This document shows positions 1 through 64,000 of a stretch of DNA of 64,000 bases, one piece after another. The notes beneath the pieces were generated by a model. That model had not been told where the DNA came from. It searched no databases and saw only the letters and a program-made list of their open reading frames with translations. Each line of letters begins with the position of its first letter. Position 1 is the stretch's first letter. The DNA is from Eledone cirrhosa (Eukaryota), in contig OZ024758.1 in the NCBI GenBank assembly GCA_964016885.1, forward strand, positions 32,240,001-32,304,000. Direction: 5' to 3'. The position numbers and the translations under genes are program-made.

Positions 1-134
1 GTGCCACAGATCGTACTGTAGCAGCACACATCCATGGTAAACCAAGTAATGCACAAATACTAACCAGTACGCCAACTAGCATCATGTCCAAATGGTAACC
101 CGAACCTTTCCTCATTTTTTTGTCCATTATGGTT
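1..134 (-). CDS. SLC4 anion exchanger exon (TM9-10), runs off the window edge
   Basis: ttgcag|A TIMDKKMRKGSGYHLDMMLVGVLVSICALLGLPWMCAATVRSVAH. Conserved KGSG.HLD and GLPW..AATVRS..H. Phase 2 start matches the previous exon. Confidence 0.96.
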
Positions 135-359
135 CTGCAAATAAAAGATAAAACAAAAACAATTGATACCATGCGTTATTTCATTCTGCTTAGTTTTTTA
201 CATCAAAATAATTACAAGCATTCTTTAACCCTTTAGCATTTAAACCAGCCAGAATCCTCTCACCTCTCTCTCTTCAAACCAACCGTAACTGGTCACTCAT
301 ACCTACATTAAGGTATTGTTCTCAAAATAAATAACATAAAAATCTCATAGATTCAACCT

Positions 360-670
360 TATGTGAGGTAAAGCCTTTACTGTGAAAATACAATAGTATA
401 TATAGAGTAGTGTAAATGTTATGTGAGATATTATGTGAGGTAAAGCCTTTACTGTGAATATAGAGTAATGTAAATTCTATGTGGGATACTATGTGAGGTA
501 AAGCCTTTACTGTGAAAATACAATAATATATATAGAATAATGTAAATGTTATGTGAGGTAAAGCCTTTACTGTGAAAATACAATAATATATATAGAGTAG
601 TGTAAATGTTATGTGAGATATTATGTGAGGTAAAGCCTTTACTGTGAAAATACAATAGTATATATAGAGT
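360..670. repeat. minisatellite (60/72-bp units) inside the MITE, left part
   Basis: Repeats of atgtgaggtaaagcctttactgtgaaaatacaatagtatatatagagtartgtaaatgtt, with or without atgtgagatatt. Confidence 0.95.
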
Positions 671-907
671 GATTTCTTTATTTGCCACTAGGGCACAAAA
701 GGTAGGGACAGATACAAGGGGGGAAGTTTACATATAATTAACGAGTACAAAAATATAACAATGAAATAACAACAACAAACGAAGTCCTCAATAGAGAGGG
801 GGCATTAACATGGGTCGCACACACCCCGGAAAAAATGTGCAACCCTTCTCCTCAGGAGCTCAAAGAGTAGGTGCTTCCCTCGTCTCCTCTTTTTCCTCTT
901 CTTTCAC

Positions 908-3900
908 CTACAGGCTGATATAGAGAGAAGACCCATTCACTCTGGCCATTCTCCCTACTTTCACCCACCTTTCATAAAACTTGCTGGGGTAGAGCACCTC
1001 TCTCTCCATTCTGATCCTTCTTTTAAAATGGTATTTGAAAAAGGGGACCAGTTGTTGGCCGGAGAGAAAGGTGTCTGACCTCAGCCCTTTCAGCCTCATC
1101 CACCATACAACTTCTTTAGCCATGGCTATCACACAGAGAAAAACCGCCTCTCCTTCGTTTTTGAAAGGGGGAGGCGGTTTGATCGTGACAATGGACTCGG
1201 TGGTCAACCGGATTGGTCCCACCCTCGACAGTAGTCGTTCCACATAGCCCCACAGGTCAGCAATGCCTGGGCAGTGTACGAATGCGTGCGCAACGGTTTC
1301 GTCGTCATGCACGCATCTCGGACAGATCTTATTCAAAGGATCCCTACCCAGGCTCCCATGCCTGTGGAGCTTGTCTCGAACGGGTAGAGCCCCTCGGTAG
1401 CACTGCCAAGCCAGGGACTTTTGGAAGTTGTCCATCGGTCCAGGGCCAAACGTCCTACCGAACAGACTGGCCAGTTCATCTTCCTCCAAGCCTAGAGCTT
1501 CTCCGAGAGCATCGTCGCACCTGCTGCGTACCAACCCTCTATAGAATGTCGAGGTGGAGTCTCCACTGATTGCCGGGTCCGCTTTCCAGAAGGCCGTGAG
1601 CGCCTGGGCACATTCAATGTGCCAGTCGCCCACTTTTCTCGGTCTTTGCTTGACCCAGGATTGCAGCTCGGTGAGCGAGACGAATCTGGGAAAGGCTCGC
1701 TTCACAAACGGGGCCCACACCGGTTGACTGGTGAGGAATACCTGGAGGTGCCGTAGCCTTAATGCGTGTTTACGCATCTGTAGCCATGGCATCCCCAGCC
1801 CTCCTTTCGAAGGGTGTTGACAGCAGATGGATCTCCTCACCAAAGGGGTCCGCTTGTTCCAAAGAAATTGGAACAGCGCGCACTCCACTGGGCAAGGCAC
1901 GACGGTCAAGCGGTAGTAGATGACGGATGCTATATAAGTATTCGACACCTCCGCTCGACCTTTCAGGGATAGTTTGCACTGGGCCCACTTCTGGGTGAGT
2001 GCAAACACCCTGGCCGTTACCTCGTTCCAGTTTTTCTCCACCTGGAGGTCTGGTCCGAACTAGACCCCAAGCAGCTTCACCGGGCCCTCCGTCCAGCGTC
2101 CGACGACGTCGTTGGAGGGCATCGGTTTGCCTCTCCATGTTCCGAGTTGCAAACCGACGGACTTGTCCCGGTTCAGCTTGTCTCCTGTAAACCTTTCATA
2201 TTCCTCCAGTAAGGTGCCGATCTCACCGATTTGCGAGGTTTTCGACACCATTACTGTCACGTCATCGGCGTAGGCCGACGCCGCTTTCTGCAATCCCGGT
2301 TCCAAAGGGATGCCCTGCAACTGCTCCAACTTCCTCAGTAGTGGCTCAAGAGCCAGCACATACAGAAGGGAGGAGAGAGGGCATCCCTGTCGGATGGATC
2401 GCATGATTTGGAACGGCTCCGAGAGGTGGCCGTTCACCTTGACCGTTGAGCAGACGTTGCTGCTGTGCATCGCAGCAATCCAACCCCTGAAAACGGGTCC
2501 GAAGCCTGCCGCCGCGAGCACCGCATCCAGGTAACGATGGTCAACCCTATCGAAAGCTTTAGATTGATCCAAGTTGATCAGGGCCCCACCAAAGCCGGGT
2601 TCATTCCCTACCCTCTCTATGATGTATCGCATAAGGTGGAGATTGTCATGAATGGACCTGGACGGGATTGCGCATGTCTGCGCTTCTCCCACCAGGTTTC
2701 CGACGACAAGCGCCAACCTCTTCGCTAACACCTTGGCCAAAATCTTTAACTCTGTATTTAGCAGAGTTATGGGCCTGAAGTTACTTATGTCATCCCCCTT
2801 GTTCTCATCCTTCCTCACCAGCGTAACTACGCCCTTGGTCACAGAACTGGGAATTCTCCCATTCTGCTGCCAGTTGCAGTAGACCGCTTCGAGGATATCG
2901 GAGAACAAGTCTGGCATCGCTACATATAGCTCGTATGGTAGACCATCGAGACCCGGGGATTTGCGTTTGCCACATTGGCTCAGCGCCACCCCTATCTCAG
3001 CAGCTGAAATCGGCCTTTTGCAGGACTTCGCCTCCGCATCTGTGAGGCGCGGCAGACCGTCGAGGTATGGATTGAAATCCATAGTCTCACCCGGCGCGCC
3101 ACCCCTCTCGAACAGTCATGCAAAGTGCCGCTGAAAGGCCGCACACATCTGCCCAGGTTCAAGGATCACACGCCCATCCTGGTCCTTCAAAGACCGAATC
3201 GTGGACTTGTTCCCACTTTTTGCCTCTGTCACTCGGGCCCAGCTAACAGCTTTGGCTCCCTCATTACCCAGAGCACGTATTTTACTCCTGACAACGCAGC
3301 CTTCATGCTTCACCTCAAAGAACTGGTCTAAGGCCATTCTTGATGCCAGCACGCCGGCTACATTGCCACTCCTAATCGCCTCTTCTACTCTATCTACTAA
3401 TTCCCTTTCCGTCTTGTTCCTATCCCTTGCTAATTCCTGACTAAAACCTATCGATTCTATTCTAATTGCTCTCTTAAGAGAGCTCCACCACCTGTTGTTG
3501 ACAATTGCCCCTGTCAAACTCTGCTTAAATAACGTGCTAATCCGTTTACTGTAAGCTTTGCTTGTCGGTAAGGACAAGTTCAGCTTCCAGTAACCGGGTC
3601 CCTGTCTATGGGTTCTATCAAGGTTGGCTATGCAGGTCACTAACTTGTGATCCGAATAGTCAACCATGAACATTTTTGGACAGCTAAATGTGTCCCTATC
3701 CTTCTCTCTAACTAGGACCCTATCTAGGTACGACCTAGATGTTCCGCTGCGATTGGTCCACGTCCATAGTGGTACAGTCGGAAAATCTAGTCGATATCTA
3801 TCGGCCAGGTCAAATCGGCCGATTAACCTTTTGAGGCTTTTACACCCCCCTCTATTGGCACATGCCCCTACATAGTCCCAACGTGCATCCAGGATACCAT

Positions 3901-4327
3901 TCCAGTCCCCCACTAAAAGCAAGGAGCGGGACGTTCCCAGAAAAGTTTCCAGACGTTGGAAGTATTCCGGCCGCGCTGCCCAAAAAGGGGCGTACACAGC
4001 AATTAGTCTAAGGGCTTCACTTTCACTACTGCCGACGTCTAAAACCACCAGTCGACCTTCTGGGTCCAGGTGCACCTTCTGTATGGCGAGGCCCAGGTGT
4101 TTTCGCAGCAGAACGACAACTCCACCCCCACCCCCCGGTTGACAGAGAGATGCGAAGATCTCAAAGTCGTCAAAGAGGGGCGCCAGTTGGTGCTCGCTGC
4201 TGATCCTGGACTCGTAAATAGCCATTACATCCATTCTATGCGACCTGAGATCGTTTAAAAGTTTGCCTTGTTTCCAAGACAGTCCCAGGCCGCGTACATT
4301 CAGACACCCAACTCTTATATCAGCCAT
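908..4327 (-). pseudogene. LINE ORF2 (APE endonuclease, reverse transcriptase, zf-RVT), two in-frame stops
   Basis: ORFs 4327-3116, 3082-2060 and 2041-908 share one frame. Motifs: LNVRGL, GDWN, SDH; SPGLDG, FRPITLLN, KAFDRV, QGCPLS, YADD; CPRC..ETVAHAFVHC. Confidence 0.95.
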
Positions 4328-4348
4328 GTTGGTTAAAAGAGGAAGGAC

Positions 4349-5948
4349 CTACCTGTTCGGCTCCTGAGGAGCAGGTTGCACAATATCCATGGGCGTATTG
4401 GAGGGGTTGTTTGGTGGGGTGTTGTTCTGTGGTGGGGTGGGGGTATTTGGTGAGGTGTGGGTGGGGAAACGTTTCAAGAGGACGCGGTTATAGGGTCGAG
4501 TACATGTTTTCCCCACGTCCTCAGGAAAGTTCTCTCTTAGTTTTGCATAGGTGTCCATTGGGAGTCTTATCATTTTTAAATGCGGTTTGTTGGCCGCGCT
4601 TGCAAAGAATTGCCCTTCAGTTTCCACCGTAGGGTCTTTGTGTATTGTTTTTACTAGTTCTTTGTTATTTGTGTTAATGTATGTATACTGTTTTATTTGT
4701 GTTGTGTTTGTTTGTTGTTCTTGTGTGTGCTTGTGTTTTGTTGTATGTGTTATGTTTTGGGTTTGTGTTGTGTTTGTTTGTTGTTCTTGTGTGTGCTTGT
4801 GTTTTGTTGTATGTGTTATGTTTTGGGGTGGGGCGGATTTTGTTTGTTCTGTTTGTTTTGTTTTTGTTGGTGGTTGTGTGTTTGTTTCGTTTATGTTCGA
4901 GTGGTGCTTTTTTTTTTTCCTATTTACAGGTTGGAAGGGTCCCCCCTCTTCGTCACTAGGTGCCGTTTCAGCTGGGTCCTCGTCCGTGCTGTCGGGTAGT
5001 GGTGTATTTTGGGGTTTTGTTGTGTTTGTGTGTGTTTTTGGAGTTGTTTTGGGTGGGGCCGTGTCTTGTGTTATTTTTCCGTGTTGTTTTTGTTGTTGTT
5101 GTGGTGGTGGTGGTGGTGGCGGTGCTGGTGTGTGGGGTGTAGGCAAAAGAGCCTTTTTTTTGTCAATTGAGGACAGGCAGCCCTTAGATGACCCCTGCTT
5201 GAACAGTAGTAACATATGGGCCTCCTACCCTCGGCTGAAATGTATATAAATGTTTCTCCATCGAGGGACACCCTCTGTGGTATTCTAGCTATTCGCTCTG
5301 GTCTCATTTGGACCAGAATCTCCACGCTCAAACCGCCGAAAACGTCTGTGGTGACTTCTCCTACTGAGAGGATTCCGTCCTCGTCTTCTAAAAATCCTGT
5401 CAGTACCCAGGAAATGCATGCATTTGGCCGGATTCCGGAGACTCTTATTTTCTGCGTTCTTTTCCCCAAATATGTGGTGAAAATGTGTGTAGCTTGGAAA
5501 CAATTGGCGCCACAGAGTATTTCCTGGCCGTCAACTGATCCTTCATTAGCACCGTTATATTCCCATAGAGTGGCCCTTTTTTTATGAACGATATATCACT
5601 CCACACATTTTTAAGGACCAGCTCCATCTCTTTTTGGGATAATTTAGCTGGTTTCCTTGTTATGTTGGAAATTGTTCTGAAAGATATCGTTCTTAGTGTC
5701 GTGTCTCTTTTGATTTCTTGTGGGGAGGTGATTGTGAAGTCTCCTCCTTCTTTGAAAGTTACATACTGTTTTGCTTCCTTCATCTTTTCTCTCAGAGTTG
5801 TAATGTCCAGTTGTTTGCAGGTCTGTGTTTTCCGGTGGTTAGTGTTGTGACTATTGCTGTTATTGTCATTGTTGTTTTTGTCTGCGTTTATGTGACTTTC
5901 TGGGTTTTCACCCATTTTTACAAATTTTTCTTTTAATTCCATGTTCAT
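4349..5948 (-). pseudogene. LINE ORF1 (gag-like, zinc knuckle), two frameshifts
   Basis: Three overlapping frames (5948-5445, 5469-5071, 5215-4349). CYYCSSRGHLRAAC knuckle followed by a P/T/Q/K-rich low-complexity region with a 57-bp internal duplication. Confidence 0.85.
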
Positions 5949-6262
5949 GTTTCTTTTGCAGAAGTGAGGAGGGAAGACTTAGAGCCTTGTGCTTCTAGCT
6001 TCTCTGTATCACCTTTCTTAGGGGGCGTGGCTTTCTCGTTAGGATGAGATGTGAAAATTACGTCCATTTCTATCAGTTTTAACTGGAAAATTCGCCCCAA
6101 AAAGGGGCGAAAATAAATAAACTCAAAGTTTGACGACCAAGGCAAGGGGTTAACGTATATTACAGTATAAAAAAATTAATCAAAACTCACTTTTGAGTAA
6201 GTAAATCCAACTCGGTAGCCAAGCTTGTTCACACACGTCAACACACGTCTCTCGTATACGAG

Positions 6263-6540
6263 ATGTTATGTGAGATATTATGTGAGGTAAAGTCTTTACT
6301 GTGACAATACAATAGTATATATAGAGTAATGTAAATGTTATGTGAGATATTATGTGAGATAAAGCCTTTACTGTGAAAATACAATAGTATATATAGAGTA
6401 ATGTAAATGTTATGTGAGGTAAAGCCTTTACTGTGAAAATACAATAGTATATATAGAGTAATGTAAATGTTATGTGGGATATTATGTGAGGTAAAGCCTT
6501 TACTGTGAAAATACAATAGTATATATAGAGTAATGTAAAT
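6263..6540. repeat. same minisatellite, right part
   Basis: About 4 more units. The array resumes directly after the LINE 5' end. Confidence 0.95.
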
Positions 6541-6638
6541 GCTAAAGGGTTAACCTTTTTGTGGCTGTATTTCTAATGAAATACACTATTTCAATTAAGA
6601 TGAAGAATTTTGAAGGATTTACTAAAATTATCAATTAT

Positions 6639-6842
6639 GAAGGTGGTCTGAAAAGTTCATAGGCTGGCTATGAAGGAGTGATGTTAGGGCTGTGAAATCT
6701 TGTGTGCATTAATTTCAAATCTTTTTATTAATAATTGCATTGTTTCGTTCCAGAGACCTTTTGAAAAATAACCCTATTTTGGTAATTTACTCATTCCATG
6801 AGAGTATCTTGGTCAACCTATGGACTTTTTAGCTGACCTTCA
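6639..6842 (+). mobile_element. Tc1/mariner-type MITE (TA TSD)
   Basis: Imperfect TIRs tgaaggtggtctgaaaagttcataggctg ... caacctatggactttttagctgaccttca, flanked by TA. Homologous copies at 13545, 29473 and 31993. Confidence 0.8.
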
Positions 6843-7312
6843 TATGTTATTAATAAGAGAGTAACTTAACATATTCTTATATAAACATTTATGCTGGGAG
6901 ATTTTATATACAATTATACACATACACACACATATATATACTTGAAGATGGTCATCTGAACTGGCAACTGCCGGCTCTGGCCGCCTTCAGGTCTTAAATA
7001 TTTCTCTCTACTTTTCATAGTAAAAATAAGGATTAAAAAAAAAAAAAACTATAGAAAGAGGAAGAAAAGTTATTTTTTTTGTTGTTATCATTATTTTCAC
7101 TATTTATACAAATATGCAACTTAACAATATTCTGCATATCTGCAATACACTGCATTTAATGCTGAAACCGGTATTGTAAATAAATTAATGTTTTGATATC
7201 TCACTAAAATCTCTTCAACTCTTCGACATTTTCTACTGAAAAAATCTTTTTCATTTCTGCTATTTGTTTTTATATATATCAACTCATGTGTTACCTTTCT
7301 ACATTTGATATT

Positions 7313-7380
<68 letters not shown>

Positions 7381-7383
<3 letters not shown>

Positions 7384-8378
7384 TCATCACCGTTTTATGT
7401 CCATTCTTCCATGCTAGCATGGGTTAGACAGGTTGTCCTGTTGTGGGCAGTGCCCGGTCGGCTGACCTTGTCTTGCTCATACGAGAACTGATTTTGGCTT
7501 GATTTCTACAGCTGGATGCCCTTCCTAACACCAACCTAATTTACAGTGAGTGCTGGGTGATTCTTTTCTGTGGCACCTACACGTCCACTTTACAGTGGGA
7601 GGGTGTGGGGGCATATTGTCTATATGCTTCAGAGATGCCCAGAGATTGGTGGTACTTGTTTGCTGCTTGCTGTCTCAGCACAGCTGCTACATGTGAAGCT
7701 TGTACCCGTAGGTGGTCGGGCCTTCTGTATTACTGCATGATGCCAGAGGTCACGGTCGTGTGTCATCACCTTTGAGAGGTGTAATTGGGTAAGATTGGCT
7801 TTTATCACCTCATCCCAGGTCTTCTTGGGTCTCCCCACTCCGCGGTTTCCATTGACTTCTAGTGCTCTGCACCTTTTTATGCAGCTGTCATCCTTCATAC
7901 ACATCACATGTCCATACCAATGCAACCGCCTCTCCTGCACACAGCAATTGATTCCTCTTATGCTCAGTCTTTCTCTCAATTCATTTATGCTTTGCCGTTC
8001 GCATATATTACTATTACACAACCATCGGAGCATGCAGGCTTTCTTGTCTTTCTAATCTACGTAAGTCTTCCACCTTCAGCGCCCAGGTCTCACTACCATG
8101 TAACATTGCTGTTCGGATACACACATCATACAGTCTGCCTTTCATTTTGAAGGAAAAGCCTTTTGTAGCTAGCAGTGGCAGTAGCTCCTGAACTTCTTCC
8201 ATCCCGTTCTTACCCTAGTTATTATACTTTCCAAACACCCACCTCCGCTGCTAATTCGGTCACCTAGGTAGCAGAAGCTGTCTACTGTTTCTACCGAATC
8301 CTCCCAGAGATTGGTGGTACTTGTTTGCTGTGGCTGTTTGCTGCTTGCTGTCCCAGCACAGCTGCTACATGTGAAGCC
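7381..8378 (-). mobile_element. RTE LINE family B, 3' fragment
   Basis: FCYLG, MLHGSETW, RRLHWYGHV, GRPKKTW and a (GAT)n tail next to (TA)n. Homologous to 46913-49627. Confidence 0.9.
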
Positions 8379-8404
8379 TACATTCTACATATATATATAA
8401 TTTG

Positions 8405-8575
8405 CATAGTTCTTTGCCAGCGAACGTTTCCACGAACCAAAGTATCGTCTTCCTGTCTTCCTCCGGTTGCAACGTTTTTTGAAATATCCACTTCTGCGTT
8501 TACAGATTGACTTTGTTAGTTTCAGAAGATCCCGTTAAGGGTGAAAGCAGCGATTCTTTGCTTAAACTTTAATCT
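8405..8575 (-). mobile_element. fragment homologous to the Helitron internal sequence at about 45375-45540
   Basis: Reverse complement aligns by eye (aagtttaagcaaagaatcgctgctttca...aacgggatcttc...acgttgcaa...ttggttcgtg). Confidence 0.75.
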
Positions 8576-8645
8576 GTTATTTTAATAAATATATATATAA
8601 TTATACGATATTAATAAATGGAAACTATATTTATAAAACCATATT

Positions 8646-8710
8646 TATTTCATTATATATATTTCAAGGATACCAAGTTACATTATGGTATGCCTTCATC
8701 AGACAAAATA
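8646..8710 (-). ncRNA. mirror copy of the hammerhead motif (sense in the SLC4 pre-mRNA)
   Basis: Exact reverse complement of 8861-8925. Confidence 0.7.
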
Positions 8711-8860
8711 CAATATATAACAGTTTTATAAATAGACATTGACGAACCCCTTTTAAAAATTGACCGTTGTTTTTGGAGGCCATCCTGATGACCTCCAAAA
8801 ACAACGGTCAATTTTTAAAAGGGGTACGTCAATGTCTATTTATAAAACTGTTATATATTG

Positions 8861-8925
8861 TATTTTGTCTGATGAAGGCATACCATAATGTAACTTGGTA
8901 TCCTTGAAATATATATAATGAAATA
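8861..8925 (+). ncRNA. minimal type I hammerhead ribozyme motif
   Basis: TATTTTGT-CTGATGA-AGGcATACCA(loop)TGGTATcCTT-GAAA-TATATA-TA^ATGAAATA. Stem I is 8 bp with two G-U pairs, the core boxes are intact, and stem III is palindromic. Confidence 0.7.
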
Positions 8926-9075
8926 AATATGGTTTTATAAATATAGTTTCCATTTATTAATATCGTATATCTACTCCAAATATTTGTCGAGTGCTTTATA
9001 TCAGTTATAAAAATATTTGCTTGTTGTATCCCAACAATTTAAATAAAACTTTTGCATATATAATTATATATATGT

Positions 9076-9403
9076 TCTGGAGAGGTGCAATTATAGGGGC
9101 ATAATATTGATGGATCAGGTTATGAAAGTGGCAGAAAGAATATTAGTTCAACTAATTAGAGAAAAGGTCAAATTTGATGAGATGCAGTTTGGTTTTGTGC
9201 CCTCTTCTTAGTGAGACAACTACAAGAGAGGTTCTTAGAGAAGGCCTTTAATAGGGTACCCCGATCTGTCATCTGGAAGAAACTAGGTGTAGAGGAATGG
9301 CTTGTGAGGACAGTGCAAGCTATATACAGGGGTGCTGGCAGTAAAGTGAGAGTAGGAATGGAGTTTAGTGAGGAATTCCAGATACAAGTAGGAGTACATC
9401 AGG
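9076..9403 (+). mobile_element. RTE LINE family A, deleted RT fragment
   Basis: NYRGI.LMDQVMKV, QFGF, KAFNRVPR and VGVHQG, with internal deletions. Confidence 0.85.
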
Positions 9404-9751
9404 GTTTGTTCCTGATGTACTCTGACACACACATGTACATATATATGTATCCACATGTGCCATTTATAACGTTTTATTCTTTTATTATTATAACTGCATA
9501 CTATTTATTTCATTTTATTTTATGATTATTGCTTCTATGTATATGTGCCACACGAGGGGAAAGATGTAGGATGTGACATTATACCACTTTTATTTCATTT
9601 TTAAAATATTTACTGTCTTCACCTTTATATTCACGGAGACAGTTGTGTATATATGTATGTGTGTATATATATATACACACATGTATGTCTGTATATGCAT
9701 GTATGTAAATATGTATATGTGTGTGTATATGTGTGTGTATATGTGGGTGAA

Positions 9752-9975
9752 GGCACATGGCTTAGTGGTTAGAGAATTGGCCTTGCAATCGAAAGGTTGT
9801 GAGTTCAATTCTCAGACCGGGTGATGTGTTGTTTCCTTGAGCAAGACACTTTATTTCACATTGCTCCAGTTTACTCAGCAGTAGAAATGAGATGGTAGGG
9901 ACTGGGGTCCCTATCATTCCACTGCAGACAGCCGCTGCACCGAGGATAGAATGATGATGATGATGATGATGATGA
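9752..9975 (+). mobile_element. tRNA-derived SINE (type 2)
   Basis: A box tggcttagtggtt, B box gagttcaattc, core ccttgagcaagacactttatttcacattgctccag, and a (GAT)n tail. Confidence 0.85.
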
Positions 9976-10307
9976 TGGGATAATTGAACAGGCCTAAAAT
10001 AACATGCTGCTAATATGTGCTGTAGATAATAGCTGAAGATTTGAACACACAGAATTAGAGACAAACTCATATACTAAACATATCTGACGATTACAGAGTC
10101 AGGTTCGATCTATAATAGATCTTGCTTCGAGCTGATCGATAGAGAAACATATGTAATATGTTATTAAATATGTTATGATGCAACACTGAATCTTTGTTCC
10201 TTATCCTTATAGTATATATATATATATAACAAAGAGGATGTGGTAAGATACCAGATGGACCATAACGCACCAGAGTACTTGAGACTTTGGGTGGTAGTGT
10301 TGGTAAC

Positions 10308-10419
10308 AGGAAAAGAGTCAGGACGCTGACAGCTGAGCTCCGGCCGTTTTGAGAGCTAGATATGGATCTAGCTCTCAAAACGGCCGAAGCTCGGCCGTCG
10401 GTGCCCTGACTATTTTCCT
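10308..10419. repeat. GC-rich foldback hairpin (~54-bp arms, 4-nt loop)
   Basis: aggaaaagagtcagg...gagagctagat-atgg-atctagctctc...cctgactattttcct. Confidence 0.9.
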
Positions 10420-10430
10420 ATATATAAATA

Positions 10431-11488
10431 TATTCCATTCTATGTCCCAAATGCAAAGTATGGGTACATAAAAGATGTAGTGGGATCACAGGTAAGCTAT
10501 CTAAGAATGTAGATTTTATATGTGGCCGATGATCAGGGGCAGTAAGTAGCAAGGACCCACTGGGTGCTAATTCCTTCAACTGCCCAGATGGTTCTATAGA
10601 AATAGCAGACACTTTCCGTTACCTGGGTGACAACATCAGCAGTGGAGGAGGGTGCTCTGAAAGTACAGTAGCCAGAGTCAGAACGGGATGGAATAAGTTC
10701 AGAGAGCTAATACTGCTGTTGGCCACAAGGCAGATTGTACGATGCTTGTATATGAACAGCAATATTACATGGTAGTGAGACCTGGGTGTTGTGTGCTGAA
10801 GACTTGCTTAGATTAGAAAGAAATGAAGCTTGCATGCTCCAATGGATGTGTAATAGTAACGTGCGCGAATGGCGAAGCATAAATGAACTAAGAGGGAGAC
10901 TAAGCATAAGAGGTATCAAATGTTGTGTTCTGGAGAGGAGATTGTGTTGGTATGGGCATGTGATGCATATGAAGGACGACAGCTGTATAAAAAAGTGCAG
11001 GGCAATGAAAATTGATGGAAGCTGCGGAGTGGGTAGACCAAGAAAAACCTGGGACGAGGTGATAAAATCTGACCTTGCCCACTTACACCTCTCTAAGACA
11101 ATGACACTGGATCAAGACCTTTGGCGTCATGCAGTTGTACAGAAGACCCAACTGCCATTACATACAAACCTACAGTCAGTAGGCACCTCTTAACCCAATG
11201 TACACCCCACCGCACACACCCTGCCCCATCCTCCCATTATTATTCTGTCTGCTGTGTCGATAACACAACAGTACACTGTAAGGTGGCCATGTAGGAGACA
11301 CGGTAAAAAGGCTCCCAGTCCACACTGCAAATGTGGTTCATGTTAGGAAGGGCATCCAGCTGTAAAAAACCTGCCATATGAACGAGACACGGTCTCCCGA
11401 CCATTCCCGCATCAAATGGAACAAAACCGTCTAACCCATGTTAGTGTTGAAGATGGACGTTGAACGATGATGATGATGATGATGATGA
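10431..11488 (+). mobile_element. RTE LINE family C-like, 3' fragment
   Basis: CPKCKVWVHKRC, FRYLG, GSETW, WYGHV, GRPRKTW, then 3'UTR and (GAT)n tail. Confidence 0.9.
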
Positions 11489-11568
11489 TTTTAATTTAAA
11501 TGGGATGATTTTGTTTCATAGAACTAGAGCTGGTTTTTGCTGGATTGGTATTAAAAGAGCTAATTTAA

Positions 11569-11789
11569 CTCTTTAGCATTTAAACTGGCCGTATCCGGAC
11601 AGAATTCTCTCACCTCTTTCTGCTCAAACCAGCTGTAACATGCTGCTCATACTGATGTTAAGGTATTGTTCTTAAAATAAATAATATCAAAATCTCCTAG
11701 ATTCGATACTATGTTAGATAATTATGTGAGGTAGTGCCTTTACTGCGAAAATATAATAGTAAATATATAGTAATATAAATGCTAAAGGG
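11569..11789 (+). mobile_element. TTAA MITE family 1, unexpanded copy
   Basis: TTAA|CTCTTTAGCATTTA ... TAAATGCTAAAGGG|TTAA, 221 bp. Confidence 0.9.
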
Positions 11790-11901
11790 TTAAATAAATG
11801 GGTGGTTTCGTTTCATAGAACCCAAGATGGTTTTGGAAAGGTTGGCATCACAAGAGTTAATTTGCTGAAGGACTAGCTAAACAATTTGATTTTAAACTTA
11901 C

Positions 11902-12068
11902 TCAGTGATTTGTACTTCCATGAATAGAAGTATAAATATAAGGAAAGCAGGAATAATTGAAGCAAAGATCAACCAGACTTCAAATGTTTTTTTCATTCCC
12001 ATTGGATTAATGAACCAGCCACGTTTGTTTGGTGCTGTAGGTGCAAATTCATCTGACACCTCAAGTTT
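11902..12068 (-). CDS. SLC4 anion exchanger exon (TM8)
   Basis: tttcag|KLEVSDEFAPTAPNKRGWFINPMG...PAFLIFILLFMEVQIT-GA|gtaagt. FMEVQIT has Glu at the AE1 E681-equivalent position. 167 nt, phase 0 to 2. Confidence 0.97.
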
Positions 12069-12814
12069 CTGAAAGGATAAAAAACAAAACAAACTTAGAA
12101 AATAAGAAATAAAAAGTATTTATTTTGTTTTATTTGTCATCAATTGCCTTTTATATATTTCTACCACATTATACTGGCTTTTTGAAACATCAGTCTTTTA
12201 TTACACACTCACATAAATGTGTGTGTGTGTGTATAGATCCTGAGTGAAATCAGAGGGAACCACAGTTAAAAAAATACTCAAATCAGGAATGGCATTCCTG
12301 ATGACTTCATACGAATGAAACACTTCTAGTCCTGTAGAAACCATTTCTATATTAAATATTGATTTCTATATTAGTTATTATTATTGGCCATGGATCTGTA
12401 CCTGAAGAATTTCATGTCAGCTGCTGATAGCGGTGCAGTGTCTGTTGTGGCTGCCCACACGGGAGTGGCAGTCCTGTATACAGCAACTGCTGTAGATGTT
12501 CTCCTCTGGTGCAACTGTGTTGTTTTTATTTTGAGCATGTTTAGCCTTGGAGGCAAGTTTCAGTTTCTCCTGCCCCCACCCCATCTCTTGCGCACTACTC
12601 GTCTCTATTATATATATAAATAGTTGTTAGGAAGCCCTTGGTATTATGACTGTTAAAGATGAAATTCAAAAGAGTCAATTTATGACATTCAAGAATTTTA
12701 TGCAGTTTAAGCAAACAAGTAGCATACAAACAACTGTAAAGCACAAATACTTCAACTGAATTGTAATGTTAGGGGAAAAAAATTCTTTGCATGCTAATAC
12801 TGATTTTCTGTATT

Positions 12815-13092
12815 ATCATCATCATCATCATCATTATCATTCAGTTTTTGATTATGCAGGACACAATCCCTAAGTAGGGGTGGGTGATGCTTGACAACAC
12901 TCCTTAGCATCCTGCCCCATGTGTTTCTGTCTGCCGGTCTTACTTAGGCCAGGCCAAGCCTAGCTTGATCTCAACAGACATCCTCCATTCAAGTCTTTTT
13001 TGGTTTTCCTGGGCCTCTACTGCCTCCTGGATCTACATTTATTACTTTGTTGATCCATCCCTCACTGCGCTTGACATGGCCGTACCAGTGCA
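12815..13092 (-). mobile_element. RTE-like LINE 3' remnant (a distinct family)
   Basis: Reverse complement encodes HWYGHVKRSEGWINKVINVDPGGSRGPGKPKKT, followed by a (GAT)n tail. Confidence 0.75.
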
Positions 13093-13219
13093 TGCATATA
13101 CAAATAGTTTAGATTGGATGTTAAAATGAATTAACTATAATTACTTAATGAATAGACTTCAATATATTTCAGTATGTTTCGAATGTGGTGGGTGAAGTTT
13201 AGAATTGAAATAGAAATAG

Positions 13220-13389
13220 AAGCTTTGCCATAATATTTTTGCCATAATATATTTGAGGCATATTAACCCACTGAAAGGAAAAAGATGGTATCAACACACA
13301 GTGTGCTAATACACATCTTTTTCCATTCAGTGGGTTTATATGCCCCATTATTTTACTATATTATAGTCAAAAATATTATGGCAAAGCTT
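13220..13389. repeat. foldback/MITE-like inverted repeat
   Basis: Outer aagctttgccataatattttt / aaaaatattatggcaaagctt and inner aacccactgaaaggaaaaagatg / catctttttccattcagtgggtt. Confidence 0.85.
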
Positions 13390-13542
13390 TATTTATGTTT
13401 CAGTAATTGATTTGCAGCTTACTGAAATGTCAGGTGATTCACATGAGTGTACTTAGCTGTTCCAGTACACCAGCCTCACTATCACCTGTAGTAAGGTCAT
13501 GAATGTGCATGGTTTATTTCTGCAGTAAATTATATTCATAAC

Positions 13543-13715
13543 ATGAGAGTGGGCTGAAAACGGAGTGATGCTAGAGCTGTGAAATCTTGCATGAATTAAT
13601 TTCAACTCTTCTTATTAATAACTGCATCAACAGGGACTGTTGAAAAATAAACCTCATTTAGTCATTCCACGAGAGTATCTGGGTCAGCCTCTGAACTCTT
13701 CAGCTGACCCCCGTA
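13543..13715 (+). mobile_element. mariner-type MITE copy
   Basis: Homologous to 6639-6842 (gtgatgctagagctgtgaaatcttgcatg...tcagctgacccccgta). Confidence 0.75.
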
Positions 13716-13792
13716 CTGAACTTCTGAAAACAAAATATATAACAAAAGTTCAACCTGACTTTTATTTTTCAGTATTATTGAAATATATTTAC

Positions 13793-13882
13793 CTGTGTAC
13801 AGGTGTCTTTTATTAACACATCTAGCAGCACCATAACTACAAGAGCTATTAGAATTCCAAAATCACCAAGTGCTCTCCGCGC
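13793..13882 (-). CDS. SLC4 anion exchanger exon (TM7)
   Basis: ttatag|ARRALGDFGILIALVVMVLLDVLIKDTCTQ|gtaaat. Conserved RRxxGDFG. 90 nt, absent from the ORF track. Confidence 0.96.
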
Positions 13883-13934
13883 CTATAAGTAAAGTAGAAA
13901 AAATTATTAACCATTTAAAAATAAATATACTATA

Positions 13935-14495
13935 TGTGATGATATCAATCAAAAAATTTATAGCATGTGTTGATATCAACATCTTATAACGGTTTGATAT
14001 CAACCATACATTTTATAGCATGTTTTGATATCAATCATACAATTTATAGCATGTGTTGATATCAACATTTTACAGCATAGAGTGTGTTGATATCAACATT
14101 TTACAATATAGCATGTGATGATATCAACATTTTACAGCATAGCATGTGTTGATATCAATATTTTACAATTTATAGCATGTTTGATATCAGCATTTTATAG
14201 CATAGCATGTGTTGATATCAACATTTTATAGTATAGCATGTGTTGATATCAACATTTTATAGCATAGCATGTGTTGATATCAACATTTTATAGCATAGCA
14301 TATGTTGATATCAACATTTTATTGTATAGAATATGTTGATATCAACATTTTACAGTATAGCATGTGTTGATATCAATATTTTATAGCATAGCATGTGTTG
14401 ATATCAACATTTTATAGCATAGCATGTGTTGATATCAACATTTTACAGTATAGCATGTGTTGATATCAACATTTTATTGTATAGCATGTGTTGAT
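13935..14495. repeat. ~30-bp minisatellite with palindromic core TGTTGATATCAACA
   Basis: About 18 units of atagcatgtgttgatatcaacattttayagc. Confidence 0.95.
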
Positions 14496-14600
14496 AGGTG
14501 ATTATAATGGGATGCTCCACAGTTATATTTCCTGAAGAAATGCAGTTCTATATATTATGTATTGTGTTATTGAAAGAGACGTAGAAATTAAAGAATGGAT

Positions 14601-15203
14601 TTTAGTGGTTGAACTTGGTAATTCTTCATTATATATAAAACAGAAGACCTGACTTCCCATGGGCACAGGTCGAAGATGAAGCATATATATATAATATGCA
14701 ACACTTCACACATCTCCCATGAGGACAAGCTGAAGTATACATTCAGTGAAGCTTCCAGCCCACACTGTAAAGTGGTCATGTAGGTGTCACGACAAAAAGC
14801 ACCCAGTCCACACTACAAAGTGGTCATGTAGGTGTCACGACAAAAAGCACCCAGTCCACACTGTAAAGTGGTGGTGTAGGTGTCACGACAAAAAGCACCC
14901 AGTCCACACTGTAAAGTGGTGGTGTAGGTGTCATGACAAAAAGCACCCAGTCCACACTACAAAGTGGTGTCATGACAAAAAGCACCCAGTCCACACTGTA
15001 AAGTGGCTGTGTAGGTGTCATGACAAAAAGCACTCACTGTAAATGAGGTTGGTGCCAGGAAGAGCATCCAGCTGTAGAAACCAAGCCAAAATTGGTTCTG
15101 TGTGAGCATGACATGGCCACCTGACCTAACATTGCTCACAACAGTATAATTTGTCTAACCCATGTGTGGAAAAATGGACATTAAACGGTGATGATGATGA
15201 TGA
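14601..15203 (+). mobile_element. RTE 3'UTR fragment with a 48-bp tandem array (14755-15045)
   Basis: About 6 units of gtgtcacgacaaaaagcacccagtccacactgtaaagtggtggtgtag, then ggaagagcatccagctgtagaaacc and a (GAT)n tail. Confidence 0.8.
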
Positions 15204-15243
15204 TATACAGAAAAAAAAGAAAAAGTTTAAACTTTTAACTTAC

Positions 15244-15567
15244 ACTTCTCCCAAGAAATTTGCTATTTCTGAATATTCTGAGGAAATATGCTATAAAAAA
15301 TGTTCCTAGAGCCAAAATTGTTGACAGGAGTGCAGTGTTAGGTTGATTCGAACTTTTTGCGTAATGATTTTGACTTTTTAAATTATCCTCAACCCCAGAC
15401 TCTGTTGTGATGTGAGTTTGGTCTACTGTGGCACCCATAGAGGAATTAAATAGAGTGTATGGTATTTCAGACACTGGTTCTAAAGAATTACTGCTATTGA
15501 AGCTTGGAAGAACAATGTTTGGACAACAGGATTCACAATCAGCTATCAATGGGTATTTTTGATAAAT
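15244..15567 (-). CDS. SLC4 anion exchanger exon (extracellular loop 3 and TM6)
   Basis: ttgcag|IYQKYPL...QPNTALLSTILALGTFFIAYFLRIFRNSKFLGRS|gtaagt. 324 nt, phase 0 to 0. Confidence 0.96.
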
Positions 15568-15640
15568 CTGCAAAAAATAAAATAAATTATGATGAATAAA
15601 TAATAAAGAAATTGTTGTTGTTGTTATTATTATTATATAA

Positions 15641-15853
15641 GGGCGGTGAATTGGCAGTATCAGTAGATTTGCAGCATTATGCAGAGTTAAGGTCCTTTAC
15701 GTTCTGTGTTAAAATCCCGGTTAACTTTGTCTTTGATCCTTATGGGGGTTGATAAAATAAAGTATTAGTAAGCACTGGGGTCGATTTAATTGACTTTCCC
15801 CTTCCCCTCAAATTGCTGGCCTTGTGCCTAAAGTAGAAATCATTATTATTATT
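15641..15853 (+). mobile_element. tRNA-derived SINE type 1 (MetaSINE-like core)
   Basis: Head gggcggtgaattggcagtatc, core ctttgatccttatgggggttgataaaataaagta, end ggccttgtgcctaaagtagaaa(att)n. Confidence 0.8.
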
Positions 15854-15856
15854 ATA

Positions 15857-16137
15857 GGGTGCAAAGAGAAATGCTGCCTTCCAACCAGTTTTGCTGAAAG
15901 GTGGGTTTAATTCCTGGGCTGGGTTGTGTGTTGTGTTCTTGAGCAAATTACTTTATTTCACATTGCTCCAGTATACTCAGCTAAAAATGAGTATCGGAAA
16001 TAACTTGGAGCTTAACCATGTGATGGACTGGTGTCCTGTCCAGTGGGGAGTCTTGTAGGCTCAGTCGCTTCAAGCCATGGAAACTGGGATAAGCACTGGT
16101 CTGATGAGCCTCCTGGCATCAGATAGACTTTAGACTT
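15857..16137 (+). mobile_element. tRNA-derived SINE type 2
   Basis: Core gttcttgagcaaattactttatttcacattgctccagtatactcagc, shared with the 9752 copy. Confidence 0.7.
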
Positions 16138-16307
16138 AACGACATACAAGGATACAGTGTACCTATTCTAAACCAGATACACACAGCTGTCTGTCCATAG
16201 GAAAATATTCATATAAACAGACTCCTATCTCTCCTATCTCCAGGCATCCATAAGCAACTGAACAAACTTTCTTGGTTGATTTTTGCTCTTACTAATGTGA
16301 ACATTAA

Positions 16308-16517
16308 AGGGCAGTGGATTGGCAGAATCCTTTGAGCAATGGACAAATGCTCTGTAATATTTGTTCCAGCTCTTTATATAATGAGTTCAAATCCTGCCAT
16401 GCTCAACATTGTCTTTCATCCTTCAAGGGTCGATAAAATAAAGTACCAAGGGACAGTTTAATTGACTTTTCTTACCCCTTAATTTACTGGCCTAGCACCT
16501 AAATTAGAAAACAATAA
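16308..16517 (+). mobile_element. SINE type 1
   Basis: gggcagtggattggcagaatc ... gagttcaaatcc ... ctttcatccttcaagggtcgataaaataaagtacc. Confidence 0.85.
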
Positions 16518-16781
16518 TGTGAACATTATAAGAATGGGCTAAGAACTCTCCATTCCACTCCACCTCACCCAATATTAGTTCTTCAGTTTGAAGAAGCAAT
16601 CTAACATTTAGTTTATAAACATTGGTTTGTTATATGATATATATATATATATATAAATTAAAACAAAACAAAAATAAAGTCTCAATAACACACTAACAAA
16701 CTGTAAACATGTAAGAAATAATAAAACTTTCAGCTGGTAGGGAGCTGAATATAAGGAAATAAGAATAAGGGAAATAATTAC

Positions 16782-16976
16782 ATCTGTTAATTTTTTAATG
16801 ACTTCGTAGATAAAGATAAGAGAAATCAATATAGCAAAAATTTCCTCTGTGAATCTGGTGACAAATTTCACGAGAAAGCTGCCTTCTAAGGCCACAACTA
16901 CTGCGGCTATCACAGTAACCCAGAATCCAATCCAACAACGCATAGGCAGGAATTCTAAATCATTGCTTTCACAGAA
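16782..16976 (-). CDS. SLC4 anion exchanger exon (TM4-5)
   Basis: tttcag|FCESNDLEFLPMRCWIGFWVTVIAAVVVALEGSFLVKFVTRFTEEIFAILISLIFIYEVIKKLTD|gtaatt. 195 nt, phase 0 to 0. Confidence 0.97.
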
Positions 16977-18104
16977 CTGAAAGAAAAATGGAGAAAATAT
17001 CAATATAATTATGGTTTCAAAAACAATCAATACCATAACAGTTAGAATTACATTTTAGGGGTTTCAATATTTGTATTAACAGCTAAAGAAGAACTAAATT
17101 GTCATTAATCCTGGTTTCACTTTGAGTAATGCAGAATTTATTTCAACCTGTTTAAAATCACATTATCTGTCTTTGTTTTTCTTTATTGCCAATAATTGTC
17201 TGCTTGGAGATATTTGGACAACATACAAGAAAATGTGTATGTGTATGAACATTTTCTACAACATATCTAAATTTGTAAAATGTGAAATATATACACCTAA
17301 CCTTTTGTTAATAGCATGTAACCAAGCTTACTATTTTTTCACTGTGATTTTTGTGCAATGTTATATTTTTTAACCTGTACCTACAAAACACATTTATATA
17401 ACCCCCCCCCCCCCCGGAAAAAAACCCCAGTTGATAGATGTGAATCCAAAATATATAGGGACAATTAAATCTCTCCCAAGGTAACTCTATCTTATGTTAT
17501 TATTTTTATTTTTTATGCTCTTTCCTACGTTCTACACACTATACATCTCATTCTACATTCCCTTACATCTCTCTCTCTTCACCACCGGATCTTGTTACCC
17601 GGAGAATTACCCATCTGCATTGTTGAGGCTTCCAAAACGGCCTAAAGAATATATATCCTACATTTATATAAATTTTTGATGTTGTAAATTAAGATCTGCT
17701 ATATTCTATTTGTGAATTCTGTCATATTTCAAATCTGTACTCACAAACCACGTGTAGTCATCATGCTTATTGAATTATTTTACCAACAAGATCAGAAGAG
17801 GTTTACTTTCTGTTGGTATGTAAGAAATATATATAATTAGATCAATTCAATGTAGTTATAATAACAGTTTATAAGCCTTGCTGTAAAAATATAACATTAT
17901 ATTACTTTCCTCCAAAGAAAAAAACAACATAAGAAATTGCCTTCAAATGCATCACATCTATTTGACCTATCACCAGAATAATGTTTGTCTATCTCTGACC
18001 ATATTGGGCCCTGTGGGACCCAAGTTATTGTGTCAGATAAACAAAAACACCTTAAAACAAATAATTTTCTCTTGCTTTAGACAGACAGTTTATTATCAAA
18101 AGAG

Positions 18105-18533
18105 TTTAGATTTACATTACTCTACATATACTATTGTATTTTCACAGTAAAGGCTTTACCTTACATAATATCTCACATAACATTTACATTACTCTATATA
18201 TACTATTGTATTTTCACAGTAAAGGCTTTACCTCACATATCTCACATAACATTTACATTACTCTATATATACTATTGTATTTTCACAGTAAAGGCTTTAC
18301 CTCACATAATATCTCACATAACATCTACATTACTCTATATATACTATTGTATTTTCACAGTAAAGGCTTTACCGCACATAATTATCTCACATAATATTGA
18401 ATCTATGAGATTTTGATATTATTTATTTTAAGAACAATAACTTAACATCAGTATGAATAGCCAGTTACAGCTTTTTGAACAGAAAGGGGTGAGAGAATTC
18501 TGGCCAGATATGACCAGTTTAAATGCTAAAGAG
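18105..18533 (-). mobile_element. TTAA MITE family 1, second minisatellite-expanded copy
   Basis: End TAAATGCTAAAGAG|TTAA, with 4 units of the same ~70-bp repeat (18110-18395). The other TIR is degraded. Confidence 0.85.
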
Positions 18534-18734
18534 TTAAACATGTGCTTTCTTGGTTTACCATCTAGCAACAAGTATTTTATTTCTTTTAATTTTCTACAGT
18601 CTTGTTTTGTTTCCTAAAGGAATGATTGACAAGATCCCAGATTGCATTCACTCACCAAATTGGACCAAGGAAACAATGTTTTCATTGGTATTTCCAATTG
18701 CTGATACTATCAACTAGTTGCAACTCCTGGCAGA

Positions 18735-18846
18735 AAGATCAATGTGAAATAAAGTATCTTGCTCGAGGACAAAATGCATCACCTGGTCCGGGAATCAAAC
18801 CCAGGACCTCATGATTGTGAATCCAATTATCTAAGCACTAACCAAT
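18735..18846 (-). mobile_element. SINE type 2 fragment
   Basis: caatgtgaaataaagtatcttgctcgagga...ggaatcaaaccc...ctaagcactaacca is the reverse complement of the head and core. Confidence 0.7.
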
Positions 18847-18941
18847 AAGTGAGTAAATAAAAACCAGAAACAAATTTTACAGAAAAAATAAAACTAAGCA
18901 ATCCTAAATAGAAACACTGAAAGTTTTTAAAACTACTTTAC

Positions 18942-19090
18942 CTTGTATAAAGACTGCTCATATACTAGAACAGGCCCTGTGGCTCCTAGGATCATAAGGG
19001 GCTGTCCACTGAACAGGCCAAATATAAGTCCACACAGCGATGTACTCAGTACAGTTTCTGTTACCCCCATAAGTCCATTGGTTTTTTCCG
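18942..19090 (-). CDS. SLC4 anion exchanger exon (TM2-3)
   Basis: tttcag|CG AEKTNGLMGVTETVLSTSLCGLIFGLFSGQPLMILGATGPVLVYEQSLYK|gtaaag. Conserved GQPL.I.G.TGP. Absent from the ORF track. 149 nt, phase 1 to 0. Confidence 0.97.
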
Positions 19091-19939
19091 CTGAAACAGG
19101 AGATAAAAGTTGATGAACATTGACTTAGATTTTCAGAAACCTTTTAGAAAATAAAGTATTAGAAACTAATTCAAGGAGACATTCCTCACACAGAGAAAAC
19201 AGACATTTTGATAAGGGAGAACATCATTGAGTTGAAACTATATATATGGGTCCAAACCATGCAAGCTTTGGAAAATGGATGGAAATACAACGATGATGAT
19301 GATGATATATATATATATATACATAAATATATTTATAGAAGTCTAACCAATCCTAGCATGGAAAATGGACATTAAACGATGATGATGTAGAATGTAAATA
19401 GAAATAACAATGCCAACAACACAGTACAATGAAGAAATATATTAGTTTAATGCTTGAAATAATAGAAAAAGAGTCTTAAGGTTTTGGACACAAGTCCCTC
19501 ACCAGAAGCTAGAATGAGAAGAGGAAGAAACGGAAAAAATGTTGAGAAGAGGAAGAAACGGAAAAAAATGTTGAGAAAAAAATATGTGTATATTCAGTCA
19601 GCCATAGTTATCTGTAACAAAGTGGCACTAAGAGCACCCTAAGTTTAAGTGGCACTAAGAGCACCCAAGGGCCAAATGGTGGACTCTACTAAAGGCACCC
19701 AAGGGTCCAGTGTTGGTATTAAACTGAGTGATGGATTAAATCTACAACCCCCAAATCAGGAATAGTGGTCTTCTATTAAGTTTGTCTTTTAGATTTGACT
19801 CACAAAGCTTTGGTCAACTTCCAGATGGAACCATCTGGAACATCTTAACCACACTACTATGACTTCTCTATTTTGGGAAATAAAGTATTAATTGAGAGTT
19901 CAATAAATTTTATTTATGGAATATATCGTGTAAATACAG

Positions 19940-20232
19940 TTTAATAGAAAAAAAAATTTAGATTGAGAATAGAATGTAAAATAAGAAAATATAGAGAAAA
20001 AAGAAAAAAAAAGCTGGAAAGGGGAGAGAATGGCAAGGACTCTAGTGTGACAGAATGAGGGGAAGAAGGATTGGGCCTAGGTTGCGGCGGTATTGGGGCT
20101 GCACCCTGCGGACAAGACTGCAAAAGCATTCCCGTAGACAATGGCCAGCGACACCTGCTGCAACAGCCACCCCACCTTGTGGGGCTCCTTCCTCAGATGG
20201 GCAGCCGACGTTCCTATTTTGTGGAGGAGCTT
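19940..20232 (-). mobile_element. CRE-like (restriction-like endonuclease) non-LTR retrotransposon, 3' remnant
   Basis: GC-rich island encoding LLHKIG...EPHKVGWLLQQVSLAIVYGNAFAVL (compare the CRE C-terminal QRxSxAxxRGNA), then a pyrimidine-rich 3'UTR. Confidence 0.65.
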
Positions 20233-20378
20233 GACTATAACTAGAATTTGTTTTGGTGAAATGATAAGGACGAACATTTATGGCAGCTAAAACAGAATTA
20301 GAACACAAAACCATTAGTATTAAACTATAAGTCAACTGATAAGATTAGCAAGATAGTCAAATAACAAACTTCTTTTAA

Positions 20379-20586
20379 CCCTTTAGCATTTACATTACTC
20401 CATATTTACTATTATATTTTCACAGTAAAGGCTTTACCTCACATAACATCAAATCTATGAGATTTTAATATTATTTATTTTGAGAATAATACCTTAACAT
20501 TAGTATGAGTGGCCAGTTACGGCAAGTTTGACCAGAAAGAGGTGAGAGAATTCTGGCTGGATATGGCCAGTTTAAATGCTAAAGGG
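20379..20586 (-). mobile_element. TTAA MITE family 1 copy
   Basis: Perfect TIRs CCCTTTAGCATTTA / TAAATGCTAAAGGG with TTAA on both sides. Confidence 0.92.
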
Positions 20587-20671
20587 TTAAAAGTGAAATT
20601 TTATCAACATATATTTGAACAGTGAGAAAGAAATTAAATAGAAACATTGGTGTGTATTTCTAAATACGTAA

Positions 20672-20857
20672 ATAATTGTTTCTACTTTTGGCACAAGGCC
20701 AGCAATTACCCCAGTGCATTACTGGTACTTTATTTTATCGACCCCGTAAGGGTGAAAGGCAAAGTTAACCTCGGTGGTATTTGAACTCAGAACGTAAAGG
20801 GCAATGACTATGTTGCAAAGCATGGTGTCTGATGCTCTACTGATACTGCCAATCCAC
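20672..20857 (-). mobile_element. SINE type 1
   Basis: Reverse complement of the head, B box and core (ttatcgaccccgtaagggtgaaaggcaaagttaacc). Confidence 0.85.
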
Positions 20858-20970
20858 CAATACACATATAATGGTCTTATATATGATTATTTAGAGTTTC
20901 AGAGCAAACAGCACTACTAATGAAAGGAATTAGGTTTTATGTCATCTAGAGGACTAGAGTAAATAAATAT

Positions 20971-21300
20971 ACACTGGAACTTTGGTTCATGAACTTGATT
21001 CATTCCTGAAGATTATTCGTCACCTGAAATGTTTGTAAACCAAAACTATTTTTCCCATATGAAATGTTGAGAGAGAAACACAGTGAGAGAGAGAGAGAGA
21101 GATGTATGTGAAAGACAGATATCACCATAGTAACTAACTACACAGCAGGTGACGCTTTCCTACTGATACTCCTAGCTTGCTGCCAACCATTGTTGCTGGC
21201 TTGTGTGTTCATTACTCGAGACACTGTTTGTCACCCAAAACATTTTATGTTTGAAAAAATTGTTTATGATGAGAGGCATTTGTAAACCAAGGTTCCCTTG
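20971..21300 (+). mobile_element. Tigger/pogo-type MITE (TA TSD)
   Basis: ta cactggaactttggtt ... aaccaaggttcccttg ta. Homologous to 25943-26272. Confidence 0.75.
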
Positions 21301-21776
21301 TATATGTAAAAAAAGAATTTCTAAATCTTTTGTAAAATAAATTATACAACATGGGTTCTGTGGAGAAAACCAAACTTATTGGCGCCACTGCTGCAGAATT
21401 ACGTAAAAAACTGATGCAAATGAAAAAAAAACACAATATTAACAATAAAATTTATTTTGTTCTTTAGAAGAGTTAAATAAAAGAGAGAGCAGTGAAATAT
21501 GTATGTAAATATGACTTTTAAAGTTTTCAAAATAATGTTTAAATATTACGAAGACAACTCCAAAATTTTAATCAATAACAAGGAAATGAAACCTTATTTC
21601 ATAGAATTAGAATAAAGGATTTTTGACATCTTGAAGTGTATATTAAACAGAATACTTTATACTGAACTAATTAATGATTGTAATTAGAAATATGAATATC
21701 TGAATATTTTAAATAAATAATTTTGTAAATTGAATGTATATGTGTTTGTGTCACTGAAGTAATGTGTAATGTGTAA

Positions 21777-21915
21777 GTAGAAATATAGTTCGTTTTCACA
21801 AATACATCTAAATCAAAATATATAAAGCATTTGTTTGCACTGAGATACCCAAATCTCAGGTTTCTAAGTGCATCGGAAACATGAATATAAATATGAAAAC
21901 AAACTATATTTCTAC
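21777..21915. repeat. foldback inverted repeat
   Basis: gtagaaatatagttcgttttca ... tgaaaacaaactatatttctac, with an inner gcactgagatacc / ggtttctaagtgc stem. Confidence 0.75.
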
Positions 21916-22636
21916 AGCTTTATTACAGATTTACAAATTTCATTTCCTATCTTGTTTAGAATGAAACACAATGATAACAGATAGATGTAATGATATGTAA
22001 ATGTAATTCTATATGTAGATGCTAACATATTTAATATAGTGAGCAATAAAATCTAACTAGATATAATTCTTCTTCTATATATCTGTTACTGGTGCCATGA
22101 GGAAGCTCACTGTCTAGCATTACTGTCTGAATTACCCCTGCCTCCAGCCCGGTGTCATCTTTAAGAACATTCTTCAACATGGTGGTTAGTCTCCCAACTT
22201 GTCTGCACACATTAAGTTTCCAGAAAAGAGATAGCGTTTGTGGAGCAGATAACTCCCCTAAAACGAATCCTCAGGTTGCAGAAAGAGGAACAACCTTCAG
22301 ATATGAAGGTTAGTTGTAAATATATTGACTAAGCAGTCCTGGACCAAATCCCAGGCTGTCCTTTGGTAAGCTACTGGCAGCTACTCATATGGGCTTATTC
22401 AAAGATCCATTTGGGAAGCAGGAATGGTGATTGTGCTGAAAAGTGAACACCTATAAACAGTTGTTTCAGTTTTCAGTGCTTGTTTGCCTAGCAAAGGAAC
22501 TGATCATTAAGTCAACAGCAGAGGAACTGTGCCTCCATCAGTGTGGCACTGCACATGTAAAAAGCATGGCAAGTCATCACAGTATTTCAGCCAATAGAAA
22601 AAAATGACTGATACAAACAACAGACATAATCATATT

Positions 22637-23182
22637 GAGGGTTGGACACCATGCTAGGGCAGTTGATTGGCAGTATCGGTAGAGGGTCGGACACCATGTT
22701 AGGGCAGTGGATTGGCAGTATCGGTAGAGGGTCAGACACCTTGCTAGAGCAGTATCGGTAGAGGGTCGGACACCATGTTAGGGTGGTGGATTGGCAGTAT
22801 TGGTAGAGGGTCGGACACCATGTTAGGGTGGTGGATTGACAGTATTGGTAGAGGGTCAGACACCATGTTAGGGTGGTGGAATGGCAGTATCAGTAGGGGG
22901 TTGGACACCATGTTAGGGCTGTGGATTGGCAGTATCGGTAGAGGGTCAGACACCATGCTAGGGCAGTGGATTGGGGCAGTATCGGTAGAGGGTCAGACAC
23001 CATGTTAGGGTGGTGGATTGGCAGTATTGGTAGAGGGTCGGACACCATGTTAGGGCAGTGGATTGGCAGTATCGGTAGAGGGTCAGACATCATGCTAGGG
23101 CAGTGGATTGGCAGTATTGGTAGAGGGTCGGACACCATGTTAGGGCGGTGGATTGGCAGTATCGGTAGAGGGTCAGACACCA
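22637..23182 (+). repeat. 45-bp minisatellite made of the SINE type 1 5' head
   Basis: About 12 units of gggcagtggattggcagtatcggtagagggtcggacaccatgtta. Confidence 0.95.
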
Positions 23183-23337
23183 TTCTTTGACACATAGAGT
23201 TACTGCCCTTGCCATTCTGATTTCAAATCCACCCCCCGAGGTTATCTTTGCCTTTCATCCTTACAGGGTTGATAAAATAAAGTACCAGTAATGCACTGGG
23301 TAATTGCTAGCCTTGTGCCAAAAGTAGAAACAATTAT
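23143..23337 (+). mobile_element. SINE type 1 body that continues from the last repeat unit
   Basis: ...catagagttactgcc...ttcaaatcc...gcctttcatccttacagggttgataaaataaagtaccag...gtagaaacaattatt. Confidence 0.85.
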
Positions 23338-23877
23338 TTTCTTTATCCTGGATATGATTCAGATTTATTTTAACTTCATTAACAAAGCATAGCCTTTATT
23401 GTATTTGTCAAAGTAGTGACAAATAAATCCCAACTAGTGCTTGGTTATTTCAGTGCCTTAGCCTCGCCATTACTCACGATAATGCTGTGAGCATGTTGGC
23501 TTGCCTCAAAAATTTCCGATGACCCTTGTGGTGTATGATCAATTGACACAGTGTTGAATTGATGTTTTGTTTCTCACTTTGATTGCATATATTTGTGTAT
23601 TATATTCACAAAGCTCCAAGCAATAAAATTGATTAAATGTATGTACTGCTATTTAATCTTATATATTTGTCATATGATAATAAAATAATATTATATAATG
23701 TAATGATATCATCACAATACATTTGTTGGCATAGGAAATAAAACTGTTTCAAAAATGAAATAATTCAAAGTCACAATCCGTATGAAGAACAGTTGATAAG
23801 TATTAAAAAGCTAACTTGAAAAAAATATACATATATATCTAAATAAATATAATTTTGTAATTAATGTAATTAATGAT

Positions 23878-24104
23878 GATGGGCTCATGTGTTGAAATGC
23901 TATGAAATAGCTTATAAAATAGGGTGAAGACTCTTAAAAAACGGAGAAAGAAGTTGTCATTGGCTGCTATAAGGAATTGGTATCTGTGAGATATGGGGTT
24001 CAATTTCCTTATAGAAGCTGATGGCAAATTCTTTTTCCATCTTTTAAGGGTCTTCACTCTATTTTATAAGCTATTTTATAACATCTCTGCACATAAGCAC
24101 ATCA
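23878..24104. repeat. foldback/MITE with ~65-bp arms
   Basis: aaatagcttataaaatagggtgaagactcttaaaa / ttttaagggtcttcactctattttataagctattt. Confidence 0.85.
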
Positions 24105-24900
24105 TCTTTTACTATATAATCTCAGTGCTTCAAAGTCCGAAAGATTGGCTACGTACATTGAAAATTTTATAAGTTTATTTCATCTGTAAATAAAAAGAAA
24201 GTATCCCTGCCATGAAAACAACCAGGTTAACAATAATAATCACAGTATTAATTGATTTTTTTTTTACTGAGTTTTCAATATAAAGTATAGGGTGCATACA
24301 CGAGACCCAGAAAAACTTAACAATACTGAATTGTTCATTCAAAAACTACTGTATATACTTGAATATAAGCTAACCCCCTATTTTATGTCTGAGAGAAAGG
24401 TAAAAAAATACAAACCCTTTTTGTAAACCAAGGTAGGTAATCAACATGTTACATTTAGATGATGTGGTTTTGAAGTTCTCAGTGGAGAATATATTTATGA
24501 AATTTTAACATTTTGATATTTAAAATGTTTTAAGTGTTGTTTAGAATATAGTTTTTATTTCCTCCATTATGTAATGATTTTTTTTACCAATTTCCAATTA
24601 TTATGAAGACCATATTCATTTAAAACATATCAAAAACAATAGAAAATATGAATTTCATGTTGAAAGTGAGACTGGTGTAATATTCACCTCAAAAGTGAAA
24701 ATATTTCAACACCTCATTTAAGAAAGATTTTGAAGTTGGTCCAAATCGTCAAAATGTTGACCTCAAATATAAGCTGGCCATTAATTTCTTTTGTCACATA
24801 TTTCTCAGCTAATATATAAGTATATACAGTAATTGTTTGGAGGAAAAATCTTGATAAATGAAATAGAACATTTTTTTAAAATGAATATAGAAAAACTTAC

Positions 24901-25107
24901 CTAACAACCCCCCAAAGGCAATACATGGTGACAAACATGCAAAGAATATAAAAACAAAGGCGGCTAGACATTGTAAATTCAATGAATCAGTTATATCACT
25001 TCGGTAATATGGATAACGGCGCTTTATGTCATTTATGAGCCCTCCGAATGGACGACCAGTTCTCAAAAGTGGATCCAATATAACTTTTCCCTTGGTTTCT
25101 AATAGCG
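24901..25107 (-). CDS. SLC4 anion exchanger exon (linker and TM1)
   Basis: tttcag|[72 protein letters not shown]|gtaagt. Hallmark AE motif [13 protein letters not shown]..D..RRYP.Y.SD. 207 nt, phase 1 to 1. Confidence 0.97.
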
Positions 25108-25271
25108 CTGAAATAGAGAGGATTCCGAAGTCAGACACCAAGTAGATAAGAAATATTGAGTTTTTATTAAGTATTGAAGTGATTAAAGACAAAAACAATA
25201 ATGAAAACTATAAAACTGATTAATTATGAAACTATCGACCAGATATTGAGTTTTTATTAAATAATGAACTA

Positions 25272-25596
25272 CTACATTTGCCAGCCTATTGGATGCACTT
25301 TTTTAAAAACAAAAACATTAAAAAATCTTTCCTACATCCAATATACCCATATCACCGATGGGAGGCCAAACGGAGGGTGAGGACAATCATGGTTAAAAAA
25401 ATTTAATTTGTTTTACTATTAGTATTACTAATACAGTAATATAGTACAATTATTACAAGCAAAAATGATGTTGATGTTTCTGAAAAAAACAATGAAATAA
25501 TTCTAAATAAATTTATTAAAAAATATACTAAAATTCTTTTTTTCCCTCAAAATGTCATTTTTTCTCAAAGAGGGTCCAATAGGCCAGCAAAAACGG
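25272..25596. mobile_element. TA-flanked Tc1/mariner-superfamily MITE
   Basis: Imperfect TIRs atttgccagcctattggatgcacttt / aaagagggtccaataggccagcaaaa, with TA on both sides. Confidence 0.6.
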
Positions 25597-25942
25597 TAAT
25601 TAAAGACAAACAATAATGAAAACTATAAAGTTGATTAATTATCAATCTATTGACCAATCTATTACAGGCTTAAGTCGTTTTAATAGATATGTTTTATAGT
25701 CTATAGCTATATACAATATTTTGTCTCTAACTATGTATATACTTTCTGATAAAAACAACTATTTGTAAATCATGTGATTCATGAAGACTTCTTTGAATGC
25801 CAACTTTGCTATACGAGCAGTCAATGTGACTGTTTTGTTTTTGAAGAGCCATTCTACAAATGAAAATATCTCAACAGTGATGCAGGTTTTAGATAGATAG
25901 AGAGAAAGAAGCAAAATATTAATTTACTAAGTACTTTAGATA

Positions 25943-26272
25943 CAGTAGAATTTCGGTTCATGAACTTAATTCATTCCTGAAGGCCATTTGTAACCCAAAA
26001 TGTTTGTAAACCGAAACTATTTTTCTCATACAAAATGTTGAGAGAGAAATACAGTGAGAGAGTGACTGTGTGTGAAAAACAGATAGATAAATATCACCAT
26101 AGTAACCAACTACACGGCAAGTGACGTTTTCCTACTGAGACTCCCAGCTTGTTGCCAACCATTGTTGCCGGCTTGCGTGTTCATTACTTGAAACACCATT
26201 TATCAACCAAGACATTTTATGTTTGGAAAAACTGTTTGTGAACCGATTTGTAGATGACGTGAGGTTCCACTG
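25943..26272 (+). mobile_element. Tigger/pogo-type MITE
   Basis: ta|cagtagaatttcgg ... gaggttccactg|ta, homologous to the 20971 copy. Confidence 0.8.
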
Positions 26273-26595
26273 TATTCTGATACAAATTTAGTCATATAAT
26301 CTTCAGTATTTTATTTACATAACAATTGTATCAAAATGCAATGTAAAAATTGGAAAATTTGTTGAAATAATTTCCTCAATAATAAAAGACTATGGATGAA
26401 TGTTTAATAAGACAGAAGATGAAGTAATTAATAAATCACAAGGACCGAATACAATGATCATGCCAACAACATTATGGGCATGTTAGTTTGTACAATTGTA
26501 TTTGTTTTATTATGAATATTTAGCTACGACAAGGACATGACACCCTCCTTAGTGTTGGTGATTTACACGATAAATGCACTCATCTGAGCTATCAC

Positions 26596-27215
26596 ACAGC
26601 TATGATACTATAATATATTTACAATACAGCTATGATACTATAATATATTTACAATACAGCTATGATACTATAATATATTGACAATACAGCTATGATACTA
26701 TAATATAATATATTGACAATACAGCTATGATACAGTAATATAATATATTGACAATACAGCTATGATACTATAATATAATATATTGACAATACAGCTATGA
26801 TACAGTAATATATTTACAATACAGCTATGATACTATAATATAATATATTGACAATACAGCTATGATACAGTAATATATTTACAATACAGCTATGATACTA
26901 TAATATAATATATTGACAATACAGCTATGATACTATAATATAATATATTGACAATACAGCTATGATACAGTAATATATTTACAATACAGCTATGATACTA
27001 TAATATAATATATTGACAATACAGCTATGATACAGTAATATATTTACAATACAGCTATGATACTATAATATAATATATTGACAATACAGCTATGATACTA
27101 TAATATATTGACAATACAGCTATGATACTATAATATAATATATTGACAATACAGTTATGATACAGTAAAATAATATATTGACAATATGATACTATAATAT
27201 ATTTACAATACAGTT
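26596..27215. repeat. 30/35-bp AT-rich minisatellite
   Basis: About 19 units of acaatacagctatgatac(t/a)(a/g)taata(taata)tatt(t/g). Confidence 0.95.
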
Positions 27216-27298
27216 ATATCCCATGTCAATTCTTACAAAATTATAGCCTGGCACACTTGCAATTAGTTTTCAAATAACATATATGTGACATGAGGTTT

Positions 27299-27420
27299 GT
27301 GCAGCTGTTGCAGCGCATCTCCCTCGCCGTCCTCTGGGGCAATATATTCTCCAGCATGTCGGCCAGGACCAAGAGGCAGAGGGTAAGATAGTTGGAAGTG
27401 GAGGATACTTGTTCAGATGT
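27299..27420 (+). mobile_element. CRE-like LINE extreme 3' remnant
   Basis: 27302-27391 encodes QLLQRISLAVLWGNIFSSMSARTKRQRVR*. Confidence 0.55.
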
Positions 27421-27767
27421 CACACATACACAACCACTGATGCATGTGGTTTAAGACACAATTCTATATTTTATTTAAGAAAGACATAACGGATAAAGAA
27501 GAGAACATGAAGACAAAACTAAAGTCTGGAAGAGTTGTGACATAGTAAGTAAACAAATAAAAGAGTATATTTAATAGATTCTTAACATTTTAGTTTTTTA
27601 AAAAATGGCCTTCATTTTTTTTACCTAAAGGGTAAAGCAAATTTATATTCAGGAGGAAGGTGTATATTCAAAGCATTGACCTCAGTGTATAACTGGTACT
27701 TATTGTATTGGTTTCAATAAAACTTAAACATCAAGCAGTAGCAAATTTGATACAATAAAACATTTAA

Positions 27768-27964
27768 CACTTAGTATTTAAACCGGCCAGAATTCTTTCA
27801 CCTCTTTCTGTTCAAACTAGCTGTAACCGACCGCTCATACTGACATTAAAGTATTGTTCTCAAAATAAATAATATCAAAATCTCATAAATTCAATATTAT
27901 GTGAGGTAAAGTCTTTACTGCAAAAATACAATAGTAAATATAGAGTAATGTAAATGTTAAAGGG
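27768..27964 (+). mobile_element. TTAA MITE family 1 copy
   Basis: TTAA|cacttagtattta ... taaatgttaaaggg|TTAA. Confidence 0.85.
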
Positions 27965-28089
27965 TTAAACCTTGCCTCTGTTATGGTAAATGGTGTTGTA
28001 ACAGTAGTTATTAGGTAACGACATGTGTGACTTACACTAAGATGAGTTATAGCAATACTACAGATAATTCATAATGGTCTGAATTTGAG

Positions 28090-28406
28090 TCATATCATTG
28101 CTTTAAGTGTATTGTGTGTGCTAGAGGCTCTGTCATTTCTGATGACGAGTGCCCTTTTTGATTCAATCTATAGTAGCAAGCAAGTGACTGAACATTGCAC
28201 AGACATAGTGTAGTCCTCAGAGAGATCCAACATGACACAATGTGTGACAAGGATGACCCCTTGAATTACTGGTACAACTCATTTTTGCCAAGTGAGTGGA
28301 TTGAAACAATGTGAAATAGTGTCTAGCTCAAGGACACAATATGACATCTGGTATCAAACCCAAACTTATGATCATGAGCCCAGTACCCTAATCACTATGC
28401 CACCCA
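28090..28406 (-). mobile_element. SINE type 2-related element
   Basis: caatgtgaaatagtgtctagctcaaggacacaa ... ggtatcaaaccc ... ccctaatcactatgcc. Confidence 0.6.
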
Positions 28407-28524
28407 CCTTGACGGATATATTTGTATCTAATATTTCAGCTCCACACAAGAAGGTGTCACTAAGTGACCAATCTGTTCTATCCAGTTGTTTTGGCTTTGT
28501 TCTAATCCTTCTAGTCTCTCTTTG

Positions 28525-28695
28525 TACTAATTTTACCATTATACTTTGTCCTAATTTTACCATTATACTTTGTCCTAATTTTACCATTATACTTTGTCCT
28601 AGTTTTACCATTATACTTTGTCCTGATTTTACCATTATACTTTGTCCTAATTTTACCATTATATTTTGTCCTAGTTTTATCATTATATTTTAGCC
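28525..28695. repeat. 24-bp minisatellite
   Basis: 7 units of ctaattttaccattatactttgtc. Confidence 0.95.
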
Positions 28696-28719
28696 TAGTC
28701 CTTACTCAACAAAAAACAT

Positions 28720-29062
28720 TCATTCTACCCTGTTAAGTGATCATGTTAGTGCCATGACAAAAAACACCCAGTTCACCCTATAATGTGGTAGTGTTGGTGC
28801 CATGACAAAAAAACACACACACACCATATCCTTTCAGGTCATCATGCTGGTTCCAAGACAAAAAGCACCCAGTCCACCCTGTAAGATGGTAGTGTTAGTG
28901 CCATGAAAAATGCTCCCAGTACACACTGACAAGTGGAAGGCATCTAACCATAGAAAACCAAGCCAAAAAATGGAGTGTATGAACACCTGTACAATATAGA
29001 TTCATAATGCAACCTGTCTAACCCATGTAAGTATGGAAAATAGACATTAAATGATGATGATG
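28720..29062 (+). mobile_element. degenerate RTE-type 3'UTR or SINE with the tandem module
   Basis: Repeats of gtgccatgacaaaaagcacccagtccac, then ggaagggcatc, taacccatg and a (GAT)n tail. Confidence 0.65.
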
Positions 29063-29317
29063 GTGAAGATTTGGGTTTAGTTTTACTAACACATCTGCTT
29101 CTTGCTTTACCATTATAGGGTTTCATTATTCTCGATATATGTCTTGCTAGACATTTGATTAGATATTTTTTCATTTTCTTAGTAATTTCCCTGGTTGATT
29201 ACACCCTCTAAAGTCACTTAAACACACCTTTTATCTTTACAGCCTTTACAGATCTCTTGTATTCCTAGAATGTAATTTTCATTACTAAATAATTATATTA
29301 TTAAATGGAAGATCACA

Positions 29318-29898
29318 AAAATCTGGAGCATTGGAACAAAATGTCTTGTAGTATTCATTCCAACTCTTTACATTCTGAATTTAAATACTGCCAAGGTTAA
29401 CTTTGCCTTTCATCCTTCTGGGGTTGATAAAATAAAGTAAATTTCTGGTCTTGTGCCTAAATTAGAGACATATATGAGGGTTGGCTGAAAAGTTCATAGA
29501 CTGACCAAGATTCTCTCATGGAATGACCAAATGAGGTTTATTTTTCAACATAGTCCCCGAAAAGAAACAATGCGGTTATTAATAAAAAGAGTTGATGAAA
29601 TTAATGCATGCAAAGTTTCACAGCTCTAGCATCACTCCTTCATAATCAGATTATGAACTTTTCAGCTGACCTTCGAATATATGGACTGACCAAGTTATTG
29701 GAGCATTGGACAAATACTTAGCAATATTTGTTCTGGCTCTTTACATATTGAGTTCCAATCTCACTGAGGTTAACTTTGCCTTTCAATCTTCTGCGGTTAA
29801 TAAAATAAAGTACCAGTTTCATACTGCAGTCCATATAATTGACTTTCCCCTTTCCCAAAATTGTTTGCCTCATGTCAATTTTAGAAAGAATTATTATT
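29318..29898 (+). mobile_element. cluster: SINE type 1 (29318-29468), mariner MITE (29475-29675, reversed), SINE type 1 (29690-29898)
   Basis: Cores gcctttcatccttctggggttgataaaat and gcctttcaatcttctgcggttaataaaataaagtaccag. MITE TIR gagggttggctgaaaagttcata / tatgaacttttcagctgaccttc. Confidence 0.75.
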
Positions 29899-29982
29899 AC
29901 TGAAAATGGAACAACTATGATAATATTTCACAAATTCAAAAATGTATTGAAAATGATATAGTTACTACATCATAATCTTTAA

Positions 29983-30090
29983 CCTTCAGCCCGCTGGTGG
30001 CAACAAATTGGGACAAGAGAGTAATCTCCCCTTAATACATAATACAGTGTCAAGGGAAGCAATTCATAACAAAATACAGCGTACTGAAGG
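29983..30090 (+). mobile_element. TTAA MITE family 2 (108 bp)
   Basis: TTAA|CCTTCAG...CTGAAGG|TTAA, with a second copy at 61426-61532. Confidence 0.85.
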
Positions 30091-30214
30091 TTAAAAAGAA
30101 AGATGAACAAATTTTTATTTATTCCACTGAAATATTTCTATTGAATTAATGCAATAATAATACCAACAACAACAACTATTATCATGTTCTCCCTCAACAT
30201 TGATCTTAATTCCT

Positions 30215-30430
30215 GGTTTAGTCATGACAGCAGACCACATCGTCTGCTGTCATGACATTGTTTCCCTCTATTCAATTTGTGTCTAATATCTTTCATGTTA
30301 TCCTAGCCATTCCAAACAGGGTTTCTATAACATTTCTACAGTAAGATTCAGGTATGGTGCTTTTTTATCAATCCATCAAAACTTTTTGTGATCATCCTTA
30401 AGGCACCAACGACCACTGATATCACTTTTG
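30215..30430 (-). mobile_element. R4/Dong-like LINE 3' remnant with a 15-bp perfect hairpin (30221-30256)
   Basis: Reverse complement gives KVISVVVGALRMI...GMARI..KILD (compare the R4 C-terminus VIPVVVGALG...GTARILRKVL). Hairpin is gtcatgacagcagac-cacatc-gtctgctgtcatgac. Confidence 0.55.
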
Positions 30431-30712
30431 TTACATCCTCTGTTTTTGTTTTTTTTACACGCAGAAATGCCCATTTGTCCCGTCCTGTATTGTCCTGTAC
30501 TGTCCTTAATGTCTCACTTTGTGTAAACCCTTGTGGTTAATAAAGAAAGCATTATTAATATTATTATTATTTTTTTTTGTTACATCTTTTGTTTTTGTTT
30601 CCTTTTTTTACACACAGAAACCCATATTTGTATTGTCCTGTGCTGTCATTAATGTATTTTTTGTAAACTCTTTGTGGTTAATAAAGAATTCATTATTATT
30701 ATTATTATTACT
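30428..30712 (+). mobile_element. two tandem 3' tails of an L1/Tx1-related element
   Basis: Each reads ...tacac(g/a)cagaaa...gtcctgt...ttgtggttAATAAAgaa(att)n, similar to the 3' end of the LINE at 671. Confidence 0.6.
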
Positions 30713-31164
30713 GCTGCTGATATAGATCTTGATGTCATCTATAATATAATCAATTCAAATAATACATATACTATCATCAATAACATTAAAAAAACACAGT
30801 ACAAATAACAGCACAAGTTACTCACAGTATGACTTAATAGTGATCATTCAGTTGTTGTTGTCATGTGAAGACTGCTGAAGCAGGGTTACATTTAACCATC
30901 CAATCAGCTACAGATATAGTGAAAACTCTCACTCCTATAGTTACAATGAGTAATTAAATATATGATGCTCCCTTGATGTTTTACTGTGATTAGTAATAAT
31001 TGCTGGCATTCCCTTCCAAGCAGTTTGTTGAAAGATGAGTGAGAGAGGCAAGCATGGCCCGAGTGAATGGGCTTGCTCAGAGTATTCGCCTGTAGATTGG
31101 AGGTAGAAAACTGGTGGTCAGAGTGACTGTGGCTTTTTGTGAGCTTTCTCCACAAGTAAACCTT

Positions 31165-31340
31165 ACTGGTCTCCCTCTATTGGGGAAATTTTTTGTTTCA
31201 ATTACACCTTTTGTTATTGTTATTTTGTTTTCTTTCTATACACGCAGAAACCCATATCTGTATCGTCCTGTACCGTCCTTAATGTTTTCCTTTATGTGAA
31301 CCCTTGCGGCTAATAAAGAAATCATCATCATTATTATTAT
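31165..31340 (+). mobile_element. L1/Tx1-related 3' tail
   Basis: ccctctattgggga...cccttgcggctAATAAAgaaatc(atc)n. Both motifs are shared with the 3'UTR at 671-800 (minus strand). Confidence 0.65.
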
Positions 31341-31992
31341 TTCTTTGCCATCATAATTTCTTTATTTAATAATAAGTGTATGAATTAGATGAGGTAAACC
31401 CACACAATATGTGGACGGACATAGAAGTTAGTGATTGCTACCCAGAGTTACTGGATGATATTTTTAACAACATATTCTCTACCTTGCTACCCCTTCCATA
31501 CACCTCCATGCTCTAACACCTTTCCTATGTCCATTTTCTAAAAACTAGGAGATACATAAATCTTTGACTTTAAATGCATTAGTTTTCAACAACAAATATA
31601 TTTTAATCTATGATTCTGATAATGAAATAATCATTCATACAAGAAAAGCATTGCTTTCTTTCAATAACTTCAAGAAACTCAATATTCCAGTTGGAAATAT
31701 GGCTTGTGTAACTGATGGTGGATAGAAATAGGGATTTATTGCTGTGCCTAAGATTCTTTGCATACACAGTGTAATCCACTATCAGCATTTGGGTGCAAAA
31801 TCAAGAGGATGTCTATAAAGGGCATCTACAGTGATGTATTTCTGGGTGTGCAGCTAGCTGCACACCCCAAAAACTTTTGAAGGAAAATTTAGTCATTTTA
31901 GTTGGAAAATTATGAATGCCTCCAAAAATGATGGGAGAAATAAGCTTATGGGCATCTACCATGATACTAAAAGTTATCAATTTTATCAAATG

Positions 31993-32162
31993 TACAAGGT
32001 TTGGCTGAAAAATTCATAGGCTGTTTCATATGAAGGTGTGATGCTAGAGCTGTGAAATCTTGCATGAATTAATTTCAACTTTTCTTTCCAGAAAAATAAA
32101 CCTCATTTAGTCATTCCATGAGTATCCTGGTTAGTCTATGAACTTTTCAACCAGGCCTCGTA
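31993..32162 (+). mobile_element. mariner-type MITE copy
   Basis: ta caaggtttggctgaaaattcatagg ... ctatgaacttttcaaccaggcctcg ta. Confidence 0.75.
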
Positions 32163-32429
32163 TATGTTTCTAGTTTAGGCACAAGACCAGAAATACAATG
32201 AGAGTATGTTGGTCTGCCTATGAACTTTTTAGCTGACCCTTGTATATGAATATCATAGGTTTCATGGTAGTTCTCTTTGAAGTAAATGCAACTGATGTTG
32301 ACATGAAATTGCAAGAAATCCTCATTGAGGATCAGTGATGAAACAGCTTTAGTTAGATTCAAACACGGTAAACATAATCTATAGAAAAATAATAAAAATT
32401 CTGGGATGTCTTCACTTCTCTTGGAGAAA

Positions 32430-33037
32430 TTAAAGTTACATGTTATGTTATTGCTTTCCCATTTCTTGTTGAATCTAAGCCTTAGTCAAGTGACTTACTA
32501 TCAAATGCTCAAAGCCATCTTGCTATTGTAAAGCAATACAATATTCATTTGTCTGTAACAATACTGCATCAAGACATGTGACAGTTTGTGAGTTTGCATC
32601 TGCCACAAGGCTCATACTGAATAAAGTTCTAATCTTAAGGATAAATAATGTACACATTATTAAGGCAAATTTACAGTAGTTCTTAGTCTTATGTTATCAG
32701 AGATTTTTTGTCAGAAAACACCACAGCTCCCATGACTTTCAGAAACATTTTTTCATGCTCAGAGTTGCTGAAGCATGGAACAAACTACCTGCATCAGTTG
32801 TTAGCTGTTGGGACACTGCATCTTTCAAAACTTCCATGCTTTCCAAAATTCGGCAACACTACACCTGATATTCCCCCTCCATACACATGCACACATGTAT
32901 CTGTGTATATATCATGAGTCATACACTGTTCACTTTCCTGAATTTTGTACATTATTCTATGTACTATACATGCACCTTTGATGAGTTACAGTGCACCTGA
33001 GCACTGTAAACAATAATTTTCATTATCATTATTATTA
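32430..33037 (+). mobile_element. CR1/L2-group LINE 3' remnant
   Basis: About 32713-32830 encodes RKHHSSHDF-RNIF/FMLRVAEAWNKLPASVVSCWDTASFK (WNxLP motif), ending in an (ATT)n tail. Confidence 0.7.
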
Positions 33038-33793
33038 TCTACATAGAAATGATTGTTTTTGTAAGCTACTACAAACATTTTGTTTTTACATGATACAGCT
33101 ACAATATACAAAATGGTAAAATAGTTTTGTTTTCAATTAATAACATCTACGAGGAGTAATTTGGGTTGAAAAGAGGGCCATGAACACCAACAAAAAATGA
33201 TTGAGAACACTGGTATAAACTATATTTGACTAAATACAAGTCCAGGTTTAGTAGTGAAAGGAATATAGCTGACTTTACTGGTATTACTATTTTACTGACT
33301 GCAAGAAGTATGAAAGACAAAGTCATTGAAGCATGAATTTCCTTAGAATTTACAGACTTGGTTTATGATTAAGCAATTATATGATTAAGCAATTATATTC
33401 CTGAGATGAAAGGCTGTAGGGAAGAAGGAAAAGGTTTATAGTTATGAAAAGAAATAATAGTGGGAAAGGAAATTATGAACTTCAGTGCAATTTAAAAAAA
33501 AAAAAATAATGTAAACAAGAAATTAATTTTAAGAAACCATAGCAGGATAGCAATAAGCTTCAGCAAATCTTGGTGCTTTTATATTGCCAGAAGTTTAAAA
33601 AAAAAACAACCAAAAGACAAAAAAAAAAAACAAAAAAAAAAAAACAAGCAGTTTGAGAAAAAAAGCTACAAGAGTTTTGGTAAGAATTCATTGGAGTGGT
33701 AACAAGACAAAGACAGCCAAGTTGTCACCAAATTATTCCAGAAGACTTACCGGGCTCGTGACTCCTTAACCAAACTGCAGCAGTTGTACGTAC

Positions 33794-33986
33794 CCTCTTT
33801 TTCCATCTGCTTCTGTTTTTTTCTCAATCGTAAGTTTGCTCGTTTCCTAGCCATATCCATGATAGGTAGTAGAGTTTTGTGGTCCCAGTCACCGGGTGGC
33901 AACACTATAGATTCCGTCAAGAAGTCATTGATGGCATGTAGAAATTCTTCTCGACTTTCAGCATGGTAAGCTACATCATGGAAGTT
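33794..33986 (-). CDS. SLC4 anion exchanger (AE2/band 3-like), first exon seen in window: end of cytoplasmic domain
   Basis: Reverse complement reads ttctcag|AAC... = NFHDVAYHAESREEFLHAINDFLTESIVLPPGDWDHKTLLPIMDMARKRANLRLRKKQKQMEKE-G|gtacgt. Matches the SLC4 motif FHxxAY...AINxFL..SxVLPP. 193 nt, phase 0 to 1, joins the next exon in frame. Confidence 0.93.
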
Positions 33987-34226
33987 CTGAGAATTAATAA
34001 GAAAATAGAAAAAAAAGTAAAATTAAGGTTGAAAGAAGAAAAACTAATGTATGAAAATAGTACAACACTAATACACAAGAAAAAAAAATGAACATAGCAT
34101 TATCAAATGTTCCTCAGCCATCCACATGGCTTTGAAAGACTAGGTCAGTGCTTCCATTACAGTTTTGAGATTGGAGGGCGGAGGGAGCTTAAGTATTTAT
34201 ACTGTATATGTGTATTATTATTATTA

Positions 34227-34420
34227 GGGCGGTGAATTGGCAGTATCGGTAGATAGTCGGATGCCATGATTTGCAGCATAGAGTTATGGTGCTTTATGGT
34301 CTGAGTTCAAATCCCACCAAGGTTAACTTTGCCTTTCATCCTTATGGGGTCGATAAATAAAACACCAGTAATGCACTGGGGTAATTGCTGTTTCTACCAA
34401 AAGTAGAAACAATTATTATT
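34227..34420 (+). mobile_element. SINE type 1, complete copy
   Basis: Head, B box gagttcaaatcc, core gcctttcatccttatggggtcgataaa and (att)n tail. Confidence 0.88.
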
Positions 34421-34671
34421 AGCTTACACTTCTTTTATCACCAATACAAAACTAAGAAATTATGCCAGTGTAGAAAAACATAGGTAAAAACGATGATGAT
34501 CATACTAACATGGATAGAGTCAATATAAAATCAGTAAAAACCAAAGAAGAAGTATATAGAAACCAATTATTGGAGACACTTAAGCCCAAAGTACTGGAAA
34601 GCCTGTCGATTGGTTTTTTAGCCTATGTTGATAAGGAAGGAGTCATGGAGCATGAGGCTTACCTTGATTAA

Positions 34672-34869
34672 CTCTTTAGCATTTAAACCAACCATATCTG
34701 GCTAGAATTCTGTCACCTCTTCCTGTTCAAATTGGCTATAACTGGCCACTCATACCAACATTAAGGTATTGTTCTCAAAATAAATAACATCTAACTCTTA
34801 CAGATTCGAGATAAAGTGTTAACCACGAAAATACAACAGTAAATATAGAGTAATGTAAATGCTAAAGAG
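34672..34869 (+). mobile_element. TTAA MITE family 1 copy
   Basis: TTAA|CTCTTTAGCATTTA ... TAAATGCTAAAGAG|TTAA. Confidence 0.9.
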
Positions 34870-35000
34870 TTAATCAAAATTACTATAGAAATGACTAACA
34901 GATCCAATCATTCGTTAACAAGGTAGTGAGGAAGGAGATGGTTTTCTACAGCTGAATGCCCTTCCTAACACTAACCACATTTACAGTGTGGACTGGGAGC

Positions 35001-36014
35001 CCTGAGAAAGACCCACTTAAAGATTAAAGTGGTAGAAAAGCCAGGAACTACCATAAAATCCCTGATCAGCAAAACATACCCTTTTAAGAAAACCCTCTGT
35101 ACTAATAGGAAATGTATTATATGTAAAGTAAACCCCCGGATAAACTGTAAAACTAGAAACGTAGTCTATAGCATAAGATGTACAGAGGGTACTTGCAGAA
35201 ACATGACAACAACATACATAGGCGTGACAGCTCGTAGCATAGGTGAAAGGATAGACCAACACTGGGGGAACTAAAAGGACGAAAAAATGGTTCAGTACTA
35301 TATGAACACGCCAGACAACAACATGACGGTAACATAGACAACATAGAAATTAAAATAATATCTAAACATAGAAATGACCCAGCAGATAGGCAAATCAGAG
35401 AGGCCAGTGAAATAGAACTTAGAAGGCCAAAACTAAACAGAAAAATGAATGGAATAACAACAACACCCAAATAAACAATACTGACTTAAGAGAAATATAA
35501 ATAAATAAATAAATATATACACAAGCACAATAACAACAAACACATACAAACACACACTAGTAAACTAAGATAGAATACAATAACCAAAACACAGTCACCC
35601 AAACGCGAACACACACCAAACACTATACACACATGCAAATGCATGCGCAGAGAAGAAGACAAAGAAAAAATAAATAAAATAAACCGATAAAATAAATATG
35701 GCGTAGATATACAGGAGGAAACATAAAAACACCACTGACGATGTTGCAGATGTGCAACGAAAGAACTTTGTTAGACTATATATATATGTGTTTATATCTA
35801 TATTATATCTGTATTTTTCACCGTTGGTCAGTCAATGGTAAACATTGAGGTCTGAATGAATTAACTGATATAAAAGACACAGAAGCGAAAACCAACCAAA
35901 CAGTGAGTGTGTTCTGTTATTAATTCTGGCAATATTATTACAACAATATGACCCTCCCCAAGTATAACAATATTTGTTTCGACACACGATTTCATATCAA
36001 AAACTTCGCAAAAC
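35001..36014 (+). mobile_element. Penelope-like element, 5'-truncated (GIY-YIG endonuclease C-terminus and pLTR)
   Basis: C..C..C..CKTRNVVYSIRC...YIGVTARSIGERIDQH, a frameshift, then SVLYEHARQQH...RQIREASEI..RPKLN. The 3' region matches 41357-42038. Confidence 0.9.
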
Positions 36015-36062
36015 AAATACATATATATATATATACACATATATACATATATATATACATAT

Positions 36063-36788
36063 ATCATCATCATCATCATCATCAACATTTAACGTCCGTG
36101 TTCCACGATTGCATGGGTTTGGACGGGGGTAGTCCCACTTGAGGCAGGAGTGATTGTCTTGCTTGCATAGGACTGTCTGGCAGGTTTTCTACAGTTGGAT
36201 GCCCTTCCTAATCCAACCACATTTACAGTGTGGGTCTGGGAGGTTTTTACCGTGTTGCCTACACGGCCACATTACAGCGTGGACTGTGTGTTTTTTGTCG
36301 TGACACCTACACGATCTCATTTGTTTCGGCCTAGATGGCGCGGCACCAACATAACTTTACATAGAACGGGGTGGTGTGGATGGGGTGGGGGTGGTGGTGG
36401 TGGGACGGGGTGTATTTTGTTAGAGATGCCTACTGGCTGGAGTAGGTTTTACTATGTATTTAGGTAAGGCGGGTCTTCTCTGTTACTGAGTACCGCCAAA
36501 GGTCTCGGTCCAGTGACATTGTCTTGGAGAGGTGTAAGTGTGTGAGGTCGGAGTTTATCAGCTCGTCCCAGGTTTTTCTAGGTCTGCCTATTCCGTGGCT
36601 ACCGTCTATCTTTATTGCCCTGCACTTTGTTATACAGCTATCGACTTTCATGCGCATCACGTGTCCATACCAACGTAGCCTTCTCTCGAGTAAACAACAT
36701 CTGATCCCTCTTATCTCTAATTTTTCCTTAGTTCGTTTATGCTTTGCCGTTCACGTATATTACTGTTACACATCCAGCGGAGCATGCA
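36063..36788 (-). mobile_element. RTE family C, 3' fragment
   Basis: WYGHVMRM, GRPRKTWD, 3'UTR and (GAT)n. Confidence 0.9.
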
Positions 36789-37464
36789 ATATATATACAT
36801 ATAAGAAGAAATTAAAAGATGCTTAAAAAAGTTCCATGTATTTTATTATGCACATTTCAAAAACAAATATCATCCTGGGACAATATTTGCATTCTCATCA
36901 GATAAAATAGGGAAACATGATATGATGCCTAAAAAAACACTTGTGAACAAATAAGTGTTCAGCCAACATGTGATAAATAAATTTAAAAGGATATAGAAGA
37001 TTGGAAAAAAGGAAGGAAGAGGAAAAAAGAAAAAGGAGAGGATAACAGAGGAAGAATATAAGAAGGAAGGAGGAAAGAGAAAGTAAAGAGAGAGAGAGAC
37101 ATTTAAACTGGAAACGCTGTCACAACTGAAAAATAATAACTGAATAACGGCTGTAAATAAATAAATAAATTAAAAAATTTAAAATTGATGAGGTTTATGA
37201 TATAGAAATTAGGTATACTATTTATTTAGGGTTTATATACTGAAGTATTTATTAAGAGGTGCGAAAATGTATTATTAAAATAAAATAAAGTAAGATAAGA
37301 TACAATAAATTAAAATAAAATTAAACTTATCCGATATTTGCACTGGTTTATTGTTCTACAATAAAACTCACCTCCTACATATATATACATATACATATAT
37401 ATATATACGTATATATATCCATATATATACATATATATATCCATATACATATACATATATATAT

Positions 37465-37509
<45 letters not shown>

Positions 37510-37652
37510 AATGAAGTAATTCCGTCGGAAAGGTCCAGGAAAAAAGAATGCTCTATGTAGGTTACAGAGCTTATTTTGTTTGGTTTCAAGAAACCACTGG
37601 TAAATGAAATAATTATCTTATGTTGTTTATTACATAACTATATATATATATA

Positions 37653-40600
37653 TCATCATCATTTTACATCCGCTTTTCCCTGCTTGCAAGGGTGGGAAGC
37701 GTCTTATTCAGCACAGCATCTCTCCGTTGGTCAGGGCCCTTCGTCATCTCCACCGTGAGCTTCAGCGATCTGAGGTCTGTTCTCACCACCTCCGCTCATG
37801 TTTTTCGTGGTCTACCTCTACCACGTCTTCCTTCAACTGGCATTTCCTAGCACTTCTTCACCCATCGGTCATCCTCCATGCGCATCACATGTCCATACCA
37901 CCTCAGTCTCCTCTCCCATACACTACATTCTATCCCTCTCAGACACAGTTTCTCTCTCAACACATTCATGCTGGGTCGTTCACGCACATTGACATTGCAC
38001 ATCCAACGGAGCATGCTTGCCACATTTCTCTCCAGCCGTCACATATCCTCTGCAGTTACTGCCCATGTCTCACTACAATGCAGCATCGCGCTCCTCACAC
38101 AGGCATCATATAACAGGCCTGCGTCAGCAGAGGAAGCATCTCCCTAAACTTCTTCCAATCCATCCTTATTCTAGATACTATCGCTTCGGAACATCCCCCT
38201 CCCTTGCTTATCTCCTAGGTACTGGAAGCTATCCACCACTTCTATAGCACCCGCCTACATTTGAAAAATGTGTCCATCAACGCGACTTCTACTGTCTAAT
38301 TTCCCTGTACATCTACTGCATACGTATTTCTCCCTACCTGTTAGTATCCCACTACATCTCTTGTGTACCCAGGATCTGCATTGTGTACATTTTATAGAAT
38401 TTATGCCAGTTCCTTTTCTGCATATCGAACATGGCCATTTCCCTGACAGAATCAGAGTTGTGTCCTCTTTTGTACTCATCAACACTTTTTTCTTAGCTAG
38501 GTTCACTCTCAGTCCTCTTGCTTCCAACTGCTGTTTCCATAACCAGAATTTATTCTCTAGCTCCTCTACTGATTCTGCTATAAGAACCAGATCGTCAGCA
38601 TAGAGAAGTTCCCATGGACAGCCAGTCTTAAACTCCTCTGTTTTGGCTTGGAGGACTATAATGTACAAGAGCGGGCTGAGGACCGAACCTTGATGTACTC
38701 CTACTTATATCTGGAATTCCTCACTAAATTCCATTCCTACCCTGCCTTTACTGACAGCACCTGTGTACAAAGTTTGCACTGTCCTCACAAGCCATTCCTC
38801 AACACCTGGTTTCCTTAGGGATCACCAGATGACAGATCGGGGTACCCTGCCAAAGGCCTTCTCTAGGTCAACAAAGGCTAAGTATAGTGGCTTATTCTTC
38901 TCTAAGAACATCTCTTGTAATTGTCTCACCAAGAAGAGGGCATCTGTTGTACTTTTCCCAGACACAAAACCAAATGGCATCTCATCTAGCTTGACCCTTT
39001 CTCTGCCACTTTCATAACCTGATCCATCAGTTTTATGCCCCTATAATTGCTCCTCTCCAGAGCATCCACTTTACCTTTGTAGCAATTCAAGTGAATACTG
39101 CTGCACCAGTCTTTGGGTATGACACCACCATAGATAGCCTGATTGATGATGCGTGCAACCAGTTTAGTGCCTACGTCCCCTGATGCCTTCAGCATCTCAG
39201 CAACTATCCCTGACGGTCCAGCAGCTTTACCATTTTTCATTTCCTTAATCGCCTCTTGGACCCTATATTCGCGAATCTCAATAGCTGGTCCCTCTGTCGG
39301 ATCTACTGAGGGTAACTTCTCTCTCTCCCATTCGTTCTCCACATTCATCAGTCTCTCATAATGACATTTCCAGGCCTCCTTTTTCTGATCATTCGTGACA
39401 CTAAGTACACTGGCATAATTCCAGACACATTTATCTCCAACAACATTCAGATTTGCATTGACACACTGCCTTGCAATGTGGAACACAGCACGCCTCTGAT
39501 CTTCCCGTCACAGAACATTGGCAAACCTCCTACTCTCACCCTCCCTGCGTGTTAAGTACACCTGACGTCTAGCTTCTCTCTTAGCGGCTGTATATTCTTC
39601 CCTACTCCCACCCTTTTTCCAAGCCTTCCATGCTAGTTTTTTGTCTCTAATGGCCCTACCTACTGTGCTGTTCCCCCACCAGGTCACTCTCTGTCTGGTT
39701 GGAGCTCTGCTTCAGCCACAAGTTTCATCAGTAGCCTGCAGTAAGTTGTCACGTAAGAAATTCCAGTTATTATCTATGCCATGCGACTCTAAATCGTTTT
39801 CTTTTTCGTCATACATGTCTTGAAGGGCTTTCCTAAATTTGTATTTTAGTGAAAGGTCTTTTAGCTTCCAGACCTTTCTTCTCCACACATTCCTGTATGT
39901 CTCATTCCATCTCTTGCTTACTGAGATATCACTAACGACTAACCTATGCTGTGGGGTACAATCTTCCCCAGGGTATGCCTTGGTATTAGACACCATCTGC
40001 CTGTCCCGCTGCCTAACTAGTAAGAAGTCAATCTGGCTTATGTGCTCGCCTGATTTGTAGGTTATTAGGTGGTTGGCAGGTTTCTGGAAGTTAGTGTTGC
40101 AAATAGTCAATGTACTTGCATCACAAAATTCAAGAAGTCTCACTCCTTCATTTCTTGAGTCGTAACCGAGCCCACCATGTACCCCAGTGTAACCATCCTG
40201 GAGCTGTCCAACATGACCATTGAAGTCCCCTGCTAGCATAACGATGTCTCTGTCCTCTGTCATTGCGGCTGTTTGTAAAAGTTGCTCGTAAAAGCAGTCT
40301 CTCTCTTCTTTGCCTAGGCCTGCTTGGGGAGCATAGGCTGAGATGATTATCAGTAGTCTCCTGCCTACAACTAATCTAAGCTTAATTATTCGATTACTAA
40401 CTCAAACTACCTTTATTGTCTTATTGATCCATTTCTCAGCCAGCAAAATGCCTACTCCCCTTAACCCATCATCCTTAACTACCCAGAAAAGCTTATAGCT
40501 AAGATGTTTGCCTACGACTAGTCTCGCAGAGGCACCTCTCCATCTCACCTCTTGCATGCAGCACACATCCACATGCCTTCTCTTCAGCATCTCCACTATT

Positions 40601-40861
40601 TCACCGATCTACCTGTGAGAGTGCCAACATTAAGTGTGGCAACTCTGAGATGCAACGTCTTCATATTTTTGTTGTCCCTCTATCTTTGTTGCTGTGCTGA
40701 TAATTGTTTTGGCATTGATACACTGGTTGGATGCCCTTCCTAACACCAGTGCCACTTTACAGTATGGACTGGGTGGTTTTATTCGTGCCACGAACACTAG
40801 AGAGGATGTCTTACTGGACTCATGGGCCCTCTCTACCCCTCCATTTTACAGCATGGTCATA
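37653..40861 (-). mobile_element. RTE family A, near full length, degenerate
   Basis: 5'UTR; APE (TLNVG, QEVRW, AYAP, GDFNGH, QIDF, QHRLV); RT (KAAGPSG, YADD); Cys-rich insert; tail. Many stops and frameshifts. Confidence 0.95.
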
Positions 40862-40959
40862 ACAGAAAAAAAAAATATATATACATATATATATATACAC
40901 ATATATACATATATATACATATATATATACATACATATACATATATATACATATATATA

Positions 40960-42038
40960 GTTTTGCGAGGTTTTTATATGAAATCGTGTGTCGAAACAAA
41001 TATTGTTATACTTGGGGAGGGTCATATTTGTGTAATATTGCCAGAATTAATAACAGAACGCACTCACTGTTTGGTTGGTTTTCGCTTCTCGTTGTCTTTT
41101 ATATCTGCGATCTAACTTACTCGGTCCTCAATGTTGCCATTGACGGACCGACGGTCAAAAATAATACAGATACAATATAGACACAAACACATATATATAG
41201 TTTACATAATTTACATAAATCTTTCGTTGCACATCTGCAACATCGTCAGTGGTGTTATATTTTTTTCCTCCTGTTGTGTTGTATGTCTACGCCATTTTTT
41301 ATTCAGTCTGTCTATATATTTATTTATTTATTTGCTTGTTTGTTTATTTTATTTTATAGACCAACACTGGGGGGAACTAAAAGGACGAAAAAAACGGGTC
41401 AGTACAATACGAACATGCTAGACAACAACATGACGGTAACATAGACAACATAGAAATTAGAATAATATCTAAACATAGGAATGACCCAGCAGATAGGCAA
41501 ATCAGAGAGGCCAGTGAAATAGAAATTAGAAGACCAAAGCTAAACAGAAAGAATGAGTGGAACAACAACAACACCCAAACAAACAACACTGACCTAAGAG
41601 AAGTATAAATAAGTAAATAAAAAATAAAATAAGATAAATAAATACATACACAAGCACATAAACACACACTAGTCAAAGAAGACAAAATAAAATAAACAAA
41701 CAAGCAAATAAATAAATAAATATATAGACAGACTGAATAAAAAATGGCGTAGACATACAACACAACAGGAGGAAAAAAATATAACACCACTGACGATGTT
41801 GCAGATGTGCAACGAAAGATTTATGTAAATTATGTAAACTATATATATGTGTTTGTGTCTATATTGTATCTGTATTATTTTTGACCGTCGGTCAGTCAAT
41901 GGCAACATTGAGGACCGAGTAAGTTAGATCGCAGATATGAAAGACAGCGAGAAGCGAAAACCAACCAAACAGTGAGTGCGTTCTGTTATTAATTCTGGCA
42001 ATATTACACAAATATGACCCTCCCCAAGTATAACAATA
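40960..42038 (+). mobile_element. Penelope-like element with inverted pLTR arms
   Basis: 41001-41355 is the near-perfect reverse complement of 41683-42038. The spacer encodes the GIY-YIG C-terminus (EHARQQH...REASEI..RPKLN). Confidence 0.9.
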
Positions 42039-42227
42039 CATATATATATATATATAAATATTAAAACAATGAAATTAAACACAAAACTGTTAATTCATAG
42101 TAAAACGCATTATTTTACGATCGTTTCTGGGGGGGGGGGGGTAGTTCCCTGTATGTTCATTCAATTATTGATCTATGTAAAAGATATTACAAAATATCAT
42201 AGTAAGAAAAAGATACATACGTCTTCA

Positions 42228-43213
42228 CGTGGTTTTTACCGTGTTACCTACACGGCCACATTACAGCGTGGACTGTGTGTTTTTTTTGTCGTGACACCTA
42301 CACGACCTCGTTTATTTAGGACTGGATTTACATCGAAAGAGGTGGTGTAGATGGCAGTGGAGGTAGGGGTAGTGGGACGGGGGTGTATTTTGGTTAAGAG
42401 GTGCCTACTGACTGTAGGTTTCGCTTTGTACTTAGGCAAGGCGGATCTTCTGTGTTACTGCGTAGCGCCAAAAATCTCAGTCTAGTGACATTGACTTGGA
42501 GAGGTGTAAATGTTTTTAGGTCGGAATTTATCAAGTCATCCCAGGTTTTTCTGGGTCTGCCTACTCCGTAGCTACTGTCTATTTTGATCGCCCTGCACTT
42601 TTTTATACAGCTGTCGTCTTTCATGTGCATCACGTGACCATACCAACGTAGTCTTCTCTCGAGTAAACAGCATCTGATCCCTCTTATTCCTAATTTCTCC
42701 CTTAGTTCATTTATGCTTTGCCGTTCACGTATATTACTATTAAACATCCAATGGAGCATGTTAGCTTGTTCCTCTCCAGTCTGCGTAGATCCTCTGCACA
42801 CAAGGCCCATGTCTCACTGCTGTTCGTATGCAGGCATCATACAGCCTGCCTTTCATTTTTAGGGAGAAACCCTTAGCGGCCAATCCCGTTCTGACTCTAG
42901 CTACTGTACTTTCGGAGCACCCTCCCCCACTGCTGATTTTGTCACCCAGGTAACGGAAGGTGTGAACTATTTCTATAGAACCATCTGTGCAATGGAATGA
43001 GCTAGTATTCTGTGGGCATTTGCTGCTACTTATTGCACCAGAGCACCGGCCACATATAAAATCTATATTCTTAGTTAGCTTACCTGCGATCCCACTACAT
43101 CTTTTATGCACCCATACTTTGCATTTGGGACATAAAATGGAGTTTCTGCCTACTCCTTTCCTACACACTGAGCATGGCAATTTCCCAGATGGGACCAGTG
43201 CCCTATTCTCCTT

Positions 43214-43217
<4 letters not shown>
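42228..43217 (-). mobile_element. RTE family C fragment
   Basis: PCSVC...CPKC..WVHKRC, FRYLG and WYGHV. Confidence 0.9.
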
Positions 43218-43255
<38 letters not shown>

Positions 43256-43647
43256 GGTGAATTTATATTTGTATTAATCTCCTGAGTCTTACAATTAACC
43301 TGTTAATAATTCTATTGACAGATTAATTGCATAAGTTTATTTTAAAAACTACCCGGTTGAGTGCTTATTCGATTTGCACTATTTATGCAATTTTTTGCAT
43401 GTTTTACACATACTGAATTCATTTGCCAAATTCTGGGTTTTTTCCCCTTGTGAGTTACACATGTGCTTTTACAAAACACTACTTCATTCACAACACTGGC
43501 GCAGAACAAAATACCTGTTGATAACATGATATTCCTCGTTCGATCATTATACCAAAAGCTTATGGTTTTAAGCAGACAGTATTATTGATTTAGGTGTCAC
43601 ATGTATTTGGATTTTACCATCAATTCCAATGGGTCCAGGTTAGTTTT

Positions 43648-43694
<47 letters not shown>

Positions 43695-43915
43695 TTTGTC
43701 ATTTATTTTGTCTGACCTGTTTAGCTTGACTTGTTTTTTTGGCTTAGGTGGTTAATGCCTTCTTGACCACCTCCTCAGTTTGTATGGCGTTTATAACTTA
43801 TGTTTATTGCTCTTTTAAACTATGGAGCGCTTGCCAGCATGACTCTGAATTTGCGTTACGTTTTGCTTTTTCTACTTGCCGAAATGCGATTCTCGCTGAA
43901 TTTATATTTATATAA

Positions 43916-43950
<35 letters not shown>

Positions 43951-43957
43951 CATGTAA

Positions 43958-44592
43958 ACGTTGGTATGGCCACGTGATGCGCATGAAAGATGACAGCTGT
44001 ATAAAAAAGTGCAGGCCGATCAAAATTGATAGAAGTTACGGAGTAGGCAGACCCAGAAAAACCTGGGACGATTTGATAAATTCCGACCTTACACACTTGC
44101 ACCTCTCTAAGACAATGTTACTGGATCGAGATCTTTGGCGCTACGCAGGACTACAGAAGACTCGCCTTGCCTATGTACAAAGCGAAACTTAGTCAGTAGG
44201 CATCTCTTAACCAAATATACACCCCCATCCACTACCCCTACTCCCACTCCCACCAACGCCACCCTTTCTCTGTAAAGTTGGTACCCCAACATCCAGTCCA
44301 AATTAATGCAATAATTGAGATCGAGATCGTGTAGGTGTCACAACAAAAAAACACACAGTCCACGCTGTAATGTGGCCGTGAAGGTAACATGGTAAAAAAT
44401 TCCCAGTTCCACACTGTAAATGTGGTTGGTGTTAGGAAGGGCATCCAGCCATAGGAAACCTGCCAGATAGTTCTATACGAGCGAGACACAGTCACACGGT
44501 CAATCTTGCCTCAAATTGGGACAACTCCCGTCTAACCCATGCTAGCGTGGAAGATAGACGTTAAACGATGATGATGATGATGATGATGATGA
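43958..44592 (+). mobile_element. RTE family C, 3' fragment
   Basis: RWYGHVMRMKDDSC..GRPRKTWD, 3'UTR and (GAT)n. Confidence 0.9.
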
Positions 44593-44772
44593 TATATACA
44601 TATATAAATATATATATATATGCATATATATATATATATCCATATATATATATACATATTCATATATATATATATGTTTTCATGCCAACAGAAGAGCAAG
44701 AATGAGGGGCTCATTCTACTGACATGGCTTTAAACATCAGACTTGTTTGCATAATTGTAAATGAATCGAATA

Positions 44773-46746
44773 TCTCTATATATATAAAACGGTAGGTGTC
44801 TGTCTGTGTGTGTATGATTTTTATGCCTTTCCACATTTCTCTACCAAATTTTGATGTTTTTGTTCAATGTGCTCCAAATTTACCAAGGCAGGTCAACCCC
44901 TAATAATCTTTGCCAAAAAATTCCCGCTTCTATGAAAAAAAATCGATAAAACTAAATACCTGCTGTAACCCTCTCTCTTACACGCTTCATTCCTCTCACT
45001 ACTACCATAAAAAATCTATGAAACTACATAAATGTTGCAACTCTCTCTCTCTATCTATATATATATATATCACACACACACACATATACATCTAAAGAGA
45101 GAAAGGGAGATGTAGAGAGAGAGTGAGATAGGTCGTTATACAGAGAGAGGTACAAGATAATCAGATAGAGACAGAGAGAGAGAGAGAGAATGGCGACGAA
45201 CGCTGGTTCACACACACACAAACACACATATATATATAAAGAGAGAGAGAGAGAGATCTGCGCGTTCTCTATTGTTCTCCATTCTGTAGATGAAGAGAGA
45301 GAGAGGGGGGGGGGGGTATGAGTCAGAGAGAGAGTGAAGGTATGAGAAAAAAGGGAGAGGGGTTGAGAAAGAAAGAAAGTTTAAGCAAAGAATCGCTGCT
45401 TTCAACATTAACGGGATCTTCTTAAACTAATAAATTCTATCTGTGGACGCAGAATTAAATATTTCGAGAAACGTTGCAATCGAAAGAAAACAGGAAAACG
45501 ATATTTTGGTTCGTGAAGACGTTCCGTGGCAATGAATGAAAAAAAAGCAGGGATAATACGTCGTTATGTGGACCGAGAAGAACAATTTCATGCAAAGACA
45601 AGACCAAGTTTATGGTGTAAATGAAGTCGTTAGACTAATATTCTATTTAAAAATTTAAAATGATTTCCAGCCCCGGGGTTTAAGAGTGATGTAAATAAAA
45701 TTGTAAACGAAAATGACAGAGGTTATTAAAATAGTTGTTTCTACTTTTGGCACAAGGCCAGCAATTATCCAGTACATTACAGGTTCTTTATTTTATCAAC
45801 CCCATAAGGATGAAAGGCAAAGTTAACCTCGACGGGATTTTAACTTTGCCTTAAAATAGTAAAAGTAAATAGTGAAGATTTAGGCCAGTACATACATCTG
45901 CGCTGACGGACATACACATACATATACATATGCACACACAATACATACACAAACACACACGCACGCGTGTGCAAACCTTATGCACTTCTACAGTATTTTC
46001 ACCAAACTTAAGACATAGGTTACTTATGAACTCCGGATGGTCATGGGTACTTCATTTTTCCAGATATTGATTATAGGGCCTCCCGGCAGATAACCCTCTG
46101 TAACCACTTCCTTGAAGTCGACTGAAGCACTGCAGTGTAATGCAACAAAGCATCATAACTTGACACATGGGCTAGGTTTGTTCTACAGATGAATGTGAAA
46201 GGAACTTAACATTGTAACTTTAACACAGCTACTGAGCAGCCCTGAGCAACGTTGAACTTTACTGCTATAGGCGATAAAGTTGTGCAGACAGTCGGGCTGA
46301 TAGACGATGGAGGCATGCAGACAGACAGTCGTGCAGAGGGGTGATATAGGCGATAAAGTTGTGCAGACAGACAGTCGTGCAGAGAGGTGATAGGCAATAA
46401 AATTCCATTTTTTTTTCTTTTCATGTCCATCCAATTTCTTTGTTTCAAAATAACTGATAGTTTGGTTACGCTGATGTTTTTCTCAGTGTTTACATTTTCG
46501 AATTTTGTTAATAGATTACCAGCGCAGTTTTTATCCCCAGCATCCTCTTTTGTTTTAACATTCGAGTTATGGTTATGTTTTCTTAACTTCATAAGGCATA
46601 CTGTTGGTTGAGGGAATATTAATCAAAAGTACCACATGAAAGTCTACACTGTAGACTCTACAGTTTTAAGCCAAGAAAGCAACTTAACATTGTAATTTTA
46701 ACACAGCTACAGAGCAGCCCCGAGCAACGCCGGGCTTTACTGCTAG
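44773..46746 (+). mobile_element. non-autonomous Helitron
   Basis: A|TCTCTATATATATAAAA 5' end. 3' hairpin cccg-agcaacgc-cggg then CTAG|T. No TSD. Internal (GA)n/(CA)n and a SINE fragment at 45733-45845. Confidence 0.8.
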
Positions 46747-46851
46747 TTATTATTAATATTTGAGAAACTCAGATTACATTTATTGTATTCAGCCATGTAG
46801 AGCAAAAAATATATTTTTTTTATTATATATACATATACATATATATATATA

Positions 46852-46911
<60 letters not shown>

Positions 46912-46912
46912 A

Positions 46913-49627
46913 TCATCATCATCATCATCATCACCGTTTTACGTCCGTTCTTCCACGCTAGCATGGGTTAGACGGGTTGTCCTGTTGTGGGCAGTGTCTG
47001 GTCGGCTGACCATGCCTTGCTCATACAGGAACTGATCTGGCTTGATTTCTACAGCTGGATGCCCTTCCTAACACCAACCTCATTTACAGTGAGTGCTGGG
47101 TGCTTTTTCGTGGCGCCTACACGTCCACTTTACAGTGTGGGCTGGGTGCTTTTTTGCCGTGGCACCTCCACGACCACCTTGCGGTGGGGGGGGGGGGGGG
47201 CATATTGTTTATATGCTTCAGCATGTACCCATGGGAGGTCGGGTACCCTGTATTACTGCGTGACGCCAGAAGTCACGGTCGTGTGTCATTGACTTTGAGA
47301 GGTGTAGTTGGGTAAGGTCGGCTTTTATCACCTCATCCCAAGTCATCTTGGGTCTCCCCACTCCGCGGTTTCCATCAACTTCTAGTGCTCTGCACCTTTT
47401 TATGCAGCTGTCATCCTTCATACGCATCACATGTCCATACCAGCGTAACCGCCTCTCCTGCACGCAGCATTTGATTCCTCTTATGCTCAGTCTCTCTCTC
47501 AATTCCTTTATGCTTTGTCGTTCACGTATATTACTGTTACACATCCATCGGAGCATGCAGGCTTCGTTTCTCTCTAATCTACGTAAGTCTTCCACCTTCA
47601 GCGCCCAGGTCTCACTACCATGCAACATCGCTGTTCGGATACACGCATCATACAGTCTGCCTTTCATTCTGAGGGAGAAGCCTTTTGCAGCTAGCAGTGG
47701 TAGTAGTTCCCTAAACTTCTTCCATCCCGTTCTTACCCTAGTTATTGTACTTTCTGAGCACCCACCTCCGTTGCTAATTCGGTCACCTAGGTAGCAGAAG
47801 CTGTCTACTGTTTCTACAGGGCCCTCCCAGAGATTGGTGGTACTTGTTTCCTGTGGCTGTTTGCTTGCTGTTTCAGCACAGCTGCTGCATGTGAATCCTA
47901 CATTCTTAATTAAGCTTCCTGAGATCCCGCTACATCTCTTGTGTACCCATTGTTTGCATTTGGGGCAGAGAATGGAGTTCCTACCTACACCTTTCCTACA
48001 TACTGAGCAAGGCCATTTCCCTGAGGGGATCTGGGTTCTGTTTTCTCGTCTACTTATAAGGACCTTAGTCTTTGTCATGTTGACTTTGAGGCCCTTTCTC
48101 TCTAGTCCCTGCTTCCAGGTTTGGAATTTATTCTCTAGTTCTACCATAGATTCAGCTATGAGTGCGAGGTCATCAGCATACAGGAGTTCCCATGGGCATC
48201 CGGTCTTAAACTCCTCCGTTATTGCCTGCAGGACTATGATGAACAGGAGAGGGCTAAGAACAGAGCCCTGGTGGACCCCAACCTGTACGCTAAATTCCTC
48301 GCTATACTCATTGCCAATCCTAACTTTGCTGACTGCTCCCCTATACATGGCTTGTACCGCTTTCACAAGCCATTCATCTACTCCTAGTTTTCTAAGAGCC
48401 CACCAGATTACTGCACGTGGAACTCTGTCAAAGGCTTTCTCAAGGTCGACAAATGCCAAGTAGAGTGGCTTACTTTTAGCTAGGTACTTTTCCTGTAATT
48501 GCCTCACAAGGAAGAGGGCATCAGTGGTGCCTTTCCCTGGTACAAACCCAAATTGCATCTCGTCTATATTCACCCGGTCCCTAATCAGCTGTGCTATAAC
48601 TCTTTCTGTTACTTTCATGACCTGGTCCATCAACTTTATACCTCTATAGTTTCCTCTATCTAGTGCATCGCCTTTACCTTTGTAGCAGTTGACAATGATG
48701 CTACTGCACCAATCTTTTGGTATGGCCCCCTCTAGTATTACCTGGTTAACGATACGTGTGGTTATAGTGTGACCTACAGACCCAGATGCCTTCAGCATCT
48801 CGGCAGCTATACCCGATGGACCGGTTGCCTTCCCTATCTTCATATCTCTGATTGCCTTACTTACTACGCTGCCGCTGACTTGTACTGCTGGTCCCTCTAT
48901 AGGGTCTACGTGGGGTAGGGTCTCTTCTTCCCATGCATTCTCCTCATTTAGTAATCTATCATAATGACTCTTCCATGCATCTTTCTTCTCAGCACTTGTG
49001 AGGGCAAGCTCACCTTTATCATTCCGGATACACTTCTCTCCAATGACATCACAACTATCTCTGACACACTGCCTCGCAATCTTGAATACCTCCTGTTTCT
49101 GGTCCTCACGTTGTAAAACATGCTTGAATTTTCTATCCTCTGCTTCCCTCCTAGCTAAGTATACTTGTCGCCTAGCTTCCCTCTTGGTCTCTATGTAATG
49201 TACCCTGCTCCCCCCGTTCTTCCATTCTTTCCATGCCTGTCTCTTGGCCTTGACTGCTTCATCTACCCTATTGTTCAACCACCAAGTCACTCTCCTCCTG
49301 CTTGAGGTCTTACTCCAGCCACAAACCTCATCCGTCGCCTCTAGTAAGTTATTTTTTAGGAACTCCCAGTTCTCTTCTACGTTAAATGTCTCTATCTGTT
49401 CTTCTTTACTGTCGTAGGCGTTGAGTAAAATATCTTTAAATCTGTTACTGGTTGAGGGGACTTTCAGCTTCCAGATCTTTCTTCTCCAGGTTGGCCTCTG
49501 TTTCAGGGCTCGTCTAGTTCTGACCGTGAGGTCACTGACAACTAAGCTATGTTGGGATGTACATTCCTCACTAGGGAAGGCTTTTGTGTTTACGACCGTC
49601 CATCTGTCACGTCCTCTGATGAGGATA
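46913..49627 (-). mobile_element. RTE family B, 5'-truncated young copy
   Basis: Uninterrupted ORF, complete 3'UTR and (GAT)n tail, lying between TA-rich tracts. Confidence 0.96.
47218..49627 (-). CDS. RTE ORF: APE C-terminal end, RT (YADD), PHD-like C4HC3 insert and C-terminal domain; lacks its own start
   Basis: About 800 codons with no stop: KATGPSG, NYRGIKL, QFGF, DLEKAFDRV, GVHQGSVLSP, YADD, FCYLG, WYGHV. The N-terminal MMMMMIYIY is microsatellite read-through. Confidence 0.9.
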
Positions 49628-49677
49628 AAATATATACATACATATACATATATATATATATCTATGTATATATATAT

Positions 49678-51601
49678 CATCATCATCATCATCATCGTTT
49701 AATGTCCATATTCCACGCTTGCATGGGTTTGGACAGGAGTTTTCCCACTTGAGGCAAGAGTGGTTGTCTTGCTCGCATAGGACTGTCTGGCGGGTTTTCT
49801 ACGGCTGGATGCCCTTCCTAACACCAACGACATTTACAGTGAGGAACTGGGAGGTTTTTACCGTGTTACCTACACGGCCACATTACAGCGTGGACTGTGT
49901 GTTTTTTTGTCATGACACCTACACGACCTCATTTGTTTCGGCCTGGATGTTGTGGTACCAACATAACTTTACATTGAAAGGGGCGGTGTGGATGGGGTGG
50001 GGGTAGTGGGACGGGGGTGTATTTTGTTAGAGGTGCCTACTGACTGTAGTAGGTTTTACTTTGTATTTAGGTAAGGCGGGTCTTCTCTATTACTGTGTAC
50101 CGCCAAAGATCTCGGTCCAGTGACATTGTCTTGGAGAGGTGCAAGTGTGTGAGGTCGGAATTTATCAAGTCGTCCCAGGTTTTTCTAGGTCTGCCTACTC
50201 CGTGGCTACCCTGCACTTTTTTTATACAGCTGTCGTCTTTCATGCGCATCACGTGACCATACCAACATAGCCTTCTCTCGAGTAAACAACATCTGATCCC
50301 TCTTATTTCTAATTTTTCCCTTAGTTCGTTAATGCTTTGCCGTTCACGTATATTACTATTACACATCCAGCGGAGCATGCAAGCTTCGTTCCTCTCTAGT
50401 CTGCGTATATCCTCTGCACACAATGCCCAGGTCTCACTGCCATGCAACATTGCTGTTCGTATGCAGGCATCATACAGCCTGCCTTTCATTTTTAGGGAGA
50501 ACCCTTTAGCGGCTAATAGTGATATAAGCTCTCTGAACTTTTTCCATCCAGTTCTGACTCTAGCTACTGTACTTTCAGAGCACCCTCCCCCACTGCTGAT
50601 TTTGTCACCCAGGTAACAGAAGCTGTCCACTATTTCTATAGAACCCTCTGTGCAATTGAAAGAGCTAGTATTCTGTGGCACTTGCTGCTACTTATTGCAC
50701 CAGAGCACCGGCCACATGTAAAATCTATGTTCTTAGTTAGCTTACCTGTGATCCCACTACATCTTTTATGCACCCATACTTTGCATTTGGGACATAAAAT
50801 GGAGTTTCTACCTACTCCTTTCCTACACACTGAGCATGGCCATTTCCCGGATGGGACCGGCGCCCTATTTTCCTTCCTACAAACTAGAACTTTAGTCTTA
50901 GACAAGTTAATTTTAAGGCCTTTTGATTCTAGGCCGTGCTTCCATGTTTGGAATTTCTTCTCTAGTTCGGCCATTGATTCAGCTATGAGCGTTAGATCAT
51001 CTGCGTATAGGAGTTCCCATTGGCAGCCGGTCTTGAACTCCACTGTTATAGCCTGAAGGACAATAATAAATAGTAGGGGGCTAAGAACGGAGCCCTGATG
51101 AACACCAACTTTTACGCTAAACTCTTCACTATATTCGTTGTTAATTCTAACCTTGCTGACTGTTTCTTTATACATGGCTTGTATAGCTCTCACAAGCCAT
51201 TCATCAACACCTAGTTTTCTAAGAGCCCACCAGATAATGGAACGGGGACTCTGTCGAAGGCTTTCTCCAAGTCGACAAAAGCTAAGTATAGGGGTTTACT
51301 TTTAACTAGGTACTTCTCCTGTAGTTGTCGTACAATGAAAAGAGCGTCTGTGGTACTTTTGCCTGACACAAACCCGAACTGCATTTCATCTAGATCAATT
51401 CTCTCTCTGATTAGTTGCGCTATTAATTTTTCCGTGACCTTCATGACCTGGTCGATTAATTTAATGCCTCTATAGTTACTCCTATCTAGGGCGTCTCCTT
51501 TACCCTTGTAGCAGTTAATGATGATGCTGCTACGCCAGTCCTTCGGAACAACACCATTCTGTATGACTTGGTTTACTATCCGGGTGACCATGGTGTGTCC
51601 C
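49678..51601 (-). mobile_element. RTE family C, 5'-truncated, frameshifted
   Basis: ORFs 51636-51211, 51193-50636 and 50681-50067 tile the RT to the C-terminus. Confidence 0.95.
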
Positions 51602-51613
51602 ATATATATATAT

Positions 51614-54363
51614 TGTAGGCAGGAGACTACTGACAATCATCTCTGCTTATTCTCCCCAAGCAAGCCTAGGCAAAGATGAGAAAGACTGCTTTTACGAGCA
51701 ACTTTTACAAACAATCGCAATGACAGAGACATCGTTATAGCAGGGGACTTCAATGGTCATGTTGGACAGCTCCAGGATGGTTACACTGGGGTACAAGGTG
51801 GGCACGGTTACGGTTCAAGAAATGAAGGAGTGAGACTTCTTGAATTTTGTGATGCAAGTACACTGACTATTTGCAACACTAAATTCCAGAAACCTGCCAA
51901 CCACCTAATAACCTACAAATCTGGCGAGCACATAAGCTAGATTGACTTCTTATTAGTTAGTCAGCGGGACAGGCAGATAGTGTCTAATACCAAGGCATAC
52001 CCTGGGGAAGAATGTACCCCACAGCATAGGTTAGTCGTTACTGATATCTCAGTAAGCAAGAGATGGAATGAGACATACAGGAATGTGTGGAGAAGAAAGA
52101 TCTGGAAGCTAAAAGACCTTTCACTAATTTATGATGTATATGATGAAAAAGAAGACGATTTAGAGACGTATGACATAGATAATAACTGGAATTTCTTACG
52201 TGACAACTTACTGCAGGCTACTGATGAAACTTGTGGCTGGAGCAGAGCTCCAACCAGACAGAGAGTGACCTGGTGGTGGAACAGCACAGTAGAGAAGGCC
52301 ATTAGAGACAAAAGACTAGCATTGAAGGCTTGGAAAAAGGGTGGGAGTAGGGAAGAATATACAGCCGCTAAGAGAGAAGCTAGACGTCAGGTGTACTTAA
52401 CACGCAGGGAGGCTGAGAGTAGGAGGTTTGCCAATGTACTGCGACGGGAAGATCAGAGGCGTGCAGTGTTCCACATTGCAAGGCAGTGTGTTAATGCAAA
52501 TCAGGATGTTGTTGGAGATAAATGTGTCCGGAATGATGCCAGTGTACTTAGTGTCACGAATGATCAGAAAAAGGAGGACTGGAAATGTCATTATGAGAGA
52601 CTGATGAATGTGGAGAACGAATGGGAGAGAGAGAAATTATGCTTAGTAGATCTGACAGAGGGACCAGCTATTGAGATTAACGAATATAGGGTCCAAGAGG
52701 CGATTAGGGAAATGAAAAATGGTAAGGCTGCTGGACCATCGGGAATAGTTGCTGAGATGCTGAAGGCATCAAGGGACGTAGGCACTAAACTGGTTGCACG
52801 CATCATCAATCAGGCTATATATGGTGGTGTCAAACACAAAGACTGGTGCAGCAGTATTCTCATAAATTGCTACAAAGGTAAAGGGGATGCTCTGGAGAGG
52901 AGCAATTATAGGGGTATAAAACTGATGGATCAGGTTATGAAAGTGGCAGAAAGGATATTAGCACAACTAATTAGAGAAAGGGTCAAACTAGATGAGATGC
53001 AGTTTGGTTTTATGCCTGGGAACAGTACAACAGATGCCCTCTTCTTGGTGAGACAATTGCAAGAGAGGTTCTTAGAGAAAAATAAGCCACTATACTTAGC
53101 CTTTGTTGACCTAGAGAAGGCCTTTGATAGGGTACCCCGATCTGTCATCTGGTGGTCCCTAAGAAGCTAGGTGTTGAGGAATGGCTTGTGAGGACAGTGC
53201 AAACTTTGTACAGAGGTACTCTCAGTAAAGTCAGGGTAAGAATGGAGTTTAGTGAGGAATTCCAGATACAAGTAGGAGTACATCAAGGTTCGGTCCTCAG
53301 ACCGCTCTTGTTCATTATAGTCCTCCAAGCCATAACAGAGGAGTTTAAGACTGGCTGTCCATGGGAACTTCTCTATGCTGACGATCTGGTTCTTATAGCA
53401 GAATCAGTAGAGGAGCTAGAGAATAAATTCTGGTTATGGAAACAGCAGTTGGAAGCAAGAGGACTGAGAGTGAACCTAGCTAAGACAAAAGTGTTGATGA
53501 GTAGAAAAGAGGACAAAACCCTGATTCCGTCAGGGAAATGGCCATGTTCGATATGCAGAAAAGGAACTAGCATAAATTCTATAAAATGCACACAATGCAG
53601 ATCCTGGGTACACAAGAAATGTAGCGGGATAGCAGGCAAACTAACAGGTAGGGAGAAATACGTATGCAGTAGATGTATAGGGAAATTAGACAGTAGAAGT
53701 CGCATTGATAGACACATTTTTCAAATGCAGGCGGCTGCTATAGAAGTGGTGGATAGCTTCCGGTACCTAGGAGATCAGATTAGCAGGGGAAGGGGTGTTC
53801 CGAGGCCATAGTATATAGAATAAGGACGGGTTGGAAGAAGTTTAGGGAGCTGCTTCCTCTGCTGACGAAGAAGGGTTTCTCCCTGCGTATGAAAGGCCGG
53901 TTATATGATGCCTGTGTGAGGAGCGCCATGCTGCAAGGTAGTGAGACATGGGCAGCAACTGCAGAGGATATGCGACAGCTGGAGAGAAATGAGGCAAGCA
54001 TGCTCCGTTGGATGTGCAGTGTCAATGTGCGTGAACGACCCAGCATGAATGTGTTGAGAGAGAAACTGTGTCTGAGAGGGATAGAATGTAGTGTACGGGA
54101 GAGGAGACTGCAGTGGTATGGACATGTGATGCGCATGGAGGATGACCGATGGGTGAAGAAGTGCCAGGAAATGCCAGTTGAAGGAAGACGTGGTAGAGGT
54201 AGACCACGAAAAATATGGGTGGAGGTGGTGAGAACAGACCTCAGATCGTTGAAGCTCACGGTGGAGATGACGAGGGACTGTGACAAGTGGAGAGATGCTG
54301 TGCTGAATAAGACCCGTCCCACCTTTGCAAGCAGAGAAGAGGGACGTAAAATGATGATGATGA
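51614..54363 (+). mobile_element. RTE family A, 5'-truncated, frameshifted
   Basis: Partial APE, RT, Cys-rich insert and tail gacgtaaaatgatgatg. Confidence 0.95.
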
Positions 54364-54374
54364 TATATATATGT

Positions 54375-55293
54375 ATCAAATCCTCCGCCTCCATCACTCT
54401 GTTTGTCACCAAAACTATGTTGTTGGCAAATTCAGCATCTGATATCTTTTTCGCCTTAACTCTCCTGCTCTGAGCCGGTGTTACAGTAAAACCAGAGTCC
54501 TGGTGTTTCTCCAATGCAACATGCATACAATAGTCCACTACGATGATAAAAAGGTAGGGCGCCAATGTATCTCCCTGGAGCACTCCAGCCAGTATCTCAA
54601 AGAACTGTGTCGATGAGTGTGGAGCTGAGAATGTATGAGACTAAGACAAAATATCTAGTAGAGAATGTTGAGAAGCCAGAGGGGATTACTAATGTAGGCG
54701 TGAAACCGCTAGAATTGGTTGAGGACTTCCTGTATTTGGGAGCAAAGATTGGGAATACGGAAGATGATGTGGTTGAGAGGAAGAGCAAAGCCTGGGCAGC
54801 GTGCCACAGCTTGAGATCAGTGTGGTAGTCAGACCTTTGTGAAGACCTGAAAATCCGCCTCTTCATCGCTGTAGTGGAGTCTGTGCTGCTGTACGGGTCT
54901 GAGACTTGGACACTGTCCAAGAAACCCACTCGGACGGTGGATGGCTGCTACACGAGAATGCTGAGGATGGCTCTGAACATTAATCAGTATACACTGAGGA
55001 TGAAAAACTCAGAGCTGTATGGGAGCCTCCCAAAAGTCAGCTCAAAAGTAACACAGAGGAGACTGATGTTAGCTAGACATGCTCACTGACATCCAGAGTT
55101 GACATTGCACTCAGTGCTCCTGTGGGAGACCCTACATGGCCACACTGGAAGAGGAAAACCAAGGTTAACGTATGTTGATGCCCTAAAGACAGACACTGGT
55201 CTGTTGGAGACGCAGGACATGGCAGCGATAATGAGGGACAGAGACCACTGGAGAGAACTCGTCCATGGATCTCGGGAATTTTACCTGCCCTAG
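54375..55293 (+). mobile_element. RTE/RTEX-like LINE of a different family with a 5' inversion
   Basis: 54375-54612 (minus): FFEILAGVLQGDTLAPYLFIIVVDY...ISDAEFANNIVL. 54613-55293 (plus): LRM..TKTKY..EDFLYLG..ESVLLYGSETWTL..LLWE..G.P..TYVD. Confidence 0.85.
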
Positions 55294-55314
55294 ATAGATA
55301 GATATATATGTATA

Positions 55315-55370
<56 letters not shown>

Positions 55371-55422
55371 AGTACGTGAAACTGTCAGCTTCTCTCCCTT
55401 CTATCGCCGAAAAGAAGTGACA

Positions 55423-55458
<36 letters not shown>

Positions 55459-55460
<2 letters not shown>

Positions 55461-55897
55461 ATCATCATCATCGTCACCGTTTTACATCCGTTTTTCCACA
55501 CTACATGGGTTTGACAGGGTTGTGCTGTTGTGGGCCGTGTCTGGTCGGCTGACCTTGTCTTGCTCATACTGGAACTGATTCTGGCCTGATTTCTAAAGTG
55601 GGATGCCCATCCCAACACCAACCTCATTTACAGTGAGTGCTGAGTGTTTTTTAGCTGTGGAACCTCCACTCCCCACTTTGCAGTGGGGAGTGGTGTTGTG
55701 TGGCATATTGTCTATATGCTTCAGCTTTGGCTTATACCCATGGCGGGTCAGGTCTTCTGTATTACTGCGTGACGCCAGAGGTCAAGCTCCTGAGTCATCA
55801 CATGTCCATACCAATTCAACCGCCTCTCCTGCACACGGCATTTGATTCCTCTTATGCTCAGTCTCTTATGCTTTGCCGTTCACGCATATTACTATTA
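55459..55897 (-). mobile_element. RTE family B, deleted 3' fragment
   Basis: 3'UTR and tail match 46913-47280. Confidence 0.85.
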
Positions 55898-55978
55898 CAC
55901 ACACACATATATGTATATAGATATATATATACACATATATATATACACACACACATATATATATATATACACATATAT

Positions 55979-57828
55979 ATCATCATCATCATCATTTTAC
56001 GTTTGCTTTTCCCTGCTTGCAAGGGAGGGATGGGTCCTATTCAGCACAGTCCTTTGTTATGTCCTCTGTGAGCTTCAGCAATCTAAGGTCAGCTCTCACC
56101 ACCTCAGCCAATGTTTTTCGTGGTCTTCCTCTACTGCGTCTTCCTTCTACTGGGATTTCTTGGCACTTAACCCAGCAGTCGTCCTCCATGCGCATCACAT
56201 GTCCATACCAACACAGTCTTCTCTCCCGCACACTACAGCTTATCCCTCTTATACAGTTTCTCTCTCAACTCGTCTATGCTTAGTTGTTCACGCACATTGA
56301 CACTGCACATCCAACGGAGCATACTTGCTTCATTTCTCTCCAGCCATCACATATCCTCAGCAATTGCTGCCCATGTCTCACTACCATGCAGCATTGCGCA
56401 TCTCACACAGGCATCATATAACCGGCCTTTTATTCATAGCAAGAAACCCTTCTTTGTCAACAGAGGAAGCAGCTCCCTAAATTTCTTCCAAACCGTCCTT
56501 ATTCTAGATACTCTGGCCTCGGAACGCCCTGCTCCTCCCATGCTATTCTGATCACCTAGGTATCAACCACATCTATAGATCCTCGCTGCATTTGAAAAAT
56601 TTGTTTATCATTGCGACTTCTGTCAAATTTCCATGAACATCTATTGCATATGTAGTTTTCCCTACCTGTTAGTTTGCCTGCTATCCCATCTTTTGTGTAC
56701 CCAAGTTTTGCAATGTGTACATTTTATATAATTTATGCCAACTCCTTTTCTATATATCGAACATGGTCATTTCCCTGATGGTATCAGGGTTTTGTCCTCT
56801 TTACTACTGATCAACACTTTAGTCTTAGTTAGGTTCACTCTCAGTCTTCTTGATTCCAACTGCTGTTTCCACAGCCATAATTTATTCTCTAGCGCCTCTA
56901 CTCTCATAAGCTGATCCATCAAATATTATGCCCCTATAATTGATCTGCTCCAGAGCATCCCCTTTACCTTTGTAGCAATTTATAAGAATACTGCTGCACC
57001 AGTCTTTGGGTATGACTGCCATATATTGCTAGATTGATGATGCATGCAACCAGTTTAGTGCCTACGTCCCCTAATACCTTCAGCATCTGAGCAACTATCC
57101 CCAATGGGCCAGCGGCCTTACCACTTTTCATTTCCTTAATTGCCTCTTTTACCCTATAGTCGTCAATCTCAATAGCTGGTCCTTCTGTCGGGTCTACTGA
57201 GGGTAATTTCTCTCTCTCCCATTCGTTATCAACATTCATCAGTCTCTCATAATGACATTTCCAGGCCTCCTTTTTCTGAGCATCAGTGACATTAAGTACA
57301 AAAGCATAATTTCTGACACACTTATTGCCAACAACATCCCGATTTACATTTACACACTGCCTTGCAATGTGGAACACCGCATGTCTCTGATCTTCTCATC
57401 GCAGAACATTGGCAAACCTCCTACTCACACCATTTTTCCAAGCCTTCCATGCTAGTCTTTTGTCACTAATGGCCCTATCTACCGTGCAGTTCCATCACCA
57501 GGTCACTCTCTGTCTGGTTGGAGCTCTGCTCCAGCCACAAGTTTCATCAGTAGCCTGCAGTAAGTTGTCACGTAAGAAATTCCAGTTATCATCTATGTCA
57601 TACGTCTCTAAATCGTTTTATTTTCCGTCATACACATTTTGAAGGGCTCTCCTAAATTTGTATTTTAGTGAAAGGACTTTTAGCTTCCAGACCTTTCTTC
57701 TCCACACCTTCCTGTATGTCTCATTTTGTCTCTTGCTTATTGAGATGTCAATAACGACTAACCTATGCTGTGGGGTATATTCTTCCCCAGGGTATGTGAT
57801 ACCATCTGTCTGTTTCGTTGCCTAACTA

Positions 57829-57829
<1 letters not shown>
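55979..57829 (-). mobile_element. RTE family A, older copy with internal deletions
   Basis: Homologous to 57890-61160 but lacks the RT core between LMDQ and the segment after YADD. Confidence 0.9.
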
Positions 57830-57888
<59 letters not shown>

Positions 57889-57889
57889 A

Positions 57890-60800
57890 TCATCATCATC
57901 ATCATTTTACGTCCGCTTTTCCCTGCTTGCAAGGGTGGGACGGGTCTTATTCAGCACAGCATCTCTCCACTCGTCACGGTCTTTCGTCATCTCCACCGTG
58001 AGCTTCAATGATCTGAGGTCTGTTCTCACCACCTCCGCCCATGTTTTTCGTGGTCTACTTCTACCACGTCTTCCTTCAACTGGCATTTCCTGGCACTTCT
58101 TCACCCATCGGTCATCCTCCATGCGCATCACATGTCCATACCACCTCAGTCTCCTCTCCCGCACACTACATTCTATCCCTCTCAGACACAGTTTCTCTCT
58201 CAACACATTTATGCTGGGTCATTCACGCACATTTACATTGCACATCCAACGGAGCATGCTTGCCTAATTTCTCTCCAGCCGTCGCATATCCTCTGCAGTT
58301 GCTGCCTATGTCTCACTACCATGCAGCATCGCACTCCTCACACAGGCATCATACAACCGGCCTTTCGTACGCAGGGAAAAAACCTTCTTCGTCAATAGAG
58401 GAAGCAGCTCTCTAAACTTCTTCCAACCCGTCCTTATTCTAGATACTATGGCCTTGGAACACCCTCCTCCCATGCTAATCTGATCTCCTAGGTACCGGAA
58501 GCTATCCACCACTTCTACAACGCCCTCCTGCATCTGAAAAATGTGTCTACCAATGCGACTTCTACTGTCTAATTTCCCTGTACATCTACTGCATCCATAT
58601 TTCTCCCTACCTGTTAGTTTGCCTGCTATCCCGCTACATCTCTTGTGTACCCAGGATCTGCATTGTGTGCATTTTATAGAATTTATGCCAGTTCCTTTTC
58701 TGCATATCGAACATGGCCATTTCCCTGACGGAATCAGGGTTTTGTCCTCTTTTCTACTCATCAACACTTTTGTCTTAGCTAGGTTCACTCTCAGTCCTCT
58801 TGCTTCCAACTACTGTTTCCATAACCAGAATTTATTCTCTAGCTCCTCTACTGATTCTGCTATAAGAACCAGATCGTCAGCATAGAGAAGTTCCCATGGA
58901 CAGCCAGTCTTAAACTCCTCTGTTATGGCTTGGAGGACTATAATGAACAAGAGCGGTCTGAGGACCGAACCTTGATGTACTCCTACTTGTATCTGGAATT
59001 CCTCACTAAACTCCATTCTTACCCTGACTTTACTGAGAGTACCTCTGTACAAAGTTTGCACTGTCCTCACAAGCCATTCCTCAACACCTAGCTTCTTAGG
59101 GACCACCAGATGACAGATCGGGGTACCCTATCAAAGGCCTTCTCTAGGTCAACAAAGGCTAAGTATAGTGGCTTATTTTTCTCTAAGAACCTCTCTTGCA
59201 ATTGTCTCACCAAGAAGAGGGCATCTGTTGTACTCTTCCCAGGCACAAAACCAAACTGCATCTCATCTAGTTTGACCCTTTCTCTAATTAGTTGTGCTAA
59301 TATACTTTCAGCCACTTTCATAACCTGATCCATCAGTTTTATACCCCTATAATTGCTCCTCTCCAGAGCATCCCCTTTACCTTTGTAGCAATTTATGAGA
59401 ATACTGCTGCACCAGTCTTTGGGTATGACACCACCATATATAGCCTGATTGATGATGCGTGCAACAAGTTTAGTGCCTACGTCCCCTGATGCCTTCAGCA
59501 TCTCAGCAATTATGCCCGATGGTCCGGCTGCCTTACCATTTTTCATTTCCCTAATCGCCTCTTGGACCCTATATTCATCAATCTCAATAGCTGGTCCCTC
59601 TGTCGGATCTACTGAGGGTAATTTCTTTCTCTCCCATTCGTTCTCCACATTCATCAGTCTCTCATAATGACATTTCCAGGCCTCCTTTTTCTGATCATTC
59701 GTGACACTAAGTACACCAGCATCATCCCGGACACATTTATCTCCAACAACATCCTGATTTGCATTGACACACTGCCTTGCAATGTGGAACACCGCACGCC
59801 TCTGATCTTCCCGTCGCAGAACATTGGCAAACCTCCTACTCTCCGCCTCCCTGCGTGTTAAGTACACCTGACGTCTAGCTTCTCTCTTAGTGGCTGTATA
59901 TTCTTCCCTACTCCCACACTTTTTCCAAGCCTTCCATGCTAGTCTTTTGTCTCTAATGGCCTTATCTACTGTGCTGTTCCACCACCAGGTCACTCTCTGT
60001 CTGGTTGGAGCTCTGCTCCAGCCACAAGTTTCATCAGTAGCCTGCAGTAAGTTGTCACGTAAGAAATTCCAGTTATTATCTATGTCATACGTCTCTAAAT
60101 CGACTTCTTTTTCGTCATATACATCTTGAAGGGCTTTCCTAAATTTGTATTTTAGTGAAAGGTCTTTTAGCTTCCAGACCTTTCTTCTCCACACCTTCCT
60201 GTATGTCTCATTCCATCTCTTGCTTACTGAGATATCACTAACGACTAACCTATGCTGTGGGGTACATTCTTCCCCAGGGTATGCTTTGGTATTAGACACT
60301 ATCTGCCTGTCCCTCTGCCTAACTAGTAAGAAGTCAATCTGGCTTATGTGCTCACCAGATATATTAGGTGATTGGCAGGTTTCTGGAAGTTTGTGTTGCA
60401 AATAGTCAATGTTCCTGCATCACAAAATTCAAGAAGTCTCACTCATTTTTCATTTCTTGAACCGTAACCGTGCCCACCATGTACCCCAGTGTAACCATCC
60501 TGGAGCTGTCAAACATGACCATTGAAGTCTCCTGCTAGCATAACGATGTCTCCGTCCTCTGTCATTGCGGTTGTTTGTAAAAGTTGCTCATAAAAGCAGT
60601 CTTTCTCATCTTTGCCTAGGCCTGCTTGGGGAGCATAGGCTGAGATGATTATCAGTAGTCTCCTGCCTACAACTAATCTAAGCTTAATTATTCGATTACT
60701 AACTCAAACTAACTCTATTGTCTTATTGATCCATTTCTCAGCCAGCAAAATGCCTACTCCCCCAACCCATCATCCTTACCTACCCAGAATAGCTTATAGC

Positions 60801-61161
60801 TAAAATGTTTGCCTACGACTAGTCTCGCAGAGGCACCTCTCCATCTCACCTCTTGCACGCAGCACACATCCACATGCCTTCTCTCCAGCATCTCCGCTAT
60901 TTCAGTAGATCTACCTCTGAGAGTGCCAACATTAAGTGTTGCAACTCTGAGATGCGATGTGTTCATATTTTGTTGTTGTTCCTATTTGTTGCTGTGCTGA
61001 TAAGCGTTTTGGCATTGATACACTGGTTGGATGCCCTTCCTAACACCAGCGCCACTTTACAGCATGGACTGGGTGCTTTTATTTGTGCCACCAGCACTAG
61101 AGAGGATGTCTTACTTGACTCAAGGGCCCTCTCTACCCCTCCATTTTACAGCATGGTCATT
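57890..61161 (-). mobile_element. RTE family A, full length (~3.27 kb), few disablements
   Basis: About 195-bp 5'UTR, ATG at 60966 (MNTSHLRVATLNVG), APE, RT, PHD-like insert and (GAT)n tail. Several frameshifts and a stop at 58810-58812. Confidence 0.96.
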
Positions 61162-61425
61162 AAAAAAAATAAATAAATAAAATATATATATATATATGTG
61201 TATAAAAACTGACCTTGCTCACTTACACCTCTCTAAGACAATGTCACTGGATCAAGATCTTTGGCACCATGCAGTTGTACAGAAGACCCACCTTCCCTTG
61301 CATAGAAACCTACAGTCAGTAGACACCTCTTCAGAAGAAACATGAGAAACATTCTGAGGGATCTTAACTGATATGAAATGGTAGAAACTTGCATGATATA
61401 ATTTATAACATCTCGGCAAATTTAA

Positions 61426-61532
61426 TCTTCAGCACGCTGTTGGCAACAAATTGCAACAACAGAGTAATCTCCCCTTAATACATAATACAGTGTCAAGGGA
61501 AATAATTCATAAAAAATTCAGCATCCTAAAGA
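61426..61532 (+). mobile_element. TTAA MITE family 2 copy
   Basis: Shares gagtaatctccccttaatacataatacagtgtcaaggga with the 29983 copy. TTAA flanks. Confidence 0.8.
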
Positions 61533-61862
61533 TTAAGAATTAAGTCAAAGTTTCCAGTTTGAGTATATATTTTGCCACTAGTGTTGAAGGATCATAGGTA
61601 CAGCCCTTCCTCATCTGACGATATAAGGAAAAAACCCAAAAAACATTTGTGCGCAGTAGCCAACACAGTGTATGTGATTCAGAGTGTATATATTTACATG
61701 TGTGTCGATACACAATAAAAAACTAACTACATGTTAATGGAATGTCGTCATTTAAAAAATAATATATATATATACATACATATAAAACATATATATATTT
61801 CTATTGGAGCTCCAAAATAGTGATAGCCATATGAATGTATGTATTGTATATTTAACAATATA

Positions 61863-62905
61863 CTCTGGTGCAATAAGTAGCAGCAACTGCCCACAGAATA
61901 CTAGCTCATTCCATTGCACAGATGGTTCTATAGAAATAGTGGACACCTTCCGTTACCTGGGTGACAAAATCAGCAGTGGTGGAGGGTGCTCTGAAAGTAC
62001 AGTAGCTAGAGTCAGAACGGGATGGAAAAAGTTCAGAGAGCTTATATCACTATTGGCCGCTAAAGGGTTCTCTCTAAAAATGAAAGGCAGGCTGTATGAT
62101 GCCTGCATACGAACAGTAATGTTACATGGCAGTGAGACCTGGGCATTGTGTGCAGAGGATATACGCAGACTAGAGAGGAACAAAGCTTGCATGCTCCGCT
62201 GGATGTGTAATAGTAATATACGTGAACGGCAAAGCATAAACGAACTAAGGGAGAAATTAGGAATAAGAGGGATCAGATGCTGTTTACTCGAGAGAAGACT
62301 ACGTTGGTACGGTCACGTGATGCGCATGAAAGACGATAGCTGTATAAAAAAGTGCAGGGCGATAAAAAATAGACGGTAGCCACGGAGTAGGCAGACCCAG
62401 AAAAACCTGGGATGACTTGATAAATTCCGACCTCACACACTTACACCTCTCCAAGACAATGTCACTGGACCGAGATCTTTGGCGCTACACAGTAATACAG
62501 AAGACCCGCCTTGCCTAAGTACAAAGCAAAACCTACAGTCAGTAGGCCCCTCTAACAAAAATACACCCCCGTCCCACTACCCCCACCCTATCCACACCAC
62601 CCCTTTCAATGTAAAGTTATGTTGGTGCCACAACATCCAGGCCGAAACAAATGAGGCCGTGTAGGTGTCACGACAAAAAAAACACACAGTCCACACTGTA
62701 ATGTGGCCGTGTAGGTAACACGGTAAAAACCTCCCAGTCCACACTGTAAATGTGGTTGGTGTTAGGAAGGGCATCCAGTCGTAGAAAACCCACCAGACAG
62801 TCCTATACGAACAAGACAACCAATCTTGCCTCAAGTGGGAAAATTCACGTCCAAACCCATGCTAGCGTAGAAGATGGACGTTAAACGATGATGATGATGG
62901 TGATG
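61863..62905 (+). mobile_element. RTE family C, 3' fragment
   Basis: FRYLG..GSETW..WYGHV, 3'UTR and (GAT)n. Confidence 0.93.
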
Positions 62906-62965
62906 GTATGTTTATTTAAAAACATTTTGAAAGCCTTTCACTATGAATTCTAAGGTACCAACGAA

Positions 62966-64000
62966 CCGTTTAACGTCCATTTTTCCATGCTAGCATGCGT
63001 TAGATGAGTTGTCCTGTTGTGGGCTATGCCAGGTCAGGTGACCATGTCTTGCCCATCAGAACTGATTTTGGTTTGGTTTCTACAGTTGGATGCCCTTCCT
63101 AGCGCCAACATCATTTACAGTGAATACTGAATGCTTTTTGTCATGACACCTACATAAGGACTTTACAGTGTGAAGTGGGTGCTTTTTGTCGTGACACTTA
63201 CACAACGACTTTACAGTGTTGGCTGGTCAATTTTTGCCATACACAACCATTGTACAGTGTAAACTGGGTGCTTTTTATAGTGACACTTACACGAACACTT
63301 TACAGTGTGGGTTGGGTGCTTTTTGCTGTGTCCCCATCATGATCACTTTACAGTGTGCGCTAGGCACTTTTCATCATGTCACCATCACAACCACTTTACA
63401 GTGTGGGCTGGAGGCTTCACTGGATGTATACTTCAGCTTGTCCTCATGGGAGATGAATGGGTTGGGTGGAGTGGGATGAGGTGGTGCATACTGTATATAT
63501 GCTTTGGTCTGTGCCCGTGGGAAGTTGGGTCTTCTGTATTACAGGGTAACACCAGGCATCTTGGTCCTGTGTCATCGCCTTTAAGAGGTGCAATTGGGCA
63601 AGGTCAGCTTTTAACACCTTATCCCAAGTCTTCCTGGACCTCCCCACACCAAGGTTTTCATCGTTTTTGAGCGCTCTGCACCTTTCTATACAGCTGTCAT
63701 CTTTCATATGCAACACATGTCCATACTAATGCAATCTCCTATCCTGCACACAGCATCTGATTCCTTTTATGGTTAGTTTCTTTCTCAATTCGTTTATGCT
63801 TTGCCCTTCACATATATTACTATTACACATCCATCAGAGCTTGCAGGCTTCATTTCTTTCTAATCTACGCAAGTCTTCTGCACACACCACCCAGGTCTCA
63901 CTACCATGCAACATTGCTGTTCGTATGCACACATCATACAGTCTACCTTTCATTTTGAGGGGAAAGCCTTTTGTACCTAGTAGTGGTAGTAGTTCTCTGT
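62966..64000 (-). mobile_element. older RTE (family B-like) 3' fragment, runs off the window edge
   Basis: MLHGSETW, MKDDSCIERCRAL, GRSRKTWD and a degenerate 48-bp 3'UTR array. Confidence 0.88.

What the first reader, a model, noticed from the sequence alone, without database searches (positions are those of the whole stretch)
225..6553. Tx1C-like composite: full-length L1/Tx1 LINE inside the internal tandem repeat of a TTAA MITE
Seen: a ~210-bp TTAA MITE (six copies here) whose internal 60/72-bp segment has been tandemly amplified. The array is split by a complete 5.6-kb LINE with a CCHC ORF1 and an APE-RT-zf ORF2. Both TIRs and the TTAA TSD are intact, so the 6.3-kb unit could still be a transposase substrate. 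Established: Xenopus Tx1L/Tx2L insert site-specifically into internal tandem repeats of TTAA-flanked TIR elements, and the Tx1 clade has repeatedly evolved target specificity. Inference: this may be an independent LINE-MITE pairing in an invertebrate. Caveat: one case only, and no TSD is visible (about 7 bp of the repeat unit is missing at the junction).
Basis: partly seen in the sequence, partly recalled or inferred. Interest (0 to 1): 0.72.

Follow-up and report, generated by a model that had tools for sequence, protein, structure and literature searches.

The report
Octopod LINE targets piggyBac MITE repeat
A young copy-and-paste jumping gene with about 320 copies in a likely octopus genome sits at one exact base of a 72-letter repeat inside an older DNA transposon; it likely carries about 25 letters of that landing site on its RNA to seal each full-length insertion, a new example of tricks already known from frogs and flies.

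Summary
The structure is real: a full-length L1/Tx1-like LINE (671-6262, minus strand; both ORFs broken in this copy) splits the 60/72-bp array of a TTAA MITE whose ends match an intact piggyBac family. It is not a single case. 323 family 3' ends abut TAGAGT; 66 of 67 and 60 of 60 fetched copies share the exact junction. The '7-bp loss' is systematic in full-length copies, while 3 of 4 truncated copies show 2-9 bp duplications. The unit touching the 5' end lacks local array variants in its first ~25 nt (0 of 11) but keeps them beyond (17 of 24), so the LINE likely carries a target copy and anneals it, as modelled for Drosophila R1A and R2. Co-mobilisation is unsupported: 65 host arms differ by at least 4% (mean 16%) while the LINEs differ by 1.4%. 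Close relatives sit in (GATA)n; the direction of the switch is unresolved (AU p=0.37). Tx1-clade membership was not tested against named references. The scan already reported this family at 8 or more other loci.

The parts
225..228 (+). left TTAA target-site duplication of the MITE
229..358 (+). left TIR (229-242) and non-repeated arm of a piggyBac-type MITE; old, no twin in the genome
   Evidence: (ends match 2.57-kb piggyBac elements)
359..670 (+). left internal tandem array, 5 units; ends at the first-strand nick and priming site (...TATAGAGT, base 670)
   Evidence: same junction in 66 of 67 and 60 of 60 other copies
671..907 (-). LINE 3' UTR; AATAAA about 5-10 nt from the end, no poly(A) tail
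908..4327 (-). ORF2 (APE endonuclease, RT, zf-RVT); two in-frame stops in this copy; 1145 aa in intact sisters
4349..6067 (-). ORF1 with one CCHC knuckle and a low-complexity C-terminus; frameshifted here; 580 aa in intact sisters
6068..6262 (-). LINE 5' UTR ending in a 12-bp palindrome at the junction
6263..6288 (-). inferred element-borne 5' head: about 25-29 nt copy of the start of the repeat unit, near-invariant across copies; predicted to pair with the LINE's first 35 nt in RNA
   Evidence: fold z -2.4
6289..6531 (+). right internal array (rest of the first unit plus 3 units), target-derived
6532..6553 (+). MITE right end: right TIR (6536-6549) and TTAA (6550-6553)

Best explanation
This is one dead copy of a young family of about 320 L1/Tx1-like LINEs that sit at a single base of the 60/72-bp repeat inside an old piggyBac-type MITE, and that likely finish full-length insertion by annealing a 25-29 nt target copy carried at the RNA 5' end. 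Shown: the fixed 3' junction, the fixed 5' junction with a net 7-bp loss, replacement of local array variants in the first ~25 nt only, short duplications in truncated copies, and separate entry into unrelated MITE copies. Inferred: the APE domain nicks after ...TATAGAGT and RT primes there (TPRT); the cDNA ends in the start of a repeat unit, pairs with the next unit of the array (second nick about 7 nt upstream, or strand invasion) and primes the second strand, overwriting the local letters; a truncated cDNA lacks the head and uses a downstream nick, giving a 2-9 bp TSD. This would favour full-length copies (63 of 67 retain the 5' end) and multi-unit arrays, and lets copies stack head to tail.
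For: 3' junction: 29 of 30 best hits in a unit; 66 of 67 family copies among 80 position-ordered loci; 60 of 60 copies picked by RT protein match; 323 genome-wide with TAGAGT; of 21 copies with a non-consensus base 31 nt out, 19 are still unit-like. 5' junction: 312 ends, 100 of 100 listed followed by a unit start, 98 of the 72-bp type; only 3 deviate at +34/+36, all small deletions within a unit. Head: first 25 nt 3 mismatches in 1425 positions against about 2.6% in other units; local variants carried 0 of 11 at positions 0-25 and 17 of 24 at 26-64, controls 4 of 7 and 6 of 11 proximal; in 60-bp arrays (L115, L116) only the adjacent unit is 72-type, and in L111 two array-wide variants are missing only there. 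Not a 65-bp TSD: variants shared across the LINE 28 of 134, neighbour control 32 of 84. Truncated copies L113, L160, L150 have TSDs of about 9, 6 and 2 bp. Young: mean 1.4%, minimum 0.02% between chromosomes; 12 of 63 with both ORFs open. Precedent: R1A model (PMC2718515 section 15) and R2 (PMC3774820 Discussion part 1).
Against: No RNA evidence for the transcript start. One of four truncated copies (L146) is joined at the unit start like a full-length copy, which a bare nick 7 nt upstream would also give. No clean off-target full-length insertion was found to measure the head directly; three copies without a left MITE part (L335-L337) still have whole arrays on the 5' side and stay unexplained. 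The proximal test rests on 11 sites in 8 loci plus two 60-bp arrays, and sites and tandem copies are not independent. Post-insertion array turnover could add to the gradient.
Confidence: 0.8

Rival explanations
1. Site-specific insertion with a plain second nick 7 nt upstream and no RNA head; the adjacent unit is simply the next target unit, and its uniformity comes from selection (for example as a promoter) or later array turnover.
For: Net 7-bp loss in all full-length copies; truncated L146 has the same joint.
Against: Local variants are absent only from the adjacent unit's first 25 nt, 0 of 11, including in copies 0.1-0.3% from their nearest sisters (L116, L111); 0 of 63 full-length copies lack a following unit while 13 have exactly one, although truncated L150 shows a last unit can be hit.
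Confidence: 0.1
2. The MITE-LINE composite spreads as a unit through piggyBac transposase.
For: Both TIRs and TTAA are intact here; 2,575-bp piggyBac copies with an open 561-aa frame, 0-0.3% apart on different chromosomes, have near-identical ends.
Against: 65 arms: closest pair 4.1%, mean 16.3%; LINE pairs 0.12-0.37% apart sit in arms 11-20% apart; the window's arm has no twin. The sample covers about a fifth of the copies, so single rare events would be missed.
Confidence: 0.05
3. The repeats are the LINE's own tandem tail or head, carried along by transduction, and not a pre-existing target.
For: Array units are much more uniform (2.7%) than their arms (7.8%); L335-L337 lack a left MITE part.
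Against: Arrays flanking the youngest copies carry locus-specific variants on both sides; LINE-free arrays exist inside the MITE; truncated copies show ordinary TSDs.
Confidence: 0.05

Closest known systems
Xenopus laevis Tx1L in Tx1D (Tx1C composite). Seen: passages in PMC4494074, PMC1950540, PMC6719617; the primary papers were not held
   Same: Two-ORF APE-RT LINE inserted at a specific sequence in a non-autonomous piggyBac element.
   Different: Octopod host, unrelated target sequence. Full-length copies here give a 7-bp loss with an overwritten head; Tx1L is recalled (no call) to make a ~23-bp TSD in internal tandem repeats. No sign here of composite transposition.
Crocodilian Tx1-Mar (Mariner-N4_AMi), Tx1-9_AMi (Harbinger), Kibi/Koshi and (TTCC)n groups (PMC4494074 section 15 read; other passages)
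   Same: Tx1 families that target DNA transposons, with microsatellite-targeting relatives; co-transcription from the host transposon is suggested there for SINEU.
   Different: Described as preference; here about 99% at one base, within a tandem array, with sister families in (GATA)n at about 80% DNA identity in the same genome.
Drosophila melanogaster-group R1A (PMC2718515 section 15 read)
   Same: APE element (recalled); full-length copies make a precise 9-bp deletion using 7-28 nt of upstream target on the RNA, while all truncated copies have TSDs. The same pattern is seen here (7 bp; 25-29 nt).
   Different: R1 clade and 28S rDNA target; here an L1/Tx1-like element and a selfish repeat whose local variants make the overwriting visible.
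R2 with upstream ribozyme cleavage (PMC3774820 abstract and Discussion part 1 read)
   Same: 9-36 nt of target at the RNA 5' end gives uniform junctions; a uniform 7-bp deletion is noted in springtail; target letters are built into the 5' RNA fold.
   Different: RLE endonuclease (recalled) and an HDV-like ribozyme; no Rfam ribozyme was matched here.

Membership tests
L1/Tx1-like APE non-LTR retrotransposon | ORF2 with APE, RT and C-terminal zinc finger, preceded by a separate ORF1 | tested here: met
   best solved-structure match human L1 ORF2p E 3e-53 against R2 3e-23
Tx1 clade | RT/APE phylogeny groups with Tx1L, Keno, Kibi, Koshi, Mutsu rather than L1 proper | not testable with these tools
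   None of the 78 homologues bears such a name; Atlas clusters unnamed; no reference set held
Tx1 clade | ORF1 with CCHC zinc knuckle (feature recalled) | tested here: inconclusive
   one knuckle, zf-CCHC E 0.0069, 16.9 bits, under the 20.8 cut-off
Tx1 clade, target-specific families | more than 20% of flanks are one target type (criterion in PMC4494074) | tested here: met
   65 of 67 unit-like over 30 nt; 60 of 60
non-autonomous piggyBac (MITE) | TTAA TSD and termini shared with a piggyBac transposase element | tested here: met
   PF13843 elements of 2.55-2.58 kb have ends differing from the MITE's by 0-2 of the first 16 nt inside TTAA
Tx1C-type composite | LINE at a fixed site in the internal repeats of a TTAA TIR element | tested here: met
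Tx1C-type composite | composite copied as a unit to new TTAA sites | tested here: not met
   no twin among 65 arms or for this arm; limited power for rare events
R1A/R2-type annealed 5' joining | uniform full-length 5' junction with a target deletion; TSDs in truncated copies | tested here: met
   3 of 4 truncated copies fit, L146 does not
R1A/R2-type annealed 5' joining | [quoted passage not shown] | tested here: inconclusive
   inferred from overwriting; RNA itself not examined
R2-type HDV-like ribozyme | self-cleaving fold at the 5' end | tested here: not met
   Rfam scan of 5900-6560: one chance hit at 18 bits; a plain hairpin is predicted; an uncatalogued ribozyme is not excluded

The most novel reading that the evidence does not exclude
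The LINE manufactures its own habitat. After switching from (GATA)n, its nicking and head-annealing spread one derived 72-bp unit into thousands of old single-unit MITEs and drive the arrays' growth, so a retrotransposon turns a dead DNA transposon into a dispersed satellite that it then colonises. Basis: array units are 2.7% from one reference while their arms are 7.8% and single-unit copies 9.5% from theirs, and arrays carry alleles that are a minority in single-unit MITEs. Against: the head covers only about 25 of 72 bp, and arrays beside the youngest copies are local.
Probability: 0.15. Interest if true: 0.78.

Novelty: new variant of a known kind. Interest (0 to 1): 0.5.

Why it matters
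It is a likely independent repeat, in an octopod, of the Xenopus arrangement (a site-specific LINE living in a non-autonomous piggyBac). It shows the R1A/R2 annealed 5' join in an L1/Tx1-like element, with natural array variants marking how far the RNA overwrites the target. Intact copies differing by 1-2 bases, next to (GATA)n-targeting sisters about 80% identical, make two open questions testable: which endonuclease residues switch a target, and how second-strand synthesis is primed. A mostly full-length, single-site APE element is also of interest for targeted insertion. No new principle is shown.

Tried and rejected
65-bp TSD: rejected. Whole 65-nt or multi-unit head: rejected for typical copies, since distal variants are local. 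3' transduction of units: not seen in 8 youngest copies. Co-mobilisation: no twins. Known ribozyme: none. Expression: no RNA holder listed; contigs of two unclassified runs, X1 and X3, were laid and one X1 contig bridges the 5' junction, but the runs may be the assembly's own source and show nothing on transcript starts. Naming the clade through homologue names or the Atlas failed. Direction of the target switch: family A lies in a clade with GATA-flanked families (87/96), with an (AAT)n-flanked relative outside, but GATA monophyly without A is not rejected (AU p=0.37; 15 rows, partial C-terminal halves). Off-target copies to measure the head: L334 is a later RTE insertion; L335-L337 are ambiguous. 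Literature: 8 searches listed no paper describing this family; the O. vulgaris repeat paper PMC13282606 (passages only) counts 13 recently active L1-Tx1 families without target analysis in the passages seen. Repbase/Dfam entries, supplements and the primary Tx1 papers were not seen and may hold it.

Full report
Observation. The window shows TTAA, a 14-bp TIR, an arm, five repeat units, a 5,592-bp LINE on the minus strand (671-6262), four more units, the TIR and TTAA. Five further MITE copies lie in the window, four with one unit and one with four. ORF2 pieces match APE, RT and zf-RVT. This copy is dead: two stops in ORF2 and frameshifts in ORF1. Intact sisters encode 580 and 1145 aa; 12 of 63 fetched full-length copies have both frames open. 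An anion-exchanger exon at 15244-15567 is 93% identical to Octopus vulgaris, so the host is likely an octopod.

Targeting. An exact 26-mer from the 3' end has 299 matches. I fetched 80 of the first 83 listed, leaving out three inside one tandem cluster. 67 belong to this family (A) and 13 to a sister family about 80% identical and flanked by (GATA)n on both sides where both ends could be read. Of the 67, 66 join at exactly the same base and 65 have a unit-like flank over 30 nt. A second set of 60 copies picked by RT protein match gave 60 of 60. Genome-wide, 323 family-A 3' ends are preceded by TAGAGT. A pattern that selects flanks deviating 31 nt out found 21, of which 19 are still unit-like. 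The MITE is abundant (16,351 exact left-TIR 21-mers; 36,274 exact unit 28-mers), yet the chance of one base on one strand is about 3e-5 on a generous count. Some fetched copies are tandem neighbours and not independent.

5' junction. 312 5' ends were counted; 100 of 100 listed are followed by the start of a unit, 98 of the long type, and only 3 in the genome deviate at both test positions, all by small deletions. It is not a 65-bp TSD: variants of the unit before the LINE reappear after it in 28 of 134 cases, fewer than between ordinary neighbours (32 of 84). The adjacent unit is a hybrid. Its first 25 nt have 3 mismatches in 1,425 positions against about 2.6% in other units, and its last 30 nt vary like any unit. 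Variants shared by an array's neighbours are carried in 0 of 11 cases at positions 0-25 and 17 of 24 at 26-64; the controls are 4 of 7 and 6 of 11 proximally. L111, L115, L116, L139 and L161 show this directly. Copies 0.02-0.04% apart on three chromosomes have different distal variants, so the distal part is local and the proximal 25-29 nt is likely inherited with the element. Of four 5'-truncated copies, three have duplications of about 9, 6 and 2 bp, and one (L146) is joined at the unit start. The head is predicted to pair with the LINE's first 35 nt (z -2.4); Rfam finds no ribozyme.

Mechanism. Shown: fixed junctions, overwriting, short TSDs in truncated copies. Inferred: nick after ...TATAGAGT, TPRT, then annealing of the cDNA's target-like end to the next unit to prime the second strand. 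The same model is set out for melanogaster-group R1A (9-bp deletion, 7-28 nt of target on the RNA, TSDs in all truncated copies; PMC2718515 section 15) and for R2 (9-36 nt; PMC3774820 Discussion part 1). It would explain why 63 of 67 copies are full-length and why none of 63 lacks a following unit.

Host element and co-mobilisation. piggyBac transposase elements of about 2.57 kb carry nearly the same ends; several have an open 561-aa frame and are 0-0.3% apart, so the MITE is a non-autonomous piggyBac and could in principle still move. But arms around LINE copies differ by 16% on average and never less than 4% (65 arms), LINE pairs 0.12-0.37% apart sit in arms 11-20% apart, and this arm has no twin. 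The LINE entered each MITE separately. About a fifth of copies were compared, so rare events remain possible.

Origin. Family A falls in a clade (87/96) whose other members with a readable 3' flank are GATA-flanked; an (AAT)n-flanked relative lies outside. A switch from microsatellite to MITE is the most economical reading, but the AU test does not reject the alternative (p=0.37). Tx1-clade membership could not be tested, because no named reference was returned; the protein is L1-like.

Known and new. Tx1L in the non-autonomous piggyBac Tx1D, and crocodilian Tx1 families targeting Mariner and Harbinger, are in print (PMC4494074 passages and sections 12 and 15; passages of PMC1950540 and PMC6719617). 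Eight searches listed no description of this octopod family; repeat databases and supplements were not seen. The scan's own notes report the same family at eight other loci with the same reading; I reached mine before that call, and the notes are not independent support. One thing stays unexplained: array units are about three times more uniform than their arms and carry alleles that are a minority in 22 single-unit MITEs. Verdict: real, well supported, a new variant of a known kind; interest 0.5.

Noticed in passing
window 15244-15567 (-): Exon of an SLC4 anion-exchanger gene, 93% identical to Octopus vulgaris AE2-like; the composite may lie in an intron or just beyond this gene.
   Followed up: partly
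L105, L117-L121, L131, L133-L137, L143: Sister LINE families flanked by (GATA)n, with at least two different 5' UTRs on similar ORF2, often stacked head to tail through 12 nt of GATA; an (AAT)n-flanked relative at L099:9211 (oriented copy).
   Followed up: partly
G000 C1-C4: Family A lies near chromosome ends (35 of 39 within 31 Mb of an end of 380-440 Mb chromosomes), whereas 10 of 12 GATA-family copies lie further in.
   Followed up: no
L092-L097 (C1 4.22-4.26 Mb); C10 40.72-40.75 Mb: Head-to-tail runs of 5-6 LINE copies inside one array, some separated by a single 65-bp unit.
   Followed up: partly
L232-L240, L243, L247: Recently active 2,575-bp piggyBac family with an open 561-aa frame; L235 and L236 are identical on different chromosomes.
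   Followed up: partly
L172, L190, L192, L196, L198; window 18110-18537: LINE-free MITEs with 4-23 or more units, most close to one reference unit although their arms are old.
   Followed up: partly
window 37600-64000: Many copies of an unrelated RT-encoding LINE (RTE-like, label recalled), one with an 826-aa open frame at 47218-49698.
   Followed up: no
window 13934-14496, 14755-15033, 22637-23183, 26596-27217, 28520-28924, 62649-63405: Other minisatellites of 24-65 bp; a 48-bp unit recurs at three separate places, perhaps inside another element.
   Followed up: no
G000 C20:1185, 9639, 6288581: Three copies where a MITE right end sits directly inside the target unit about 20 nt before the junction.
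   Followed up: no
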